A stretch of DNA of 64,000 nt from Pseudomonadales bacterium (GCA_020632265.1 JACKFW010000001.1:855272-919271); one strand, 5' to 3'. Shown: positions 1 to 64,000, counted from the stretch's first letter. Notes: generated by a model from the letters alone, not told the origin. Numbers and translations are program-made.

Positions 1-126
1 CTAGATTTAGATAATATGAGAGCACCTAATGATATAAAAGTTTTTCTTCAAGAAGTGTTCCTTCAGGAACAAGCTATTACACGTTTTAACTTACTTATGG
101 ACAAGGTTAGACAAGTCTTCCAATAA
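1..126 (+). CDS. 3' end of an upstream hypothetical gene (partial; enters from the left edge of the window)
   Basis: Frame 1 is open from position 1 to TAA at 124-126 (...NMRAPNDIKVFLQEVFLQEQAITRFNLLMDKVRQVFQ*). No start codon in the window. Same strand as the downstream cassette-like genes. Confidence 0.3.
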   Translation, partial: LDLDNMRAPNDIKVFLQEVFLQEQAITRFNLLMDKVRQVFQ

Positions 127-235
127 ATATTATTTAATTCCTGCAGGTTTGCGACATAATCGAATTTTATTGGAATTCTCTGATATAAGTATGCTTAAAG
201 ATTTTGTGTAACAAAAATACTTTTAATTCACATCT

Positions 236-403
236 ATGTCAGATCATTTTTCCTGGGAGATATACAAAAACGATATGGTTGGAATTGTACCTTTAGGCTA
301 TGTGTATGCTTCAACGTACAGGATTGGTAATATTCATCTAAAAAATAATTATGGACATGGAGTAGCAGAAGCTGATGTATTTATGGCAACTCCAAATTTA
401 TAA
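236..403 (+). CDS. small hypothetical ORF (55 aa) inside the first cassette-like unit
   Basis: ATG at 236 and an in-frame ATG at 275, TAA at 401-403. The stop abuts the first copy of the conserved repeat. No recognisable motif; below the size cutoff of the ORF track. Confidence 0.15.
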   Translation: MSDHFSWEIYKNDMVGIVPLGYVYASTYRIGNIHLKNNYGHGVAEADVFMATPNL

Positions 404-406
404 ATT

Positions 407-433
407 AGGTTCCAACATCCCTCACTAGTCCCC
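407..433 (+). repeat. copy 1 of the conserved intergenic repeat (AGGTTCCAACATCCCTCACTAGTCCCC)
   Basis: Direct comparison with the copies at 1307, 2435, 3347/3403 and 4939. It lies immediately after the stop of the small ORF and about 70 bp upstream of the AadA-like gene. Confidence 0.8.
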
Positions 434-505
434 ACGACATCCTATAGTAGTCAAATATTTTTCGATAGATCATCCGCTTGATATGTTATTTGCTATACTC
501 AAAGT

Positions 506-1279
506 ATGAGAGTTACAAAATATTCAGATATTAATAAAATACTTTCACTTTTAAAAGAGGGTTTGGGCGAAATTCTTGGAAAAAATCTTATTGGTTTGTA
601 TTTAACAGGCTCTCTAACTTATGGTGACTTTGATCGTGGTAGCAGCGATATTGATTTTTTTTCAGTTTTAGATGAAGAATTATCTCCAAAACAGCTTGAG
701 AAAGTAAAGAAACTTCACACCGACATTGGTGAACGATTCCCAGAGTGGCACAAGCGCATTGAGGGGTCTTATGTTACTCAAAAAATGCTGGATAGTACAA
801 AGCCACCTAAACGGCATCGACCATATATAAATGCTGGCAAAATGTGGAGTTTTCCATTTGGGAATGAATGGTTGTTGAATTTACATATATTATATGAGAG
901 TGGAGTGGCCTTGGTTGGAATAAATCCGAAACAACTTATAAGTCCAGTTGATATTATCTCGCTGAGAAAAGCATCTCAAGAAAATTTAATTCAAGAATGG
1001 AAACCAAAATTAACCAATCCAGCACCTTTTCAATCTGCTGATTATGATCGCAATCACCTTCAAGCTTATGCAATTTTAACAATGTGCCGCATTCTTTATA
1101 CTGCTAATAATAAAGATGTTGTTTCAAAAAAGGTTGCCGCTAATTGGGCGGTAAAAATGTATGGTGAGCAATGGAGTGCATTAATTAAAAAGGCTCAGAG
1201 CTGGCATCATGGTGAAAAACTTTTTCTAGAAAATGGAATAAAAAAGTTTATCCAATTTACCATAGATGAGGTGGGATAG
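506..1279 (+). CDS. aminoglycoside nucleotidyltransferase, ANT(3'')/ANT(9) AadA-like (nucleotidyltransferase domain plus a DUF4111-like C-terminal domain)
   Basis: N-terminal pol-beta-type NTase motif LYLTGSLTYGDFDRGSSDIDFFSVL matches AadA LYGSAVDGGLKPHSDIDLLV. Further AadA-like blocks GVALVGINPKQL and KKVAANWAVKMYGEQW (AadA: VALVGPAAEELF; KDVAADWAMERLPAQY). Length 257 aa. Confidence 0.7.
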   Translation: MRVTKYSDINKILSLLKEGLGEILGKNLIGLYLTGSLTYGDFDRGSSDIDFFSVLDEELSPKQLEKVKKLHTDIGERFPEWHKRIEGSYVTQKMLDSTKPPKRHRPYINAGKMWSFPFGNEWLLNLHILYESGVALVGINPKQLISPVDIISLRKASQENLIQEWKPKLTNPAPFQSADYDRNHLQAYAILTMCRILYTANNKDVVSKKVAANWAVKMYGEQWSALIKKAQSWHHGEKLFLENGIKKFIQFTIDEVG

Positions 1280-1306
1280 AGGAAAGTAACTAGGTTATAC
1301 AGAATA

Positions 1307-1375
1307 AGGTTCCAACATCTTTCACCAGTCCCTGGCAATCACCAACTTTTAACTATAAATCAACCTAAATTAAAT
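1307..1375 (+). repeat. copy 2 of the conserved repeat (core AGGTTCCAACATCTTTCACCAGTCCCT plus the extended block CAATCACCAACTTTTAACTATAAATCAACCTAAA)
   Basis: Core 26-mer shared with all copies. The ~40 nt extension is near-identical to copy 3. Confidence 0.8.
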
Positions 1376-1424
1376 ATGATCGAACATCGTCTACTAGTCT
1401 CTTTTTGTCTGATAGAATAATAAT

Positions 1425-1847
1425 ATGAAAAAATCCGTAGTGACTGGAATTTTAGTAAAAAAAGATAATAATGTTCTCCTCGTAAAAAAACCAGATAATG
1501 TAGGTCCATATGCTGGGACATATTTAACTCCTGGTGGAGGGGTAAATACTGGAGAAGCAATCGATGAAGCAGTATTGCGCGAATTGTATGAAGAGACGGG
1601 TGTAAAAGTTTCAAATCTCAAAAGAGTTTCTTTTGATGATGCAGTTACTGAAAATTGGAAAGGTGATGAAACTCACTATATTATGTTATTGTATGCTGCT
1701 GACTATTTATCAGGAGATCTTCAATCTACAGAGGGTGATGATGACAATCTAGAAGTTATTAAATGGTTTTCAGAAGATGAGATAAAAGGAATAAAATTAT
1801 CACCTCCTTTGAAAAAGTTTTTATTAAAGCTTGGTTATAAATTATAG
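1425..1847 (+). CDS. NUDIX hydrolase
   Basis: Nudix box GGGVNTGEAIDEAVLRELYEETGV (GX5EX7REUXEEXGU). Confidence 0.8.
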   Translation: MKKSVVTGILVKKDNNVLLVKKPDNVGPYAGTYLTPGGGVNTGEAIDEAVLRELYEETGVKVSNLKRVSFDDAVTENWKGDETHYIMLLYAADYLSGDLQSTEGDDDNLEVIKWFSEDEIKGIKLSPPLKKFLLKLGYKL

Positions 1848-1857
1848 GTATTAAATT

Positions 1858-2436
1858 ATGGATAAATACTCCAGAGTAGCTAATTTAGTAAAAGAAGTTT
1901 ACGAGAACTCAGAACAATGGTTTGGTCAATGGATGTGGAAACATCATGTTCCAGTTGTGGCAAAAAAAACTGAAGAGCTGTCTGAAAGATTTGGAGCTAA
2001 TCTTGACATAGCTGTGGCGGGAGCTTGGCTCCACGACTTTGGCGATGCTTTTGTTCATCGTAATTCTAAAGAACATCCTTTGGTTACTGAAGAGAAATCC
2101 AAGAAAGTGCTTGAGAAAGCAGGATACAGTACTGAAGAAATCAAAAAAGTACTTGAAGAAGTAATCGCTCCACACTCTTGTAGAGATGATTTTATCCCCA
2201 CTACTATTGAAGGTAAAGTAATGGCTTCAGCAGATGCTTTAGCACACTTTATGACAGATTTTTTTGTTCATTTTACTTGGATGCATCTTCCAGAAAATAA
2301 AACATTTGAAGAATATAGAGATTGGGTTGCAAAGAAAATTGATCACGATTTTCATAAAAAGATATTTTTTGATGAAGTGAGAGAAGAAGTTAGAGACAGA
2401 GTAGCTACGCTAAAAGAAGTATTTGGAGAAAAATAG
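1858..2436 (+). CDS. HD-domain phosphohydrolase
   Basis: H...HD motif (WLHDFGD) and downstream His and Asp residues. Starts 10 bp after the NUDIX gene, so likely co-transcribed with it. TAG stop overlaps the start of repeat copy 3. Confidence 0.6.
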   Translation: MDKYSRVANLVKEVYENSEQWFGQWMWKHHVPVVAKKTEELSERFGANLDIAVAGAWLHDFGDAFVHRNSKEHPLVTEEKSKKVLEKAGYSTEEIKKVLEEVIAPHSCRDDFIPTTIEGKVMASADALAHFMTDFFVHFTWMHLPENKTFEEYRDWVAKKIDHDFHKKIFFDEVREEVRDRVATLKEVFGEK

Positions 2437-2500
2437 GTTCTAACTTCCTTCACCAGTCCTTACAAATCACCAACTTTTACCTATAAATAAATCTAAACAA
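2435..2500 (+). repeat. copy 3 of the conserved repeat (AGGTTCTAACTTCCTTCACCAGTCCTT plus extension AAATCACCAACTTTTACCTATAAATAAATCTAAA)
   Basis: Shares both the core and the extension with copy 2. Confidence 0.8.
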
Positions 2501-2738
2501 CCACAATCACAAAATAATTCATTCGGCACTTAAAATACCGCCTGCGAAATTCCACGCCAACTATTTAGAAACGGTGTGCGAAAAAAGGGGTGCTTGACAG
2601 ATCATATATTCCTAAGAAACCACTTTTACATACAAAGCAACCTTCTGAGATCAGGCTTTATTACAATGCTGGTTAAATCCTGAAATAACATAAAAGACTT
2701 TAGAATAGTTTTTATATAATGTGTGATAATATGTTTCT

Positions 2739-3335
2739 ATGATATTTGAAGTTGGAGACATGAATGAAAAATTAATTGGTAAGTTTGAATTTGCAACAGG
2801 TAATGTTCCTGTGTTGACGCGAGCTCGTCTTATGGCGCAAGTTTTAACTGCAAATATGCAAGATAACGTAGCACAGGCTGTTCAAGCAAGTAGCAAGCTT
2901 ATCAAAGAAGATTTAGATAGGGCTAGTGAAATTCTCAAATATACTGATCCATATAAATTTTTTTCATGGATAGCATTAAACTTGGGAAAAGGTGACCCAA
3001 ATTGTGGCAATTGGATGACATGGTCAATTTTGGTTTTTTTTGGTAATGAAGAACAATTTATTAGGTCATTTGAATATTTAAGACCTATATTAGATAAATA
3101 CAATCCAAACATAGAACCAGTTCATCCAGACTTGCAGTCAATTTTAAATTCTACTGATTATACTGAGCACTTTACCGCAAGAAGAATCCCAAAAGTTCAG
3201 TTCAACGAAAATGAATTATGTTTCGAGCTTGAATGGCCAGGATTAAAAATTGACCTTGTTGGTAACGTCCCAAAAAAAGTTTATTTATCTGATAAAGATA
3301 AAGACACATTTATTTCTTTACAAGAAATCCAGTGA
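2739..3335 (+). CDS. hypothetical protein (198 aa)
   Basis: Intact ORF between two repeat copies. No recognisable motif. Confidence 0.4.
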   Translation: MIFEVGDMNEKLIGKFEFATGNVPVLTRARLMAQVLTANMQDNVAQAVQASSKLIKEDLDRASEILKYTDPYKFFSWIALNLGKGDPNCGNWMTWSILVFFGNEEQFIRSFEYLRPILDKYNPNIEPVHPDLQSILNSTDYTEHFTARRIPKVQFNENELCFELEWPGLKIDLVGNVPKKVYLSDKDKDTFISLQEIQ

Positions 3336-3346
3336 GTTTCAAAATT

Positions 3347-3417
3347 TTCCACTAGTCCCCGGAAATTTTTAAAATATAATCATAGACCAATCTAAATTAG
3401 CTAGGTTCGAACATCCC
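3347..3417 (+). repeat. copy 4 of the conserved repeat, with its two halves swapped and separated by a ~42 bp insert
   Basis: Half B (TTCCACTAGTCCCC) at 3347-3360 comes before half A (AGGTTCGAACATCCC) at 3403-3417. This is the reverse of the order in copies 1-3. Confidence 0.7.
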
Positions 3418-3451
3418 GTACTTGTCTCATTTTACTTGGTATAATTGAGAT

Positions 3452-4300
3452 ATGAAAAAATCAGAACAAAAAAAAGGCACAGACTATATAGGCGTAGGTG
3501 TTGGAGCACTCATTTTTAATGATGAGGGTTTATTATTACTTGCTCTTAGAGGAAAAAAGGCAAAAAACGAACGAGGTAAGTGGGAAATACCTGGCGGCGG
3601 TGTTGAATTTGGCGAAACTATTGAAGAAGCATTGAAGCGAGAAATCAAAGAAGAATTGGATATTGAAATTGAAGTGACAAAAATGCTCCAACTTTGCGAT
3701 CATATTATTGCCGATGAAAAACAACATTGGATTTCACCAACTTATATTTGCAAGAAAGTAAGTGGTGAGCCAAAAATATTGGAGCCAGAAAAGTGTGATC
3801 GCATTGGTTGGTTTAGCATTGAAGAGGCTGAGAAATTACCACTTTCTATTGTTACAAAACATGATATTTCTGTTTTGAAAAAAAGAGATCATCAAGAAAA
3901 TATCGGATGTGCTGTGATAGTTAAAAACAATCAAGATCAAGTTCTTTTAGGTAAAAGAAAAAATGCTTATAGATATGGTTTATATGGACTTCCAGGTGGT
4001 AGAATTGATAAAGACGAAAAAGTTTTGGTTGCTTCCAAAAGAGAGTTGTTGGAAGAAACTGGACTGAAAGCTAGCAATATGAAATATATTGGTGTCGTCA
4101 AAGAATGGCAAGATAGCTATAACTTCATTCACTTTATTCATCTGTGCACAGAGTGGAGAGGTGAGTTGGAGCTTATGGAGCCTGACAAATGTGAAGATTG
4201 GAAGTGGTTCGACTTAGACAATTTGCCTCAGGATATTTTGCCAGGACATTTGCAAGGTATTAAGCTGTTGCAAGATGGAATTGGAATAAGTGATATTTGA
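3452..4300 (+). CDS. tandem-NUDIX hydrolase (two Nudix domains)
   Basis: Two Nudix boxes: GGGVEFGETIEEALKREIKEELDI and PGGRIDKDEKVLVASKRELLEETGL. Confidence 0.75.
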   Translation: MKKSEQKKGTDYIGVGVGALIFNDEGLLLLALRGKKAKNERGKWEIPGGGVEFGETIEEALKREIKEELDIEIEVTKMLQLCDHIIADEKQHWISPTYICKKVSGEPKILEPEKCDRIGWFSIEEAEKLPLSIVTKHDISVLKKRDHQENIGCAVIVKNNQDQVLLGKRKNAYRYGLYGLPGGRIDKDEKVLVASKRELLEETGLKASNMKYIGVVKEWQDSYNFIHFIHLCTEWRGELELMEPDKCEDWKWFDLDNLPQDILPGHLQGIKLLQDGIGISDI

Positions 4301-4312
4301 GATAATTATTAT

Positions 4313-4825
4313 ATGACACAAAGATTATTCGATGAGTTTAACGTTTATCATTCTGAAAATGGTATTGGTCATTTTAGTGGCACCGGCGAGGTAATGGCCA
4401 AATTGTTGCAAGATTTCGAACCCGATAAAAAAACTCTTCAAGGACCAACTTTATCTCTCTATGCCGGAGAAGTTGGAGCAGAAAGGCTATTTGTGACTAT
4501 ATTACAGATTAGAAACAAGAAAATATTGGCAGTTGATCATAATCCACACTTGGTAAGTAAGGATGAAATGACAGATTATTTATTAGGATCAGTCACTGAT
4601 GTAATAGGTAAAATTGAAGCGAATAGTATAGGAATTATTACGATCTTCGGATCCGACGGATCGGTAAATAATGATGATTGGAAAATCATATGGCAAGAAG
4701 CACATAGAGTGTTAAAACCAAATGGACATTTAGTGATTTTTCCCACTGATAATATTTTAACTGTTCCGAGGGGTTTTTCTGTTTTGATTCAAGGTACAAA
4801 TTTCTTAATAGTTAAAAAATTATAA
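4313..4825 (+). CDS. hypothetical protein, possibly a degenerate SAM-methyltransferase fold
   Basis: Motif AHRVLKPNGHLVIF resembles the post-II/III motif of class I methyltransferases. Motif I is not clearly present. Confidence 0.3.
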   Translation: MTQRLFDEFNVYHSENGIGHFSGTGEVMAKLLQDFEPDKKTLQGPTLSLYAGEVGAERLFVTILQIRNKKILAVDHNPHLVSKDEMTDYLLGSVTDVIGKIEANSIGIITIFGSDGSVNNDDWKIIWQEAHRVLKPNGHLVIFPTDNILTVPRGFSVLIQGTNFLIVKKL

Positions 4826-4938
4826 GACTAAAAACTCTCCAAAATCGATTAAAAAATAGCTTCCAATTGTCTATGGCTTTTCTATGATTAATATAACATA
4901 TCAGTTTTTTGGGTAGTTTGGATATTGATACTAAAATA

Positions 4939-4960
4939 AGTTTGAACATCCTTCACTAGT
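4939..4960 (+). repeat. copy 5 of the conserved repeat (AGTTTGAACATCCTTCACTAGT)
   Basis: Degenerate copy that closes the same-strand gene block. The next gene is on the opposite strand. Confidence 0.65.
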
Positions 4961-4989
4961 ATGTTGCTAACATTCTTGAATTATGAAAT

Positions 4990-5664
4990 TTATTTATCTA
5001 AAACAATTCTTGAACCTGAAAAATTGGCAGTTTCGCTACTGCTAGACCTGATTTGAAGAGAGTAGGTGTTATTTCCAGGGTGAAGCTTAAACTTTGGAGA
5101 AGTTTTCCAAGTAGTATTGCTTGAAGAATGAGCAACTTCGGTAATTGCCATGATTGAACCGGTAGTTTTGTTTACTAATCTTGCTGAGGCTTCACCGCTC
5201 ACAATTGAAATTCCTACCTCAAAAACTGCATTAATATATGATGGATAATCATTGCTATCCAAATTGACTTCAACACCAGAGTCAGTCCAAACATTGTTAT
5301 TTGTGCTGGCAGATCCAATATAAATGCTTTGTTTTTGAAATATTTGATTAGCGGAAGTGTTAATTTTAGAATTTAATACTGTATTTTCTAACTCATCTAA
5401 CCTTTTCATAATTCCAGAGACACTTGTTTCAAGAAAGATAATTTTACTATTCAGATTTTTTATTTGAGCAGATAACGAGGCTTGGTTTTGATCAGAGAGG
5501 TTATTTATTATGTTTCCATTTTCGATCAAGATACTAGAATTGCTTTTGGCGCCGTTGATGTTTTCAAGTGAATTATTATTTTGAAATTGTAGAAAAAAAA
5601 GCATTACAATGCAAACAAACATGATAAACAATGACAATACAACAACTTTTCCAAATTTAGACAT
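4990..5664 (-). CDS. hypothetical membrane-anchored protein (N-terminal TM, N/Q-rich coiled region, C-terminal domain)
   Basis: Hydrophobic N-terminus VVVLSLFIMFVCIVMLFFL followed by low-complexity N/S/Q-rich stretches. Confidence 0.45.
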   Translation of the reverse strand: MSKFGKVVVLSLFIMFVCIVMLFFLQFQNNNSLENINGAKSNSSILIENGNIINNLSDQNQASLSAQIKNLNSKIIFLETSVSGIMKRLDELENTVLNSKINTSANQIFQKQSIYIGSASTNNNVWTDSGVEVNLDSNDYPSYINAVFEVGISIVSGEASARLVNKTTGSIMAITEVAHSSSNTTWKTSPKFKLHPGNNTYSLQIRSSSSETANFSGSRIVLDK

Positions 5665-5791
5665 TGGATATATTATAGTAAGAATACAGGTTGGTTAGCA
5701 AACGAGATATACAGTTGGGTTAGCAAAAATGAAAAATTTTTTATAGATATTATCTTATTTTTTTACTAACCGTTATTGTTTCTCCAAAAAT

Positions 5792-6427
5792 TTATTTTAT
5801 TTCATCACCAACCGTCGTTGTCTCTCCATGACCAGGATAGCAGACTGTATCTTTTGGGTAAGACAAAATTTTCCGCAGTGATTTTTCCATGTCCATTGGT
5901 CTTGAATATTTGAAATCTGTTCTTCCAACTGCATTTTTGAATAGAGTATCACCTGTGAAGATGATGTTTGTTTTTCCTTTTGAAACTAAAGCTATGCTTC
6001 CGGGAGTATGTCCGGGAGTTTCGACAATTTCAAGAATGCAGTTACCAAATTCTAGTAATTTTCCCTCATTGATGAATGACAGTTCTGATGGAACTGGCGC
6101 AATTTCATCTGATTTAAGCCAATATTTTGCACTTTCTTGAGCTTTTTTGGCTAAAAAAAGATCATTTTTATGTAAAAATATGGGCAAATCAAAATTTAAT
6201 CTTAATTCTAGTGATCCAAGTACATGATCGAAGTGGGCGTGAGTGAATACCATGCAAAGTGGTTTCAATTTAAGTTCGAGAATTTTTTCACTAATAAAAC
6301 TGCCTTCATCTGCAGGATCAATGATAATTGCTTCAAGGGTATTGGGGCACCATACTAAATAACAATTTGTGTCTAATTCCCCCAAAGTTAAAGTTAATAT
6401 TTCTGGATCAGAAATTTTTTGTATCAT
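5792..6427 (-). CDS. MBL-fold metallo-hydrolase (glyoxalase II-like)
   Basis: THxHxDH motif (FTHAHFDHVLG) and downstream conserved His and Asp residues (PGHTPGS, TGDTLF). Confidence 0.75.
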   Translation of the reverse strand: MIQKISDPEILTLTLGELDTNCYLVWCPNTLEAIIIDPADEGSFISEKILELKLKPLCMVFTHAHFDHVLGSLELRLNFDLPIFLHKNDLFLAKKAQESAKYWLKSDEIAPVPSELSFINEGKLLEFGNCILEIVETPGHTPGSIALVSKGKTNIIFTGDTLFKNAVGRTDFKYSRPMDMEKSLRKILSYPKDTVCYPGHGETTTVGDEIK

Positions 6428-6483
6428 GTTAATTTTGATTATTTTTTTCTTTTTTATTTTATTGAATATTTATTTTTCTTGGG

Positions 6484-7131
6484 TTAGATCATCCAAAGTA
6501 GTGAGAGAATGCCGACAATAAAGTCAATAATTGGAGAAATGAGGTGAGATATAGGAGATCCGGATCCTCCCCAAGGGAAAATTAGTCCAATGAGAACAAA
6601 AGTTCCATAGCGATGCATAAACTGTTCGTATTCTAGAGCAATGCTTTTTGGCAGAAGTGCCTGAGCAATTTTTGATCCATCCAGTGGATTGATTGGGATT
6701 AAATTAAAAATAGCTAACATGACATTAATGAAAATAATTGTGACTAAAATTGTGGCGATTCCACCATTAAGATTCAATAAACCAATAGCTAGAGAGAGGA
6801 TTGTTGCTAAAAATATATTTGATACTGGACCTGCCAAAGCAATTAAAGCGATATCTTTTTTTGGATCTTTTAGGTTGTATGGGTCAAACTGAACGGCTTT
6901 TCCCCAGCCAAAACCAATTAACAAAATGGCAATAGTACCCAATGGGTCTAGATGTGCGCGCGGATCAAGAGTTACTCTACCTTGATATCTTGGAGTAGGA
7001 TCACCTAATTTATCAGCAATGAATGCATGAGCAAATTCATGAATAGTTACAGAAATAATCAACCCAATTGCAATTACAACAAAAGATATTGGATCAGAAA
7101 ATAAAATAGAAAGTAGTCCGATTCTTGACAT
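6484..7131 (-). CDS. M50-family (site-2 protease-like) membrane zinc metalloprotease
   Basis: HExxH (HEFAHAF) inside a TM helix, polytopic membrane profile, and an LDG motif (PLDGSKI). Confidence 0.7.
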   Translation of the reverse strand: MSRIGLLSILFSDPISFVVIAIGLIISVTIHEFAHAFIADKLGDPTPRYQGRVTLDPRAHLDPLGTIAILLIGFGWGKAVQFDPYNLKDPKKDIALIALAGPVSNIFLATILSLAIGLLNLNGGIATILVTIIFINVMLAIFNLIPINPLDGSKIAQALLPKSIALEYEQFMHRYGTFVLIGLIFPWGGSGSPISHLISPIIDFIVGILSLLWMI

Positions 7132-7236
7132 ATAACTAGATTATAAACTATACATTATAATTGTCAGAATTGAAAGTTTCGTATTTGCTAAACTTTAGTC
7201 ATGATAGTATAATCACAACCTGATCGGAAATATATT

Positions 7237-7449
7237 ATGTCAAGTTTTTCTTTTAAACATCGTAGTACAGCTCATATTGGTAATAAAGTTTCTCACGCCA
7301 AAAACAGAAGCAAAAGACCTTTTAAATTTAACTTACACACTGTAACCGTATTCATGAATGGCCAAAAACAGAAATTAAGAGTTCCATCCAAAGTTTTAAA
7401 AGTGCTTAAGAAAACCGGTTTAACCACTCATTGGAAAAAACCTGAATAA
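7237..7449 (+). CDS. rpmB: 50S ribosomal protein L28
   Basis: GNKVSHAKNRSKRPFKFNLH matches the L28 core ([20 protein letters not shown]). Size 70 aa. Confidence 0.7.
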   Translation: MSSFSFKHRSTAHIGNKVSHAKNRSKRPFKFNLHTVTVFMNGQKQKLRVPSKVLKVLKKTGLTTHWKKPE

Positions 7450-7459
7450 ATTTAGATAT

Positions 7460-8434
7460 TTACTCCTTAATTGAGTTTTTTGTTTCAACCCATTTACTGG
7501 GTTTTTTACCTTCAAACTGAATTTTATGAATAATTAATTTTTGAGTTTCTGTTTCAATAGATAAATTGAGTAGTTTCATACGTTTTTCACCTTTAGAAGT
7601 TGGGACGATTGTCCAAAGTTGTGGCCAAGGATTAAAAGCTTTACTGGCTCTTTCTAGAGTAAGTGTGAAAGAATGATTGTGGTTGAGCGCATTAACTAAT
7701 AAATCTGATAAGTGATATCTTTTAATATCACTCTTGGTTGGTTTTTCTCCATTCATTGCCTTTTTTATTAAGATCCAATTAACAAATGCTTGTTTTTTAT
7801 TAAGCATCTTTGCTGTGATTGTTTCTGATTTTTCAGGTTGTGGAGTAGTAATATTTTGATTAGTTGCATATTCAAAAATTTTGTTAGTTAGGTTTTGGCA
7901 GATTAAGTTGAAAGCATGATTATAATAATCTTGACTTGTCCATTCTTGGTTAACTTCAAAATTTTCTTGATAAATTATTTCTCCTTGATCTAAATTTTCG
8001 TTGATGGTCATCAAGGAAATTGCAGAATGTTTATCATTAAATAATATCGAGTATTGGCCCGGTGAACTACCTCTCCATCTTGGAAGTTTCGAAGGGTGAA
8101 CATTTAGAGGAGCAATTTTTGGAAAATCTAATAACCATTTTGGAATTATATACCCAAAATCTACAACTAATAAAAAGTCAGGTTTAATAACCTCATGTAA
8201 TATTTTTTCTTTAATTTGCTCATTAATTTTTTTATCTACATGTATAGTTTGCAAATTATTCTTTTTTGCAAATAAATCTAATGGGTTAGGAATAATCTTT
8301 TGATCTCTGCCAACTGGTTTTGGAGTTGGTGTTAAAATCCAGACCAGTTCGAATTGGTTGTTACTTAATAGAGTTTGTGCACATAGAACAGTTTTCTCAG
8401 TTGTACCCGCAATTGCGACTTTAAATTTATTCAT
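7460..8434 (-). CDS. fmt: methionyl-tRNA formyltransferase
   Basis: Formyltransferase core ...LNVHPSKLPRWRGSSP (Fmt: NVHASLLPRWRGAAP). Sits downstream of def in the usual def-fmt arrangement. Confidence 0.85.
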   Translation of the reverse strand: MNKFKVAIAGTTEKTVLCAQTLLSNNQFELVWILTPTPKPVGRDQKIIPNPLDLFAKKNNLQTIHVDKKINEQIKEKILHEVIKPDFLLVVDFGYIIPKWLLDFPKIAPLNVHPSKLPRWRGSSPGQYSILFNDKHSAISLMTINENLDQGEIIYQENFEVNQEWTSQDYYNHAFNLICQNLTNKIFEYATNQNITTPQPEKSETITAKMLNKKQAFVNWILIKKAMNGEKPTKSDIKRYHLSDLLVNALNHNHSFTLTLERASKAFNPWPQLWTIVPTSKGEKRMKLLNLSIETETQKLIIHKIQFEGKKPSKWVETKNSIKE

Positions 8435-8462
8435 AATTTATTGTGTATTATTTGAATCTTTA

Positions 8463-9011
8463 TTAAAAAAGCTCCAAAAGAGTGGGATCAATCTCTTCGT
8501 ATTTATTATTTGAAAGCTCTTTGTATACAGGAAGATTATATTCTAAAGAATAGTCTGTAAATAATATTCCATCAAGATGATCTATTTCATGTTGAAACAC
8601 TCTTGCATAAAAATTTTCTAATCTTACCTTTTTTTCAGAAAACTTATCTCCATCTATATATTGATACTCGATATCTACCCAAGTATGCCTAGGAATAGGA
8701 CCATAAAGTTCTGGCATTGAAAGACAACCCTCAAGTATGGGGTCATTTTCGTCAGGTCCAAAAGTAAGTTGATTACTTTTTTTAACGATTCTGGGATTAA
8801 TATACGATTGAATTTTATCTATATTTATTGTAAAAATTCTCCAAAGTTTATCAACTTGAGGAGCTGCGAGGCCAACGCCGCGAGGATTTCTTTTACTATT
8901 GAGAGTTTTTTCGAGTTCTGAAATAAAGGACTTTAGCTTTTTATCAACATGAGTGACGAGCCTTGCCTCTTTTCTTAAAGTTGGATGTGGAATAATAATT
9001 ATCTCTTTCAC
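8463..9011 (-). CDS. def: peptide deformylase
   Basis: Three PDF motifs: GVGLAAPQV, EGCLS and HEIDHLDG. Confidence 0.85.
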   Translation of the reverse strand: MKEIIIIPHPTLRKEARLVTHVDKKLKSFISELEKTLNSKRNPRGVGLAAPQVDKLWRIFTINIDKIQSYINPRIVKKSNQLTFGPDENDPILEGCLSMPELYGPIPRHTWVDIEYQYIDGDKFSEKKVRLENFYARVFQHEIDHLDGILFTDYSLEYNLPVYKELSNNKYEEIDPTLLELF

Positions 9012-9018
9012 TTGATTA

Positions 9019-11193
9019 TTATAACATTTCTAACTCAAGAATTTTATTTTGAGCCTCAGTATTATTTGGAGTGATATTTTCGAGAATATATTCTAGCTCA
9101 TTAATTGCTTTTTGAGTCTCACCATTTTCTTCGTACATTGTAGCCAATCTCCATCTTGCTCTCTCATAATTTGGCTTAAGCTGCAAGGCCTTTTCTAACA
9201 ATTTTTGACCTTCTTCTTGATTGCCAGTACTTAAGTTAATTACTGCTTGAGTGTAGTAAAGCTTGGGGTCTGTAGGTGACAATTTAATTGCTTGTTCGAG
9301 AGTATTTTGAGCATCTACCAAAAATTTTTCATCAAGTTGAGCAAGAGTGACAAACATTCTTGATCTAGTTTTATAAAAATTTAAATGCCTGTTATTAAGC
9401 TTCATGGCTTCGTCACTAAGTCTGATTGCTTCGTTTACAAGTGCTGCTGATGAGGTGGCTTGATCTATTTTTGCTAATTCAATGGCTAAGGTTGCATAAT
9501 TATCCGAGAGGGTATCATAATAAAGTGCTTCTCGAGGTGATTTTTTAATTGCTTCAATTTGTTTTTCAATTCCTAGATTAAATTCTCCTGATAAAAAGTA
9601 TGTTTTTCCTTGAGAATATAATTTATCAGCATCCCAGTAATTGTAAATTTTAATAATAATTATCATTAAGGCAATTCCAAGTATGCTTAAAAGCACATAT
9701 TGATCTGTTCCATTTATGGCATTGATTTTTGTGTTATTTGTTTTTTTGGAATTTATTTTTTTGGTTGCTATGCTTGAAAGGTTTTTTGGAGATTGATAGT
9801 TAATAATTACAAATATTCCAAAGAATATATAGGTTAAAACATTAACGGTAACAGTAGAAAAGCCAAAAAAGTTTGAAACAAATAGTCCAGTGATTCCAGC
9901 TAGAATTGCTATTGAAACCAATTTAATACTACTATCTTTGTTTGAGAGGATTGTTTTTAAAACTAATATTCCGAAAATGATCAAGATTAATAAGTAAGTG
10001 GCTAGACCAAAAAAACCTGAGTTTGCTAGGAGATTAATTAATTCATTGTGGGCTTTGTTATATAAAAAATCCCACTCAGAAACATCGTTGTGCTCTCTGG
10101 GTCTATCTAGATAGTAACTATAAGCGAAAGTTTCAACTCCCGATCCAATAATTGGGTATCTTTTCCAAATATTTAGTCCACCCTCCCAAACTATTTTTCT
10201 AATTTCTCCAGAATCTGTTCCACCAATCTCAAGTCTATTAGTAAGTTCTGGGCTAATTTCTGTAGATTCAGTATTATTGCTTTTGTCATCATTTTTGATC
10301 AGCAAATCATTAATTGATGGACTAAGTACGGTTCCAAATATTCCAGAAAGTAATATTAAAGAGGAGAGTATTATGACAACAAATTTGAAGTCTATGTTGA
10401 AATTTGATATTTTCTTATTCTTGATATAAATCAAAATAAATCCAACAAATAATGTTATTAATCCAATCACTAAGCCAATCATTCCAGACCTAGATCTGGT
10501 GAAAATTAATACTGCGAAAAGTAATATAGTTGATAGAGAAAAGAATAACTTTTGCATCAACTTATACTTATTCTGAATTGCTAGAATTCCACTAAGAGGC
10601 AAAAGAGTGATAACATATGCGGCCAACCAGTTTGGTTGTCCAAATGTTGCGAAAACTCTAGTTTTGACGTCCTGTTTCCAGCAACTAGCACTAAAATCTT
10701 TCAATCCTGGCGCAAATAAGCAACTAATTGAGTGACCAAAGTGTTCTAAAATTCCGTAAATTGATACTAAAATTCCAGATGTAAATGTGCTAACTAACAA
10801 TCCTGGCAAATCCTTTTTTTTGACATTGCTTATAAATGCATAATATAGAAGTATGTAGCAGATCATCGAAAGTAAGCCACCATTAAATCTAGAGTAATAG
10901 CCCAGCAATGAAGTTCTTGGGTGAATCGAAAAGATTGTTGAAATAAGTTGGGATACTATAAATAAGATTAAAGGAATATCAAGAGGAGTCTTTTTGATAA
11001 TAATTCTTTTTTCTTGAATCATTCTTAGCAACCAACCAGAAACAATTAAAGTGGTCATTAAATAGACCAAGATCATTTTATTGAATTCAAATAATTCTTC
11101 ATTGATGACGCGAAAGTAAAGAGGTACAGCCAAGAGTAGAAAATTAAATAAGCTTACGATGATATTTCTACTCTGAATTTTCTTTTGGTTCAT
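9019..11193 (-). CDS. polytopic membrane protein with an O-antigen-ligase/Wzy-like domain and a C-terminal TPR repeat region
   Basis: At least 10 predicted TM helices in the N-terminal 470 aa. The C-terminal 250 aa carry TPR-like repeats (..AIKLSPTDPKLYYTQAV.., ..ALQLKPNYERARWRLATMY..). Confidence 0.55.
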   Translation of the reverse strand: MNQKKIQSRNIIVSLFNFLLLAVPLYFRVINEELFEFNKMILVYLMTTLIVSGWLLRMIQEKRIIIKKTPLDIPLILFIVSQLISTIFSIHPRTSLLGYYSRFNGGLLSMICYILLYYAFISNVKKKDLPGLLVSTFTSGILVSIYGILEHFGHSISCLFAPGLKDFSASCWKQDVKTRVFATFGQPNWLAAYVITLLPLSGILAIQNKYKLMQKLFFSLSTILLFAVLIFTRSRSGMIGLVIGLITLFVGFILIYIKNKKISNFNIDFKFVVIILSSLILLSGIFGTVLSPSINDLLIKNDDKSNNTESTEISPELTNRLEIGGTDSGEIRKIVWEGGLNIWKRYPIIGSGVETFAYSYYLDRPREHNDVSEWDFLYNKAHNELINLLANSGFFGLATYLLILIIFGILVLKTILSNKDSSIKLVSIAILAGITGLFVSNFFGFSTVTVNVLTYIFFGIFVIINYQSPKNLSSIATKKINSKKTNNTKINAINGTDQYVLLSILGIALMIIIIKIYNYWDADKLYSQGKTYFLSGEFNLGIEKQIEAIKKSPREALYYDTLSDNYATLAIELAKIDQATSSAALVNEAIRLSDEAMKLNNRHLNFYKTRSRMFVTLAQLDEKFLVDAQNTLEQAIKLSPTDPKLYYTQAVINLSTGNQEEGQKLLEKALQLKPNYERARWRLATMYEENGETQKAINELEYILENITPNNTEAQNKILELEML

Positions 11194-11270
11194 AAGTATT
11201 CCTAATAATATCAGAAATTTGAGTATTCCAACCTATTGTAAATTACTGCTATAATTATTATAATCAAAAT

Positions 11271-11873
11271 ATGAATGATAATCCTAACTACAACGATCAA
11301 AATCAACAGGTTTCAGATTCCTACGTTGATAACTATACTCCTCCAAGAACCATGAGCGTGAGCGATCCTCATGATCCAGCTGAAAATCCACAGCCGGTTG
11401 CGTCAAATGATCAGAAAGTGAGTGAGGCACTAGGGGATCAAAACATATTTTCTATGCTTGGGGTGGACGATGGCAATGAAGAATTAAGGGAAAACTTTTT
11501 AAATGAGCTTCAAACTGTAATTTGGGATGACTTTTTGGAAAATGATGTCAATTTATTATTAACTTCCCAAGAAAAAGATAAGTTTGATGATTTAATGGCC
11601 AAAAGAGAAGAAGTTATTAATGACAGTAAAAGTGATGAAATTGAGGATGAGCTAATTGAGTATCTAGAAACTCTTATTCCAGATTTAGAAGAAATTATGT
11701 TGGAGAAGGCACTTGATCTGAAAGCAGATCTATTTGTTGAAAGATTGAATGGAATGAGAGATTTTAATGCAAACAACTCTCAGAATTTGATCATTATCGA
11801 TAATGTTGAGAAATTGATGACTGAAGAAAAGTGGCATTCAGCAGCTGAACTACTTAACTCAATAAATTCGTAA
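11271..11873 (+). CDS. hypothetical acidic protein (D/E-rich)
   Basis: Intact 200-aa ORF directly upstream of mreB. Low-complexity acidic composition. Confidence 0.35.
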   Translation: MNDNPNYNDQNQQVSDSYVDNYTPPRTMSVSDPHDPAENPQPVASNDQKVSEALGDQNIFSMLGVDDGNEELRENFLNELQTVIWDDFLENDVNLLLTSQEKDKFDDLMAKREEVINDSKSDEIEDELIEYLETLIPDLEEIMLEKALDLKADLFVERLNGMRDFNANNSQNLIIIDNVEKLMTEEKWHSAAELLNSINS

Positions 11874-11916
11874 GGATTGCATTTTTATTTTTCTGGAAGT
11901 CTTATATACTAAGCCC

Positions 11917-12930
11917 ATGAATGCCATGGATTTTAACATTAGAAATCTTTTTTCTAAAAAATCAAACACAAGAGAGTTGTTTTTGGATGTTGGATCTTCA
12001 AATACCAGAATATATTTGAATGATAAAGAAATTTTTTGTGAACCTACATGCATTGCCTATCATAAGAACACCGAATCGGTTGTAAGTGTGGGCAAAAAAG
12101 CCTTAATGTTATTAGGTAAAGCTCCAAAATCAATTGAGGTGGCATTTCCAGTTCAACATGGTGCAGTTTCCAATACTAAATACCTTGAATTATATTTAAA
12201 GACTATTTTAGATGATTTATTAATAGACCTTAAGTTCAGAAGATTAATTTTTGGATTAAGTGGTAAGTTTGCTGTGATGAGCACTTTATCTCCAGCAAAA
12301 AAAAAGCTGACCAAAAACTTACTGAAAAAGGTTGGTTTTTCGAAAATTGATCTAGTTGATAGTTCCTACTTAGCTGCTTTATCAGTTTCAAGTGGAGATA
12401 AAAAACAGCTCAACAATATTTGCATTATTGATTTTGGTGCGCAAAAAACTGAAATTGCAGTTTTTTCTATGGGAGAACTAGTTAGCTCCAAAAGCTTTAA
12501 GCGCGGTGGCATTCAATTAACTGAAATATTGCAAAAAGTTTCAAGAGTGAAACATAAATGCGTTGTTGGTTGGCATTTGGCTGAAGAAGCCAAAAAACAA
12601 GTAGGAGCAGTTGATAGTTCCAGAAACAAGTTTGCTTTGCGAGGAAAAGACATTGTGAGTCAAGCCAGTAAAACTGTGGTATTTAGTTCTGACGATGTTA
12701 GAGAAGAGTTTAGCGAATTCATTAATGATTTGTTGGATAATATTCAATATTTTATTTCAACTCTTCCATCTGAAACAGCAATAAGTGTTTTAGATAAAGG
12801 AATTTTCTTGACTGGAGGAGCTAGTTTATTAAGTGGTCTAGATGTCGCTATTATTAAAAGATTGAAATGTGACGTGTTCTTATCGACGAATCCAAAAAGG
12901 GATATTTTGAATGGCTTACTACTATTATGA
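11917..12930 (+). CDS. mreB: rod-shape-determining actin homolog MreB (divergent)
   Basis: Actin-fold phosphate-1 motif LFLDVGSSNTRIY, and EPTCIAY...VSVGKKALMLLGKAPKSIEVAFPVQHGAVSN parallels the MreB N-terminal region. Followed by mreC and mreD. Confidence 0.7.
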   Translation: MNAMDFNIRNLFSKKSNTRELFLDVGSSNTRIYLNDKEIFCEPTCIAYHKNTESVVSVGKKALMLLGKAPKSIEVAFPVQHGAVSNTKYLELYLKTILDDLLIDLKFRRLIFGLSGKFAVMSTLSPAKKKLTKNLLKKVGFSKIDLVDSSYLAALSVSSGDKKQLNNICIIDFGAQKTEIAVFSMGELVSSKSFKRGGIQLTEILQKVSRVKHKCVVGWHLAEEAKKQVGAVDSSRNKFALRGKDIVSQASKTVVFSSDDVREEFSEFINDLLDNIQYFISTLPSETAISVLDKGIFLTGGASLLSGLDVAIIKRLKCDVFLSTNPKRDILNGLLLL

Positions 12931-13709
12931 AATCTCAATCCTTGAGCAACAAAAAAAATTTATTTGAATTAATATCTTTAATTATATTAGTATTTATGTT
13001 TTCTCTTTTTGAATATGTGGGATGGTTTGAAAGTCTGAAAAATTATGTTGAAAAGTTAGTTATTCCGATTTATCAGGTAGAGATTTCAATACTTCAAAAA
13101 GCAAAAACACCATATAATTTTATTTTGTTTTCACTGAGTAAATTCAAATATATGAAACAAATTGAAACACGCTATGTTCTAGCCTTATCTGAACTTAGTG
13201 AATTAGACAAGTTGAGAGAGGAAAACAATGAACTAAGAAAGCTAGTTGAAAATAGAGATATTTTAATTGAAAAAACTATAATAACTGCTCCGATTGTGTC
13301 CTTAGCATATCCGGCAGTGGGAGTTGGTAGTGTTCATGGTGTAGAAATTAATAATATGGTTTTGTTTAACGGAATGTTAATTGGAACAATAGGAGAGGTT
13401 GATAATTATCAATCTAAAGTGTTGTTGCTTTCAAAGTCAAGAAAAAATAAGGTTTTGGCCAAAACTGAATCTGGAGTTGAAGGTGTCGTCGATGGAGATG
13501 GCAAGAATATTTTGATGACTCAGATACCCAACAATGCTGAGTTGGTTGATGGTGAAAGAGTCGTGGCAATTGGTCAAGAAGGCATTGCTAGAAATACTTT
13601 TATTGGTATTTTAAAAGTAATTGAGAATAATCCTTCTTCACCTACAAAAACAGCAATTATTAAACAGAATGTGTCTTTTTATGACGTAGTTTTGTTGGAG
13701 GTAAAATAG
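12927..13709 (+). CDS. mreC: rod-shape-determining protein MreC
   Basis: N-terminal TM, then a coiled coil (LSELDKLREENNELRKLVENRD), then a beta-rich C-terminal domain. Sits between mreB and mreD. Confidence 0.6.
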   Translation: MKSQSLSNKKNLFELISLIILVFMFSLFEYVGWFESLKNYVEKLVIPIYQVEISILQKAKTPYNFILFSLSKFKYMKQIETRYVLALSELSELDKLREENNELRKLVENRDILIEKTIITAPIVSLAYPAVGVGSVHGVEINNMVLFNGMLIGTIGEVDNYQSKVLLLSKSRKNKVLAKTESGVEGVVDGDGKNILMTQIPNNAELVDGERVVAIGQEGIARNTFIGILKVIENNPSSPTKTAIIKQNVSFYDVVLLEVK

Positions 13710-14182
13710 TGATAATTATAAGAAATTTTATATTATTCATTTTTAAAATTTTAATTTTATTACTTGTAGTAACTTTTGAAAAAATAGTAGGTCTCCCAGT
13801 AATATTTATAACTCTACAATTAGTATTTTATCTTAATGAAAACAGTTTTTATAAGTATCTCTATCTTATATTGTCGGCAATATTCTTAGGTTTGGTCTAT
13901 GAAATATCATTTTCTATTTCATTATTTTTAATTATTTGCATAATTTTGGCAATTAATTATGGTGCAAACTTTATTAGAAATGATATCTATAGAGTCTTGG
14001 TTTTAATCTATGGTTTGATTGTAGTTATTGCAATGATGTCTAAAATTGTTCTCAGTTTTAGTGTGATTGGATATTTTGTTATCAGTGTATTTTTAATGAT
14101 TTTAATTTTAATGAGAACTCTTTTTTCAAGACATGGTCTGGCGGAAAAAATAGCTGGAAAAAGAAGCAATTTTTTTAGGTAG
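13709..14182 (+). CDS. mreD: rod-shape-determining protein MreD (small polytopic membrane protein)
   Basis: About 5 TM helices, size 157 aa, and position between mreC and PBP2. Confidence 0.5.
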   Translation: MIIIRNFILFIFKILILLLVVTFEKIVGLPVIFITLQLVFYLNENSFYKYLYLILSAIFLGLVYEISFSISLFLIICIILAINYGANFIRNDIYRVLVLIYGLIVVIAMMSKIVLSFSVIGYFVISVFLMILILMRTLFSRHGLAEKIAGKRSNFFR

Positions 14183-14188
14183 TGACTT

Positions 14189-16129
14189 ATGAATACTAAA
14201 TTTGAATATCGAAACAAGTCATTAATTCTTATTGGTTTGATAATGTTTGTATTTTCAATGCTTTTTTTAAGGTTAGTTGATATTCAGCTTATCAATGGAT
14301 CTATTTTTGAAAAACTTGCTTTTGATAATAAGACTTATAGAATTGTTTCTCCAGAAGAAAGAGGCGTGTTTCTTGATAGATATAGTCAACCACTCGTTTT
14401 TAATAAACCAATCTATTATAAAGTCAATTCTGGTGATTCCTTATATAGCGATGAAACTAGAATTTCTCATGACGAAGCACTCCAAATAATGGCGCAAGAT
14501 TCAGATCTGATTCGAATGAAGTTGGAGAGAATGTATCTTTATCCAAAATCATTGTCTCAAGTTCTTGGATATGTTGGCAGTGTAAGTACTCAAGATTTGA
14601 TAAATGATTCAGGGCTAGGAATTAGTGATAAGATTGGAAAGTTTGGACTAGAAAAAGAGTACCAAAATTATTTAAGAGGTAACAAAGGTTCAAAAGTATA
14701 TGAAATTAACGCAATGGGTGAAAAGCAACATCTGATAGCTGAAGAAGCTGGAACTTCAGGAATGAATGTTCCAACCACAATTGATCCTCAACTTTCTCAA
14801 GTTGCTTTGAGAGCTATGGGGGATAATAAAGGCTCAGTTTTAATATTAGATGCTTCAAATTCAGAGGTGCTGACTTTAATTAGTACGCCATCTTTTGATA
14901 GCTCGATACTAAGTGAAACTTTTAAAAGTGATGAAGAGGAAAGAAAAAGAGCAATTGCTATTCAAGATTCTTTTTCTAATCCACAAAACTTATTTTTTAA
15001 TCGAGCAGTGAGCGGATTATATCCACCGGGATCGATATTCAAACTAATAACTGCTCTTGCAGGATTGGAAGGGAAAAAGATTGATGAATCTACATCTGTT
15101 TTAGATGAAGGAATATTAAAAGTTGGAGATTATTCTTACTCTAACTGGTACTTTACTCAATTTGGTGGCAAGGAAGGAGAAATTAGTTTGATCGAAGCAA
15201 TTTCCAGAAGCAATGACATATACTTTTACAAGGTTGCGGAATGGGTGGGTCCAACAAAGTTGAAAGAAATGGCGTCGCTTTTTTCATTGGGTGAACAAAC
15301 TGGTATTCAGTTACAGGCAGAGGCGTCTGGTCTTATTCCTGATCCCGAGTGGAAGCAAAGAGTGCTCGCAGAGAGATGGTTTTTGGGTAATACTTATCAT
15401 ATGGGCATAGGCCAGGGAGATATTCTAGTTTCACCAATTCAAATTGCTCAAATGATTCAATCAATAGCAAATAATGGCAATCTTTGCAACGCAACTTTAG
15501 TCAAGAATTCCTTTCAAGAAGGCGGATTGTTTGTAAAAAACAGATGTAGGGAGGTTGGAGTAATGGAAGAAAACATCAATCTATTATTAAGAGGAATGAT
15601 CAATGCGTGTAGTCCAAATGGAACGGCTTTTCCATTTTTCAATCATAATGCTCAAATTCTTGAGGAATTAAATGAATCTATTGATGTTTTAAAACCAAAA
15701 GAGCTCATTGATGCAGGTATGGTAGCTTGTAAAACTGGTACATCTGAATTTGGAGAAACTGATTGGAGAAATTACAGAAAAACTCACGCTTGGTTTGCCT
15801 CAATTATTGGCACAAAAACTTTAATTAAGGATGCGCTAGAAGATCGAAGCAAAAGCGTAAAATTGGTTCAAGGTGAATCAGAGTTGGTAGTTGTCGATAC
15901 AGAAAATTCAGGCGAAATTGAGCAAGATAATGAAAAGAGCGATGACATAAAAGTAAACAGAGATCTTTGGCTAGATGGGGTAGAGAAGTATGGATTTCCT
16001 GAAGAAATTGTTATTGTTGTTTTTATAGAAAGTGATGAAATAAATCCATATAAAGAAGGATCTAAAGATGCAGCTCCTGTGGCTAAAGAAATATTTGATT
16101 GGATTCACAATGGTGATCCAGTTAAATAG
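14189..16129 (+). CDS. mrdA: penicillin-binding protein 2 (class B transpeptidase)
   Basis: SxxK (GSIFK), SxN (SNDIYFY) and KTG (CKTGT) motifs, plus an N-terminal TM anchor. Confidence 0.8.
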   Translation: MNTKFEYRNKSLILIGLIMFVFSMLFLRLVDIQLINGSIFEKLAFDNKTYRIVSPEERGVFLDRYSQPLVFNKPIYYKVNSGDSLYSDETRISHDEALQIMAQDSDLIRMKLERMYLYPKSLSQVLGYVGSVSTQDLINDSGLGISDKIGKFGLEKEYQNYLRGNKGSKVYEINAMGEKQHLIAEEAGTSGMNVPTTIDPQLSQVALRAMGDNKGSVLILDASNSEVLTLISTPSFDSSILSETFKSDEEERKRAIAIQDSFSNPQNLFFNRAVSGLYPPGSIFKLITALAGLEGKKIDESTSVLDEGILKVGDYSYSNWYFTQFGGKEGEISLIEAISRSNDIYFYKVAEWVGPTKLKEMASLFSLGEQTGIQLQAEASGLIPDPEWKQRVLAERWFLGNTYHMGIGQGDILVSPIQIAQMIQSIANNGNLCNATLVKNSFQEGGLFVKNRCREVGVMEENINLLLRGMINACSPNGTAFPFFNHNAQILEELNESIDVLKPKELIDAGMVACKTGTSEFGETDWRNYRKTHAWFASIIGTKTLIKDALEDRSKSVKLVQGESELVVVDTENSGEIEQDNEKSDDIKVNRDLWLDGVEKYGFPEEIVIVVFIESDEINPYKEGSKDAAPVAKEIFDWIHNGDPVK

Positions 16130-16219
16130 GTGGGTTTAGGAATTATTGAACCTCAATAAAATTTTAGAGCTTTTTTATCTACGCTTTTTGCAATGTAGAT
16201 CTATTAGACTTGGCTTGTA

Positions 16220-17440
16220 ATGAAAATTGAAGCCGGACTTAAAAATACTAGTAAAAACTTTACTCTTGAAGATAAAAAATTTGTACTATCATTATTACAA
16301 GTTGAAGGAGTGGGGAGAAAAACTGCAAAAAGAATTATTTTTTTCCTAATTAAACACGAAATGATTTTTAGTTCATTTTGGGTAAATAAAAAAAACATTT
16401 GGCAGAAATGCTATCTTTCAGAAAAATCTATAAAAAGCACTAAAAGTGTTTATAGAGAGCAAAAAAACTGTTCAATATACGATCGATTAATTAAGCAAAA
16501 TATTCGGGTAATAGCATTTTGGGAAAATGAATATCCAATACTACTTAAACATTGTGATGATTTTCCACTAATTTTATTTTTAAAGGGAAATATTAGCTGC
16601 TTGCAAAACGAGTCAATTGCTGTGGTAGGTACGAGAAGAATGACAGAATATGGAATCATGGCTACAAAAAAAATTGTCGAAGAATTAGTTTTAGAGGGGT
16701 TTGCAATTGTTTCTGGGTTTATGTATGGAATAGATTTATGTGCACACCTGGAAACTATTAACAATAATGGACTGACCGTTGCAGTTTTAGGATTTGGTTT
16801 TGATCATATGTACCCCAGAGGAAATCGAAAATATTTTGACCAAATTATTAACCACTCGGGTTGTTTTATAACTGAGTATTTACCAGAAGTTGGGCCAAAT
16901 GTAGGTAATTTTCCTAATAGAAATAGAATTGTAGCTGGCTTATGTAAAGGAGTTATTGTTGTAGAAGCTGGAATTAAGAGTGGCAGTCACATTACAGCAG
17001 AATGTGCGCTTAATGAGGGGAGGGAAGTTTTTGCAGTTCCTGGGCCCATTAACAATCCATTTTCTGAAGGAACTAAGTGGCTAATTAATCAAGGTGCTAT
17101 TATGATTACGTCTGGATATGATGTAGTTTCTCAGTTAAGAGAAAATGCTAGAGGAAATAGGCAGATAAGTAATCAGGGAACAAGTGTTAATGAAGTAAGC
17201 AAGATAAATATAAATAATCAAAAGGTAAGTCAGATAGAAAGGTATTATGTAAATAATGAGGTTGTATTGAGTCAAATTCAGAAATTTATTATTGCAGAAC
17301 TACAAGCAGGAGCAAAATCATTTGATTATTTTACAGAAAAAATTAACAGTAAAACATCAAAGATTATTCAAGAAGTTACATTGTTAGAAATCAATGATAT
17401 CGTTACTGTTGAAGGTAATACTTTGAGTTTAAAATTATGA
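16220..17440 (+). CDS. dprA: DNA-processing protein DprA/Smf
   Basis: N-terminal SAM-like HhH region (VEGVGRKTAKRI) and Rossmann-like DprA core (VVGTRRMTEYG...VVEAGIKSGSHITAECALNEGREVFAVPGPI). Confidence 0.75.
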   Translation: MKIEAGLKNTSKNFTLEDKKFVLSLLQVEGVGRKTAKRIIFFLIKHEMIFSSFWVNKKNIWQKCYLSEKSIKSTKSVYREQKNCSIYDRLIKQNIRVIAFWENEYPILLKHCDDFPLILFLKGNISCLQNESIAVVGTRRMTEYGIMATKKIVEELVLEGFAIVSGFMYGIDLCAHLETINNNGLTVAVLGFGFDHMYPRGNRKYFDQIINHSGCFITEYLPEVGPNVGNFPNRNRIVAGLCKGVIVVEAGIKSGSHITAECALNEGREVFAVPGPINNPFSEGTKWLINQGAIMITSGYDVVSQLRENARGNRQISNQGTSVNEVSKININNQKVSQIERYYVNNEVVLSQIQKFIIAELQAGAKSFDYFTEKINSKTSKIIQEVTLLEINDIVTVEGNTLSLKL

Positions 17441-17520
17441 ATTTATGTTCACTTGCATTATAGTGTTATCATATTCAGATTGAATAAATGAATTATAAAT
17501 TATAAATATTGAGATAAATT

Positions 17521-19965
17521 ATGAACTTAGTAATTGTTGAATCACCTACGAAAGCTAGAAAATTAACGAAATACTTGGGTAGTGAGTATACAGTCGAAGC
17601 TTCAGTGGGTCATATTAGAGATCTTCCTAAATCGGGACTAAGTGTTGATGTTGAGCATGATTTTGAACCAACTTATGAAATTTCAAAAGACAAAATAAAA
17701 GTTGTCAGTAGATTAAGAGCATTAGCTAGTAAAGCTGAAAAAATTTATTTAGCAACTGATCCTGACCGTGAGGGAGAGGCTATTGGTTGGCATATTAAAT
17801 ATTTATTAGAGTCAGCTAAAGGTAAAAATAAAACCTCAGCAAAGTTTTTTAGAGCAACATTTCATGAAATTACCCAAAGTGCTGTTTTAAAAGCAATTGA
17901 AAACCCCGGTGAGTTAAATATTAATCTAATTGACGCTCAACAAGCTCGTAGAGTTGTGGATAGATTAGTTGGCTATAAATTATCTCCAGTTTTATGGAAA
18001 AAGGTTCGCCGAGGTCTTTCGGCAGGAAGAGTTCAATCTGTAGCGCTACGCTTAATTGTCGATCGTGAACGAGAGATTGAGGTTTTTATTCCAGAGGAGT
18101 ATTGGGAAATAGATGTTGCTATGAGCAAATTAAAACTTGGTAGCTCAAAAGTGTTTGATAAGGATCTAAAAGTTACGGAAAACCTGAATGATGAAATATT
18201 TATTGCAAGAGTTGTTGAAGTTGATGGCAATAAATATGATCCAAAAGTTGAAAAAGATGTTACTCCATTGGTGTCAATATTGCCAACAGCTGACTATGTA
18301 GTTGATTCAATAGAAAAGAAGGAGCGAAAACGCTCTAGTCAACCTCCGTTTACTACTTCAACAATGCAACAAAAAGCTGCAACTATGTTTGGTTATAGTG
18401 GCAAACAAACAATGAGATTAGCTCAGCAATTATATGAAGAGGGTTTAATCACTTATCATCGTACTGACTCTTTTAACCTTTCCAATTCTGCTGTTAGCAT
18501 GGCGAGAGATTTTATCTCAAAGGAATATGGAAATAAGTATCTACCATCAAAGCCAGTATTATTCTCAAATAAAAGCAAGAATGCTCAAGAAGCTCATGAA
18601 GCTATTCGTGTAACCCAAATTGAAATCCGAGCTAAAGATTTGCTGGCTAAAAGTGCAAAATTTAGTCCACAACATGTTAAGTTGTATGACCTAATATGGA
18701 GAAGATTTGTTGCGAGTCAAATGACCAATGGATTATATGATCAAACATCAGTAAAAATTAATTTTGTTAGTAATAAAAAGACCAGCGAAGTAAAAAAAGG
18801 AGTTCTTAAAACTTCTGGATCTGTATTAAAGTTTGATGGTTGGATGAAGTTATTCCCAAATAGGGAAGATTCATTGTTACCCGAACTTGCTGAAAAACAA
18901 GATTTGAATTATCTAGACCAAGCAGCTGCTCAAAAATTTACTCAACCTCCTGCCAGATATAACGATGCTTCATTAATAAAAGAGCTTGAGAAAAGAGGAG
19001 TTGGAAGACCAAGCACTTATGCCTCTATTATTTCTGTTATTATCGATCGGGGTTATATTGAGAGAATACAAAAAAAGTTTTTTGCATCAAATGTCGGTAT
19101 GACTGTAAGTGACTTTTTATTACAACATTTTCCTCAAGTAATGGATTATGAATTCACGGCAGAAATGGAGGAAGATTTAGATAGAATTTCTAGAGGTGAA
19201 AAACAATGGAGAAAAGTTGTTGGTGATTTTTATAAACCTCTAGAAAAGAAGATTGAGAATGTAACTGAGAAGGCTGAGAGAACTCAAATTCCTGTAGAAA
19301 AGACTGGAGAAAAATGTCCAGATTGTTCTGCTGAACATGGTGGTGAAATTGTTATTAGGTCTGGAAAATTTGGCAAGTTTATGAGTTGCAATCGTTTTCC
19401 AGAATGTAAATATACCAAAAACATTGTGGAAACAGTTGAAGATGTTGTTTGTCCTTTATGCCAAAAAGGCGAAGTTACAATGAAGAATACCAGATGGGGA
19501 AAGCCATTTTTCGGTTGTGGAAATTATCCAAAATGCAATTGGGCATCTTGGAAGAAGCCTGAAAAGGGCGAGGTAATGACAAAAGAAGAATGGAAAGTTC
19601 TTCAAGAGGCAAGAGAAGAGAGAAAGAAAAAATGGGCCGAAAGGAAAAGTGGAAAATCCACCACCGCGCTGTCAAAAAAAGCAATTAAACAGCCTAAAAA
19701 ACCCGCCAAATTTGTAAATAAACTTGCCGAAGTCGCAAACAAACCTGCTAAAGTCGCAAACAAACCTGCTAAAATTGCAAACAAACCTGCCAAAGATACG
19801 AAAGAACCTGATGGCGAAGTTGTAAAAATGCCGACTAAAGTCAAGAAAAGATCAACAAAAATTAAGAAAAAACCTACCAAAGTCGCAAACAAACCTGCTA
19901 AAGATATAAAAGAATCTGCTGGCGAAGTTGTAAAAAAAACTAAAACTAAGGCTACTAAAAAGTAA
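17521..19965 (+). CDS. topA: DNA topoisomerase I with C-terminal zinc-ribbon domains and a Lys-rich repetitive tail
   Basis: Toprim N-terminus (LVIVESPTKARKL, DPDREGE), catalytic-Tyr region (YHRTDS), several Cys4 ribbons (CPDC...C..C; CPLC...C..C), and a tail with KPAKVANKPAK repeats. Confidence 0.9.
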   Translation: MNLVIVESPTKARKLTKYLGSEYTVEASVGHIRDLPKSGLSVDVEHDFEPTYEISKDKIKVVSRLRALASKAEKIYLATDPDREGEAIGWHIKYLLESAKGKNKTSAKFFRATFHEITQSAVLKAIENPGELNINLIDAQQARRVVDRLVGYKLSPVLWKKVRRGLSAGRVQSVALRLIVDREREIEVFIPEEYWEIDVAMSKLKLGSSKVFDKDLKVTENLNDEIFIARVVEVDGNKYDPKVEKDVTPLVSILPTADYVVDSIEKKERKRSSQPPFTTSTMQQKAATMFGYSGKQTMRLAQQLYEEGLITYHRTDSFNLSNSAVSMARDFISKEYGNKYLPSKPVLFSNKSKNAQEAHEAIRVTQIEIRAKDLLAKSAKFSPQHVKLYDLIWRRFVASQMTNGLYDQTSVKINFVSNKKTSEVKKGVLKTSGSVLKFDGWMKLFPNREDSLLPELAEKQDLNYLDQAAAQKFTQPPARYNDASLIKELEKRGVGRPSTYASIISVIIDRGYIERIQKKFFASNVGMTVSDFLLQHFPQVMDYEFTAEMEEDLDRISRGEKQWRKVVGDFYKPLEKKIENVTEKAERTQIPVEKTGEKCPDCSAEHGGEIVIRSGKFGKFMSCNRFPECKYTKNIVETVEDVVCPLCQKGEVTMKNTRWGKPFFGCGNYPKCNWASWKKPEKGEVMTKEEWKVLQEAREERKKKWAERKSGKSTTALSKKAIKQPKKPAKFVNKLAEVANKPAKVANKPAKIANKPAKDTKEPDGEVVKMPTKVKKRSTKIKKKPTKVANKPAKDIKESAGEVVKKTKTKATKK
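19700..19945 (+). repeat. coding tandem repeat: 21-bp AAACCTGCTAAAGTCGCAAAC units plus a ~50-bp duplication, encoding the Lys/Ala/Pro-rich tail of TopA
   Basis: Direct repeats are visible in the nucleotide sequence at 19720-19800 and 19870-19940. Confidence 0.7.
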
Positions 19966-20013
19966 GTTTGCTAAGAATATTATAAGAAATTGTCAAAAAG
20001 TGGAAAAATTTTT

Positions 20014-20580
20014 ATGAATATTGCAATTTTTGGAGGCGCTTTTGATCCTCCACATCTTGGTCATAAATTCGTCGCAGATTCATTGATTGAAAAAAAAATT
20101 GTTGATGAAGTATGGTTTGTGCCAGTTTTTAAGCATCCTTGGGCCAATAGATATAATAAAAAACAGTTAGCACCTTACGATTCAAGAGTAGCAATGATAG
20201 GAATGTTTATTTCTGATCATCAAAAGATTGCTCATTTTAAAGACGTTAGCTTTACTTACGACACGCTCATATATTTTCAAAAAAAATTTCCTCAACATAC
20301 TTTTTCATGGGTGATGGGTACCGAATATCTTGGCCGTTTTGATGATTTTTTGGCAGGACATCCAAAACTTCTTGATTTTCATTTTTATATTTATCCAAGA
20401 GCAGGCTATCCTTTTGAAGAAAAATTGTTAAAGAAAAATATGACTTTTTTGGTAAATATGAAGGAAATAAGAGCATCTTCGACAGATATTAAAGCAAAGC
20501 TAAATGACGGCACCAACATTGAAAATTTAGTTTCCGCTGGAGTAAATCAATATATAAAAGCTAATAAATTATATATTTAG
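20014..20580 (+). CDS. nadD: nicotinate-nucleotide adenylyltransferase
   Basis: IAIFGGAFDPPHLGH (HxGH nucleotidyltransferase motif near the N-terminus). The ATG at 20014 gives the canonical NadD N-terminus. An in-frame ATG at 19990 would add 8 aa. Confidence 0.8.
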   Translation: MNIAIFGGAFDPPHLGHKFVADSLIEKKIVDEVWFVPVFKHPWANRYNKKQLAPYDSRVAMIGMFISDHQKIAHFKDVSFTYDTLIYFQKKFPQHTFSWVMGTEYLGRFDDFLAGHPKLLDFHFYIYPRAGYPFEEKLLKKNMTFLVNMKEIRASSTDIKAKLNDGTNIENLVSAGVNQYIKANKLYI

Positions 20581-20603
20581 ACATTTTATGTTAGAATTTT
20601 TTT

Positions 20604-21479
20604 ATGAAAAAAACAATTGATTCGCAATACAAAAGATTACTTAAAGAAATTCTTGAAAATGGAGTTTTGACTAAGACCCAACAAGAAGTTGACGCTTTAA
20701 CTTTGATGGCCCCTCAGCCTTTAAAGTTTAAACTTAAAAATGGTTTCCCAATTATTACAGAAAGAAAAATTAGTAAAAAAATTTGGGGACAGGCTATTGG
20801 TGAAATAATTGGTTTCATTAATGGTGCCAGAACACAAGATGAATTGTCAAAATATGGTTGTAGATGGTGGAATTCTTGGGTTACTGAATCCAAGTGTAAA
20901 AAAAGAGGTTTGGAAACGGGAGATATGGGTCCAGGTAGTTATGGAGCAGCATTTCATGATTTTCCAACGTCAGAAGGTCCAACTTACAATCAATTTAAAA
21001 ATATTATTGAGCAAATTAAGGAAAAGCCACACTTGAGAACTCATTTTATTTCTCCTTGGATTCCTCAGTACACGATAAGGGGCAAGGGGAAGCAACAACA
21101 AGTAGTCGTATGTCCATGCCATGGTTGGGTTCATATTCGAATTATCGATAATAAACTTACATTACACATGTTTCAAAGAAGTAGTGACACTCCAATCGGA
21201 TTGCCAGCAAACTTAGCTCAGTATGCAGCTCTGACTATGATGATTGCGCAGGCGACTGGTTATGAAGCATATGAATACATTCATAGTTTTTCTGATGCGC
21301 ATATTTATGTTGATCAAATAGAACATGTAAAAACCATCTTGAAAAGGGCAGACAAAACTTTGCCCACAATGAAGTTGAATTCAGCAAATCAAGATATTTT
21401 TAAATTTAGGGTAGATGATTTTGAGCTCACAGATTATGATCCACATCCAGGTATATGGGATATTCCGGTAGCAATATAG
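20604..21479 (+). CDS. thyA: thymidylate synthase (ThyA family)
   Basis: Catalytic-Cys region VCPCHGWVHIRI (ThyA: APCHAFFQFYV). QRSSDTPIGLPANLAQYAALTMMIAQ matches [26 protein letters not shown]. C-terminus YDPHPGIWDIPVAI matches YDPHPGIKAPVAI. Confidence 0.85.
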   Translation: MKKTIDSQYKRLLKEILENGVLTKTQQEVDALTLMAPQPLKFKLKNGFPIITERKISKKIWGQAIGEIIGFINGARTQDELSKYGCRWWNSWVTESKCKKRGLETGDMGPGSYGAAFHDFPTSEGPTYNQFKNIIEQIKEKPHLRTHFISPWIPQYTIRGKGKQQQVVVCPCHGWVHIRIIDNKLTLHMFQRSSDTPIGLPANLAQYAALTMMIAQATGYEAYEYIHSFSDAHIYVDQIEHVKTILKRADKTLPTMKLNSANQDIFKFRVDDFELTDYDPHPGIWDIPVAI

Positions 21480-21498
21480 ATTTGAAAATATATCTATT

Positions 21499-21957
21499 AT
21501 GAGAAGAAAAACAATGTCTAATTATGTAGATATCGATAACACTAGAGAAGATGAGCAAAAAAAGGTTATGGAAGAGATTATCCTCGCAGATCACTGTCCT
21601 TTTTGTGAGGAAAATCTAAGTAAATATCATAAAAATCGATTCATTAAGGAAGGTAAACACTGGATTTTAACTAAGAATCGGTGGCCTTATGAACATACGA
21701 AAGTTCATTTGCTTTTAATTTATAAAAAACATGCGACTCATCTAAATGAATTGGATTCTAAGGCTGGTAAGGAATTATTAGATTTTGTTAAATGGGCCGA
21801 ACAAAAATATCATATTGCTGGCGGTGGTTGGGCTATGCGTTTTGGAGACACAAATTATTCAGCCGGAACAGTAAATCATATTCATGTGCAGTTTATACAG
21901 CCTGACCTTAATTCCCCAAATTACAAACCAGTTAGAATTAAATTAGGCAAAGGTTGA
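21499..21957 (+). CDS. HIT-superfamily protein of the GalT-like branch (HxHxQ, CxxC zinc motif), putative nucleotidyl transferase/phosphorylase
   Basis: CPFCEEN near the N-terminus and HIHVQFI (an HxHxQ triad variant). Confidence 0.55.
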   Translation: MRRKTMSNYVDIDNTREDEQKKVMEEIILADHCPFCEENLSKYHKNRFIKEGKHWILTKNRWPYEHTKVHLLLIYKKHATHLNELDSKAGKELLDFVKWAEQKYHIAGGGWAMRFGDTNYSAGTVNHIHVQFIQPDLNSPNYKPVRIKLGKG

Positions 21958-22100
21958 TCGAAAGTAAACAAGTCCACTTGGTTAGAATTAAACTAGGCAA
22001 AGGTTGATCGAAAGTAAACAAGTCCACTTGGTTAGAATTAAACTAGGCAAAGGTTGATCGAAAGTAAACAAGTCCACTTGGTTAGAATTAAACTAGGCCG
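21931..22100 (+). repeat. 50-bp tandem repeat, about 3.4 copies, beginning inside the 3' end of the HIT gene and re-copying its TGA stop
   Basis: GTTAGAATTAAAYTAGGCAAAGGTTGATCGAAAGTAAACAAGTCCACTTG recurs at 21931, 21981 and 22031, with a partial copy at 22081. Confidence 0.9.
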
Positions 22101-22197
22101 CTTAGAATGGAATTAAGTTAGGGTCGATAGAGAAATTATGATAACTTTGGTTAAAATTAAGTCGATAATTGGTTATCAGAGTTAATTTCAATTAAGA

Positions 22198-23094
22198 TTA
22201 AGTAGTAATTTTGATAATTTCGACACCAGATTTCTTAAGCAATTCTTCTCCATCAGTCATTGAGTAACCTTCGTAGTAGAATAATTTTGAGATACCACTG
22301 CATGCGACTAATTTTGCGCAAGGTGGACAGGGAAAAGTTGTGACATAAATTTCTGATTTATTTAAGGTTATGCCATTTTTTGCTGCGTTTGCAATTAAAG
22401 CAGCTTCAGCGTGTATCGCGGTAGATATCTCAATATTTTTTCCTTTATGAAAGCTATTTCTAGGATCACTATCGATATAAGGTGTGTAAGGAGAGGGTAG
22501 ATGTGTATTGTGGGCAATGGAAATAATTTTATTATCTTTAAGCAAAACTGCTCCCACTTGACGCCACCAATCAGAGCTTAGTTCTGCTTGTGTTTTTGCA
22601 ATCGAGATAATTCTTTTGGAAAATCCAGCTAAAGAAAGTGATTCAGATGGAACAATCTTTTGTTTCTCAACACTGTTAAATCGATTCCATCTTAAAAAAG
22701 TTCGATCAAATTTTATATTTTCATTTGATAAATATTTTTCAGCAAGCCAGAAAAAAATATCTTCTTTTGGAAGCACGAATTTGACGTTTTTTTTATTCAT
22801 TTTGATCAATTTGTTTAATGAAAGAAGTTTAATTTCCCTTTTGGGTAAAATTGCTTTGAGTGCAAGGTTTGCTTGTTTAGGACTAAGAGAGCGAATTTCT
22901 TTTCTTAAATAGTCGAACTCTTTGTCAATGACATTTATTAATGAAGTATTTATGATGAAAATTTCACTCGATGGGTATTTGTTTAAAAATTTAAAATATC
23001 CTTTATGAATTACGGGTAAATAGATAAGGATTTTTGATTTCATAATAATACATCTATTTTTTATTAGTTTTATATTTGATTGTTTGAAATTCAA
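22198..23094 (-). CDS. dCMP/cytidine deaminase-family protein with an N-terminal extension of about 150 aa
   Basis: Zinc-binding deaminase motifs HAEAALIANA and PCPPCAKLV in the C-terminal half. Confidence 0.7.
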   Translation of the reverse strand: MNFKQSNIKLIKNRCIIMKSKILIYLPVIHKGYFKFLNKYPSSEIFIINTSLINVIDKEFDYLRKEIRSLSPKQANLALKAILPKREIKLLSLNKLIKMNKKNVKFVLPKEDIFFWLAEKYLSNENIKFDRTFLRWNRFNSVEKQKIVPSESLSLAGFSKRIISIAKTQAELSSDWWRQVGAVLLKDNKIISIAHNTHLPSPYTPYIDSDPRNSFHKGKNIEISTAIHAEAALIANAAKNGITLNKSEIYVTTFPCPPCAKLVACSGISKLFYYEGYSMTDGEELLKKSGVEIIKITT

Positions 23095-23099
23095 GAATA

Positions 23100-23654
23100 T
23101 TATTCTTTTAGTTCATCTAATATTTTTTCCATGGTATGAATTAATCTATTTGATATGGTTTTGGTGATTCTTTTTTCGGCACCAATTTGTACCAATCTGA
23201 TTTTGGCACTTGTTGATGTGGTAGCTTTTCTTTCTAATATTTCTACTTTGCCACAATATTTAGCTAGTTTTTCAAGCTGTTCTTGATTATATGTTTCTTT
23301 AATTGCTATCAAAACGTCTGGTCTAATAAGTTTGATTAGTTTCCATTTAGGCAGGTTCAGTTCTTTAATAATTACATGATCTACATCTTCAATATAGGTT
23401 AGCATTTCAAGACGTTCATTTTCAGGCACAACAGGTCTGTCTGGTCCTTTTCTTTTTCTAATTTTTTTATCACTATCAATACCAACGATTAGTATGTCAC
23501 CAAATTTTTTAGCTTCACAAAGATAGCGACAATGTCCTATATGCAACATGTCAAAAGATCCTGAAGTTAAAACAATTTTTTTACCAGCATTTTTATACTT
23601 TTTTACCAAAGATTCAATTGCCTCATAAGTAGTAATTTTGTATCCATTTTTCAT
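23100..23654 (-). CDS. cytidylyltransferase-like (HxGH) nucleotidyltransferase
   Basis: LTSGSFDMLHIGH close to the N-terminus (class-I-like HIGH fold, as in TagD, RfaE-II and FMN adenylyltransferase). Size 184 aa. Confidence 0.6.
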   Translation of the reverse strand: MKNGYKITTYEAIESLVKKYKNAGKKIVLTSGSFDMLHIGHCRYLCEAKKFGDILIVGIDSDKKIRKRKGPDRPVVPENERLEMLTYIEDVDHVIIKELNLPKWKLIKLIRPDVLIAIKETYNQEQLEKLAKYCGKVEILERKATTSTSAKIRLVQIGAEKRITKTISNRLIHTMEKILDELKE

Positions 23655-23707
23655 TTCTATAGCATCCTACTATATGTTTGTGTGTTGTGCTACTATGGTT
23701 GCAAGAT

Positions 23708-24214
23708 ATGAAAGTAATTCTAATGGCAGCTATAACAGTTGATGGTTACATCGGATTAACCGATAATCATCTTTCAACAAAATGGACATCCAAAGAGGAC
23801 GCTATTTTTTTTAGATCATTTTCGCGTGAGGTAGGTAATTTAGTTGTTGGCTCTAAAACTTTTAAGACTTTTAATAGAAAAATTGAAGGTAGAAAATTTT
23901 TTGTCTATTCAAATCAAGATTCAATTGAGAATTTATTTGATAATGAAATCGAGGTTGTTCATGAATCTCCAGTAGATTTAGTGAATAGATTGGAATCTCA
24001 GGGTTTTGAGAAAATTTTGATTGCAGGTGGAACAAGTGTTTATACTCAATTTATGCAGGCTAAAGTAGTAAATGAATTGTATATTACTGTTGAGCCTCAG
24101 GTATTTGGCAACGGGCAGAAACTATTTAATGCTAGTATAGAACAAAAACTGCTTCTAATTGAAATAATCAATTTATCAGATCAAACCAAAGTGTTGCATT
24201 ATAAAGTTATTTAG
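23708..24214 (+). CDS. dihydrofolate reductase-family protein (DHFR / RibD C-terminal fold)
   Basis: MKVILMAAITVDGYIG...SKEDAIFFRSF...GSKTF parallels the DHFR N-terminal beta-alpha-beta (MISLIAAL..VIG...DLAWFKRNT..GRHTW). A start at 23708 is preferred over the upstream in-frame ATG at 23678. Confidence 0.6.
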   Translation: MKVILMAAITVDGYIGLTDNHLSTKWTSKEDAIFFRSFSREVGNLVVGSKTFKTFNRKIEGRKFFVYSNQDSIENLFDNEIEVVHESPVDLVNRLESQGFEKILIAGGTSVYTQFMQAKVVNELYITVEPQVFGNGQKLFNASIEQKLLLIEIINLSDQTKVLHYKVI

Positions 24215-24302
24215 ATTATTTAGCTAACTTTATTATAATATAAGTTTTGAGCTCAAATTTAATCCAAATTATGATAAAAAAATTTAATCATTAAAAATAA
24301 AC

Positions 24303-24749
24303 ATGTCTGAAAATAAAATAAAATTAGTAATGAAGCTCTTCGATAAATCTTTGCCAAAGCCAGAGTATAAAACTAAGGGAGCAGCGGCAATCGATTTGTA
24401 TGCCAGAGTTGAAACAAAAGTACCAAAAAAAGCCATCGGATATATTCCGCTAAATATTGCGTTGCAGTTGCCAGAAAATCATTGGGCACTTTTATCAGCA
24501 AGAAGTTCGTTACACAAGAGGGGGTTGATGCTTGCAAATGGAATTGGAGTAGGTGATTATGATTATCGTGGTCCAAATGATGAATATCTAGCAGCTGTTT
24601 ACAATTTTACTGACGAAGATGTAATAATTGAAAAAGCGGAGCGGGTGATACAACTAATCGTCATGCATCGCGAACCTGTTAGGGTAATTATTACAGATAA
24701 TTTTGAAGATCCCGACAGAGGTGGTTTTGGTTCAACTGGGAAAAAATAA
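24303..24749 (+). CDS. dut: dUTP diphosphatase
   Basis: dUTPase motifs AAAIDLYA, ARSSL...GL and GVGDYDYRG. Size 148 aa. Confidence 0.8.
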   Translation: MSENKIKLVMKLFDKSLPKPEYKTKGAAAIDLYARVETKVPKKAIGYIPLNIALQLPENHWALLSARSSLHKRGLMLANGIGVGDYDYRGPNDEYLAAVYNFTDEDVIIEKAERVIQLIVMHREPVRVIITDNFEDPDRGGFGSTGKK

Positions 24750-24976
24750 TAATCAAATTTATTTTAACTGTTGCTTTTTTGTAAAACTTTTGCAATTCAT
24801 TAGCAATCATTTTTTACTCAGTTTCACTAATTCAATTAATATGTCAGTTTGAAAGTAATTTACATATTTTTTTTATATACACGATGTTGATTTTTACCTA
24901 TTGCATGTACACAATATATTGTGTTTTAGTTAAGTTTGTTGTGTTAAGAAATACGAATTCTTAATTTAGGAAAAAA

Positions 24977-25960
24977 ATGAGTGAAACTTCTTCAGTCGAG
25001 ATTAGTGATTTTATAAGAATTGAAGGTTGTAAAAATCCTCAACCTCTTTCAACTAAGAATTTAGAATTCTGGAATTATAATCCACCCGATCAAGTTGTTT
25101 TTGCAACTGGTAGCATTAGAAAAGCAATAATGCTTATTTGTCAAATTAATAATTTTTCTTTTGATGTTATAAAAAATGGGAAATTAATAAGTATAACTAA
25201 TCCTTTAGAATTACTCGGATATTTTAATGAGAATGTATACAATGGAAATGGCTCGGTAAAAAAGAAAACATTTTTAGGATATTTATTTGGAGTAGAATTA
25301 TATATACATCCTGGAGATGGAGAATCTGATTCAAATGTATCACCGGCTGATGAGGCTAAAAAAAAGGCCTTATTTTTGTACCAAGATCCAGAATTAGGAT
25401 ATCAGGGCCAAAACATTCTAATTTTTGGTTCAGATACTGTTGATTTACCGTCTTCGGCTGAAGAACCAATGGGAAAGCCAGAAAATGAAAAGGGTAACAA
25501 TCATCCATTTCCGCAATCACAAGATTTTGATAATGATGCTGATTATCAATCTGCAATAAGATTATACCTAGAAGAATGGAAAATGAGATTTTATACTTTT
25601 AGTGAGGTAATTATACACACAAATGCAATTGCAATTTTAGACTCACTTACTGGAGTTTTTATGGATTTGGAAGATAAAGCAAATTTGATATTAACATTAT
25701 TTGTAGATAGCCAAAAAATGAAAAATGCAATCCCTTATCAGGATATGGCAGGAGGTGGTATATTTCAACAATTAATTGACTGGGGAGACATTGATGCTAT
25801 TAAAGCATATTTTGATGACGCATCGTATAAATTAATTGAAAACCAGTCAAACGAGATTATTGCAATGGCACTTATGTGTCAAATCATGGGATGTCCTCAT
25901 GCTATTATTGAGTTACTTAGAATTGCAAATATAATGAGAAATACAAAAGAAGAAGTATAA
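24977..25960 (+). CDS. hypothetical protein whose N-terminal region is weakly Maf/ITPase-like (nucleotide pyrophosphatase fold)
   Basis: VVFATGSIRKAIML resembles the (S/T)GSxR(R/K) N-terminal motif of Maf/Ham1. ILIFGSDTVDL resembles Maf GADTIV. The C-terminal ~130 aa is unassigned. Confidence 0.35.
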   Translation: MSETSSVEISDFIRIEGCKNPQPLSTKNLEFWNYNPPDQVVFATGSIRKAIMLICQINNFSFDVIKNGKLISITNPLELLGYFNENVYNGNGSVKKKTFLGYLFGVELYIHPGDGESDSNVSPADEAKKKALFLYQDPELGYQGQNILIFGSDTVDLPSSAEEPMGKPENEKGNNHPFPQSQDFDNDADYQSAIRLYLEEWKMRFYTFSEVIIHTNAIAILDSLTGVFMDLEDKANLILTLFVDSQKMKNAIPYQDMAGGGIFQQLIDWGDIDAIKAYFDDASYKLIENQSNEIIAMALMCQIMGCPHAIIELLRIANIMRNTKEEV

Positions 25961-26200
25961 TTCAAAGTTGATAGAGCAGAAGTAAAACCACAAATTTTAC
26001 GAACAAACAGAAGATCTCCTAATTAATTATATTAATCAACATCGCTTCGCTCGTTCGTTAATGAGTCGCAACTAAAGTTGTTGTATTCCTATTCGTTTCA
26101 CAATATCATTTAATAGCAACTATACAAAAATGTACTTTTAAAAAAATGTTTTCTGTCGTACACTTCGTATAGAACGCAGCCCATTGGAAAGTAGACAAAT

Positions 26201-26836
26201 ATGACAGAAAATAAAGGTTTCTTAATTACACTTGAGGGCGGTGAGGGTGGTGGTAAAACTACTCAAATAGTGAGGTTACAAAACCGATTGCATAAAGCTG
26301 GGAAAGACATTGTGGTTTTAAGAGAACCCGGTGGCACAGTAATTAGCGAACAAATTCGCGAAGTTGTTTTGTCTGCCAAAAATGTTGGAATTTCATTTAC
26401 TACTGAAGTTCTACTATTTCAGGCCGCAAGAGCCCAGATTTATAGAGAAATTGTTTTGCCTTCACTAGAGGCTGGAAAAGTTGTTGTTATGGATCGGTCA
26501 AGAGATAGCTCAGTTGTTTATCAAGGTATGGTGAGGGGTTTCGGTGTAGACATGATCGAAAAACTAAATGAAATTTCTACCAAAAATACTTATCCGGATT
26601 TGACATTTTTACTAGATATTTCTGTAGATAAAGGTTTGAAGAGAAGAGAAGATTCAGGCTCGGTAAATCGAATTGATATGGAAGCTACTAATTTTCACAC
26701 CAAGGTTAGAGAAGCATACTTGAAACTTGCAAAAGAAGATCAGTCTGATCGCTGGCAAGTGATTGATGCTTCAAAAACTATCGAAGAAGTTGAAAATTCT
26801 ATGTGGGAGATTATTTCGAAAAAACTTGGAATTTAG
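26201..26836 (+). CDS. tmk: thymidylate kinase
   Basis: P-loop LITLEGGEGGGKTTQ, DR(S) motif and the typical lid region. Size 211 aa. Confidence 0.85.
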   Translation: MTENKGFLITLEGGEGGGKTTQIVRLQNRLHKAGKDIVVLREPGGTVISEQIREVVLSAKNVGISFTTEVLLFQAARAQIYREIVLPSLEAGKVVVMDRSRDSSVVYQGMVRGFGVDMIEKLNEISTKNTYPDLTFLLDISVDKGLKRREDSGSVNRIDMEATNFHTKVREAYLKLAKEDQSDRWQVIDASKTIEEVENSMWEIISKKLGI

Positions 26837-26900
26837 TTTAGAATTTATCCTGAATTTAGTTTTTTCATTCAAAAATTGAAAAATACACACCGATATTCAT

Positions 26901-27911
26901 TTATTCAAATCTAGGTTTTGTAGAGTCGAGTGGGTCTGTTGCAATTATTGTGCTGGGGCCATCCTTATCTGAGCGAGAAAGTTGAGTTTTATCATCTACT
27001 TTAGTTTCACCAATTTCTATTGTAGATTGAGCAAATGTTTGATAAAGTGTTCGAGCAAGAAGTCCATCTGCGACGTTTCTCTTAGAAAGATTAAACTCAG
27101 CTTTTAACATTGTTAGCCTACTTATAAGCACTTGGTTACATAATATATTTACTAAGGCAGCAAAGTTCGATGCAGTTTTCTTTGTTAATTGAGGGATTTG
27201 GTCGCTTGTAAGCATTTCAACAATTAATTGGTTTTCTTTTTCAAAGTCATTCTTTCCGCCATTTTTAAACATTCTGTGATGATATTTTGCTATGGCAACT
27301 GCCATTGCTTGTTCATGTGTGTAGCCAAGAGATATAGCTAATTGATTAAACCATAGAATATATGTTTCTTTAAAATCGGGGTCGGTTTCAGTTAGCTGAA
27401 TTAAATTATAAAAAACATCAGCAATTTCTGATATTACTTTTGCAATAGCTGCATTGTCTTCGTTAGTCTTACCATCTGTATAATCTGAGATGGCACCGAT
27501 CACCTCATCTCTTTCAGGAGGTTTGAAATATTCGGCGGGCTTAGTACGAACCGGATCGCCTGTGAATTGAAAGATAAATCTCAAATCATTAGTCTTACCA
27601 TCACCTGAAAGAAAAAGGATCTTGGTTTCAGCTCGAAATGGTAACTTTGTTCCATATAGTTTAGCTTCTTCTTGCAGAAATTCAGTTGTCAGTAATCTCC
27701 ATCCAATTTTTTCATTTGGCTTAAGATTTAACTCTTGTGAGTCATTAGTGAGAACAATTTCAATAACTCTTTGCGTTGATTGTGCTTTAATTAAGCGAGT
27801 TGTTTCTATTCCTGCGGCATGAAAAGTATCTAGGGCCTTTTGTAAAGTCATCATTGTGGTAGCAGCTAATAAGTGCTCCAAACTTATATTTAGTGTATCT
27901 TCATTTACCAT
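26901..27911 (-). CDS. hypothetical protein with a C-terminal MazG-like all-alpha NTP-pyrophosphohydrolase-like region
   Basis: EDNAAIAKVISEIADVFYNLIQL...FKETYILWFNQLAISLGYTHEQAMAVAIAKYHHR resembles the MazG EExGD..fyL..LA..GxdlE core. The N-terminal 150 aa is unassigned. Confidence 0.35.
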   Translation of the reverse strand: MVNEDTLNISLEHLLAATTMMTLQKALDTFHAAGIETTRLIKAQSTQRVIEIVLTNDSQELNLKPNEKIGWRLLTTEFLQEEAKLYGTKLPFRAETKILFLSGDGKTNDLRFIFQFTGDPVRTKPAEYFKPPERDEVIGAISDYTDGKTNEDNAAIAKVISEIADVFYNLIQLTETDPDFKETYILWFNQLAISLGYTHEQAMAVAIAKYHHRMFKNGGKNDFEKENQLIVEMLTSDQIPQLTKKTASNFAALVNILCNQVLISRLTMLKAEFNLSKRNVADGLLARTLYQTFAQSTIEIGETKVDDKTQLSRSDKDGPSTIIATDPLDSTKPRFE

Positions 27912-28041
27912 ATATTTAATTATAGGATATTAAAATCATTTAGTCAATAGTTTGATATCTTTATAATTGTTTCTAACTAGTCTGACTTGCGTAAAATAGA
28001 AAATCTTTGTACGATGGGACTCTGATAAATTAAAGATATAT

Positions 28042-28650
28042 ATGAAATTACCAAGAGCTGTACAAAATTTAATTGAAAAGTTTGAAAAACTGCCTGGAGT
28101 AGGTCCAAAATCTGCTCAAAGATTGGTATTTTATTTACTTCACAATCCCGATCATGAATTGGAGGATTTTGCCCAAAAATTGCTTTTACTCAAAAAAAAT
28201 ACATTCCTGTGTGATATCTGTCACAATGTTAGTGAAACTAATCCATGTTCAGTTTGTGATGATCCCACTAGAGATGAAAATATATTGTGTGTAGTCGAGC
28301 ATCCTTTGGATGTTTTGGCATTAGAAAGATCTAATTCTTATAAAGGTAAATATCATGTTTTACATGGTAGTATTGCTCCTTTAAATAACATTGGCCCTGA
28401 TCAATTATTTTTACACGATATTTCAAAGAGATTTAATGGTGTGAAAGAATTAATTATTGCTACTAATCCAACTATGGAAGGAGAAGCTACCGCTTTATAT
28501 ATTACCGAGTATCTTACTCAACAAAAAGGTTTTGATGTTGAAAATATTATAATTTCAAGAATTGGCCATGGCCTACCAATTGGTGCAGATATCGAATATG
28601 CTGATGGAGTAACTTTATCTCGAGCTCTAGAGGGCAGGAGAAAGATTTGA
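28042..28650 (+). CDS. recR: recombination protein RecR
   Basis: N-terminal HhH (LPGVGPKSAQRL), C4 zinc finger (CDICHNVSETNPCSVC) and Toprim domain. Confidence 0.85.
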   Translation: MKLPRAVQNLIEKFEKLPGVGPKSAQRLVFYLLHNPDHELEDFAQKLLLLKKNTFLCDICHNVSETNPCSVCDDPTRDENILCVVEHPLDVLALERSNSYKGKYHVLHGSIAPLNNIGPDQLFLHDISKRFNGVKELIIATNPTMEGEATALYITEYLTQQKGFDVENIIISRIGHGLPIGADIEYADGVTLSRALEGRRKI

Positions 28651-28736
28651 TATTAAAATGTATTTCTCTAAGTTATTGCTTGTTTTGTATCTCGCGTGTT
28701 ATGATCTAATAAGATGGTTAAATTAATATTGAAAAT

Positions 28737-28778
28737 AAACCACTCAAATTCTTAACAAAAGAATTGGGTGGTTTTTTG
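28737..28778 (+). terminator. putative Rho-independent terminator after recR
   Basis: AAACCACTCAA...TTGGGTGGTTTTTTGT: an imperfect ~9-bp stem followed by a T-run. Confidence 0.45.
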
Positions 28779-28913
28779 TATTTAAAAAATGGAGGTTCCA
28801 AAATCAGCAAAATCTCAGAAATAATTGAGAATATTAAATGAAAAACTTTTTTGAAGTATAAATAAAAGCTTAATGAAGTATAAATAAAAGCCTAATACGG
28901 CAGGAGGATTTAT

Positions 28914-29243
28914 ATGACAGTAATAGTTGAGTCAAAGAAGATGAGGGTAACCAACGCAATCAGGTTATTTGCTGAAAAACAAGCACTTAAAATTAGTAAA
29001 TTGGGTAAGAGTGTTTTGGAAATTAAAATCCATCTAGAAAAAATTCGTAAAAAGAAAATGGATGAAAACTCAAATATTGTCACATATTTTGTATCAACTC
29101 CAGGAAAAAATATTATTGTGAAGAGTAAATCAGCTGATATGTATAAAGCAATTATTGAAGCTACATCTAGCGCAGTGAGAAAACTAAGAAAAATAAATGA
29201 GAAGCGCAAAACAATAAAAAGATCATCAAAAATATTCCAATAG
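28914..29243 (+). CDS. hpf: ribosome hibernation-promoting factor / RaiA family protein
   Basis: RaiA fold signature: ITGKN..E..A.R..V..K..KL (here VTNAIRLFAEKQALKISKL) and C-terminal DMYAAID-like DMYKAIIEA. Strong AGGAGG ribosome-binding site 8 nt upstream. Confidence 0.6.
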   Translation: MTVIVESKKMRVTNAIRLFAEKQALKISKLGKSVLEIKIHLEKIRKKKMDENSNIVTYFVSTPGKNIIVKSKSADMYKAIIEATSSAVRKLRKINEKRKTIKRSSKIFQ

Positions 29244-29353
29244 ATAATTAGATAATTAAATTAGTATATTATTATGATTGATATTAAATTAATTTTGATA
29301 ATTGAGCTTACCATCTTGTATCGTATAGCTGAGTAATTTACAATATAGTTTAT

Positions 29354-29719
29354 ATGTCGGATGATAAAAAAAATCCTTTAGACGTTCTAGAAGAATTATT
29401 GAAAGATACTGGTAATGGGGCAGTTTCAGGATCTGGAAGTAATAATTCTGATCCTAGCAAGCCAGTGGAAAAAACTAAAGAGGAACTCGAGCGTGAACTT
29501 GAACAAAAGAGAATTGAGTTTGAACAAAGTCAAGAAGAACAAAAAAGAATCGATGATCAAAAACTTATAAAACAAAGGCAGGCAATTAGTGGTATTCAGG
29601 ATTCACAAGAGTATAAGGCAAGAGTGCAGCAAGATTCTGCAAAAAAGGATGATGAGGAAAAACAGACTGTTGCATCAGATGGTTTTGAAATTGATCAATT
29701 AGGTCATAAAAAGGTTTAA
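29354..29719 (+). CDS. hypothetical low-complexity (E/K/Q-rich) protein
   Basis: Intact ORF with charged, coiled-coil-like composition. Confidence 0.35.
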   Translation: MSDDKKNPLDVLEELLKDTGNGAVSGSGSNNSDPSKPVEKTKEELERELEQKRIEFEQSQEEQKRIDDQKLIKQRQAISGIQDSQEYKARVQQDSAKKDDEEKQTVASDGFEIDQLGHKKV

Positions 29720-30358
29720 ATGTTTGGTACAGTTCCAGGCTCTGGTGGTCCACAAGGTGGGGGAGCTTCACTTTCTAATTTTGGCGAGTCTTTTCAAGAT
29801 GGAAATTCATTGATGCAGAATGTAAAAAATCAAAGTTCTTCTAAAGGTAATAATTCTAGTGGTACTAATCAGAATAACCTTGGTAATAGTTTACATTCGT
29901 CAGCTTCTTCACAAAATCCAGTTCCCCAAAAACCTCAGATAGAACCTCGTGAAGTAGGTAGTTTGGCAGATGAAGCAAAAAGAGGAGTTGAAGATGTTTG
30001 GACTGAAGTTAAACAATTTTTTTCTATTAATACTTGGTTGGGAATCGATCCTGAAAATATGAATCCTCAACAACAGGCCGAAGCAAAAGAGATTCATGCA
30101 AGATATACACAACTTGATCAAAAGCAACAAGCAATTGCTAAACAGATGTACGAAGAAAGAATGCAAAAAAAGAAACTTATCGAACAAGAGGAACAGCAAC
30201 GAAAGCAAATTGAAGCTCAAAAGCAACAAGAGCAAGCTTATTCGATACCTTCGGGACCTCAAAAGGGGGCGGGCGCACAAAAAGGCAATAAAAAACAACA
30301 GATGATTCATAAGATTAAGCAAGACAGAACAACTTTAAATAATACTCAAGGAGAGTAG
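29720..30358 (+). CDS. hypothetical low-complexity (G/S/N/Q-rich N-terminus, Q/E/K-rich C-terminus) protein
   Basis: Intact ORF that starts at the stop of the previous ORF. Confidence 0.35.
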   Translation: MFGTVPGSGGPQGGGASLSNFGESFQDGNSLMQNVKNQSSSKGNNSSGTNQNNLGNSLHSSASSQNPVPQKPQIEPREVGSLADEAKRGVEDVWTEVKQFFSINTWLGIDPENMNPQQQAEAKEIHARYTQLDQKQQAIAKQMYEERMQKKKLIEQEEQQRKQIEAQKQQEQAYSIPSGPQKGAGAQKGNKKQQMIHKIKQDRTTLNNTQGE

Positions 30359-30441
30359 TATTTTAATAGATATAATATTTTCCACAATTTAGTTGGGGTG
30401 TTCGTGATAAAATTAAAGGGAAGAATTAGTCAGATACAATC

Positions 30442-31989
30442 ATGAAACTTTATAATACACTTTCAAAAAAGATCGAAGAGTTTGAGTCAATTAAACCAAA
30501 TAAAGTTGGTTTATATGCTTGCGGTTTCACTGTCTATGATTTCACTCATCTAGGTCACCTTCGCAAATACACCATGGATGATATTTTAATAAGAACTCTT
30601 AAATATTTAAAATATGATGTTAATTTTGTTCAAAATATTACTGATGTGGGACATTTATCTTCAGATGCAGACACTGGTGAAGATAAGCTTGAAAAAGGCG
30701 CAAAAAAATATGGAAAATCAGCTTGGGATATTGCTGCGCAGTTTGAAAAATATTTTTTTAGAAGTATGGATTTAATGGGGAATTTACGTCCAAGTGTAAG
30801 TGCGAGAGCAACAGATCATATAGAAGAACAGATAGATATGGTAAAACAACTTGAAAAAAAGGGTTTTACATATGTCATAGAAAATGATGGAATTTATTTT
30901 GATACCAGTAAATTTTCGGATTATGGCAAAATGGCTAAGTTAAATCTCAATGATCAAAAAGAGGGTTTCAGAATTGATGCAGTTAAAGGTAAAAGAAATC
31001 CAGCTGATTTTGTATTATGGAAATTTGAGCGAGAAGGAGAAAACAGAGCTATGACTTGGGAAAGTCCATGGCACAAGCGAGGTTTTCCAGGATGGCACAT
31101 TGAATGTAGTGCAATGGCTATTAAATACTTGGGTAATCAATTTGATATTCATACTGGAGGTATTGATCATATACCAGTGCACCATACTAATGAAATTGCC
31201 CAAGCCGAAGCCGCAACTGGCAAAACTCCTTTTGTTAAGTATTGGGTTCATCATAATTTTCTTAGAGTTGATGGCATCAAAATGAGTAAATCTCTTAATA
31301 ATTTTTTTACTATAGATGATCTATTAGAACGAGGCTTTCACCCTTTGGCATTGAGACTATTATTTTTGACTGCTCATTATCAATCTGAAATGAATTTTAC
31401 TTGGGAAAATTTGGCAGGAGCACAAAAAAGTTATCAAAAATTAATTAAAACAGTTTTAGAATTAAAGGATTTAGCTAGTTCTACAACTGAAGTAAATTCT
31501 CAAAATTTTAACGAATTACAACCAAAAAATACTACTAAAATTAATGAATCTAATAAAAATAATCAAACAGAGCAAGTTAATCAAGAGGATTATTATAGGA
31601 TTAAATTTTTTGGTTATTTGACTGACAATTTGAATACACCTCGGGCAGTTGCTTTAATGTGGGAGATGATTAAGTCTGATTTAGATTCTCAAGTAAAATT
31701 AAGACTATTACTTGAGTTTGATCAAATATTTAATTTGGGGATTTCGAAAGCATCAAAAATTCAAAATGAGTTTAGTAAAAATGAATTTAATAAAAACACT
31801 TTTACCAAAAACGACTTATTTTTAGATGATGAACAATTATCAAAAGAAATAAAGAGCGTCTTACTTCAAAGAGAGGAAGCAAGACTTTCTAGTGATTGGA
31901 AAAAAGCTGATGAATTGAGAGATGTATTATTAGGTAAGGGATTCAGGGTTGTAGATTCAATTGATGGACAGAAACTAGAAAGAATTTAA
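30442..31989 (+). CDS. cysS: cysteinyl-tRNA synthetase
   Basis: HIGH (HLGHLRKY) and KMSKS (KMSKSLNN) motifs and the zinc-binding Cys residues of CysRS (CGFTVYD; HIEC). Confidence 0.9.
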   Translation: MKLYNTLSKKIEEFESIKPNKVGLYACGFTVYDFTHLGHLRKYTMDDILIRTLKYLKYDVNFVQNITDVGHLSSDADTGEDKLEKGAKKYGKSAWDIAAQFEKYFFRSMDLMGNLRPSVSARATDHIEEQIDMVKQLEKKGFTYVIENDGIYFDTSKFSDYGKMAKLNLNDQKEGFRIDAVKGKRNPADFVLWKFEREGENRAMTWESPWHKRGFPGWHIECSAMAIKYLGNQFDIHTGGIDHIPVHHTNEIAQAEAATGKTPFVKYWVHHNFLRVDGIKMSKSLNNFFTIDDLLERGFHPLALRLLFLTAHYQSEMNFTWENLAGAQKSYQKLIKTVLELKDLASSTTEVNSQNFNELQPKNTTKINESNKNNQTEQVNQEDYYRIKFFGYLTDNLNTPRAVALMWEMIKSDLDSQVKLRLLLEFDQIFNLGISKASKIQNEFSKNEFNKNTFTKNDLFLDDEQLSKEIKSVLLQREEARLSSDWKKADELRDVLLGKGFRVVDSIDGQKLERI

Positions 31990-32142
31990 ATGTTTAGGCA
32001 TTTAGATATTTATATATTTAGATATTATTTCTATATTTAGGTATTTAAAAGTTACTTAAATTTATAATTTTCCAATTTTTTCATATTAAGCAATAATTAA
32101 TGGGTTTACTAAGCTCAATGAAGTATGCTAAATTAGTACTAT

Positions 32143-35112
32143 ATGTTTTCTTTTCATAAAAATAACACTCCCAACTTTTCAAGTGATGATGATAATTTTC
32201 AGTTGATCAATAAAACTTCAGATCATGTTGATGATTTGCAGTTTCATGATAAATCTAATACTAAATCTAAAATCAAATCTAGTAAAAAACAAATGGTGGT
32301 TTTTTTGAGTATTTTTGTTTTTTCATTAATGAGTTTGGCAGTATTGGTAGCATTTAATCGTCAACAATATAATTATGATTCTAGAAAAGAAGCTGCATGT
32401 AATCTTTCAGTTTCAAAGTGGATGCCTATAGAAATAAGTTTCTCGGGTCCTGAACTTAGTGAAACATCTACATCGCCCAATAATCCTTTTCTTGACTATC
32501 GATTAAATGTTAAATTTATAAGTCCAACTGGCAAAGAAATCAATGTTCCAGGTTTTTTTGATGGAGATGGATCTGGTTCTGGAGTTGGCAACAAATGGAA
32601 GGTTCGCTTTTCTCCAAGCGAAGAGGGTTCTTGGACGTATGTGGCCGATCTTAGAAGTGGGAGTAATATTGCAGTTGATACAAATTTATCAAGTGGAAAT
32701 TCTCAATCAATTGTTCCAGATTGTCAAAATTCTTTTTCTGTTGGTGCATTAAATTCATCCGCTCCAGGATTCTTCAAGTGGGGAAGACTAGAATATGTTG
32801 GAAAACATTATCCAAAATTTGCTAATGGTCCTTACTTTATTAAGATTGGAACTGATTCTCCAGAAAATATGTTGGGTTTTGTAGGATTTGATAATACAGT
32901 TGATCAAGGTGGCTTAGTACCTAACTTTCTTCACACTTTCGCACCTCACGCTGAAGATTGGCAACAAGGTAATCCAACATTTGGCAGTAATCCCGAATTG
33001 TCAAAAAATATCATTGGAGCACTAAACTATTTGAGTAACAGTGGTATTAATTCAATCTACTTTTTACCAATGAATCTTGGAGGAGATGGTCAGGATACTT
33101 ATCCTTTTGTTGACGCGAATATTGCAAATAATAAAAATTACGATGTTAGTAAGCTTAATCAATGGAACATTGTTTTACAACACGCTCAAAAGAAAGGAAT
33201 TGCGCTTAACGTTGTTCTTTCAGAAACAGAGGATCAAAATACTGATTGGTTGGGAGGAATTTCTTCTCTCACAATTGAGAGAAAATTATATTTAAGAGAA
33301 TTGATTGCTCGATTTGGATATTTGCCTGCAATTCAGTGGAATATTGGCGAAGAAAGTAAATTTCCACAAAGTACTACTGAAGCCATTGCTGATTACCTCA
33401 CCGCGTTGGATTGGCAAAATCACCAAATTACATATCATACTCCTAAAGATGGTATTGGAGTATACAACTGGGCTTATGGTAATCCAAAATTTGATGCTAC
33501 TTCCGTTCAATATACATTCTTAGAAGGTATTAAAAATAGCGAATTTGTTGAAATTCTTCGAGCAAATAGTGCTCAAGCCAATCGTCCTTGGATTGTCAAT
33601 ATGGATGAAAATTTTGGTGGATTAGTTCATAACCCAGGTCATTATCGACTTAGTCGATTGTATGACATTTTATTTTCTGGAGGAGGAGTTGAGTGGTATT
33701 TTGGATGCACCAGTCCTTGTGAAGATGTTACTGCCGAAAATTTCGACACTCCTGAATTAAGAGAACTTTGGGCATATAACAAAGTGGCGCATGACTTTAT
33801 GCAAAACAATCTTCCTTTTTGGGATATGATTCCTCTCGACGATGTGGTGGGAGGTGAACTTGAACATGAAACTTATGGTGGTGCTGAAGTATTTGCTCTT
33901 CCTGGTCAAGTTTATGCAATTTATTTTGCCTCATCCAATACAACTGGAACAATTGATTTAAGAAATGTTAGTGGTCAATTTACTAAGCAATGGTTTAATC
34001 CCGTTAATGGTCAGACAGTAGGACCTCAAGAAATTGTAAATGCAGGTGCTTATGTTAATAATGGCACTGCTCCCAATCCTTTAGCAGATTGGATATTGTT
34101 GTACAAAAAAACTGATTTTACTTTGCCTCCTCCTATTAGCACTAATACTGATCCAGTCTGCAATCAACTTTGTGATGCTTCACAAACCTGTGAGCAAGGA
34201 TTGGAATGCAAGCCATTGTCATGGGTTTGGCAATACTTGAGCACAGAAGAAGAACTTTTTTCAGGAATTTCAATTGCAGGCAAAGAAATTAAATCATTTG
34301 ATGTTTATTATCATAATCGAGACAATGAAATTCGTCAGAATGCAATTATTGATTCGACGGTTTATTATCGCACCAATCGAGATTGGATTTGGAGATCAAT
34401 TGGATCTGTCGATCAAGTTTTTGCAGGAGCAGGTTCTGGAGAAGTTACGCTCTTTGATGTAGCCTATTACCGAGAAGCTAATCAAGTTATTCAGCATATT
34501 ATAAGATCAAATCGTTTATACAAAAGAACCTCTTTAGATTGGAATACCTGGGAAGATTTGGGTAATATCAATGATATTTTCCCTGGATCAGGTCCTCTTG
34601 AAGGATTTGACACCTTCCAACATCCTAATGGAGAAATACGTCAGCATGTAATCAGGGGTAATAGAGCGTATCGCAGAACTCTTCCGGGAAATAACTGGGA
34701 AGACCTAGGAGATTATAACGAAGTCTTTAGAGGTACTGGAAACGGTGAAATTATATCTTTCGATGTTCACAGTCCTAGCGGAAATTCTGAAGTGATTCAG
34801 CAAGTATTACGTGGTGGTTTGGTATGGAAAAGAAATAGTAAAGAAGAATCCCGATGCAGATTACCTTCACAACCTGCAACAACAAATTGTTTACCGATAC
34901 CAAATGGTGGCCAAACTATGAATCCTCAAAATAATAACAATAACGCCGTTGCTTCACCAGCTACTGCAACACCAACGCCTACGGTAAATGCTAAACCTGC
35001 TTCACCAGCTACTGCAACACCAACGCCTACGGTAAATGCTAAACCTGCTTCACCAGCTACTGCAACACCAACGCCTACGCCGGTTATTAGTCAAGACAGA
35101 ATGAGTCTATAA
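32143..35112 (+). CDS. large surface/secreted protein: N-terminal TM anchor, glycoside-hydrolase-like (DUF4038/GH5-clan-like) domain, four ~48-aa lectin/propeller-like repeats, Pro/Thr-rich repetitive tail
   Basis: TM VVFLSIFVFSLMSLAVLVAF. Four repeats of the form EIRQNAIIDSTVYYRTNRDWIWRSIGSVDQVFAGAGSGEVTLFDV. C-terminal ASPATATPTPTVNAKP appears three times. Confidence 0.55.
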   Translation: MFSFHKNNTPNFSSDDDNFQLINKTSDHVDDLQFHDKSNTKSKIKSSKKQMVVFLSIFVFSLMSLAVLVAFNRQQYNYDSRKEAACNLSVSKWMPIEISFSGPELSETSTSPNNPFLDYRLNVKFISPTGKEINVPGFFDGDGSGSGVGNKWKVRFSPSEEGSWTYVADLRSGSNIAVDTNLSSGNSQSIVPDCQNSFSVGALNSSAPGFFKWGRLEYVGKHYPKFANGPYFIKIGTDSPENMLGFVGFDNTVDQGGLVPNFLHTFAPHAEDWQQGNPTFGSNPELSKNIIGALNYLSNSGINSIYFLPMNLGGDGQDTYPFVDANIANNKNYDVSKLNQWNIVLQHAQKKGIALNVVLSETEDQNTDWLGGISSLTIERKLYLRELIARFGYLPAIQWNIGEESKFPQSTTEAIADYLTALDWQNHQITYHTPKDGIGVYNWAYGNPKFDATSVQYTFLEGIKNSEFVEILRANSAQANRPWIVNMDENFGGLVHNPGHYRLSRLYDILFSGGGVEWYFGCTSPCEDVTAENFDTPELRELWAYNKVAHDFMQNNLPFWDMIPLDDVVGGELEHETYGGAEVFALPGQVYAIYFASSNTTGTIDLRNVSGQFTKQWFNPVNGQTVGPQEIVNAGAYVNNGTAPNPLADWILLYKKTDFTLPPPISTNTDPVCNQLCDASQTCEQGLECKPLSWVWQYLSTEEELFSGISIAGKEIKSFDVYYHNRDNEIRQNAIIDSTVYYRTNRDWIWRSIGSVDQVFAGAGSGEVTLFDVAYYREANQVIQHIIRSNRLYKRTSLDWNTWEDLGNINDIFPGSGPLEGFDTFQHPNGEIRQHVIRGNRAYRRTLPGNNWEDLGDYNEVFRGTGNGEIISFDVHSPSGNSEVIQQVLRGGLVWKRNSKEESRCRLPSQPATTNCLPIPNGGQTMNPQNNNNNAVASPATATPTPTVNAKPASPATATPTPTVNAKPASPATATPTPTPVISQDRMSL
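34945..35095 (+). repeat. 48-bp coding tandem repeat (3 copies) encoding the A/T/P-rich linker
   Basis: GCTTCACCAGCTACTGCAACACCAACGCCTACGGTAAATGCTAAACCT appears three times. Confidence 0.85.
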
Positions 35113-35278
35113 TAATTTTTTAGACTTTAGATAATTTATCTGATATAATATTCTTTCTAAGACCGTTTTTTTGAGTGATTTTTTTCAAATTTCAAAATAA
35201 TGATAGATGGGAAGGGTGAAAGCACATAGCAAATGTGCTCACTTTTATTGGTAAAATTAATTTGTTCTAGAAAAGTAT

Positions 35279-37003
35279 ATGTTTAAAGTATATAAAAAAT
35301 ACTATCAGTTTTTGTTTAAATATGGATGGCAATTTATTGTATTCATAGTTTTTTTAGTGGGTTTAAGCATCATAGAAAGTATTCATCCTTATTTTTACAA
35401 ACTATTTATTGAAGAATTACCTTCAGGTAATTTTCAAATGTTATTTAATATATTGTTTGCTTATTCAGGAATTAGAGTTTTACAACTAATTTTAGATATC
35501 TTAACCTATTTCTTTGGTGACTCAGTTTTATTACCAGCTGCAAAAGACGCAAGATTGGCGGTTTTTAAAAAAATTCAAGATTTGGACTTTGCTTTTAGTT
35601 TATCTAGAAGTACTGGTTCATTGATCTCCACGATGAAAAGGGGCGATACAGCCTTTTTTGATCTACATCATTCAATAAATATTAAGATGGTTAGAATCAT
35701 TATTAATTTTCTGGTAATAATGTGGTTTTTTGTTCAAATTAAGCTTGAAATAGCTTTGGTTATGATTATCTCAATGATTCTCAATATGATCTTTGCTTAC
35801 TTTTTAATACGCATAAATATTAATGCAAGAAAAAAGTTTAATGATGAAGAAGATAACATTTCTAACGTGATAGTAGATAATTTAATCAATTTTGAAACAG
35901 TAAAATTATTTGCAAAAGAGGACGAAGAATATAAGAAACTAAAGAGACAATTTTTACCCTGGTTAACTGAATTATGGGGGTACGCCAATTCTTTTAGAAA
36001 GATAGATATTATTGTAGGAACTCTTGGTGAGATAAGCATGTTTCTTGTTTTATTCGTAGGCTTGCAACAAGTAGTAGACTTAAGTTTGAGTGCTGGAGAA
36101 TACGTGATGATTTTGGGCTTTGTTAGTTCTTTTTATCCAAGATTCTTCGAATTGATTTTTGAATTGAGAAATATTGGCAAACACAATGTTGATATTAAAA
36201 AATATTTTGATGTCTTCAATTTTGATACGATTGTCAAAGATATAGAAAATCCAGTAAAAAAAGAATATGCGAAAGGTGAGATTGTTTTTGATAATGTGAA
36301 CTTTTCTTATCCTGAAGGTAGGGATGATGCCTTAAAAAATATAAATTTAAGAATTAGAGAAGGACAATCAATTGCATTCGTAGGTTATTCTGGAGCGGGA
36401 AAAACTACCATTACAAAATTATTAATGAGATTTTACGATCCAGATTCAGGAAAAATTACTATTGACGGAGTAAACATTGCTCATTTAACTAAAACCAATT
36501 TACGTTCTTTTATGGGTGTTGTGCCTCAAGAGCCAATTTTATTTAATGATTCCATTGCTTACAATATTGGTTATGGAGCAGGTACCACTAATTTACATGA
36601 AATTATTGCAGCTTCAAAAATGGCGAATTTACATGATTTTATAAGTGAACTTTCTGACGGATACGACACTATGGTAGGTGAGCGCGGGGTCAGACTGTCT
36701 GGTGGTCAAAAACAAAGATTAGCTATCGCTAGAATGATTCTTTCTAACCCTGACATAATTATATTTGATGAAGCAACTAGCCAGCTAGATAGTGAGTCAG
36801 AAAAATTGATTCAAGACGCATTTTGGAAGGCTTCTAAAAACAAAACTACAATTATTATTGCTCACAGACTATCGTCAATAACTAAAGCAGATAAAATTAT
36901 CGTGATGGATGATGGTGAAATTGTTGAGGTAGGAACCCATAAACAATTGCTTAAAATGAGTGGACAATATAATAATTTCTGGAAATTACAGACAGAAGTT
37001 TAA
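35279..37003 (+). CDS. ABC transporter, fused permease/ATPase exporter (MsbA/lipid-A-exporter-like)
   Basis: Six N-terminal TM helices, Walker A GYSGAGKTT, ABC signature LSGGQKQRLAIAR and Walker B IIIFDEATS. Confidence 0.85.
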   Translation: MFKVYKKYYQFLFKYGWQFIVFIVFLVGLSIIESIHPYFYKLFIEELPSGNFQMLFNILFAYSGIRVLQLILDILTYFFGDSVLLPAAKDARLAVFKKIQDLDFAFSLSRSTGSLISTMKRGDTAFFDLHHSINIKMVRIIINFLVIMWFFVQIKLEIALVMIISMILNMIFAYFLIRININARKKFNDEEDNISNVIVDNLINFETVKLFAKEDEEYKKLKRQFLPWLTELWGYANSFRKIDIIVGTLGEISMFLVLFVGLQQVVDLSLSAGEYVMILGFVSSFYPRFFELIFELRNIGKHNVDIKKYFDVFNFDTIVKDIENPVKKEYAKGEIVFDNVNFSYPEGRDDALKNINLRIREGQSIAFVGYSGAGKTTITKLLMRFYDPDSGKITIDGVNIAHLTKTNLRSFMGVVPQEPILFNDSIAYNIGYGAGTTNLHEIIAASKMANLHDFISELSDGYDTMVGERGVRLSGGQKQRLAIARMILSNPDIIIFDEATSQLDSESEKLIQDAFWKASKNKTTIIIAHRLSSITKADKIIVMDDGEIVEVGTHKQLLKMSGQYNNFWKLQTEV

Positions 37004-37169
37004 AATTTCAGATTCTTGTTGAATCTTGATTTTTCTTAAAAAATTAGATGCTGAATATTTTACAATTTCATGAGAATATATTTTTAGATCGTAATTTTTG
37101 TTAGTTAATTTTTTAGTAAATTTTGACAGTTAATTTTTTCAAAATTACTAGTTCTATTGCATAGGGATC

Positions 37170-38435
37170 ATGAATATGGGATATGATTTGTGGCTTTTAA
37201 CTTTTCAATTTGGATTTTTCTATATTTTGTATCTTTTAATTCTTAATAATAAGCTGGCTCAAAATTTGGTTCTAAAATTTGAAAATTTTAAGTTGCTTAT
37301 TCTTGGAATTTTAATTTTGCAATTATTTGCAATTTTTTTGATCAAGTACAATGTTGTTGATGTTTTTATAAACTCAGATGCTGGCAAAAATTTGTTAGAA
37401 AAAGTGGATATTTATTGGATTGATGCAGATCATGGCAAATATCCATTCTTTCCGTTTTTGATTTTTTTGCACGCAGCATTAGTTTCTATTTGGCAGAAAT
37501 TTGGTTATTTAAGTTATAATTTTTATTTTAAGCTGGTTTCTTTATCATTTTTTTATTTTTTTGCTTTACAACTTTATAAGAGTTGGAAGAAGGAAAATTT
37601 AAAAACGGTCAAGCTAAATCTTTTGGCATTTTTATTGTCACCAATTACATATGCAATTCTTTTGTATCATGGTCAGTTTGATATTATTCTGATAACTTTT
37701 TTGTATTTGGCGATAAAAGCATTTCAAAAGAATTCATTTATTTCGAAAATGATTATTTCTGCTCCTTTATTTGCAATCTCAATTGCCACTAAAACATGGT
37801 CGATCATCATGTTGCCAATTTTTGCTATTCCATTGATAAAAAATTTTTCAATTAAAGAGTTTATTAAGTTCTTCGCCTTTGTTTTAATTACTGTGGGCTT
37901 ATTGTTAATCAATATCAAATTTTATACTTTGCAAGTATTTGGATCTAGTACTAGAACAGTCTTAAATGCAGTAATTCACCCCGGTGGTCCAACAGAAATT
38001 TGGGGGCTAGGACTATTGTTGAAGCCTTTTGTAGAGAACTCGCTTGGTTTTTTAAGCCTACTACAGTTATTGGCATTTGCAATTTTCTGGTTATATATTT
38101 ACTATCAAATAAAAATCTCTAAATTTAAATACAACAATTTCTTTTTAGTCTTCATGACGATTCTAATTTTTTATATTTTTACTCCAAGATGGGGCATACA
38201 ATATATTTTTTGGCATTTTCCTTTTATGTTTTTGCTTTTTGGAACGAAGTTCTTAAGAAATTGGATTTACCAATTAGTTATTCCAATCTATTTATTTTTG
38301 AATTACTGCAATATTACGGCACAGACTGAAGTTATTCCGCTTTGGATAATTTGGTTTTTGGGACTGATAATATATTTTAACTTCATAAAAATGGTCATAA
38401 ATTTATTAAGAAATCCTCAAGTTAATAAATTTTGA
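37170..38435 (+). CDS. polytopic membrane protein, possible GT-C-type glycosyltransferase (DUF2029/GT87-like)
   Basis: At least 10 hydrophobic helices and no soluble domain. Assignment rests on topology only. Confidence 0.4.
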   Translation: MNMGYDLWLLTFQFGFFYILYLLILNNKLAQNLVLKFENFKLLILGILILQLFAIFLIKYNVVDVFINSDAGKNLLEKVDIYWIDADHGKYPFFPFLIFLHAALVSIWQKFGYLSYNFYFKLVSLSFFYFFALQLYKSWKKENLKTVKLNLLAFLLSPITYAILLYHGQFDIILITFLYLAIKAFQKNSFISKMIISAPLFAISIATKTWSIIMLPIFAIPLIKNFSIKEFIKFFAFVLITVGLLLINIKFYTLQVFGSSTRTVLNAVIHPGGPTEIWGLGLLLKPFVENSLGFLSLLQLLAFAIFWLYIYYQIKISKFKYNNFFLVFMTILIFYIFTPRWGIQYIFWHFPFMFLLFGTKFLRNWIYQLVIPIYLFLNYCNITAQTEVIPLWIIWFLGLIIYFNFIKMVINLLRNPQVNKF

Positions 38436-38525
38436 GTTTTGAAGCCTATACTTTGACGCTTAAACTTCGATACCGTTTATACCTCACCTGCTGATTTTAA
38501 ATAAACCTGGTAAAATACAGATCAT

Positions 38526-39626
38526 ATGTCATTATCTGTTGGAATAGTTGGTTTGCCAAATGTAGGAAAGTCTACTTTATTTAATGCGCTTCTAAAGCGT
38601 CAAGCAGCTTTGGCCGCTAATTATCCTTTTGCAACCATTGATCCTAATATAGGCATAGTTCCTGTTCCTGATTATCGTTTGGAAGTTTTGGGTGAGATTG
38701 TTTCTGCAAAAGCTATTAAGCCTGCGGTAGTTGAGTTTGTGGACATTGCAGGGTTGGTGGCGGGCGCAAGTAAAGGTGAAGGTTTAGGAAACAAATTTTT
38801 AGCCAATATTAGAGAAACAGATTTAATTTGCCATGTTATCAGAGGATTTAGCGATAACTCAATTCTTAGAGAGGGTAGCATTGATCCAAAATCTGATCGC
38901 GAAATCATTGAAATGGAGTTACTTTTTGCGGATATTGCTACTTTGGAAAAACAAAAATTTCCTAAAGCAACTAAGGACAAAGAATTATTGTTTAAATGGG
39001 ACGTGACTGTAAAAATGTTAGAAGCAGCGATGGAAGGTAAGATGGTCTCAAGTGTTTTGGGGACTGGTTCTTTCCAGAATGCGCAAGCCGAACAAAAAGT
39101 TGCTCGTGAGCTTGGACTTTTGACAGCCAAGAAAATGATTTATGTAATTAATGTTGATGAAGACGTCGTTGGACAGCAGGATGAACAGTCACAGAAATAT
39201 GCTGACCTTTTGCAAGTTGATCTTGAACAAATCGTGATTATTAGTGCCAGAATTGAAAGCGAAGTTGCCTCACTTGGCGATGAAGATGCCACTTTGTTTT
39301 TGGAGGAGCTAGGTTTGAAAAAGAGTGGCTTAGAGAGATTAATTCAAAAAGCCTATGATAGATTGGGATTACAAACCTATCTTACGGCAGGAGAAATTGA
39401 AGTGAGAGCTTGGACAATAACAAAAGGCATGCTGGCGCCACAGGCCGCGGGAGTAATTCATACAGATTTTGAAAAAAAATTTATCAAAGCAAAGATTGTT
39501 TCTTATCAAGACTTTATTGATTTCGGCGGTTGGAAGGGAACAAAAGAAAAAGGAAAACAGAGGATTGAAGGTAAAGATTACGTGATGAAAAGCGATGACG
39601 TAGTGGAATTTATGATTGGGAGTTGA
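38526..39626 (+). CDS. ychF: ribosome-binding ATPase YchF (Obg-family GTPase)
   Basis: G1 GIVGLPNVGKSTLFNAL, conserved NxxE and a C-terminal TGS domain. Size 366 aa. Confidence 0.85.
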   Translation: MSLSVGIVGLPNVGKSTLFNALLKRQAALAANYPFATIDPNIGIVPVPDYRLEVLGEIVSAKAIKPAVVEFVDIAGLVAGASKGEGLGNKFLANIRETDLICHVIRGFSDNSILREGSIDPKSDREIIEMELLFADIATLEKQKFPKATKDKELLFKWDVTVKMLEAAMEGKMVSSVLGTGSFQNAQAEQKVARELGLLTAKKMIYVINVDEDVVGQQDEQSQKYADLLQVDLEQIVIISARIESEVASLGDEDATLFLEELGLKKSGLERLIQKAYDRLGLQTYLTAGEIEVRAWTITKGMLAPQAAGVIHTDFEKKFIKAKIVSYQDFIDFGGWKGTKEKGKQRIEGKDYVMKSDDVVEFMIGS

Positions 39627-39788
39627 TAATACGGGGAAAATTTGTGTTATAATATTGATATCAATTTAGGGATTTTCCCTATAAGAAGTAATAATTAAGT
39701 TTTGTCCATTTGTGTCGGGGAAGTAGTAAAGCGAAAACCTTTCACAAATACCGAGTGCACCTTAGGACAAGACAGAGAGGAGCAGATC

Positions 39789-40148
39789 ATGATGGAAATT
39801 TTGGCATCACCTAGAGTTCGTCAATATGAATTGACATATCTAGTGCCGGGTTCACTTTCATCTAGTGAAGTTTCAAAAACAAACGAAGCAGTTGAAAAGC
39901 TTTTAAAAAAACATAAAATTAAAGTAATTTCTCAAGAAGATTGGGGAAAAAAGAAATTGGCTTATCCAATTAAATATAAAAGCGTCAAAAACTATGAAGC
40001 TTTTTATACTCATATGGTTCTTGAATCCGATTCTTTAAAAATTGGAAATTTTGAAAAGGGTATTTACTTGCTTCAAGATATTATTAGACATTTGATTGTT
40101 CTGGCAGAAAAAGAAACATCAAGTGTGGAAGATTTAAGGACTGAGTAA
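39789..40148 (+). CDS. rpsF: 30S ribosomal protein S6
   Basis: YELTYLV...EDWGKKKLAYPI matches S6 (YEIVFMV...EDWGRRQLAYPI). Start at 39789 is preferred (GAGAGGAG ribosome-binding site). The ORF track's 39702 start adds 29 non-conserved residues. Confidence 0.7.
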   Translation: MMEILASPRVRQYELTYLVPGSLSSSEVSKTNEAVEKLLKKHKIKVISQEDWGKKKLAYPIKYKSVKNYEAFYTHMVLESDSLKIGNFEKGIYLLQDIIRHLIVLAEKETSSVEDLRTE

Positions 40149-40242
40149 TGCTTGCACAATCAACAGTTTATGTAAGAATTGTAAATATAATATATGTTTA
40201 ATATAAGTCCCGACATTTTAGTCTGGGAGTTGAAAGGAAAAT

Positions 40243-40728
40243 ATGTCAGTTAGATCGTTAAATAAGGTTATGCTTATTGGTAATCTTACAAGAGATCCAA
40301 ATTTACGTTTTACACCAAGCAATACTGCAGTTTGTTCTTTTGGTATAGCAACCAACAGATCTTGGGCACCAAGTGACGGTGGTGAGAAACAAGAAAGGGT
40401 TGAATATCATAATATTGTTGCATGGTCCAAACTAGCTGATATTTGTGGTCAGCTACTTCATAAAGGTGACAAAATTTATGTTGAAGGTAGATTGCAAACC
40501 AGAGACTGGAAAGGCGAGGATGGTACAGAGAGAAAAACAACAGAAATTGTAATTGATAACATGATTCTTTTACGTTCTGCTTCTGGACAAGGAGCTTCGT
40601 ATCAGTCAGATGATGATGATTTAGCAAGCCCAAAAGGCAAGAAAAAAGCTGTTAAAGACGAAGACTTTGGAGATGATCAAGACGATCTTCCGAATGTAGA
40701 AGATGTATCAGATGATGTTCCGTTTTAA
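40243..40728 (+). CDS. ssb: single-stranded DNA-binding protein
   Basis: OB-fold N-terminus (NKVMLIGNLTRDPNLRFTPS), Gly/acidic tail ending DDVPF. Sits between rpsF and rpsR. Confidence 0.85.
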   Translation: MSVRSLNKVMLIGNLTRDPNLRFTPSNTAVCSFGIATNRSWAPSDGGEKQERVEYHNIVAWSKLADICGQLLHKGDKIYVEGRLQTRDWKGEDGTERKTTEIVIDNMILLRSASGQGASYQSDDDDLASPKGKKKAVKDEDFGDDQDDLPNVEDVSDDVPF

Positions 40729-40766
40729 TAAACGGAAAGAATAAATATATACTTAAGGGGAAATAA

Positions 40767-40991
40767 ATGAAAAGAAAAAAGATTAAGCGTTTTAAACGTG
40801 CAATGAAAGTGGACAAGAATGTTACATTTTCATATAAAAAAGTAGATGTCCTATCAAGATTTGTGAATGAACAAGGTTCAATTCTAGCAAGAGAAGAAAG
40901 TGGGCTGACTCAAAAGCAACAAAGAAATCTTGCAAGATCTGTAAAAAGAGCAAGACATTTGGCATTATTGCCATTTACTCAAGTTCTTTAA
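40767..40991 (+). CDS. rpsR: 30S ribosomal protein S18
   Basis: [25 protein letters not shown] matches the S18 C-terminal core. Confidence 0.8.
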
Positions 40992-41069
40992 AGATTGAAT
41001 TAGATTATTTTCAACTTTGAAAACAATCTCAAACAATGTTTAATTGAATAAACTAGATTAATATTTGAA

Positions 41070-41098
41070 AAAGGCAGTAATTATCAGCTGCCTTTTTT
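41070..41098 (+). terminator. Rho-independent terminator after the rpsF-ssb-rpsR operon
   Basis: AAAAGGCAGTAATTATCAGCTGCCTTTTTT: GGCAG/CTGCC stem flanked by an A-run and a T-run. Confidence 0.6.
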
Positions 41099-41209
41099 AA
41101 TAGTTGGATAGTAAACAAAGATATTTTACCAATAAACCATATATAATAACTTTTTGAAATGATTATGGTAGTTTAATTATACGACGAGACTTAGTAGAAT
41201 AAGGTTCTT

Positions 41210-42475
41210 ATGATCAAAAAATTACAAGCTAGTGATTTCCGTAAAGTATTTGCCATATTATTTGTTTTATTTTTGGGTGCCTTTGGTGAATATAAATTTC
41301 AGTATTTGGCAAAATATGCGCGAACAAACCAAGGGGCAGTCAATAGCGGATCTGGCGAAACTCAATTGGCAAGAATTATGAATGCCGTAACGCCCGATCA
41401 AAGAGAGGATGTTGACTTTGGTATATTTTGGGAAGTATGGTCAATCTTAGAGAGAGATTATATTGATCCTGAAAAAATTGAGAGCAGTAAAATGGTAGAT
41501 GGTGCAATCAGTGGCATGACAGCCTCGCTAGAGGACCCATACACAGTTTATCTCTCACCAAAAGATAATGAAAGAAGTGGCCAAGATTTAGCAGGATCTT
41601 TTTATGGAGTAGGAATTGAGCTTGGATATATTGATGGATTTTTAGCTGCAGTTGCTCCTTTAGATGGTAGCCCAGCCGAATTAGCTGGTGTAAAAGCTGG
41701 AGATTTTATTGTTAGGGTAAAAGATGAGGCAAAAGACTTGGATGAAGATAGCTCAAAATGGTCTCTCAATAAAGCTGTTGATAATATCAGAGGACCAATA
41801 GACACTCCCGTAACTTTGACTTTAGTGAGAAAAGAGGTTGACCAACCAATTGAAATTACCATTAATCGTGGAGAAATTATTGTTAAATCTGCAACACTCG
41901 AATTTGTTGATCATGCAGGCAAGAGAGTGGCTCATATTAAGTTGTCAAAGTTTGGCGAAAGAACCAATGGAGAATGGGATAGTATAGTTAATGAAATTTT
42001 AGCTCAAAAAGATTCTCTAGATGGAGTTGTCTTAGATGTGAGAAATAACCCGGGTGGATTTTTTGATGGTGCTATCGATATTGCAAGTGAATTTATTGAA
42101 GAAGGAACAGTTGTAAGTCAAAAAGATAGATTGCTAAATCAAAACTTTTCGGCCAGAGGCCAAGCAAGATTAAAGGACATTCAGTTAGAGGTTTTGATTA
42201 ATAGAGGTAGTGCATCGGCATCAGAAATAGTAGCTGGGGCAGTTCGAGATAGATTGGGCGCAAAATTAATCGGTGAAAATAGTTTTGGCAAAGGTACTGT
42301 TCAGGATAGAAGGAGCTTGTCAAATGGTGGAGGATTACATGTGACAGTTGCCAAATGGTTACTTCCAGCTGGCTCTTGGATACATGAAACAGGGATTCCA
42401 GCAGATATTGAAGTAGAAGATAATCCAGAGACACCTGAGGACGAGCAATTACTTAGAGCTATCGAAGAGATTTAA
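41210..42475 (+). CDS. ctpA: C-terminal processing peptidase (S41 family, Prc/CtpA-like) with a PDZ domain
   Basis: PDZ (GVGIELGY...GSPAELAGVKAGDFIV) and S41 catalytic region (DVRNNPGG...LINRGSASASEIVAGA). Confidence 0.8.
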   Translation: MIKKLQASDFRKVFAILFVLFLGAFGEYKFQYLAKYARTNQGAVNSGSGETQLARIMNAVTPDQREDVDFGIFWEVWSILERDYIDPEKIESSKMVDGAISGMTASLEDPYTVYLSPKDNERSGQDLAGSFYGVGIELGYIDGFLAAVAPLDGSPAELAGVKAGDFIVRVKDEAKDLDEDSSKWSLNKAVDNIRGPIDTPVTLTLVRKEVDQPIEITINRGEIIVKSATLEFVDHAGKRVAHIKLSKFGERTNGEWDSIVNEILAQKDSLDGVVLDVRNNPGGFFDGAIDIASEFIEEGTVVSQKDRLLNQNFSARGQARLKDIQLEVLINRGSASASEIVAGAVRDRLGAKLIGENSFGKGTVQDRRSLSNGGGLHVTVAKWLLPAGSWIHETGIPADIEVEDNPETPEDEQLLRAIEEI

Positions 42476-42520
42476 TTGTTTTTACTAGATGGAGCGAAAA
42501 TATTCTAAATATTTTAAAAT

Positions 42521-43564
42521 TTATTCTGCGTTATTATCGTTTTTATTAACTTCTTGATTGTTCTGGTTTATTTCTTTTTCGCTTTGATCTACAGCGTAAA
42601 TTTCATTCATAACTGGGTGGAGTTCAATCATCATTTTGCTTAAATCTCCGTCGAGTGCGAGAGGCAAGTTATGCCAAGATTGCTTAGATCTATGATCGGT
42701 AATTCTATTTTGAGGATAATTGTAAGTTCTGATTTTTTCGGCACGCTGTGCACGTCCAATGGCACTTCTAGCTGCACCAATCTTGATATTTTTTGCTTCT
42801 TCTTCAATTTCCCACAACTGAGATCTAAGTAATTCTAAGGCAATTTTTCGATTTTGCTCTTGTTTCTTTTCTTGTTTTGAAACAATCATAATGCCACTTG
42901 GTTTATGAAATAGTCTAGCAGCACTACTGGTTTTGTTGACACTTTGGCCACCAGCACCACTAGCTCTAATAAATTGCCATTCTAAATCTTCAGTTTTAAT
43001 CTCTATTTCTTTTGAATGAATTTCAGGTAGTACAGCTACTGACGCTGTTGAAGTATGAATTCTTCCTTGAGCTTCAGTAGTAGGAACTCTTTGAACTCGA
43101 TGGACACCAAGTTCATATTTAAAAATTTGGTATGCGGTGAGGTAATCTTTGTCTTTGGGGTGAATTTCATTCAGACTTCTGGTTTTACCTAAGACTTTTA
43201 TGACCGAATCATCTATATATTCAATTTTTAAATTGAGAATTTCACAAAATCTAATATACATCCTTAATAGGTCATTTGCCCAGATTTTTGCTTCATCACC
43301 TCCAGCGCCCGATCTAATTTCAATGATGCAGTTTACTTTTTCAGTTGTAACTTCCTCAGGAGCATTTTGACCTTGCACGTAAATTTGGGAGGCATTTTCT
43401 AATTGTTCTTTTTGAATTTTTAAATTATCAATATCTGCTTGGGCAAGATCTTTCATTTCGTCATCAGATAAAAGAAAGGTAGATTCCTCAATTTTTTTTT
43501 CAAGTTCGTCGATTTGTTCTTGGTAGGGGTTTGTCATATTATTGGTTTGATTATAACGGACCAA
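42521..43564 (-). CDS. prfA: peptide chain release factor 1
   Basis: GGQ motif (SGAGGQSVNKT) and the PxT tripeptide of RF1 (RVPTTEAQGRIHTS; RF2 would have SPF). Confidence 0.85.
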   Translation of the reverse strand: MVRYNQTNNMTNPYQEQIDELEKKIEESTFLLSDDEMKDLAQADIDNLKIQKEQLENASQIYVQGQNAPEEVTTEKVNCIIEIRSGAGGDEAKIWANDLLRMYIRFCEILNLKIEYIDDSVIKVLGKTRSLNEIHPKDKDYLTAYQIFKYELGVHRVQRVPTTEAQGRIHTSTASVAVLPEIHSKEIEIKTEDLEWQFIRASGAGGQSVNKTSSAARLFHKPSGIMIVSKQEKKQEQNRKIALELLRSQLWEIEEEAKNIKIGAARSAIGRAQRAEKIRTYNYPQNRITDHRSKQSWHNLPLALDGDLSKMMIELHPVMNEIYAVDQSEKEINQNNQEVNKNDNNAE

Positions 43565-43602
43565 AGGACCGTAGTATACAAAAGGTATGGACTTTAATGG
43601 AG

Positions 43603-43986
43603 TTAGGCTTCTGCCGGAGTTTTTTCTTCTGGAGATTTTTCTTCAGAAGATTTTTGGTTTCTATTTTTACCAACTTGTTTTAGAACTGTTTGTTGCTGTC
43701 TTAAAACATCTTTATAGGATTTAGCTTCTTGAGTAGGATTTTTGTCAGCAGAAACTTTCTTGATTGACTTAGATTTAATATCTTCTGCTTTTTTAACTTT
43801 TTTCATAAATTTATCGACACGACCTTGTCTATCAACAAACTTCATTTCACCAGTAAAAAATGGGTGACATTTATTGCAAATATCAACCTGAATTACATCA
43901 GAAGTTGAGCCAACTGTGAATTTATTTCCACAACTACATGTTACTTGAGCTTGATGTGTCCAGTTAGGATGTATGCCTTTTTTCAT
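43603..43986 (-). CDS. rpmE: 50S ribosomal protein L31 with a Lys-rich C-terminal extension
   Basis: MKKGIHPNW...CSCGNKF...[10 protein letters not shown] (L31 Cys motif and HPFYTG-like motif). Confidence 0.8.
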
Positions 43987-44490
43987 AAGAGAAATATTGT
44001 ATCACAAATATTGATCAATTATAGAGTAAAAAGTATTATTTTAATGAAGTAATTGACCACATAATTAATTAAGGTAGGATTAACATAGGTATTATTAACA
44101 GAAAGGCATAAATATAAAAATAAAAAGTATGAGCGTGTGGCCCTAATTTGAGAGATATAATTTAGATTTTTCATCAGAATCTTATCAAGAAGGGAGACGA
44201 GGAAGGGGGATGTTTGTTTTGAAGATTTTCTTTAAGATAAACGATCGAACCGAGGTAAAATATTGATAATAAATATTAGCGCATAACTATTTATTAACAA
44301 ATAAATTAATTATTAACGCATAATTCACGAATTATTAACGCAACCTCGAGTATCTACGGAGACCCTCTGGGCATTTGATAGTCCAATTAACATTTTTTGT
44401 TAATGCAAAATAGTAATATTTTGAGCAGAGCAATTAATGACATCATGAATTTTCATAAATTCGAGTGAATTATAAAAACAAGGAGTTATT

Positions 44491-46272
44491 ATGTGTGGTA
44501 TCTACGCAAGCTACAGTAAAAATGCAGCTAAAAAAGTATTATTGGGTTTAAAAAGAATTGAATATAGGGGTTATGATTCTTGGGGAATTGCATCCTTGAA
44601 ATCTGGAAATATTTCAGTTAGGAAACAAATAGGGAAGTTAAGCAACTTGAAGGATATTGTTTTTGAGCAAGTTGATTTATCACTTGGTCATACTCGTTGG
44701 GCGACGCATGGTGGAGTCACTAAGATAAACGCTCATCCTCATTTAGCTAAAAATAAGTCCTTTGCTTTAGTTCAAAATGGAGTGGTCGAAAATTATCAGG
44801 ATTTAAAGGAAAAATTAATCAGTGCTGGCTACGAGTTTGTTTCAGAAACAGACACAGAAATAATTGTAGGACTTTTAGAGCAAGAAATGGAGAAAAAAGC
44901 TGAAAAAACCCTAAATCCAGAAATATTTGCGAAAGTTTTTCAAAATCTTTCTGGTAGAAACACTATTGCTGTGATAACAAATGATGGCCGATTGATGGCC
45001 ATTAGACACGGATCACCGCTATTGGTAGGAAAAAATTCTCGAAGAGACTATTGTTTTTCTTCAGACATTCTCTCAATGAGTGATGATATGGAAGAATATA
45101 TCATTGTTGATTCTGGTGAAATGGTTTCATTTAATTGCGCAACTAAAGAATTTGTTGTTACAAATATTGAAACCAAAATGGTTATTGTTAAAAAGTTTGC
45201 TCCAATTGACCACCGGGCTGAGGTAAGTGAAAAAAATGAGTTCGGAAGCTACATGCTTAAGGAAATACACGAGCAGGCAACTGTTCTTCCAAGGGTAGTT
45301 AGTGGTTTGGAAAAAAACTTTTTGCTTGCTACCAAAATGCTAAAGGATGCAGATCAAATTTTTACTCTTGCCTGTGGATCCGCAAGTTTCGCCACTGGGA
45401 ACACTGCATATTTACTTAGAAAAGCTGGTTATAAAGCATCTGCTATTGAAGCCTATGAAGCTGATTCATATCTCAACCTGTTTAATAAGTATTCAGTTTG
45501 TATTGTTTACAGTCAAAGTGGGGAAACAGCTGATACTAATGAAATTGTTGAGTTGATGAAGAAAAAGGGTGCCAAAATTATTAGTGTAGTTAACATGCCG
45601 GGAAGCACATTAACTCAAATGTCAGACCTATCTTTCATGCTTCGGGTCGGACCTGAATTAGCTGTCGCCAGTACCAAAGCTTTCTTCGGTCAAGTGCTGT
45701 GGGGAACGACAATTTATGATATTTTAACCGGATTAAAATTTAATGATATAGAAATAAAAATCAATGAATTTGAACACAAGTTGAAGGAATGGTTTTCAAA
45801 TAATGAAATTCAAAAAAAGATTGAAAATCTTGCAAAAGATTTAACGAAACATGAACATCTATTTGTGCTTGGAAGAGGTGATTTGTACTATGCAAGTTTG
45901 GAGAGTGCGTTGAAGTTAAAAGAGATTTCTTATATTCACGCCGAAGGTTTTTCGGGAGGAGAATTAAAGCATGGTGTGATTGCACTAATTACCAAGAATA
46001 CTCCAGTTTTATGTTTGGTGGCTGAGGATAAGAATAAAGCTAATATGTTGAATGCTATTTCAGAGGTGAGAGCTAGAGGAGGCAGGACGATTGTGATAGC
46101 AAAACAAGATAATGATCTTTATAGCGATTGGATTCAGTTACCTGATACCAGAGATTATATTTTTCTCTCAAGTATCATACCTTCTCAGTTAATGACTTGT
46201 TATATGGCAATGGTTAAAGGATATGATGTTGATAAACCAAGAAACCTGGCAAAGAGTGTGACGGTAAAGTAA
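44491..46272 (+). CDS. glmS: glutamine--fructose-6-phosphate aminotransferase
   Basis: N-terminal nucleophile MCGI, two SIS domains (GSASFA; SQSGETADT), size 593 aa. Confidence 0.9.
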   Translation: MCGIYASYSKNAAKKVLLGLKRIEYRGYDSWGIASLKSGNISVRKQIGKLSNLKDIVFEQVDLSLGHTRWATHGGVTKINAHPHLAKNKSFALVQNGVVENYQDLKEKLISAGYEFVSETDTEIIVGLLEQEMEKKAEKTLNPEIFAKVFQNLSGRNTIAVITNDGRLMAIRHGSPLLVGKNSRRDYCFSSDILSMSDDMEEYIIVDSGEMVSFNCATKEFVVTNIETKMVIVKKFAPIDHRAEVSEKNEFGSYMLKEIHEQATVLPRVVSGLEKNFLLATKMLKDADQIFTLACGSASFATGNTAYLLRKAGYKASAIEAYEADSYLNLFNKYSVCIVYSQSGETADTNEIVELMKKKGAKIISVVNMPGSTLTQMSDLSFMLRVGPELAVASTKAFFGQVLWGTTIYDILTGLKFNDIEIKINEFEHKLKEWFSNNEIQKKIENLAKDLTKHEHLFVLGRGDLYYASLESALKLKEISYIHAEGFSGGELKHGVIALITKNTPVLCLVAEDKNKANMLNAISEVRARGGRTIVIAKQDNDLYSDWIQLPDTRDYIFLSSIIPSQLMTCYMAMVKGYDVDKPRNLAKSVTVK

Positions 46273-46330
46273 ATTAATAAAAATGTGTAATTAGCTATTT
46301 GATCAAATTGTTTGATAAATCGTTCAACTC

Positions 46331-47560
46331 TTAATTGTTGAGAAACTTTGCAGACAATTTATTTCTGACTTTGTATTGGATACTGAAGAAAACGGCAACT
46401 AGCATGACTACTCCAACTAGAAAATAAAAAGATTGGACTAGTTGTCGTTCAATCATAAATCCAAAAAACATTGCCACCAAAACATACGGTAACTGTATAA
46501 AAAATTGCAGGGTTGAGATGACAGTTGATCGATATTTTGAGTCGATATGTTTATTAATGATTGTTGATCTCCAAGGTTCCGATAATTCTCCGGTGACGAT
46601 TAATAATAGAAAAATAATAGCTCCGATGATAAGTGATTCACTAAAAAATCCAGCCAATAACCATCCAAATGAACCAAGGACTGTAAGTAAAATTATGCCT
46701 TTATTATCACCCAAGAGCATTTTGATTTTATCTAGATAAAAAATTGAGATTGAGCTCACAATCATAACCCCACTCACGAGATAACTGAGTGTTTCACCAT
46801 TATAAGAAAATTGTTCTCCCATAAAAATTCTCACAATACCTGTGCTCCACATATAGAAAGAAGCCAGAATGGCGATCAGTACCGGTAAATATTTTTTAAT
46901 TTCTGGGTGTAAAAGCTCTCTTAAGCCGGTTTTATTTTGTTTGATGAACTGTTGCCAAGAAAATTTGAAAGTATCCACTGTTGGTTCGGTAAATTGGAAA
47001 CTTAAAATTAATGCAATCAACATAAATATTGTAGTTGCTAGCCAGGGCAAGTAAATATTGTAGCGCCATAAGAATCCTCCGATTAGGGCAGAACCAATTG
47101 TAACGGCTGGAAATATCGAGCCAGTTCTTGCCGCAACAAGATCGTAATATTTTTCAGTTTTTGTTTCTACCATCGAGTCATAAGCCAAGGCTTCAAATGA
47201 TCCCGAAATCATTGCAAAGCCTGCAACACTAATGATATTTCCAAAAATAATAAACCAAGTTGAGATTGGGGTTAACATAAAACTACCAATTCCCACAGTT
47301 TGCATCAGTAAGCCAATTTGCACTGTAATTTTTTTCCCTAGCAAATCTGCGATTGCACCAGATGGAATTTCAAGTAGCATGCCAATTCCAAATGAAACTG
47401 ATTCTAAAATACCCATTTGTGCTGGTGAAATAAATTCAAGTACAAAAAAAAGCCAGTTGGCGATTATAAAAAAAGCTAGCGAGAATATTTTAACCCAGTA
47501 GTAAACAGCTATATTTTTTACTCCAAAACTGGGAAAAATATTATTAAATAATTTTGACAT
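46331..47560 (-). CDS. MFS-family transporter
   Basis: Twelve predicted TM helices and the MFS loop motif (GAIADLLGKK). Confidence 0.7.
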   Translation of the reverse strand: MSKLFNNIFPSFGVKNIAVYYWVKIFSLAFFIIANWLFFVLEFISPAQMGILESVSFGIGMLLEIPSGAIADLLGKKITVQIGLLMQTVGIGSFMLTPISTWFIIFGNIISVAGFAMISGSFEALAYDSMVETKTEKYYDLVAARTGSIFPAVTIGSALIGGFLWRYNIYLPWLATTIFMLIALILSFQFTEPTVDTFKFSWQQFIKQNKTGLRELLHPEIKKYLPVLIAILASFYMWSTGIVRIFMGEQFSYNGETLSYLVSGVMIVSSISIFYLDKIKMLLGDNKGIILLTVLGSFGWLLAGFFSESLIIGAIIFLLLIVTGELSEPWRSTIINKHIDSKYRSTVISTLQFFIQLPYVLVAMFFGFMIERQLVQSFYFLVGVVMLVAVFFSIQYKVRNKLSAKFLNN

Positions 47561-47685
47561 CAGAAAGCAATTATATCAGGAATAAGATTTAATTAAATTA
47601 ATTAATGTATTTTAATTTTTGAAATATTATGGTTTTTATGAAGAATGAGTTCGGGATCAATCGCAGAAATTCACAAAGGAGACTT

Positions 47686-48630
47686 TTAACGCCTCTTTTT
47701 AACTCTAATTTCGGCAACATAAACTCCCAGAAAAATTAATCCCAATGCCACAAATTGTAGATAATGTATGTCTTCTTTTAATAGAATGATTCCGAGGGGT
47801 ACGTAAATAAGAGGTGAAAGGTAATTAAAAAGGCTGGCTTCAGAAGCTTCGATACCATCTTGACCCTTAATGTAAGCGGTCAGACCAATAATTGATCCAA
47901 AGATTGCCATATAAAGTACAGCTATCCAGACATAAGTGTTGGAGAAGTCTATTTGAATGGCGCTGGCCAACTTAGAGATTGAAAAGTTGAGTTCCCACAA
48001 ACTTAAGAAGAAAAATGAAATGATTCCGACATAGAAGCTGATTGCCGTGACAAATAGTTTTGGTAATTTTTTATAATGTTTTTTGGCTAATATTAAGTAG
48101 GTTGCTGTTGCAATATTTTGTCCAATAATTAGTAAATTACCTTTGAGAGAAAGTCCATGAATAGAGTTGCCGTTTAAAATAATTGGTAAAGCGGTTAATA
48201 GGGCGGTACCTAGAAAAGCAATGCATAAGCCAATCCATTCATGTTTTTCTTCTTTTTCTTTTAAAAATATAATTCCACCTAGAACAATGAAAATTGGTGT
48301 AGTTGTAGTAATGAAACTTGCTTCAATAGCGCTTGTTATTTCCAAACCAGTATATAGAAGAAAAAGAGCGAGAGAGGTGCCGATTAGCTCCAGGGTTGAG
48401 ATTGCTATAATCGTTCCAAGTTTATTTTTAACTTTTGGCCAATAGTGAAAGAGAAGGGGTAAAGAAAAAATGGCAGCAAAGAAAAATCGATAGAGTAAAT
48501 ATCTCGATGGAGTGGTGAAATCAAAGATGGGTTTTACAATTATCAAAGCGGCACCCCAGACCAAAACATTAACACTGAGAAAAAAGTATGATTTTATTCG
48601 AGAATTCTTTTTTGAAATGATTTTGAGCAT
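47686..48630 (-). CDS. DMT/EamA-family transporter
   Basis: Ten TM helices arranged as a tandem 5+5 duplication. Size 314 aa. Confidence 0.65.
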   Translation of the reverse strand: MLKIISKKNSRIKSYFFLSVNVLVWGAALIIVKPIFDFTTPSRYLLYRFFFAAIFSLPLLFHYWPKVKNKLGTIIAISTLELIGTSLALFLLYTGLEITSAIEASFITTTTPIFIVLGGIIFLKEKEEKHEWIGLCIAFLGTALLTALPIILNGNSIHGLSLKGNLLIIGQNIATATYLILAKKHYKKLPKLFVTAISFYVGIISFFFLSLWELNFSISKLASAIQIDFSNTYVWIAVLYMAIFGSIIGLTAYIKGQDGIEASEASLFNYLSPLIYVPLGIILLKEDIHYLQFVALGLIFLGVYVAEIRVKKRR

Positions 48631-48700
48631 TGATTAAGATTATCACAAATTCATCACTATCTGCTATGATTGCAATCATAATATTTAGTAAATTTAGCTT

Positions 48701-49663
48701 ATGAGTAAAACTGCCATAATAATTAAACGAGTTGCAGATGAGCTTGGTTTAACATCAAGATTTATAGATGATTACAAACTTGTTTTAGTGATTGATTTTG
48801 GGAATAAATCTCACACTTTTATTGCTAATAATATTGGTATCAATGATGAAGCAGTTAGAAAAATTTGTAATGACAAGTTTTACACTTATCTTTTATTAAA
48901 GAATGTTATCAATTTACCAAAAACACTAAGTTTTGTAGACCCAAATGCAGAAGATATATATCTTAATCAAGGTAAATTGAGTTTGAACAAGATAGAAGAA
49001 AAGATTATAACAACTCATACTTACCCAATTTTGATCAAAGCTAATAGTCTTTCTAGAGGAATAAATGTTTTCAAGTGTCTTGACAGAGATCAAGTTAAAA
49101 AAGCAATAAAAAATATTTATAACCAAAAATCTAAAAATTATGATCATGTTTTAATTTCTCAAGATTATATCGATAGTGTCGCTGAATACAGAGTGGTGGT
49201 TTATGATCAAAAAGTTCAGTTTGTGTATCAAAAAGATAATAATATTAATTTAGATTTGAGTAAAAGTTTGCAAGAAGCCAAAAGTATTCAAGGGGATGTA
49301 AATATTCAAGAAGCCAGAGATTTGCATGAAAGCAGAAGTATTCAAGCCGGCAAAAAGACTCAAGTTAGAAAATCTCCAAAATTTGTTGGAAATTTAAGTC
49401 CGTTGCATTGGGAAAATTCTAAATCAGTCTTAATTGATGACAAAAATTTCCTTACTAAAATGTCAGCTTTTATTAAACCTGTTTTTTCAAAAATAGATTT
49501 AAAATATGCTGGTTTAGACATCATTGAAGATAAGTTAGGAAAGTTATGGTTAATTGAAATAAACTCACAACCTGGCTTTACCTATTTTATTAGAGATAAT
49601 TCAGATAAAGAAATCATAAAAATGTATCGGAAAATACTTTTGGATTTGAGGAACCAGATATAA
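48701..49663 (+). CDS. ATP-grasp-fold protein (RimK/glutathione-synthetase-like ligase) with an internal low-complexity insert
   Basis: Central YPILIKANSLSRGINVF and C-terminal KLWLIEINSQPGF (ATP-grasp Mg/ATP-binding E-x-N). Insert with SIQ repeats. Confidence 0.5.
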   Translation: MSKTAIIIKRVADELGLTSRFIDDYKLVLVIDFGNKSHTFIANNIGINDEAVRKICNDKFYTYLLLKNVINLPKTLSFVDPNAEDIYLNQGKLSLNKIEEKIITTHTYPILIKANSLSRGINVFKCLDRDQVKKAIKNIYNQKSKNYDHVLISQDYIDSVAEYRVVVYDQKVQFVYQKDNNINLDLSKSLQEAKSIQGDVNIQEARDLHESRSIQAGKKTQVRKSPKFVGNLSPLHWENSKSVLIDDKNFLTKMSAFIKPVFSKIDLKYAGLDIIEDKLGKLWLIEINSQPGFTYFIRDNSDKEIIKMYRKILLDLRNQI

Positions 49664-49755
49664 GGGTAAAAAGAAACAGATATAAAGGTAAAAAAGAACC
49701 AGATATAAAGGTAAAAAGAACCAGATATAAAGGTAAAAAGGACCGGACAAAAAAA
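49651..49755 (+). repeat. 22-23-bp tandem repeat, about 4.5 copies, starting in the last codons of the ATP-grasp gene and re-copying its TAA stop
   Basis: GAACCAGATATAARGGTAAAAA recurs at 49651, 49673, 49696 and 49718, with a partial copy at 49741. Confidence 0.85.
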
Positions 49756-49810
49756 TTAGTAAAAAAACTAAAAAATAATTGACGATGATTAAAAATATTC
49801 TTGAGCAGAA

Positions 49811-51058
49811 TTAAGTTAATCTTGTGACTATTTCTTCAATATTCAACATTTCCTGATCTCTTGTTTGAAGGTTTTTAAGCGAAACTTTATTTTGCGTCAT
49901 TTCCTCTTCACCAATAACTATTGCGTATGGAATCTTTTTTTTGTTTGCATATTTAAATTGTTTAGCAATTTTGTCTGTATGATCAGGATAAAGTTCGGTT
50001 TTGATATTTGCCTGACGAAGTTTTTTGGCAATTTTTAACGTTTGACTTTGATACATTTTATTGAAAGTTGTTATTAGTACTTTTGAAGAATATGATTGAG
50101 GAATCAACCCAAGTTGATCGGCAGCTTCGACAGTACGATCAAATCCAAAAGCAATTCCTGTGGCTGGTATGTCAAGATTGGTGATTCTTTTCATCATTGA
50201 GTCATAGCGTTCACCACCGCCAACTGAGCCAACTTCATAATCCTCAATGACTATTTCCCAAATTGGTCCTTCGGAGTAACTAAATGATCTGGCAAGAGTA
50301 GGCTCGAAGCGATAGAATCCTTTGTCAAATCCTGAATTTTCTAAATAAGTAATGATTGTTTTGATTGTTTCGTCTGGTTTGATATTCATAACTTGTTGAA
50401 AATATGTTTCAGCTTGAGTTTTGTTGATACCTTTTTTAATCATATCTTTAATCACGCCATCACGACCAATTTTTTTTAATTTATCAATCGCTACAATTGC
50501 TTCATATGGAATGTTTTTCATCAGTTCGCGACTATTAAAGACAATGACAGGTTTTTTAAAACCGAGATTAACATATGTTTCTAGATTTTCAGCAATTACT
50601 TCGGCGTCGGCTTCGGCTCCTTTAACTCCAAAAATATCTAGATCGAATTGGGTAAATTCACGATATCTACCTTTTTGAGGTTTTTCTGCTCTAAAAACTG
50701 ATTGAATTTGATATCTTCTAAATGGAAATGTGAGATTTTCATAATTGGCTGCTACATAACGACAGGTGGGAACGGTTTGATCATAGCGCATGATTACTTC
50801 GCGACCACCATTGTCAGTAAATTTATAGAAAAGTTTTTCGTCTTCACCAATTTCTCCTTCAAATAGCTCAAATGGCTCTAGAGTAGGAGTTTCAATTGGT
50901 TCATAGCCCCATTTTTCTGCTGTTTTAATCATGACGTCTCGGACCCATTGGCGCTTTCTAGCATCAATTGGTAAAATGTCTCTAAAACCTTTTAGTGTTT
51001 GTGTGTTGTTATTTTTCATAAGTTTTATTGTAACATCTTGTAGATTATTTAGATTCAA
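49811..51058 (-). CDS. hisS: histidyl-tRNA synthetase
   Basis: Class II motifs 1-3 (...FRAEKPQKGRYREFTQ..., GGGERYD) and HisRS-specific regions. Size 415 aa. Confidence 0.85.
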   Translation of the reverse strand: MNLNNLQDVTIKLMKNNNTQTLKGFRDILPIDARKRQWVRDVMIKTAEKWGYEPIETPTLEPFELFEGEIGEDEKLFYKFTDNGGREVIMRYDQTVPTCRYVAANYENLTFPFRRYQIQSVFRAEKPQKGRYREFTQFDLDIFGVKGAEADAEVIAENLETYVNLGFKKPVIVFNSRELMKNIPYEAIVAIDKLKKIGRDGVIKDMIKKGINKTQAETYFQQVMNIKPDETIKTIITYLENSGFDKGFYRFEPTLARSFSYSEGPIWEIVIEDYEVGSVGGGERYDSMMKRITNLDIPATGIAFGFDRTVEAADQLGLIPQSYSSKVLITTFNKMYQSQTLKIAKKLRQANIKTELYPDHTDKIAKQFKYANKKKIPYAIVIGEEEMTQNKVSLKNLQTRDQEMLNIEEIVTRLT

Positions 51059-52130
51059 AGGTTAATTCTTTAGTACCGTCTTTAGTAACTAAAACCGTAT
51101 TTTCATATCGATAGCCAAATTCATCATTTAAATATATTCCAGGCTCAATTGTGATGATCATATTAGGCTCAATATTTGTTTGATTGCTCCAACTTATTGA
51201 TGGTGGTTCATGTATTGAAAGTCCTAATCCATGTCCGGTGGTATGAATAAATTGATTGCCATAACCTTTGCTTACGATATAAGTTCTAGCCGCATTATCT
51301 AAGTCATTTGCCTTAATACTTGTTTTTCTATCATCCATTTTATTTATAACTTCTTTATATGCTTGAAGAACAATCGATTCAATTTCGATAAATCTTTCTG
51401 ATTTTTGCTTGCCAAACCAAATTGTTCTAGTCATATCAGCACAATAATCCGAAACTTTAGCACCAATATCAATTAATACAGTCATATTATTTTGAAGAAT
51501 TTTTTCTCCTGGTTGGTGGTGGGGCAGAGCTGAATTTGGACCAAATGCAACAATAATTGGAAAAGCTAGATCTAGAATGTTATTTAATTCAAACAAATTG
51601 CTAATTCTTTTTTTAACCTCGATTTCAGTAATACCTTCTTTTAGTTCGTCAATAATATCAGTCATAACTTTAGCCGTAATTGAGCAGGCTAAGGAAATTT
51701 TTTCTATTTCTTCAATGTCTTTAATTGATCTTAAGTCTTGGATCAGAGATTTTGGATAGTTATTGATGGCGACTTCTAACTTTTTTTCTTTAATTGCCTC
51801 AAGTTCCCTAACAAACAAAGTTTCTGGATCAATTAATAAATTTTTGATATTTTCTTTTTCAATAATAAGCTTGAGGTGGTTTGCAAGTTCTTCTGGGAAA
51901 CTTCCTTTTAAATAATTTATAAATTTCAAATTATTTATGGGAGCAAAGCTAGTGTGTATCAGGTTGAAAGAGTTTTTCGTTACAAAAATAAATGCTTCTC
52001 TTTCTTCTGGAACCAAAAATTTAAAATTACTCAAATAAGCAATATCTCCGATTGCAGAAATTAATATGGATTGAGATTCTTGAAGTTTTTCTTGAAGTAT
52101 TTGAGCTCGATTTTTGAGATTTTTATTCAT
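51045..52130 (-). CDS. Xaa-Pro aminopeptidase / M24-family metallopeptidase
   Basis: M24 metal ligands within DIGAKVSDYCADMTRT, HGLGLSIHE and EPGIY. Confidence 0.8.
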   Translation of the reverse strand: MNKNLKNRAQILQEKLQESQSILISAIGDIAYLSNFKFLVPEEREAFIFVTKNSFNLIHTSFAPINNLKFINYLKGSFPEELANHLKLIIEKENIKNLLIDPETLFVRELEAIKEKKLEVAINNYPKSLIQDLRSIKDIEEIEKISLACSITAKVMTDIIDELKEGITEIEVKKRISNLFELNNILDLAFPIIVAFGPNSALPHHQPGEKILQNNMTVLIDIGAKVSDYCADMTRTIWFGKQKSERFIEIESIVLQAYKEVINKMDDRKTSIKANDLDNAARTYIVSKGYGNQFIHTTGHGLGLSIHEPPSISWSNQTNIEPNMIITIEPGIYLNDEFGYRYENTVLVTKDGTKELTFESK

Positions 52131-52884
52131 CAGATAAAGGTGCTAACGATCTTAGAGTTAACAAAGTGGAGTCTTTTTCATTATTATAGCCCGTGACCAA
52201 AACATTGATATCTTTAGTAAAATTGCCTAATAAAACACTTTCACCATTAGAGTCTTGAAACTTAGATTCTTTAGAGATTAAAAAAATTTTTTCACTATCT
52301 CCCGACCTAGGAAGTATTGCAACTTCGGTTTTTGATACTGAGGTAATGATTCCAATCATAATTTCTTGATTTTTGGGTCTTAAAGTACTGGAGAATACTT
52401 TAATGATACTTGGTGAAAAATTATCATCTTTCAATCTACCCAGAACCATAATCCAATTTTCAACTTCAATGTTATTGATGTCAATTTCTTCATTACCCTT
52501 TAGTATTTTTGGGTTCTCGTCTAAAGCTAAGATTCTTGTTCCTAAACGATTTTTTATTGTAATTGTTTCATCAGTAATCCTAGAAACTTCACCAATTATG
52601 GCGATTTTTCGATTGATTAAATTATCGATTGCTCCTTTAACTTTACTATTCTCAATGTTTTCTTTAATGATTTTTTTTATATCTTGAATCGATTCAGAAG
52701 TTGTTGATGAACTTGTACTCTCCACAGAATCTTGGTTTTTTTGTTGATTTGAATTTTGCGAAGTTGGTGTTTGAGCTTGGATTGAATTGATTGGAGTTGA
52801 TAAGAAGATTAAACCTAGTAAAAATAAAACAATTAGACTTTGTCTCGATTTTCTTTGCATATTTTTACAATTTAATTTGATCAT
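52123..52884 (-). CDS. hypothetical secreted protein (signal peptide, S/T/Q-rich linker)
   Basis: N-terminal signal LIVLFLLGLIFLSTPINSIQA followed by low-complexity STS-rich sequence. Confidence 0.4.
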   Translation of the reverse strand: MIKLNCKNMQRKSRQSLIVLFLLGLIFLSTPINSIQAQTPTSQNSNQQKNQDSVESTSSSTTSESIQDIKKIIKENIENSKVKGAIDNLINRKIAIIGEVSRITDETITIKNRLGTRILALDENPKILKGNEEIDINNIEVENWIMVLGRLKDDNFSPSIIKVFSSTLRPKNQEIMIGIITSVSKTEVAILPRSGDSEKIFLISKESKFQDSNGESVLLGNFTKDINVLVTGYNNEKDSTLLTLRSLAPLSDE

Positions 52885-52923
52885 AACAATTTCTCAATTT
52901 TACACTATTTTTTGCTTTTTTAA

Positions 52924-53412
52924 CTAGTTTGCTGATGGGGTAGCATCGCTATCTTTTGTTTCTGTGGTTAAATCTAATGCTTGGTTTTCAGCTTTCTCAA
53001 GTTCGTCAGATACAACCACCAATCTTTCTTCAACCGTGGTTTCGCCACTTTCATCTAAAACATGAATTCTTAATATATTAGGACCATCATTAAGCTCTAT
53101 TTTAAAGGAAAAATTTCCAGAATCATCGGTGTTTGAAATGAAATCTTCATCATTTACAAATAGTACAATAAATGAATTTGGAGTTGTGGTGCCTGTAACA
53201 GTCAATTCATTTTCTGTTTGAATTAAGCCATCTTCAGGACTGTGAAGAGCTAGCATCGTTGGTTTGGCTGTTTCCAATCCAGTGGTAATATCTTGAGTTA
53301 AGTCTGTAGTAGGAGTATCTGTGATTGAAGTTCTAACCCTATAAAAACCGAACGTTATGATAAGACCCATGCTTAATCCAACAAAAATTGCAATGAGTAC
53401 TTCCTTCTTCAT
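52924..53412 (-). CDS. hypothetical membrane-anchored protein with a beta-rich (Ig-like?) domain
   Basis: N-terminal TM VLIAIFVGLSMGLIITFGF followed by a T-rich extracellular part. Confidence 0.4.
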   Translation of the reverse strand: MKKEVLIAIFVGLSMGLIITFGFYRVRTSITDTPTTDLTQDITTGLETAKPTMLALHSPEDGLIQTENELTVTGTTTPNSFIVLFVNDEDFISNTDDSGNFSFKIELNDGPNILRIHVLDESGETTVEERLVVVSDELEKAENQALDLTTETKDSDATPSAN

Positions 53413-53489
53413 ATTAGTGTATTATACAACTGCTTTATTGTATGCGAAAGCAATGATATCATAAGGCTGAATTAACGAAAGAAAAAATT

Positions 53490-54155
53490 ATGATAATTAC
53501 CTATCACGGACATTCAACATTTAAGATCAAAGGCAAAAAAGGAACAGTTATTACTGATCCATACGATGATTATATTGGATTGAGTTTACCAAGGCTGAGT
53601 GGAGACATCGTGACTGTTTCTCATGATCATAAAGATCATAATGCTTTTAAAAAAGTAGTGGGAACATCGAGAAGGGAAAATCCATTCATTGTTGAAAAAG
53701 CTGGTGAGTATGAAGTTGGAGGGATTTCAGTTTTTGGAGTCAACTCATTTCATGATGCAAATGGTGGAGTCGAAAGAGGACCAAATATTATCTATACATC
53801 ATTAGTTGATGGGATACGAATTTGCCATTTAGGTGATCTCGGTCATGAATTGACTCCTCAACAAGTTGAGGAAATTGGATCAGTTGACGTTTTATTATGT
53901 CCAGTTGGTGGAATATATACTATTGATCCAGAATTAGCAGTGGAAACTATTAGAGCAATTGAGCCTGGAATTGCAATTCCAATGCACTACAGAACTCCTC
54001 AGCACAATCAAGATGTGTTTGGAGACTTAAAAACTCTTGAAGATTTTCTTAAAGTTTATGGAGTTTCTCCAGAACTTACACCAAAGCTCGAAATTGAAAA
54101 TAAATCTAGAATTTCAGAAGAAACTGATCTTGTAGTTTTAAGTCCAATTTTTTAA
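53490..54155 (+). CDS. MBL-fold metal-dependent hydrolase (UPF0173-like)
   Basis: HxHxDH (VSHDHKDH) and downstream His/Asp ligands (HLGDLGH; PMHY). Confidence 0.65.
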   Translation: MIITYHGHSTFKIKGKKGTVITDPYDDYIGLSLPRLSGDIVTVSHDHKDHNAFKKVVGTSRRENPFIVEKAGEYEVGGISVFGVNSFHDANGGVERGPNIIYTSLVDGIRICHLGDLGHELTPQQVEEIGSVDVLLCPVGGIYTIDPELAVETIRAIEPGIAIPMHYRTPQHNQDVFGDLKTLEDFLKVYGVSPELTPKLEIENKSRISEETDLVVLSPIF

Positions 54156-54177
54156 TTTTTATTTAGAGGCTAAAAAG

Positions 54178-55500
54178 ATGGCGAACGAATCTATCGGTAG
54201 ACTGCCACCACAAAACTTAGATGCTGAGAGGTCAGTATTAGGTTCAATTCTTATTGATTCTGATGCAATTGTTATTGTTGCAGATATTTTAGTTCCTGAA
54301 AGTTTTTATCAGGTAGCTCATCAGCAAATTTATGCTGCAATGGAGATTCTTTATGAAAAAAGACAACCAATTGATGTCGTTACTTTGAATAATCAAGTAA
54401 AAAAAATGAAAAACCTCAAATCAGTTGGGGGAACAGCTGCGCTAGCAGAACTTTCAAATGTGGTTTCAACTTCTGCAAATGTTAAGCATTATGCTGATTT
54501 AGTAGCGGAAGCATATGTAAAAAGGAGAATGATTTCTCTTTCTGGAGAATTGAGCCAACTTGCATTTGATGTCGGAAAAGATGTTACCGATATTATAGAC
54601 TTAGCCGAACAAAGAGTGTTTGCACTATCTCAATCGCAAAATAAAAAAGCTTTCCAACCTATTAAAGATACTTTGGTTGAATCTTTTGAAAGATTGGACG
54701 AACTTCAGAAGAACGGAGGAGAGCTTAGAGGAGTGCCAACAGGGTTTGCTGATTTGGATAGAGTCTTGGCTGGTTTTCAAAAATCAAATTTAATTGTGCT
54801 AGCTGCAAGACCTGGTACTGGTAAAACAGCTTTTGCTTTGAATATGGCTCACCACATGAGCGTTGTTTCCAAAAAGAAAGTTGGGTTTTTCTCTCTCGAA
54901 ATGAGTAGAGAAGAGTTGGTGGATCGTTTGTTAGTTTCCCAAGCAGATATTGATGCCTGGAAGCTAAAAACTGGTCGGTTGGATCAACAGGACTTTTTGA
55001 AATTATCTGATGCTATGGGAGTTTTGGCAGATGCTAACATTTTTATTGATGACACGCCAGCTTTAACTATTTTTGAAATGAGAACTAGAGCCAGAAGATT
55101 AAAAACTGAATTTAATATTGATATGTTAGTCGTTGACTATTTGCAACTAGCACATGGAAGGACCAGAGATAATCGTGTAACGGAAGTTGCAGAAATTTCT
55201 CAGGGTCTTAAAAATATTGCTAGAGAATTAAAGATTCCAGTTTTAGCCCTTTCTCAATTATCTCGTGCCATTGAGAGTAGAGCTGAGAAAACTCCTCAAC
55301 TTTCTGATCTAAGAGAGTCAGGCTCTATTGAACAGGATGCAGACGTTGTAATGTTTCTATATCGAAAAGATGAAGATATCAGAGAGGCTGTTAATCTAAG
55401 AATTTCTAAACATCGAAATGGTGGCATGGGCGATATCGATCTGTACTTTAGAGGTGATAGAGTTAAGTTCTACGGTATGGAGAGTCATCGAAATCAATAA
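54178..55500 (+). CDS. dnaB: replicative DNA helicase DnaB
   Basis: N-terminal DnaB domain (PPQNLDAERSVLGSIL), Walker A ARPGTGKT, Walker B LVVDYLQL, and Arg finger. Size 440 aa. Confidence 0.9.
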   Translation: MANESIGRLPPQNLDAERSVLGSILIDSDAIVIVADILVPESFYQVAHQQIYAAMEILYEKRQPIDVVTLNNQVKKMKNLKSVGGTAALAELSNVVSTSANVKHYADLVAEAYVKRRMISLSGELSQLAFDVGKDVTDIIDLAEQRVFALSQSQNKKAFQPIKDTLVESFERLDELQKNGGELRGVPTGFADLDRVLAGFQKSNLIVLAARPGTGKTAFALNMAHHMSVVSKKKVGFFSLEMSREELVDRLLVSQADIDAWKLKTGRLDQQDFLKLSDAMGVLADANIFIDDTPALTIFEMRTRARRLKTEFNIDMLVVDYLQLAHGRTRDNRVTEVAEISQGLKNIARELKIPVLALSQLSRAIESRAEKTPQLSDLRESGSIEQDADVVMFLYRKDEDIREAVNLRISKHRNGGMGDIDLYFRGDRVKFYGMESHRNQ

Positions 55501-55597
55501 TCCCGGTGATTTATCAGCCAATATCAATATTTTGCAGGGTTATTATCAAATTCCAATTATTTATTTAGAAATCTAAAGATTGAAGAAGCTAGTTTTT

Positions 55598-55870
55598 TTA
55601 GACCGCCTGATAACCAAAAAGTAAATAGATCAGTCCTCCTGAGAGAACCATAAACATCGCAAAAAAACCTAAGTTAGATTTTAGGTATTTAAGTGATTTG
55701 TCTGAATCTGGATTATCGACACTAATAATGATTATAGTGGCGACCACAAACCAGATTAAACCTCTAACGATTACTGACCAAATGCTGTCAAGTCGAAACA
55801 TCGACGCGAAGATATTACTTAAAATTTCCATACAAATGCCTTTGCAAACATAAATAATACACCAAACCAA
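55598..55870 (-). CDS. small hypothetical membrane protein (90 aa, 2-3 TM)
   Basis: Hydrophobic helices only. Confidence 0.3.
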   Translation of the reverse strand: MVWCIIYVCKGICMEILSNIFASMFRLDSIWSVIVRGLIWFVVATIIIISVDNPDSDKSLKYLKSNLGFFAMFMVLSGGLIYLLFGYQAV

Positions 55871-55982
55871 ATTTGCAGGCTACTGTTAACTATGCAATAT
55901 CTCTATGAAAAAAGCAAGTAACTTGATATACTACGGGTTCTACTGACTGTAGAATTAAAGAGATAATTTTGCAGTTTTGCAT

Positions 55983-56068
55983 GCCGAGGTGGCGGAACGG
56001 TAGACGCGTGGGTCTCAAAAACCCATGAGGGTAACCTCGTGAGGGTTCGATTCCCTCTCTCGGCACCA
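55983..56068 (+). tRNA. tRNA-Leu (anticodon CAA), type II with a long variable arm and encoded CCA
   Basis: Acceptor stem GCCGAGG/CTCTCGGC. D-arm GGCGGAACGGTAGACGC. Anticodon stem-loop TGGGT-CTCAAAA-ACCCA. Variable arm TGAGGGTAACCTCGTG. T-arm GAGGGTTCGATTCCCTC. Discriminator A followed by CCA. Confidence 0.85.
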
Positions 56069-56236
56069 TATAGCTTTGACAAATTTTACAAGAAATTATT
56101 ACACAGGAATTTAGTTGCACCAAAACATCTTACCGAGTTATTTACTGGATATAAGTACGAATTTACCAATGGTCCATTGGTAAAATCTTTGGATCAAATT
56201 GAGCAAGACGGGCTTAACTGTCAGCTTCTAGTGCAT

Positions 56237-56659
56237 ATGGCACTTGAGGAACTTGGGTTTAGTCTGCCAAAGTGGATGCGTTCCAGCGAGCTGTTTGAAG
56301 ACGAAGTCTTTTTAGAGACAGTTTTGAAACAACAAATTTCTTCTAGAAAATTGGCACATATGGAGTTACCAGATTCGAGGGTGGGGGACATTTGGTTTTT
56401 TAGCAACAATGGTACTAAATCAGACAATAGTGATTCCAAATTTTTCCATTTGGCGGTGGTTTCTCAAGTAAGTCAAGATGGTATGCCAATTTTATTACAT
56501 GCAAGGAAAGAAAAGGGTCAAGATGCGGTTGTAGAGTGGGGGATTGATGAATTTAAGTCAAGTGAATTATATCGTGTTTTTCAAGGAATTAAGAGGCCTC
56601 GAAGGGAGGCAGTGTGTTTGAGTGAATCTGAAGAGCAATTTGGATATGAGATACTTTGA
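56237..56659 (+). CDS. hypothetical protein immediately downstream of tRNA-Leu; start uncertain
   Basis: The ORF is open from 56039 and overlaps the tRNA. 56237 is the first ATG past the tRNA. Contains a Cys...His pair (LNCQLLVH), so a papain-like/NlpC fold cannot be excluded. Confidence 0.35.
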   Translation: MALEELGFSLPKWMRSSELFEDEVFLETVLKQQISSRKLAHMELPDSRVGDIWFFSNNGTKSDNSDSKFFHLAVVSQVSQDGMPILLHARKEKGQDAVVEWGIDEFKSSELYRVFQGIKRPRREAVCLSESEEQFGYEIL

Positions 56660-56831
56660 TCTAAAAACTTTAGTTATATAGATAGTATGAATATTGTTAT
56701 TATGGAAATTTAGCCTGTAAAAGTATCCTGCTATTGAAAATATAGGATTATGTATAAATATTATGGGGAAATTATAATTATTAAGTGAGTTGAATTGTGC
56801 AAAGTTTATTGAATCTTTGAATTTGGAAAAT

Positions 56832-57308
56832 TTATCTCAAAAACCAAATCGCCACTAAAACCAAAAATTGAGGTAATAACCCTACAATTATATTGTGAGT
56901 AGAGTGGTGAAATGATCCGTGCAGTTTGTTGAAAGGCTTAAAAAACCAAGGCTCCCATTTGAGGAAATTTCTTGGTGACTCGATCAAATCTGGTACTATT
57001 CCAAAAAGAGCACCCATCCAAATATGGGGCACTAAATTACTATCACTGCCTCGAAAAAAATAATATATTAGACCTACGCAAATCACTAGTTCAACCAATT
57101 CCAGCATAATTGCGGTACTTCTTTTGCGTTTTCCTGATGAAAGGCCTGTGCCAACGTCCCAATGAGGTATCCAGTCTTCCAAGTAATGCATGCCAATTGT
57201 TAGGGGGATATAAAGTGCTGGATGCGGCAGTTTACTGGCAATAAATGCGCCAGTGATAGCATGAGGTATTGATAACATGTCAATAAGTATACTAATTAGC
57301 CAAAGCAT
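56832..57308 (-). CDS. hypothetical integral membrane protein (YdjM-like membrane hydrolase fold possible)
   Basis: Four to five TM helices with conserved His/Asp in helices (HAITGAF; HYLEDWIPHWD). Confidence 0.4.
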   Translation of the reverse strand: MLWLISILIDMLSIPHAITGAFIASKLPHPALYIPLTIGMHYLEDWIPHWDVGTGLSSGKRKRSTAIMLELVELVICVGLIYYFFRGSDSNLVPHIWMGALFGIVPDLIESPRNFLKWEPWFFKPFNKLHGSFHHSTHNIIVGLLPQFLVLVAIWFLR

Positions 57309-57323
57309 TGTACAATTTGAAAT

Positions 57324-58157
57324 ATGTTTCCAGTATTATTTTCCATTGGTCCAGTGACGCTTAGAACAATGAGTTTATTTGTTATTTTGAGTTTTTTCGT
57401 CAGCAGTTTTATATTTTGGAGAAAAGGCAGAGAAGAGCATTACAAAATAATTGAATTGTTTGACAGCTTTATTTTATCAACAGTTGTGGGCTTATCTTTG
57501 GCAAGGCTGGCACACATATTGTTGAATTTTGATCAGTTTGGTCTGGATATTCTAAAATGGTTTGATTTTATAAATTTTTCTGGCATTAATTTAATTGTTG
57601 GAATTGTAGCGGCAAGCATCTATATTTATCAATTTTCACTTAAAAAAAAGTGGGATGCTTTTGAAGTTTTAGATTTTTGGGTAACTAGTATTTCATTGGG
57701 AATTTCAGTTAATTTTGTGGGTTTATTTTTTGAAGGTGTTGGGTATGGTAATGCAACTCAGTTGCCATGGGGAGTGGTTTTTCCTCAGCTAATTGATCCA
57801 CATCATCCCGCTCAGCTTTATTCAGCAATATTTTATCTATTATTGTATTTTTATCTCTCGAGAATTGAGTATAGTTATAGGACTATTTCTTGGTATCGAC
57901 ATGGAAAAAAAACAGCCCAAACTGGATTTTTAGTTTCAACTTTTCTCATTATCACTGCAATTTATAATTTTTTGATAATTTTTTTGAGACCAACAAACTT
58001 GGCATTCTTTGGTATAAATTTTGATCTAGTTATTAGTGTAGCTTTATTTATATTTGGTTTGTCAATTTTATTTTATCGATCTGGAAGATCATTTCCAATT
58101 TCATTTAATAAGAAACCAAAACCAGTTAGAACTAAAATAGAAAACCTTAGTGAATAA
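57324..58157 (+). CDS. lgt: prolipoprotein diacylglyceryl transferase
   Basis: FPVLFSIGPVTL (Lgt N-terminal motif DPVIFSIGPVAL) and HPAQLY (Lgt HPSQLY). Polytopic membrane protein. Confidence 0.8.
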   Translation: MFPVLFSIGPVTLRTMSLFVILSFFVSSFIFWRKGREEHYKIIELFDSFILSTVVGLSLARLAHILLNFDQFGLDILKWFDFINFSGINLIVGIVAASIYIYQFSLKKKWDAFEVLDFWVTSISLGISVNFVGLFFEGVGYGNATQLPWGVVFPQLIDPHHPAQLYSAIFYLLLYFYLSRIEYSYRTISWYRHGKKTAQTGFLVSTFLIITAIYNFLIIFLRPTNLAFFGINFDLVISVALFIFGLSILFYRSGRSFPISFNKKPKPVRTKIENLSE

Positions 58158-58554
58158 TAAATATTTTTTTTTCTCATTAATAATCATTGATCAAACGTCA
58201 AAGTTTTTTGCAAAATTTCTTGGTTTTCCGGTTGCGTTAAACTTTGGAATTTCGCTCAATCTCTTAAGTTTTTTACCTACAAGTATGATGACATTATTTT
58301 TGGTCTTTGCAATTTTTTTTATTTTTTACTTTTTCAAAAAGGATTGGGTTAAAAACCTTTTGGTTGCAAGTCTTTTTTTTGCTGGAGCAATTTCGAATAT
58401 CATAGATAGAATCATTTTTGGGGGAGTGAGAGATTGGCTTAAAATGCCTTTTTTCAATATTCATAATAATCTAGCTGATTGGTTTATTTTTATAGGTTTG
58501 GGGCTATTTCTATTTACTTTGTTTCATGAAGAAATGGATGGTAAAATCAACTAA
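58150..58554 (+). CDS. lspA: lipoprotein signal peptidase II
   Basis: NFGISLNLL (NxGxAF) and GGAISNIIDRIIFGGVRDWL (GGxxGNxxDR..G.VvDf). Four TM helices. Overlaps the lgt stop by 8 bp. Confidence 0.7.
   Translation: MNNKYFFFSLIIIDQTSKFFAKFLGFPVALNFGISLNLLSFLPTSMMTLFLVFAIFFIFYFFKKDWVKNLLVASLFFAGAISNIIDRIIFGGVRDWLKMPFFNIHNNLADWFIFIGLGLFLFTLFHEEMDGKIN
58481..58550 (+). repeat. left copy of a 70-bp direct repeat (the 3' end of lspA)
   Basis: GGTTTATTTTTATAGGTTTGGGGCTATTTCTATTTACTTTGTTTCATGAAGAAATGGATGGTAAAATCAA is identical to 59568-59637. Confidence 0.9.
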
Positions 58555-58640
58555 CTTAGTCATGGGGTAGTGCGAAATAAAATTATAAAGTGGAAGTAAA
58601 CATTGGGCATATTTGGAACTATATTTAATAGACAAGATTT

Positions 58641-59582
58641 ATGATTTCATTATCTAAAATTAGAAATAAGAATATCTTAATTACGGGTATTACAGGTTTT
58701 ATTGGTTTAAATTTATCGAAAAAATTAAAGGAAATGGGAGCAAATGTTTTTGGTATATCAAGAACAAGTCAAGTTGATAATATATATAAAATAAATCTAG
58801 ATGACTTTGATTCTTTAGATGATTTTATTAAAGCTAAAAAGATTTCAATTTGTTTTCATTTAGCGGGCGAGTCCCTTGTTGAATCAGGATATGAAGATCC
58901 ATTGAATACATTTAAAACAAATATAACAAAAACGCTTAATGTATTAGAGTCTGCTAGAAAGAATCATCTTGATAAAATTATTATTTCTTCTACAGCACAT
59001 GTTTATGGCGCCCTCAGTTCTCCTTGCACAGAAAATGATAATCCACGGCCATCAAGACCCTATGAAACATCTAAATTGTGCACAGATTTAATTAGTCAAT
59101 CGTATGCAAATACGTTTGGTTTGCCAATTTTTGTACCGAGATTGGTAAATATTTATGGTCCTGGTGATAATAATTTTAGAAGATTGATCCCTAATACAAT
59201 TAGAAATATACTTTTAGATAAAAATCCTCAGATGTGGGGAGGCAAAGCAATTAGAGATTATTTATTCATCGATGACGCTGTAAACGCATATGTTTCGTTG
59301 GCACTTGCAAATAATTCAGTTGTTCAAAAAGGAATTATTTTTAACTTTGGATCAAATAACATTATTTCAGTTGAAGACTTAATATTGAAATTAATTAAAA
59401 TTTCTAAAAAAGATCTAAAAATAATAAACATTCCTTTTGAGAGAGATAACGAAATAGCTGAACAATTTCTAAATTTTTCAAAGGCAAAAAAACTCTTAGA
59501 ATGGAATCCGACAGTAAATATTGATGAGGGATTAAAAAGAACTTATAAATGGTATGAAAAAAAAGCCGGTTTATTTTTATAG
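58641..59582 (+). CDS. NAD-dependent epimerase/dehydratase (extended SDR; UDP-sugar 4-epimerase or 4,6-dehydratase-like)
   Basis: Rossmann motif ILITGITGFIGLNL and catalytic YETSK (YxxxK). The last 5 codons and the TAG stop come from the duplicated lspA 3' segment. Confidence 0.75.
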   Translation: MISLSKIRNKNILITGITGFIGLNLSKKLKEMGANVFGISRTSQVDNIYKINLDDFDSLDDFIKAKKISICFHLAGESLVESGYEDPLNTFKTNITKTLNVLESARKNHLDKIIISSTAHVYGALSSPCTENDNPRPSRPYETSKLCTDLISQSYANTFGLPIFVPRLVNIYGPGDNNFRRLIPNTIRNILLDKNPQMWGGKAIRDYLFIDDAVNAYVSLALANNSVVQKGIIFNFGSNNIISVEDLILKLIKISKKDLKIINIPFERDNEIAEQFLNFSKAKKLLEWNPTVNIDEGLKRTYKWYEKKAGLFL

Positions 59583-59637
59583 GTTTGGGGCTATTTCTAT
59601 TTACTTTGTTTCATGAAGAAATGGATGGTAAAATCAA
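59568..59637 (+). repeat. right copy of the 70-bp direct repeat
   Basis: See 58481-58550. It diverges only at the distal end (..AAAATCAAGCTAA here against ..AAAATCAACTAA). Confidence 0.9.
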
Positions 59638-59781
59638 GCTAAAGAAATAAAGTGTGTTTTCGAAATTTAATTGCACCTTAAGGTTGTGCGAAGTTTAAAT
59701 TTTAAAATTAATTGATGCAAACGTGAGGTTGTGCGAAACTAAAATTTAAAAGGGGATGAGACAAATAATTAAAAAAAACAT

Positions 59782-60651
59782 ATGAAAATAGTTGGAAAAA
59801 AAATCAAAATTGAAATAGTCCATGAGGATGAGGATTTGCTAGTGATTAATAAACCACCGGGGTTGGTGGTAAATAGAGCAGAAACAATTAAGACCGAAAC
59901 GCTTCAAGACTGGCTTGAAAATAATTTAAGTGAGATTAAAAATCGCGAATTCCCTAAAAATTGGCAGGCTCAGATCCCGGCAGAATTTAAGAGCGAATAT
60001 GGAACTCCTGAGGAAATTTTTGAATCTCGCACTGGTCTAGCTCATCGACTCGACAAGGATACAAGCGGAGTGATGCTAATTGCTAAGCACCCTGGATCAT
60101 TGGTTAATTTACTCAGACAGTTCAGGCTTAGAGAGGTCCAAAAAATGTACACCTGTTTGACTCATGGAAAGTTTGCATTTCAAAAAGGTGAAGTAAATTT
60201 GCCCCTTGGAAGAAAACAAGCTGATAGAAAATTATTTGCAGTCGTTCCTGATGGCAGGCCCGCTCTAACGAAATACGAAGTTGAGAGTCTTTTTACAATT
60301 TTCAACCTACAAAAATTAATTTCAGATTTTGAGAAAAGTCATGGAACTGATCATAATTTAAAGAAGAAACGTTTTTCATTGTATGATGGTTTTTCTCTAG
60401 TAAATTGTTGGCCAAAGACAGGCAGAACACACCAGATTAGAGTGCATATGGCCTATTTAAAGCACCCAATTGTAGGAGATGTGCAATATATTGGTAAAAA
60501 AAGATCTAAATTGGATAATTTGTGGTGTCATAGACAGTTTTTACATGCAAGACAAATTGAGTTCACTCATCCTAAAACCGGTGTAAAAGTTCAATATTCT
60601 ACAGATTTAACCGATGACCTATTATCCACATTGACCTATGTCTCATTTTAA
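59782..60651 (+). CDS. RluA-family pseudouridine synthase
   Basis: Catalytic-Asp motif HRLDKDTSGVML and the downstream RluA-family block (GRTHQIRVH). Confidence 0.8.
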   Translation: MKIVGKKIKIEIVHEDEDLLVINKPPGLVVNRAETIKTETLQDWLENNLSEIKNREFPKNWQAQIPAEFKSEYGTPEEIFESRTGLAHRLDKDTSGVMLIAKHPGSLVNLLRQFRLREVQKMYTCLTHGKFAFQKGEVNLPLGRKQADRKLFAVVPDGRPALTKYEVESLFTIFNLQKLISDFEKSHGTDHNLKKKRFSLYDGFSLVNCWPKTGRTHQIRVHMAYLKHPIVGDVQYIGKKRSKLDNLWCHRQFLHARQIEFTHPKTGVKVQYSTDLTDDLLSTLTYVSF

Positions 60652-60812
60652 ATGTATCTTATTGTAAGGATATAATAAATATAAAAGAAAAAGATCTACT
60701 AATTTTTTATGATAAATTTTCTTAGGAATTAAATGGAGTACAAAAAATTCAAGACCAGTATAAAGAAAAATATTTTGTTTATTCATTAGGAAAAATTATT
60801 GATCTTCACTAC

Positions 60813-60841
60813 TTGATAAATGAATAATAAATGTGTATAAT
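60813..60841 (+). promoter_or_regulatory. near-consensus sigma70-type promoter (TTGATA, 17-nt spacer, TGTG-extended TATAAT) with no ORF downstream
   Basis: TTGATA at 60813-60818, TGTG extension at 60832-60835 and TATAAT at 60836-60841. Confidence 0.5.
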
Positions 60842-60848
60842 GGCAGGT

Positions 60849-60998
60849 AGGTTTAGAGAAACATTCGCGAAAGACACCTTTAATTAGGCTTTCGCTCCCA
60901 AGATACATAAGTCTTGTGAACAAAGTAGGGACTATAGAGTTTTACTTAACAAGATCGAAACCAAGAAGAGCGGGAGGCTTAATATCAGGTGTTTTTTT
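60849..60998 (+). ncRNA. candidate small non-coding RNA (~150 nt), class unknown
   Basis: Starts about 7 nt after the -10 element. Contains no ATG and has no ORF partner. Segments 60875-60889 and 60977-60991 can pair 12 of 15 to close the molecule, and the second segment runs into a U7 tract at 60992-60998. Confidence 0.3.
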
Positions 60999-61201
60999 AT
61001 TCAAGATTAAATTTTTATTTTTTTAAGTAGAAGTTTTAGCTGATAAAAAAACATTTTGTGCAATTTTTATAAAATTTGATTTTCTGTAGAGAGAGTAGAT
61101 TAGGTAAAAAATGACCATACAAAAACAAACAAATATTACCATCTTTATCCAGAGAGTAATCTTCTTAATTTGGGGGATTTAAATAATCGTCTCGCGCTTC
61201 A

Positions 61202-61963
61202 TCACGCGAGATTTTTTGTAGGCATATTTGCTTTATACAAGCTCGTTCTTTTTTTAGCCAATTGTAGAGCAATTTTTTTTGCTTCTTGATGAATAAATTT
61301 TGGCAGACGTCTTTTTTCAAATCTATTTTTCATAAATTCTAAATTGTCTTTTTGAGAAAATTTTTGAGTAGATTTATTAATATCTAACATTCCTAATGTA
61401 TCAGCTTCCATTAGCAGTAACTCATCTTCGTCAACTAATTTTTTTATTTCATCATGAAATAAAACAAGATGAGAAACTCTTAATATTTGCTTTTGACTAA
61501 AATAATTACCCAATCTTTGATGGAGTAATTGTTCAATTAGGAAGGAGCCTCTATTCATATGTATTTTTTTCATAACAGTAATATCTTTGAGTGAATTTGA
61601 ATTTAGTTGGGAAAATAATCCAGAATATCCCCAATCATGTGCGTAGGCCGCAGTGATTAATACTTGAGGATCAATAGTTTTCTGATGTATAGATACAGCT
61701 GACTTTTGTAGAGAGCCAGATGAATTTTGAAGAACAACGGAAGAATACTGATGGGTAGCAGATGACTGAGGAATGTTTGAGCCTAGACTCACTCCATTAA
61801 TTTTTGGTTTCAAAGATTCAATGTTTGTGAGTAAATATTTCATCCATTTTACAACTGCTTCTGTATGAGGTTTATCAAATGCTTTTCTTCCTTTATTTAA
61901 ATCTTTTAGGATAATTTGTTTTAAGACTTTCTCAATTTGGGGTTTGATTAAATTATATTTCAC
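61202..61963 (-). CDS. HD-domain-containing hypothetical protein
   Basis: H...HD signature (KPHTEAV ... AYAHDWGY) and later His/Asp residues. Confidence 0.45.
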   Translation of the reverse strand: MKYNLIKPQIEKVLKQIILKDLNKGRKAFDKPHTEAVVKWMKYLLTNIESLKPKINGVSLGSNIPQSSATHQYSSVVLQNSSGSLQKSAVSIHQKTIDPQVLITAAYAHDWGYSGLFSQLNSNSLKDITVMKKIHMNRGSFLIEQLLHQRLGNYFSQKQILRVSHLVLFHDEIKKLVDEDELLLMEADTLGMLDINKSTQKFSQKDNLEFMKNRFEKRRLPKFIHQEAKKIALQLAKKRTSLYKANMPTKNLA

Positions 61964-62212
61964 AAGAGATCATTACTTTAGTGTTTTTTATAGTTTATTT
62001 AGTTAAAAACATTCTACTACACTTGTGGTAGGATATTATCATTATGATTAAATCACAATTACACTACCGCATTTCAGACTCAACTTTATAGCTTTCTTAT
62101 CTAATTTTTAAGTAAAGATTGCTTGAGTTATCGTGATACTAAATAGAGTTAATGTATTTATTATCAAGATAAATAAAATGTAATTAAAATATTAAATAAA
62201 TAAGGATTTAAA

Positions 62213-63526
62213 ATGAAAGATAAAGTTTTTAAAATAATTGAAAAGGAACTTGAACGACAAACAGAAATGATTGGTTTGATTCCCTCAGAAAACATTGTTT
62301 CTCCATATGTTTCTGAAGTTTTATCAAGTTGTTTGTCAAACAAATATTCTGAAGGTTTTTCCGATAGACGCTATTATGAAGGAAACCAATTTATTGATGA
62401 AATTGAGCTTTTAGCGATTGATCGAATCAAAAAATTGTTTGGGGTGCCTTATGCTAATGTTCAACCATATTCAGGTTCTCCAGCAAATTTGGCTATTTAT
62501 TTTGCTTTAATTAAGCCAGGTGATACCATCATGGGTCTTAAGTTGGCAATGGGAGGGCACTTGACTCACGGTCACCCAAAAGTTACAGCTTCAGGCACTT
62601 TTTATAAGTCAGTGCAGTATGGTTTAGGCAAAGATTCAAGAATTGATTTCGCTGAAGTTCGTGCTCTTGCCAAAAAACACAGACCAAAAATAATTGTGGC
62701 TGGTAATACGGCTTATCCATTTGAACTAGATTTCAAAAAATTTAGAAAAATTGCTGACGAAGTCGGGGCATGGTTGATGGCTGATATTTCTCATGTTACT
62801 GGTCTAGTAGTTGCGGGGGAACATATGTCACCAGTTCCATATGCAGATGTAATTATGTCTACTACTCACAAAACTTTTAGAGGACCAAGAGGTGCGATGA
62901 TAATGGCTACAAATCGAGGTATGAAGAAAGATCCAAAGCTTGGAACTAAAATTGATTCTGCAATAATTCCCGGCCTTCAAGGCGGACCACACAATGCAAC
63001 GACAGCTGCTATTGCTATTGCGGCAGGGGAAGCTATGAAGCCAAAATTTATTAAATATGCTAAACAGATTAAAAAAAATGCAACAGCTTTGGCAAATGAA
63101 CTCAAGAAAAAAGGTTTTGCATTAGTGGGAGATGGAACTGATACTCATCTCATATTAATTGATCTAACAAATTATGGAGTCAGTTTTGGGACACAGGCAG
63201 CATTTGCTATGGACGTAGCTGGAATTTATGCAAATAGAAATACAGTTCCTACTGAAAAAGGTTCGCCATTTTATCCGTCTGGACTTAGAATTGGTACTCC
63301 ATTGATCACCACTAGAGGTATGAAAGAAAAAGATATGGAAAAGATTGCTGATTGGATTTACAGAGCAATCGATGAGGTTAAAGATTATCAATTGCCAGAG
63401 GATAATGCTGAACGTAAACTCTTTATTAAAAAGTTTAGGAAAGAAGCACTGGCAAATAAAGATTTATTGAAACTTAGAAAAGAAGTCACGAGTTTTACAA
63501 AAAAATTCCCACTTTTTTCTTGGTAA
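62213..63526 (+). CDS. glyA: serine hydroxymethyltransferase
   Basis: PLP-lysine motif THKTFRGPRG, plus VQPYSGSPANLA and GGHLTHGH. Confidence 0.9.
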   Translation: MKDKVFKIIEKELERQTEMIGLIPSENIVSPYVSEVLSSCLSNKYSEGFSDRRYYEGNQFIDEIELLAIDRIKKLFGVPYANVQPYSGSPANLAIYFALIKPGDTIMGLKLAMGGHLTHGHPKVTASGTFYKSVQYGLGKDSRIDFAEVRALAKKHRPKIIVAGNTAYPFELDFKKFRKIADEVGAWLMADISHVTGLVVAGEHMSPVPYADVIMSTTHKTFRGPRGAMIMATNRGMKKDPKLGTKIDSAIIPGLQGGPHNATTAAIAIAAGEAMKPKFIKYAKQIKKNATALANELKKKGFALVGDGTDTHLILIDLTNYGVSFGTQAAFAMDVAGIYANRNTVPTEKGSPFYPSGLRIGTPLITTRGMKEKDMEKIADWIYRAIDEVKDYQLPEDNAERKLFIKKFRKEALANKDLLKLRKEVTSFTKKFPLFSW

Positions 63527-63589
63527 TCTATTAATCTATTAATTGAGTAAAGTTAAAAAATAATTTCATCAAATACATGCGTACTTTAT

Positions 63590-64000
63590 TTATTTTTTTG
63601 CTGCAATAACTAGTATCAAGCCTTTAGCTTTGGATAATTGAATTTGAGATGTACCTTTAAATAGTTCAACCTTGTGAGTATTCTCTAGGATTTCTATGAG
63701 TTTTTTGAGCGATTGGCTTTTGTGAGAATGAAACTCTATAGCCATTTTTTTAATCAGAGGAAGACTCCCGGCAGATGAAATAAGGACTTTTTGCTCAAAG
63801 CCTTCAATATCCATCTTGAGAAAGTCAATGGGTTGGGTAACAAATTCACTAAGCGTATGTGTTTGAACATCTACACTTGTTGATTTTTGAGAACCGACCC
63901 ATGAGCCTTGATGAAATCCTGAGGTTGAGTACCACTTCTCAATTGTTTTATCAAAAAATAGTTTATTAATACCTGAGCGATCTGAGAGAGCAGCTTGAAC
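63590..64000 (-). CDS. FkbM-family methyltransferase, C-terminal part (5' end lies beyond the window)
   Basis: The reverse frame is open to the window edge. ...TLSEFVTQPIDFLKMDIEGFEQKVL matches the FkbM (Methyltransf_21) IDxLKIDxEGxE motif. Confidence 0.55.
   Translation of the reverse strand, partial: VQAALSDRSGINKLFFDKTIEKWYSTSGFHQGSWVGSQKSTSVDVQTHTLSEFVTQPIDFLKMDIEGFEQKVLISSAGSLPLIKKMAIEFHSHKSQSLKKLIEILENTHKVELFKGTSQIQLSKAKGLILVIAAKK

What the first reader, a model, noticed from the sequence alone, without database searches (positions are those of the whole stretch)
58481..59637. Epimerase/dehydratase gene inserted into the 3' end of lspA, flanked by a perfect 70-bp direct repeat
A 70-bp segment comprising the last 19 codons of lspA is present twice, at 58481-58550 and 59568-59637. 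It brackets a 1.09-kb segment that holds only an NAD-dependent sugar epimerase/dehydratase gene.

The epimerase ORF actually terminates inside the second repeat copy, borrowing its last codons (..AGLFL*) from lspA sequence. The two copies are 100% identical over 70 bp and then diverge (AAAATCAAC|TAA against AAAATCAAG|CTAA).

This is the signature of a recent single-gene insertion or duplication-mediated capture at the lgt-lspA 3' end, rather than ancient synteny. No transposase or integrase accompanies it. The mechanism could be target-site duplication by an unseen element, replicative template switching, or site-specific capture. In an organism with little sugar metabolism, a mobile cell-surface sugar-modification gene is interesting cargo.
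Basis: seen in the sequence. Interest (0 to 1): 0.6.

Follow-up and report, generated by a model that had tools for sequence, protein, structure and literature searches.

The report
Captured sugar gene, duplicated lspA tail
A lone sugar-nucleotide dehydratase/epimerase gene, apparently torn out of a glycosylation gene cluster, has been spliced between lspA and rluA of an ultra-small (Patescibacteria) bacterium, leaving a 70-base duplicate of the lspA tail; this is a real but ordinary recombination scar, not a mobile element.

Summary
A perfect 70-nt direct repeat lies at 58481-58550 and 59568-59637. It extends to 74/75 nt with one extra G in copy 2. It brackets 1,017 nt that hold one SDR epimerase/dehydratase gene, whose last four codons and stop come from copy 2.

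The arrangement is real: independent assemblies reproduce it at 100% identity. It is lineage-specific: seven relatives (RluA 69-73% identical) have lgt-lspA-rluA with no epimerase. The five closest epimerase homologues (58-65%) all sit in GT4-GT2-epimerase-SDR clusters. The ~45 nt before the window's epimerase resemble a decayed GT2 3' end.

Both ends of the captured DNA therefore seem to lie inside genes. There is no integrase, transposase, terminal inverted repeat, att-like structure or second occurrence.

Best reading: one-off illegitimate or homologous recombination, for example single-crossover integration of a circularised fragment carrying the lspA tail, or template-switch repair. The event duplicated the lspA end and kept lspA intact.

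No empty-site allele was found. "Insertion" is supported; "mobile cargo" is not. Interest is low to moderate.

The parts
57324..58157 (+). lgt (prolipoprotein diacylglyceryl transferase), 277 aa. It overlaps the lspA start by 8 nt. This is the upstream half of the conserved lgt-lspA-rluA block.
   Evidence: Pfam PF01790, 84 bits. 64-68% identical orthologues sit at the same position in 6 relatives.
58150..58554 (+). lspA (signal peptidase II), 134 aa, intact. It ends ...GKIN* using repeat copy 1.
   Evidence: Pfam PF01252, 54 bits. The conserved NNLADW motif and the C-terminal length match relatives; L096 ends ...KKIN* with the same AAC TAA.
58481..58554 (+). Repeat copy 1: R (58481-58550, 70 nt) plus CTAA. 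It encodes the last transmembrane helix, the tail and the ancestral-type stop of LspA.
58555..58596 (+). Leader segment holding promoter-like motif 'a' (GGGGTAGTGCGAAATAAAATTATAAAG, 58564-58590). It belongs to a 4-copy motif family found upstream of + strand genes.
   Evidence: 28/33 identity to 59723-59756. Score 34, against a maximum of 31 over 3,153 other windows. Family pattern: 4 hits against 0.06 expected.
58597..58640 (+). Probable decayed 3' end of a GT2 glycosyltransferase gene (reads TLGIFGTIFNR, with the stop TAA changed to CAA), plus the native GT2-epimerase spacer.
   Evidence: Position-specific similarity to the GT2 3' ends of L005 (score 30; 0.7% of other L005 windows reach it) and L006 (score 27; 0 of 1,415). 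A window-wide search with short GT2 peptides does not single it out, so support is moderate.
58641..59582 (+). Extended-SDR sugar-nucleotide epimerase/4,6-dehydratase family gene, 313 aa. Native sequence runs to 59567 (A309); codons 310-313 (GLFL) and the TAG stop come from repeat copy 2.
   Evidence: Pfam PF01370, 176 bits, and PF16363, 171 bits. GxxGxxG, S117 and Y141-x3-K145 are invariant in the alignment. Below every NCBIfam equivalog cut-off.
59568..59642 (+). Repeat copy 2: R (59568-59637) plus GCTAA. This is the displaced, non-functional copy of the lspA tail, with one extra G.
59643..59781 (+). lspA-rluA spacer holding two tandem promoter-like motif copies, b (59682-59701) and c (59727-59752).
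   Evidence: (D6).
59782..60651 (+). RluA-family pseudouridine synthase, 289 aa. In all relatives this gene directly follows lspA.
   Evidence: Pfam PF00849; NCBIfam TIGR00005, 205 bits, above its cut-off. Synteny.

Best explanation
This is a one-off recombination scar, not a mobile element.

Shown: the ancestral locus was lgt-lspA-(short spacer)-rluA.

Inferred: in the window lineage, a ~1.0-kb piece of DNA carrying an SDR sugar-nucleotide epimerase/dehydratase gene was cut out of a GT4-GT2-epimerase-SDR glycosylation cluster. The left break lay in the 3' end of the GT2 gene. The right break lay 0-10 codons before the epimerase's own stop. The piece was joined in at the 3' end of lspA by general recombination or repair, in a way that duplicated the last 74 nt of lspA.

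The simplest route is single-crossover (Campbell-type) integration of a circularised fragment that carried the lspA tail. Template-switch or microhomology-mediated repair would give the same product.

The duplication has two consequences. lspA keeps its last transmembrane helix and its ancestral stop (copy 1). The displaced copy (copy 2) supplies the truncated epimerase with four codons and a stop; it later gained, or was created with, one extra G. The epimerase is intact in all catalytic motifs. It sits behind a promoter-like motif, so it is probably expressed and retained by selection.

The stated confidence is for this class of explanation. For the Campbell-type route specifically it is about 0.3.
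For: Empty architecture in relatives: L010, L011, L095, L096, L097, L098 and L099 all have lspA followed by rluA after -1 to 140 nt. L010 and L095 are syntenic with the window from DnaB or orf158 to SHMT.

Donor context: the five nearest epimerase homologues (P0004, P0005, P0006, P0007, P0009) all lie directly after a GT2 gene and before another SDR gene. The window holds no such cluster and no paralogue.

Breakpoints inside genes:
- 58597-58640 resembles the GT2 3' end, spacer and ATG of L005 and L006.
- The epimerase aligns with the family up to WYEKKA. It then switches to the R-derived GLFL*, where relatives have 5-15 variable residues.

No element features:
- No terminal inverted repeats (p=0.54).
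- R is not structured (z=-0.95).
- No Rfam hit.
- No recombinase among the neighbouring ORFs.
- R is absent from viral contigs.

Copy 1 carries the ancestral stop: the same AAC TAA, and the same C-terminal length, as L096 and L010.

Composition: epimerase GC3 is 0.182, against 0.242+-0.035 for host ORFs. It is close to its nearest homologue's 28%-GC cluster.

Precedent: integration of circular DNA carrying a gene-end fragment gave inserts flanked by 109-950-bp duplications of that gene end. This was more frequent than true HFIR (PMC3240628).
Against: - No donor sequence is available: the nearest homologue is only 65% identical. Microhomology at the junctions and the exact breakpoints cannot be checked.
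- The GT2-vestige evidence is position-specific and only moderate. A window-wide peptide search did not single it out.
- The leader also holds a promoter-like motif that resembles the rluA-upstream motif. The inserted DNA is therefore itself composite, or the history had two steps.
- A 74-nt homology is short for RecA-dependent single crossover.
- How a fragment would come to carry both the lspA tail and the epimerase is unexplained.
- No same-genus genome is available to date the event.
Confidence: 0.62

Rival explanations
1. Two-step history. The epimerase fragment was inserted long ago into the lspA-rluA spacer just downstream of a native promoter (motif a). Only later did a break at the epimerase 3' end get repaired by copying a 75-nt patch (R+CTAA) from 1 kb upstream. 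That templated fill-in replaced the native epimerase terminus.
For: - Motif a (58564-58590) resembles the rluA-upstream motifs b and c at about 85%, while R is 100% identical. The two similarities therefore have different ages.
- The GT2 vestige is heavily decayed: an internal stop, an apparent 12-codon gap relative to L006, and a lost stop codon. R is pristine.
- The spacer shows earlier local duplications, with b and c 45 nt apart.
Against: - Motif a is about as similar to the copy upstream of cysS at 30.4 kb (score 31) as to c (score 34). It need not derive from this spacer.
- This history needs two rare events at one locus.
- No intermediate genome is known that has the epimerase but lacks R2.
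Confidence: 0.2
2. Remnant or satellite of a site-specific integrative element. R would be attL/attR of an element that targets the 3' end of lspA and carries a replacement gene end. Its integrase has either been lost by deletion or acts in trans.
For: - Direct repeats that duplicate the 3' end of the target gene and keep it intact are the classic signature of islands integrated in gene 3' ends (established knowledge).
- Logan contig L002 closes on itself as a 1,087-nt cycle.
Against: - No integrase or recombinase lies in the insert or among the neighbouring ORFs.
- The insert's ends fall inside genes.
- None of the 7 relatives has anything at this site.
- R is absent from viral contigs.
- No other context for R, or for the epimerase with these ends, turned up in any collection searched.
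- The L002 cycle is what a k=31 graph yields for R-insert-R at low coverage.
Confidence: 0.08
3. Decay of a once-complete glycosylation island. The island would have been inserted between lspA and rluA with a longer duplication of lspA. Later deletions trimmed it to one gene and trimmed the second lspA copy to 70-75 nt.
For: - The GT2 vestige next to the epimerase.
- The boundaries of R could simply be deletion endpoints.
- The neighbourhood shows other lineage-specific gains and losses: the PRTase and guaA genes are missing after rluA, and orf206 has been gained.
Against: - It needs at least three events, yet leaves R with no substitutions.
- No relative shows an intermediate stage.
- The right-hand deletion would have to leave an in-frame stop for the epimerase by chance. 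This is also true of the other models.
Confidence: 0.08
4. Assembly or polishing artefact of the MAG.
For: 70-nt repeats collapse in k=31 graphs, and the Logan contigs do break at R.
Against: JGI contig L001 spans U-R-insert-R-D in one piece at 100% identity. ENA contig L004 spans the left junction. The source is a 1.08-Mb contig.
Confidence: 0.02

Closest known systems
Campbell-type (single-crossover) integration of circular DNA that carries a fragment of the target gene, as seen for non-replicating plasmids (PMC3240628)
   Same: The product architecture is identical: target-gene end, then foreign DNA, then a duplicated target-gene end. The duplications there were 109-950 bp. No dedicated recombinase or element ends are involved.
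   Different: The homology here is only 70-74 nt. The circular intermediate is hypothetical. The natural source of a fragment joining the lspA tail to an epimerase is unknown.
Homology-facilitated illegitimate recombination during natural transformation (Acinetobacter, Streptococcus pneumoniae; cited from PMC3240628 and from established knowledge)
   Same: One end is anchored in homologous DNA (lspA). The other end is joined illegitimately inside a gene. Foreign cargo is added without any mobile-element machinery. Patescibacteria are generally thought to take up DNA (my own knowledge, not tested here).
   Different: Classical HFIR deletes recipient DNA between the anchor and the joint rather than duplicating it. 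Junction microhomology cannot be examined without the donor sequence.
Genomic islands and prophages integrated in the 3' end of a gene (tRNA, tmRNA or protein genes) with attL/attR direct repeats
   Same: Direct repeats equal the 3' end of the target gene. The target gene is kept intact by the proximal copy, and a displaced copy lies distally.
   Different: There is no integrase, the cargo is only 1 kb, the ends lie inside genes, the site is unoccupied in all relatives, and no second instance exists.
Microhomology-mediated or template-switch repair products (MMBIR/FoSTeS-type templated insertions; established knowledge)
   Same: An insertion of non-adjacent DNA is flanked by a short duplication of the target. 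The junctions ignore gene boundaries. The locus shows other small local duplications.
   Different: This mechanism is described mainly in eukaryotes and E. coli stress models. No junction microhomology can be demonstrated here.

Membership tests
Site-specific integrative element / genomic island | Encodes, or lies adjacent to, a tyrosine or serine recombinase | tested here: not met
   The insert holds one SDR gene only. Pfam scans of the neighbouring ORFs gave LGT, Peptidase_A8, PseudoU_synth_2 or nothing.
Site-specific integrative element / genomic island | Direct repeats (attL/attR) that duplicate the target-gene end | tested here: met
   70-nt perfect repeat, or 74/75 nt with an indel, of the lspA 3' end.
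Site-specific integrative element / genomic island | Discrete element ends, and recurrence at the same site or elsewhere in other genomes | tested here: not met
   The ends fall within a GT2 vestige and within the epimerase's last codons. All 7 relatives have an empty site. No other context was found for R or for the epimerase.
IS element / transposon | Transposase gene, terminal inverted repeats, and a short (2-14 bp) target-site duplication | tested here: not met
   No transposase. The terminal inverted-repeat score is no better than shuffles (p=0.54). The duplication is 70-74 nt.
Integron gene cassette | attC site (an imperfect palindrome forming a hairpin) at the cassette 3' end | tested here: not met
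   R folds no better than shuffles as ssDNA (-3.9 kcal/mol, z=-0.95). No Rfam match. R is plain lspA coding sequence.
Campbell-type single-crossover integration product | The insert is flanked by direct repeats identical to a segment of the recipient gene, with the recipient gene reconstituted on one side | tested here: met
   Copy 1 gives an LspA with the ancestral C-terminus; copy 2 is displaced.
Campbell-type single-crossover integration product | A circular intermediate carrying the homology segment | not testable with these tools
   Only the cyclic k=31 contig L002 hints at this, and that is equally a graph artefact. Raw reads are needed.
Extended SDR NAD-dependent epimerase/dehydratase (PF01370/PF16363) | Score above Pfam gathering; Rossmann GxxGxxG; catalytic Ser/Thr and YxxxK | tested here: met
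   176 and 171 bits, against cut-offs of 20.9 and 27. G16/G19/G22, S117, Y141 and K145 are invariant across 14 homologues.
Specific enzyme: dTDP- or CDP-glucose 4,6-dehydratase, or GalE | Score above the NCBIfam equivalog cut-off | tested here: not met
   Best scores are 146 bits (cut-off 365), 143 bits (cut-off 278) and 123 bits (cut-off 262). Substrate and reaction remain unassigned.
LspA (signal peptidase II) | Pfam Peptidase_A8 above its cut-off, and conserved Asp-containing motifs | tested here: met
   54 bits against a cut-off of 25. SNIIDR and NNLADW are conserved with the relatives. Assigning these as the catalytic aspartates rests on established knowledge of LspA.

The most novel reading that the evidence does not exclude
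The 1,087-bp unit (R plus insert) would be an excisable mini-cassette. Recombination between the two R copies would pop it out as a circle and restore a functional lspA (ending ...GKIKLKK*), giving on/off loss or horizontal re-integration of a surface-glycan gene at lspA tails. The self-closing Logan contig L002 would be a physical trace of that circle.
Probability: 0.05. Interest if true: 0.5.

Novelty: new member of a known kind. Interest (0 to 1): 0.22.

Why it matters
It is a clean, well-bounded example of how a streamlined Patescibacteria genome gains a single functional gene without any mobile-element machinery. A gene fragment was torn from a glycosylation cluster and placed behind a promoter-like motif. 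It was completed by a borrowed stop codon, while the essential neighbour lspA was preserved by a short duplication. Such scars help calibrate how much gene flux in CPR bacteria comes from plain recombination or transformation rather than from elements. No new mechanism or system is revealed.

Tried and rejected
**Searches for an empty site or another copy**
- Exact empty-site LspA allele (...GKIKLKK): not in the 15-billion-protein collection.
- Empty-site DNA junction (left flank, R, right flank): 0 hits in JGI metagenome contigs.
- R in viral contigs: 0 hits.

**Searches for relatives**
- The GTDB species-representative scan with an RluA alignment saturated on distant homologues (best 47%) and gave no close relatives.
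- Close relatives came instead from exact-protein look-ups and the JGI scan.

**Tests for element features**
- Rfam at E<=1 over 57000-61200: nothing.
- The sigma-70 and terminator consensus scan was uninformative in this AT-rich DNA: 27 promoter-like sites against 19 expected.
- Terminal inverted repeats and an attC-like fold of R: negative.

**Tests of the insert's origin**
- A window-wide search with 40-aa GT2 C-terminal peptides gave only noise, so the GT2-vestige claim rests on position-specific tests.
- I first read motif 'a' as a diverged copy of the rluA spacer, which would have implied a longer and older duplication. I dropped this as the sole reading after finding a fourth, similar copy upstream of cysS at 30.4 kb.
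- I considered that the closest epimerase cluster (L005) might belong to the same organism as relatives L097 and L098, because the sample IDs are neighbours. I rejected this on GC content: 28% against 33%.
- Searches for traces of cluster DNA to the right of R2 found none above noise.

Full report
**1. The observation**

A 70-nt sequence occurs twice in direct orientation, at 58481-58550 and 59568-59637. The copies are 100% identical and 1,087 nt apart start to start. No shuffle of the window produced a match. It is the only long dispersed repeat in the 64-kb window; the other repeats are tandem arrays.

BLAST extends the pair to 74/75 nt with one indel. Copy 1 is R+CTAA and copy 2 is R+G+CTAA.

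Gene identities by Pfam:
- lgt, 57324-58157
- lspA, 58150-58554
- an extended-SDR epimerase/dehydratase, 58641-59582
- an RluA-family pseudouridine synthase, 59782-60651

R begins at the second base of the Trp codon in the conserved LspA motif NNLADW and runs to the penultimate base of the last codon.

The epimerase's native sequence ends at 59567 (…WYEKKA). Codons 310-313 (GLFL) and the TAG stop are read from copy 2 in another frame.

**2. The arrangement is real and belongs to one widespread clone**

The three proteins are exact matches to an NCBI MAG with a 1,082,363-bp contig. The record is labelled 'Pseudomonadales bacterium', but every homologue is from Patescibacteria or Woesebacteria.

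Independent assemblies reproduce the structure at 100% identity:
- JGI contig L001 (3,105 nt) spans both repeat copies and the insert.
- ENA contig L004 spans lspA, R1 and the start of the epimerase.
- The Logan (k=31) contigs stop or start exactly 30 nt inside R: L094 ends at 58510, L003 covers 58521-59597, and L092 and L093 start at 59608. This is what a de Bruijn graph gives for R-insert-R.

An assembly artefact is therefore excluded for practical purposes.

I found no empty-site allele. The predicted LspA ending …GKIKLKK is not in the protein collection. The empty-site DNA junction is absent from JGI metagenome contigs.

**3. Relatives show the ancestral state**

Seven loci from relatives were examined: L010, L011, L095, L096, L097, L098 and L099. 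Their RluA is 69-73% identical, Lgt 64-68%, and DnaB and SHMT 85-90%. All have lspA followed directly by rluA, with a spacer of -1 to 140 nt and no epimerase. L010 and L095 are syntenic with the window from DnaB or orf158 through SHMT.

So the epimerase is an insertion specific to the window lineage, placed into a conserved lgt-lspA-rluA block.

LspA of L096 ends …KKIN* with AAC TAA, and LspA of L010 ends …KKTN*. Both have the same C-terminal length as window copy 1 (…GKIN*, ATC AAC TAA). Copy 1 therefore carries the ancestral stop. The extra G in copy 2 is a change in the displaced, non-functional copy.

**4. Where the cargo came from**

The epimerase has 957 homologues at E<=1e-20, mostly from Patescibacteria. 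The nearest is 65% identical, and nothing closer exists.

The five nearest (P0004, P0005, P0006, P0007, P0009) all lie in the same context: GT4, GT2, this epimerase, then a second SDR gene, followed by further SDR, methyltransferase or glycosyltransferase genes. In each case the GT2 stop lies only 2-9 nt before the epimerase ATG. The window contains no such cluster and no paralogue of the epimerase.

The 45 nt before the window's epimerase ATG resemble the GT2 3' ends of the two closest clusters:
- The window has TTT AAT AGA CAA GATTT ATG. L005 has TTT AAT AGG TAA GATTTT ATG (FNR-stop).
- The window has AACATTGGGCATATTT. L006 has AACATTGGGCATGTTT (TLGMF).

These similarities beat shuffles (p<0.0005 and p=0.001-0.0035). 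They also beat almost all other positions in the same loci: 0.7% of L005 windows and 0 of 1,415 L006 windows reach the observed scores. A window-wide search with short GT2 peptides did not single the region out, so I rate this as moderate support.

At the other end, relatives continue for 5-15 variable residues after the conserved WY. The window protein switches to R-derived residues after WYEKKA.

Both ends of the captured DNA therefore appear to lie inside genes.

Composition gives weak support for a foreign origin. Epimerase GC3 is 0.182, at the low edge of the host distribution (0.242±0.035, minimum 0.179), and near the 28%-GC cluster of its nearest homologue.

**5. No mobile-element features**

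- There is no recombinase or transposase in the insert or among the neighbouring ORFs.
- There are no terminal inverted repeats (p=0.54).
- R has no unusual secondary structure (z=-0.95).
- There is no Rfam match.
- R is absent from viral contigs.
- No second genomic context for R, or for the epimerase, turned up in any collection.

**6. A complication: the leader is composite**

The segment 58564-58590 (GGGGTAGTGCGAAATAAAATTATAAAG) matches the motif just upstream of rluA (59723-59756) at 28/33. The score is 34, against a maximum of 31 over 3,153 other windows.

The runner-up is a fourth copy at 30388-30428, upstream of cysS. A loose pattern finds exactly these four copies, all on the + strand and all in spacers upstream of + strand genes, against 0.06 expected.

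I read this as a promoter-like element of this genome. Its presence between the lspA stop and the GT2 vestige has two possible meanings. Either the inserted DNA already had a history as a solo, promoter-equipped epimerase, or the epimerase entered the spacer earlier and the R duplication is a second, younger event. The contrast between a pristine R and a heavily decayed GT2 vestige fits either reading.

**7. Mechanism**

What is shown:
- an insertion relative to the ancestral synteny;
- a 74-nt duplication of the target that preserves lspA;
- breakpoints that probably lie inside genes;
- absence of element features.

What is inferred is the route. The architecture is exactly what single-crossover integration of a circular molecule carrying a gene-end fragment produces. 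In E. coli, such events gave inserts flanked by 109-950-bp duplications of the gene end, and they outnumbered true homology-facilitated illegitimate recombination (PMC3240628). Template-switch or microhomology-mediated repair would leave the same scar.

I put 0.62 on the class 'element-independent recombination scar' and about 0.3 on the Campbell-type route specifically. The rivals are a two-step history (0.2), an att-site remnant (0.08), island decay (0.08) and an assembly artefact (0.02).

**8. Function of the parts**

- LspA is intact.
- The epimerase retains GxxGxxG, S117 and Y141-x3-K145. It scores below every NCBIfam equivalog cut-off, so its substrate is unassigned.
- The insert is present in every dataset that contains this organism. 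Retention despite 70-nt direct repeats, which could delete it, suggests it is useful. This is an inference.

**9. Comparison with known systems, and novelty**

The structure works like a Campbell-type or illegitimate integration product. It only superficially resembles an island integrated in a gene 3' end, and it fails the defining tests for islands, IS elements and integron cassettes (see the membership table).

It is a new instance of a known kind of event. Interest is low to moderate: a tidy example of element-free gene gain in a CPR genome.

The most novel reading not excluded is an excisable 1,087-bp cassette. The only hint is the self-closing contig L002. I give it about 5%.

Noticed in passing
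window 30397-30418, 58564-58590, 59682-59701, 59727-59752: A promoter-like motif family (GGT.GTKCG, then 2-6 nt, then TAAAWT, often followed by AAAG). There are four copies against 0.06 expected. All are on the + strand, in spacers 15-60 nt upstream of + strand genes (cysS, the epimerase, and rluA twice).
   Followed up: partly
window 60652-61201, core 60868-60998: An ORF-free 550-nt stretch after rluA holds a strongly structured segment that ends in a T-run (MFE -41.3 kcal/mol, z=-3.41, 0 of 200 shuffles as good). It has no Rfam match at E<=1, so it may be an undescribed small RNA. Relatives carry a phosphoribosyltransferase gene (and guaA in L010) at this position; neither gene is anywhere in the window.
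   Followed up: partly
window 55983-56659: A 206-aa ORF (56039-56659) abuts and overlaps the 3' end of tRNA-Leu(CAA). It has no Pfam domain and no counterpart in the seven relatives' loci. This is a second lineage-specific insertion about 2 kb from the finding.
   Followed up: partly
L002 (Logan SRR30635583, 1,117 nt) = window 58481-59597: The first 30 nt of this contig equal its last 30 nt, so it is a closed 1,087-nt cycle of R plus insert in a k=31 graph. That is expected for R-insert-R at low coverage, but it would also be the signature of an excised circle. It cannot be resolved without reads.
   Followed up: partly
whole window (source record): The source MAG is labelled 'Pseudomonadales bacterium' at NCBI. 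Its 33% GC content, its ~1.08-Mb contig and all of its protein homologues (Woesebacteria, Microgenomates, Pacebacteria) indicate Patescibacteria. This is a taxonomic mislabel. Several GTDB hits labelled 'uncultured Gammaproteobacteria' look similarly mislabelled.
   Followed up: partly
window 21931-22098; 34950-35093; 19675-19941; 49651-49762; 1307/2435/3334: Several tandem arrays: a 50-nt unit at 99-100% identity, a 48-nt unit, a 21-nt unit and a 22-nt unit. There is also a dispersed 63-nt repeat with three copies spaced about 1 kb apart.
   Followed up: no
window 33878-33896 vs L005 4945-4963: A 19-nt exact match (GGTGCTGAAGTATTTGC..) between the GT2 3' end of the closest epimerase cluster and an unrelated position in the window. 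It is probably chance.
   Followed up: no
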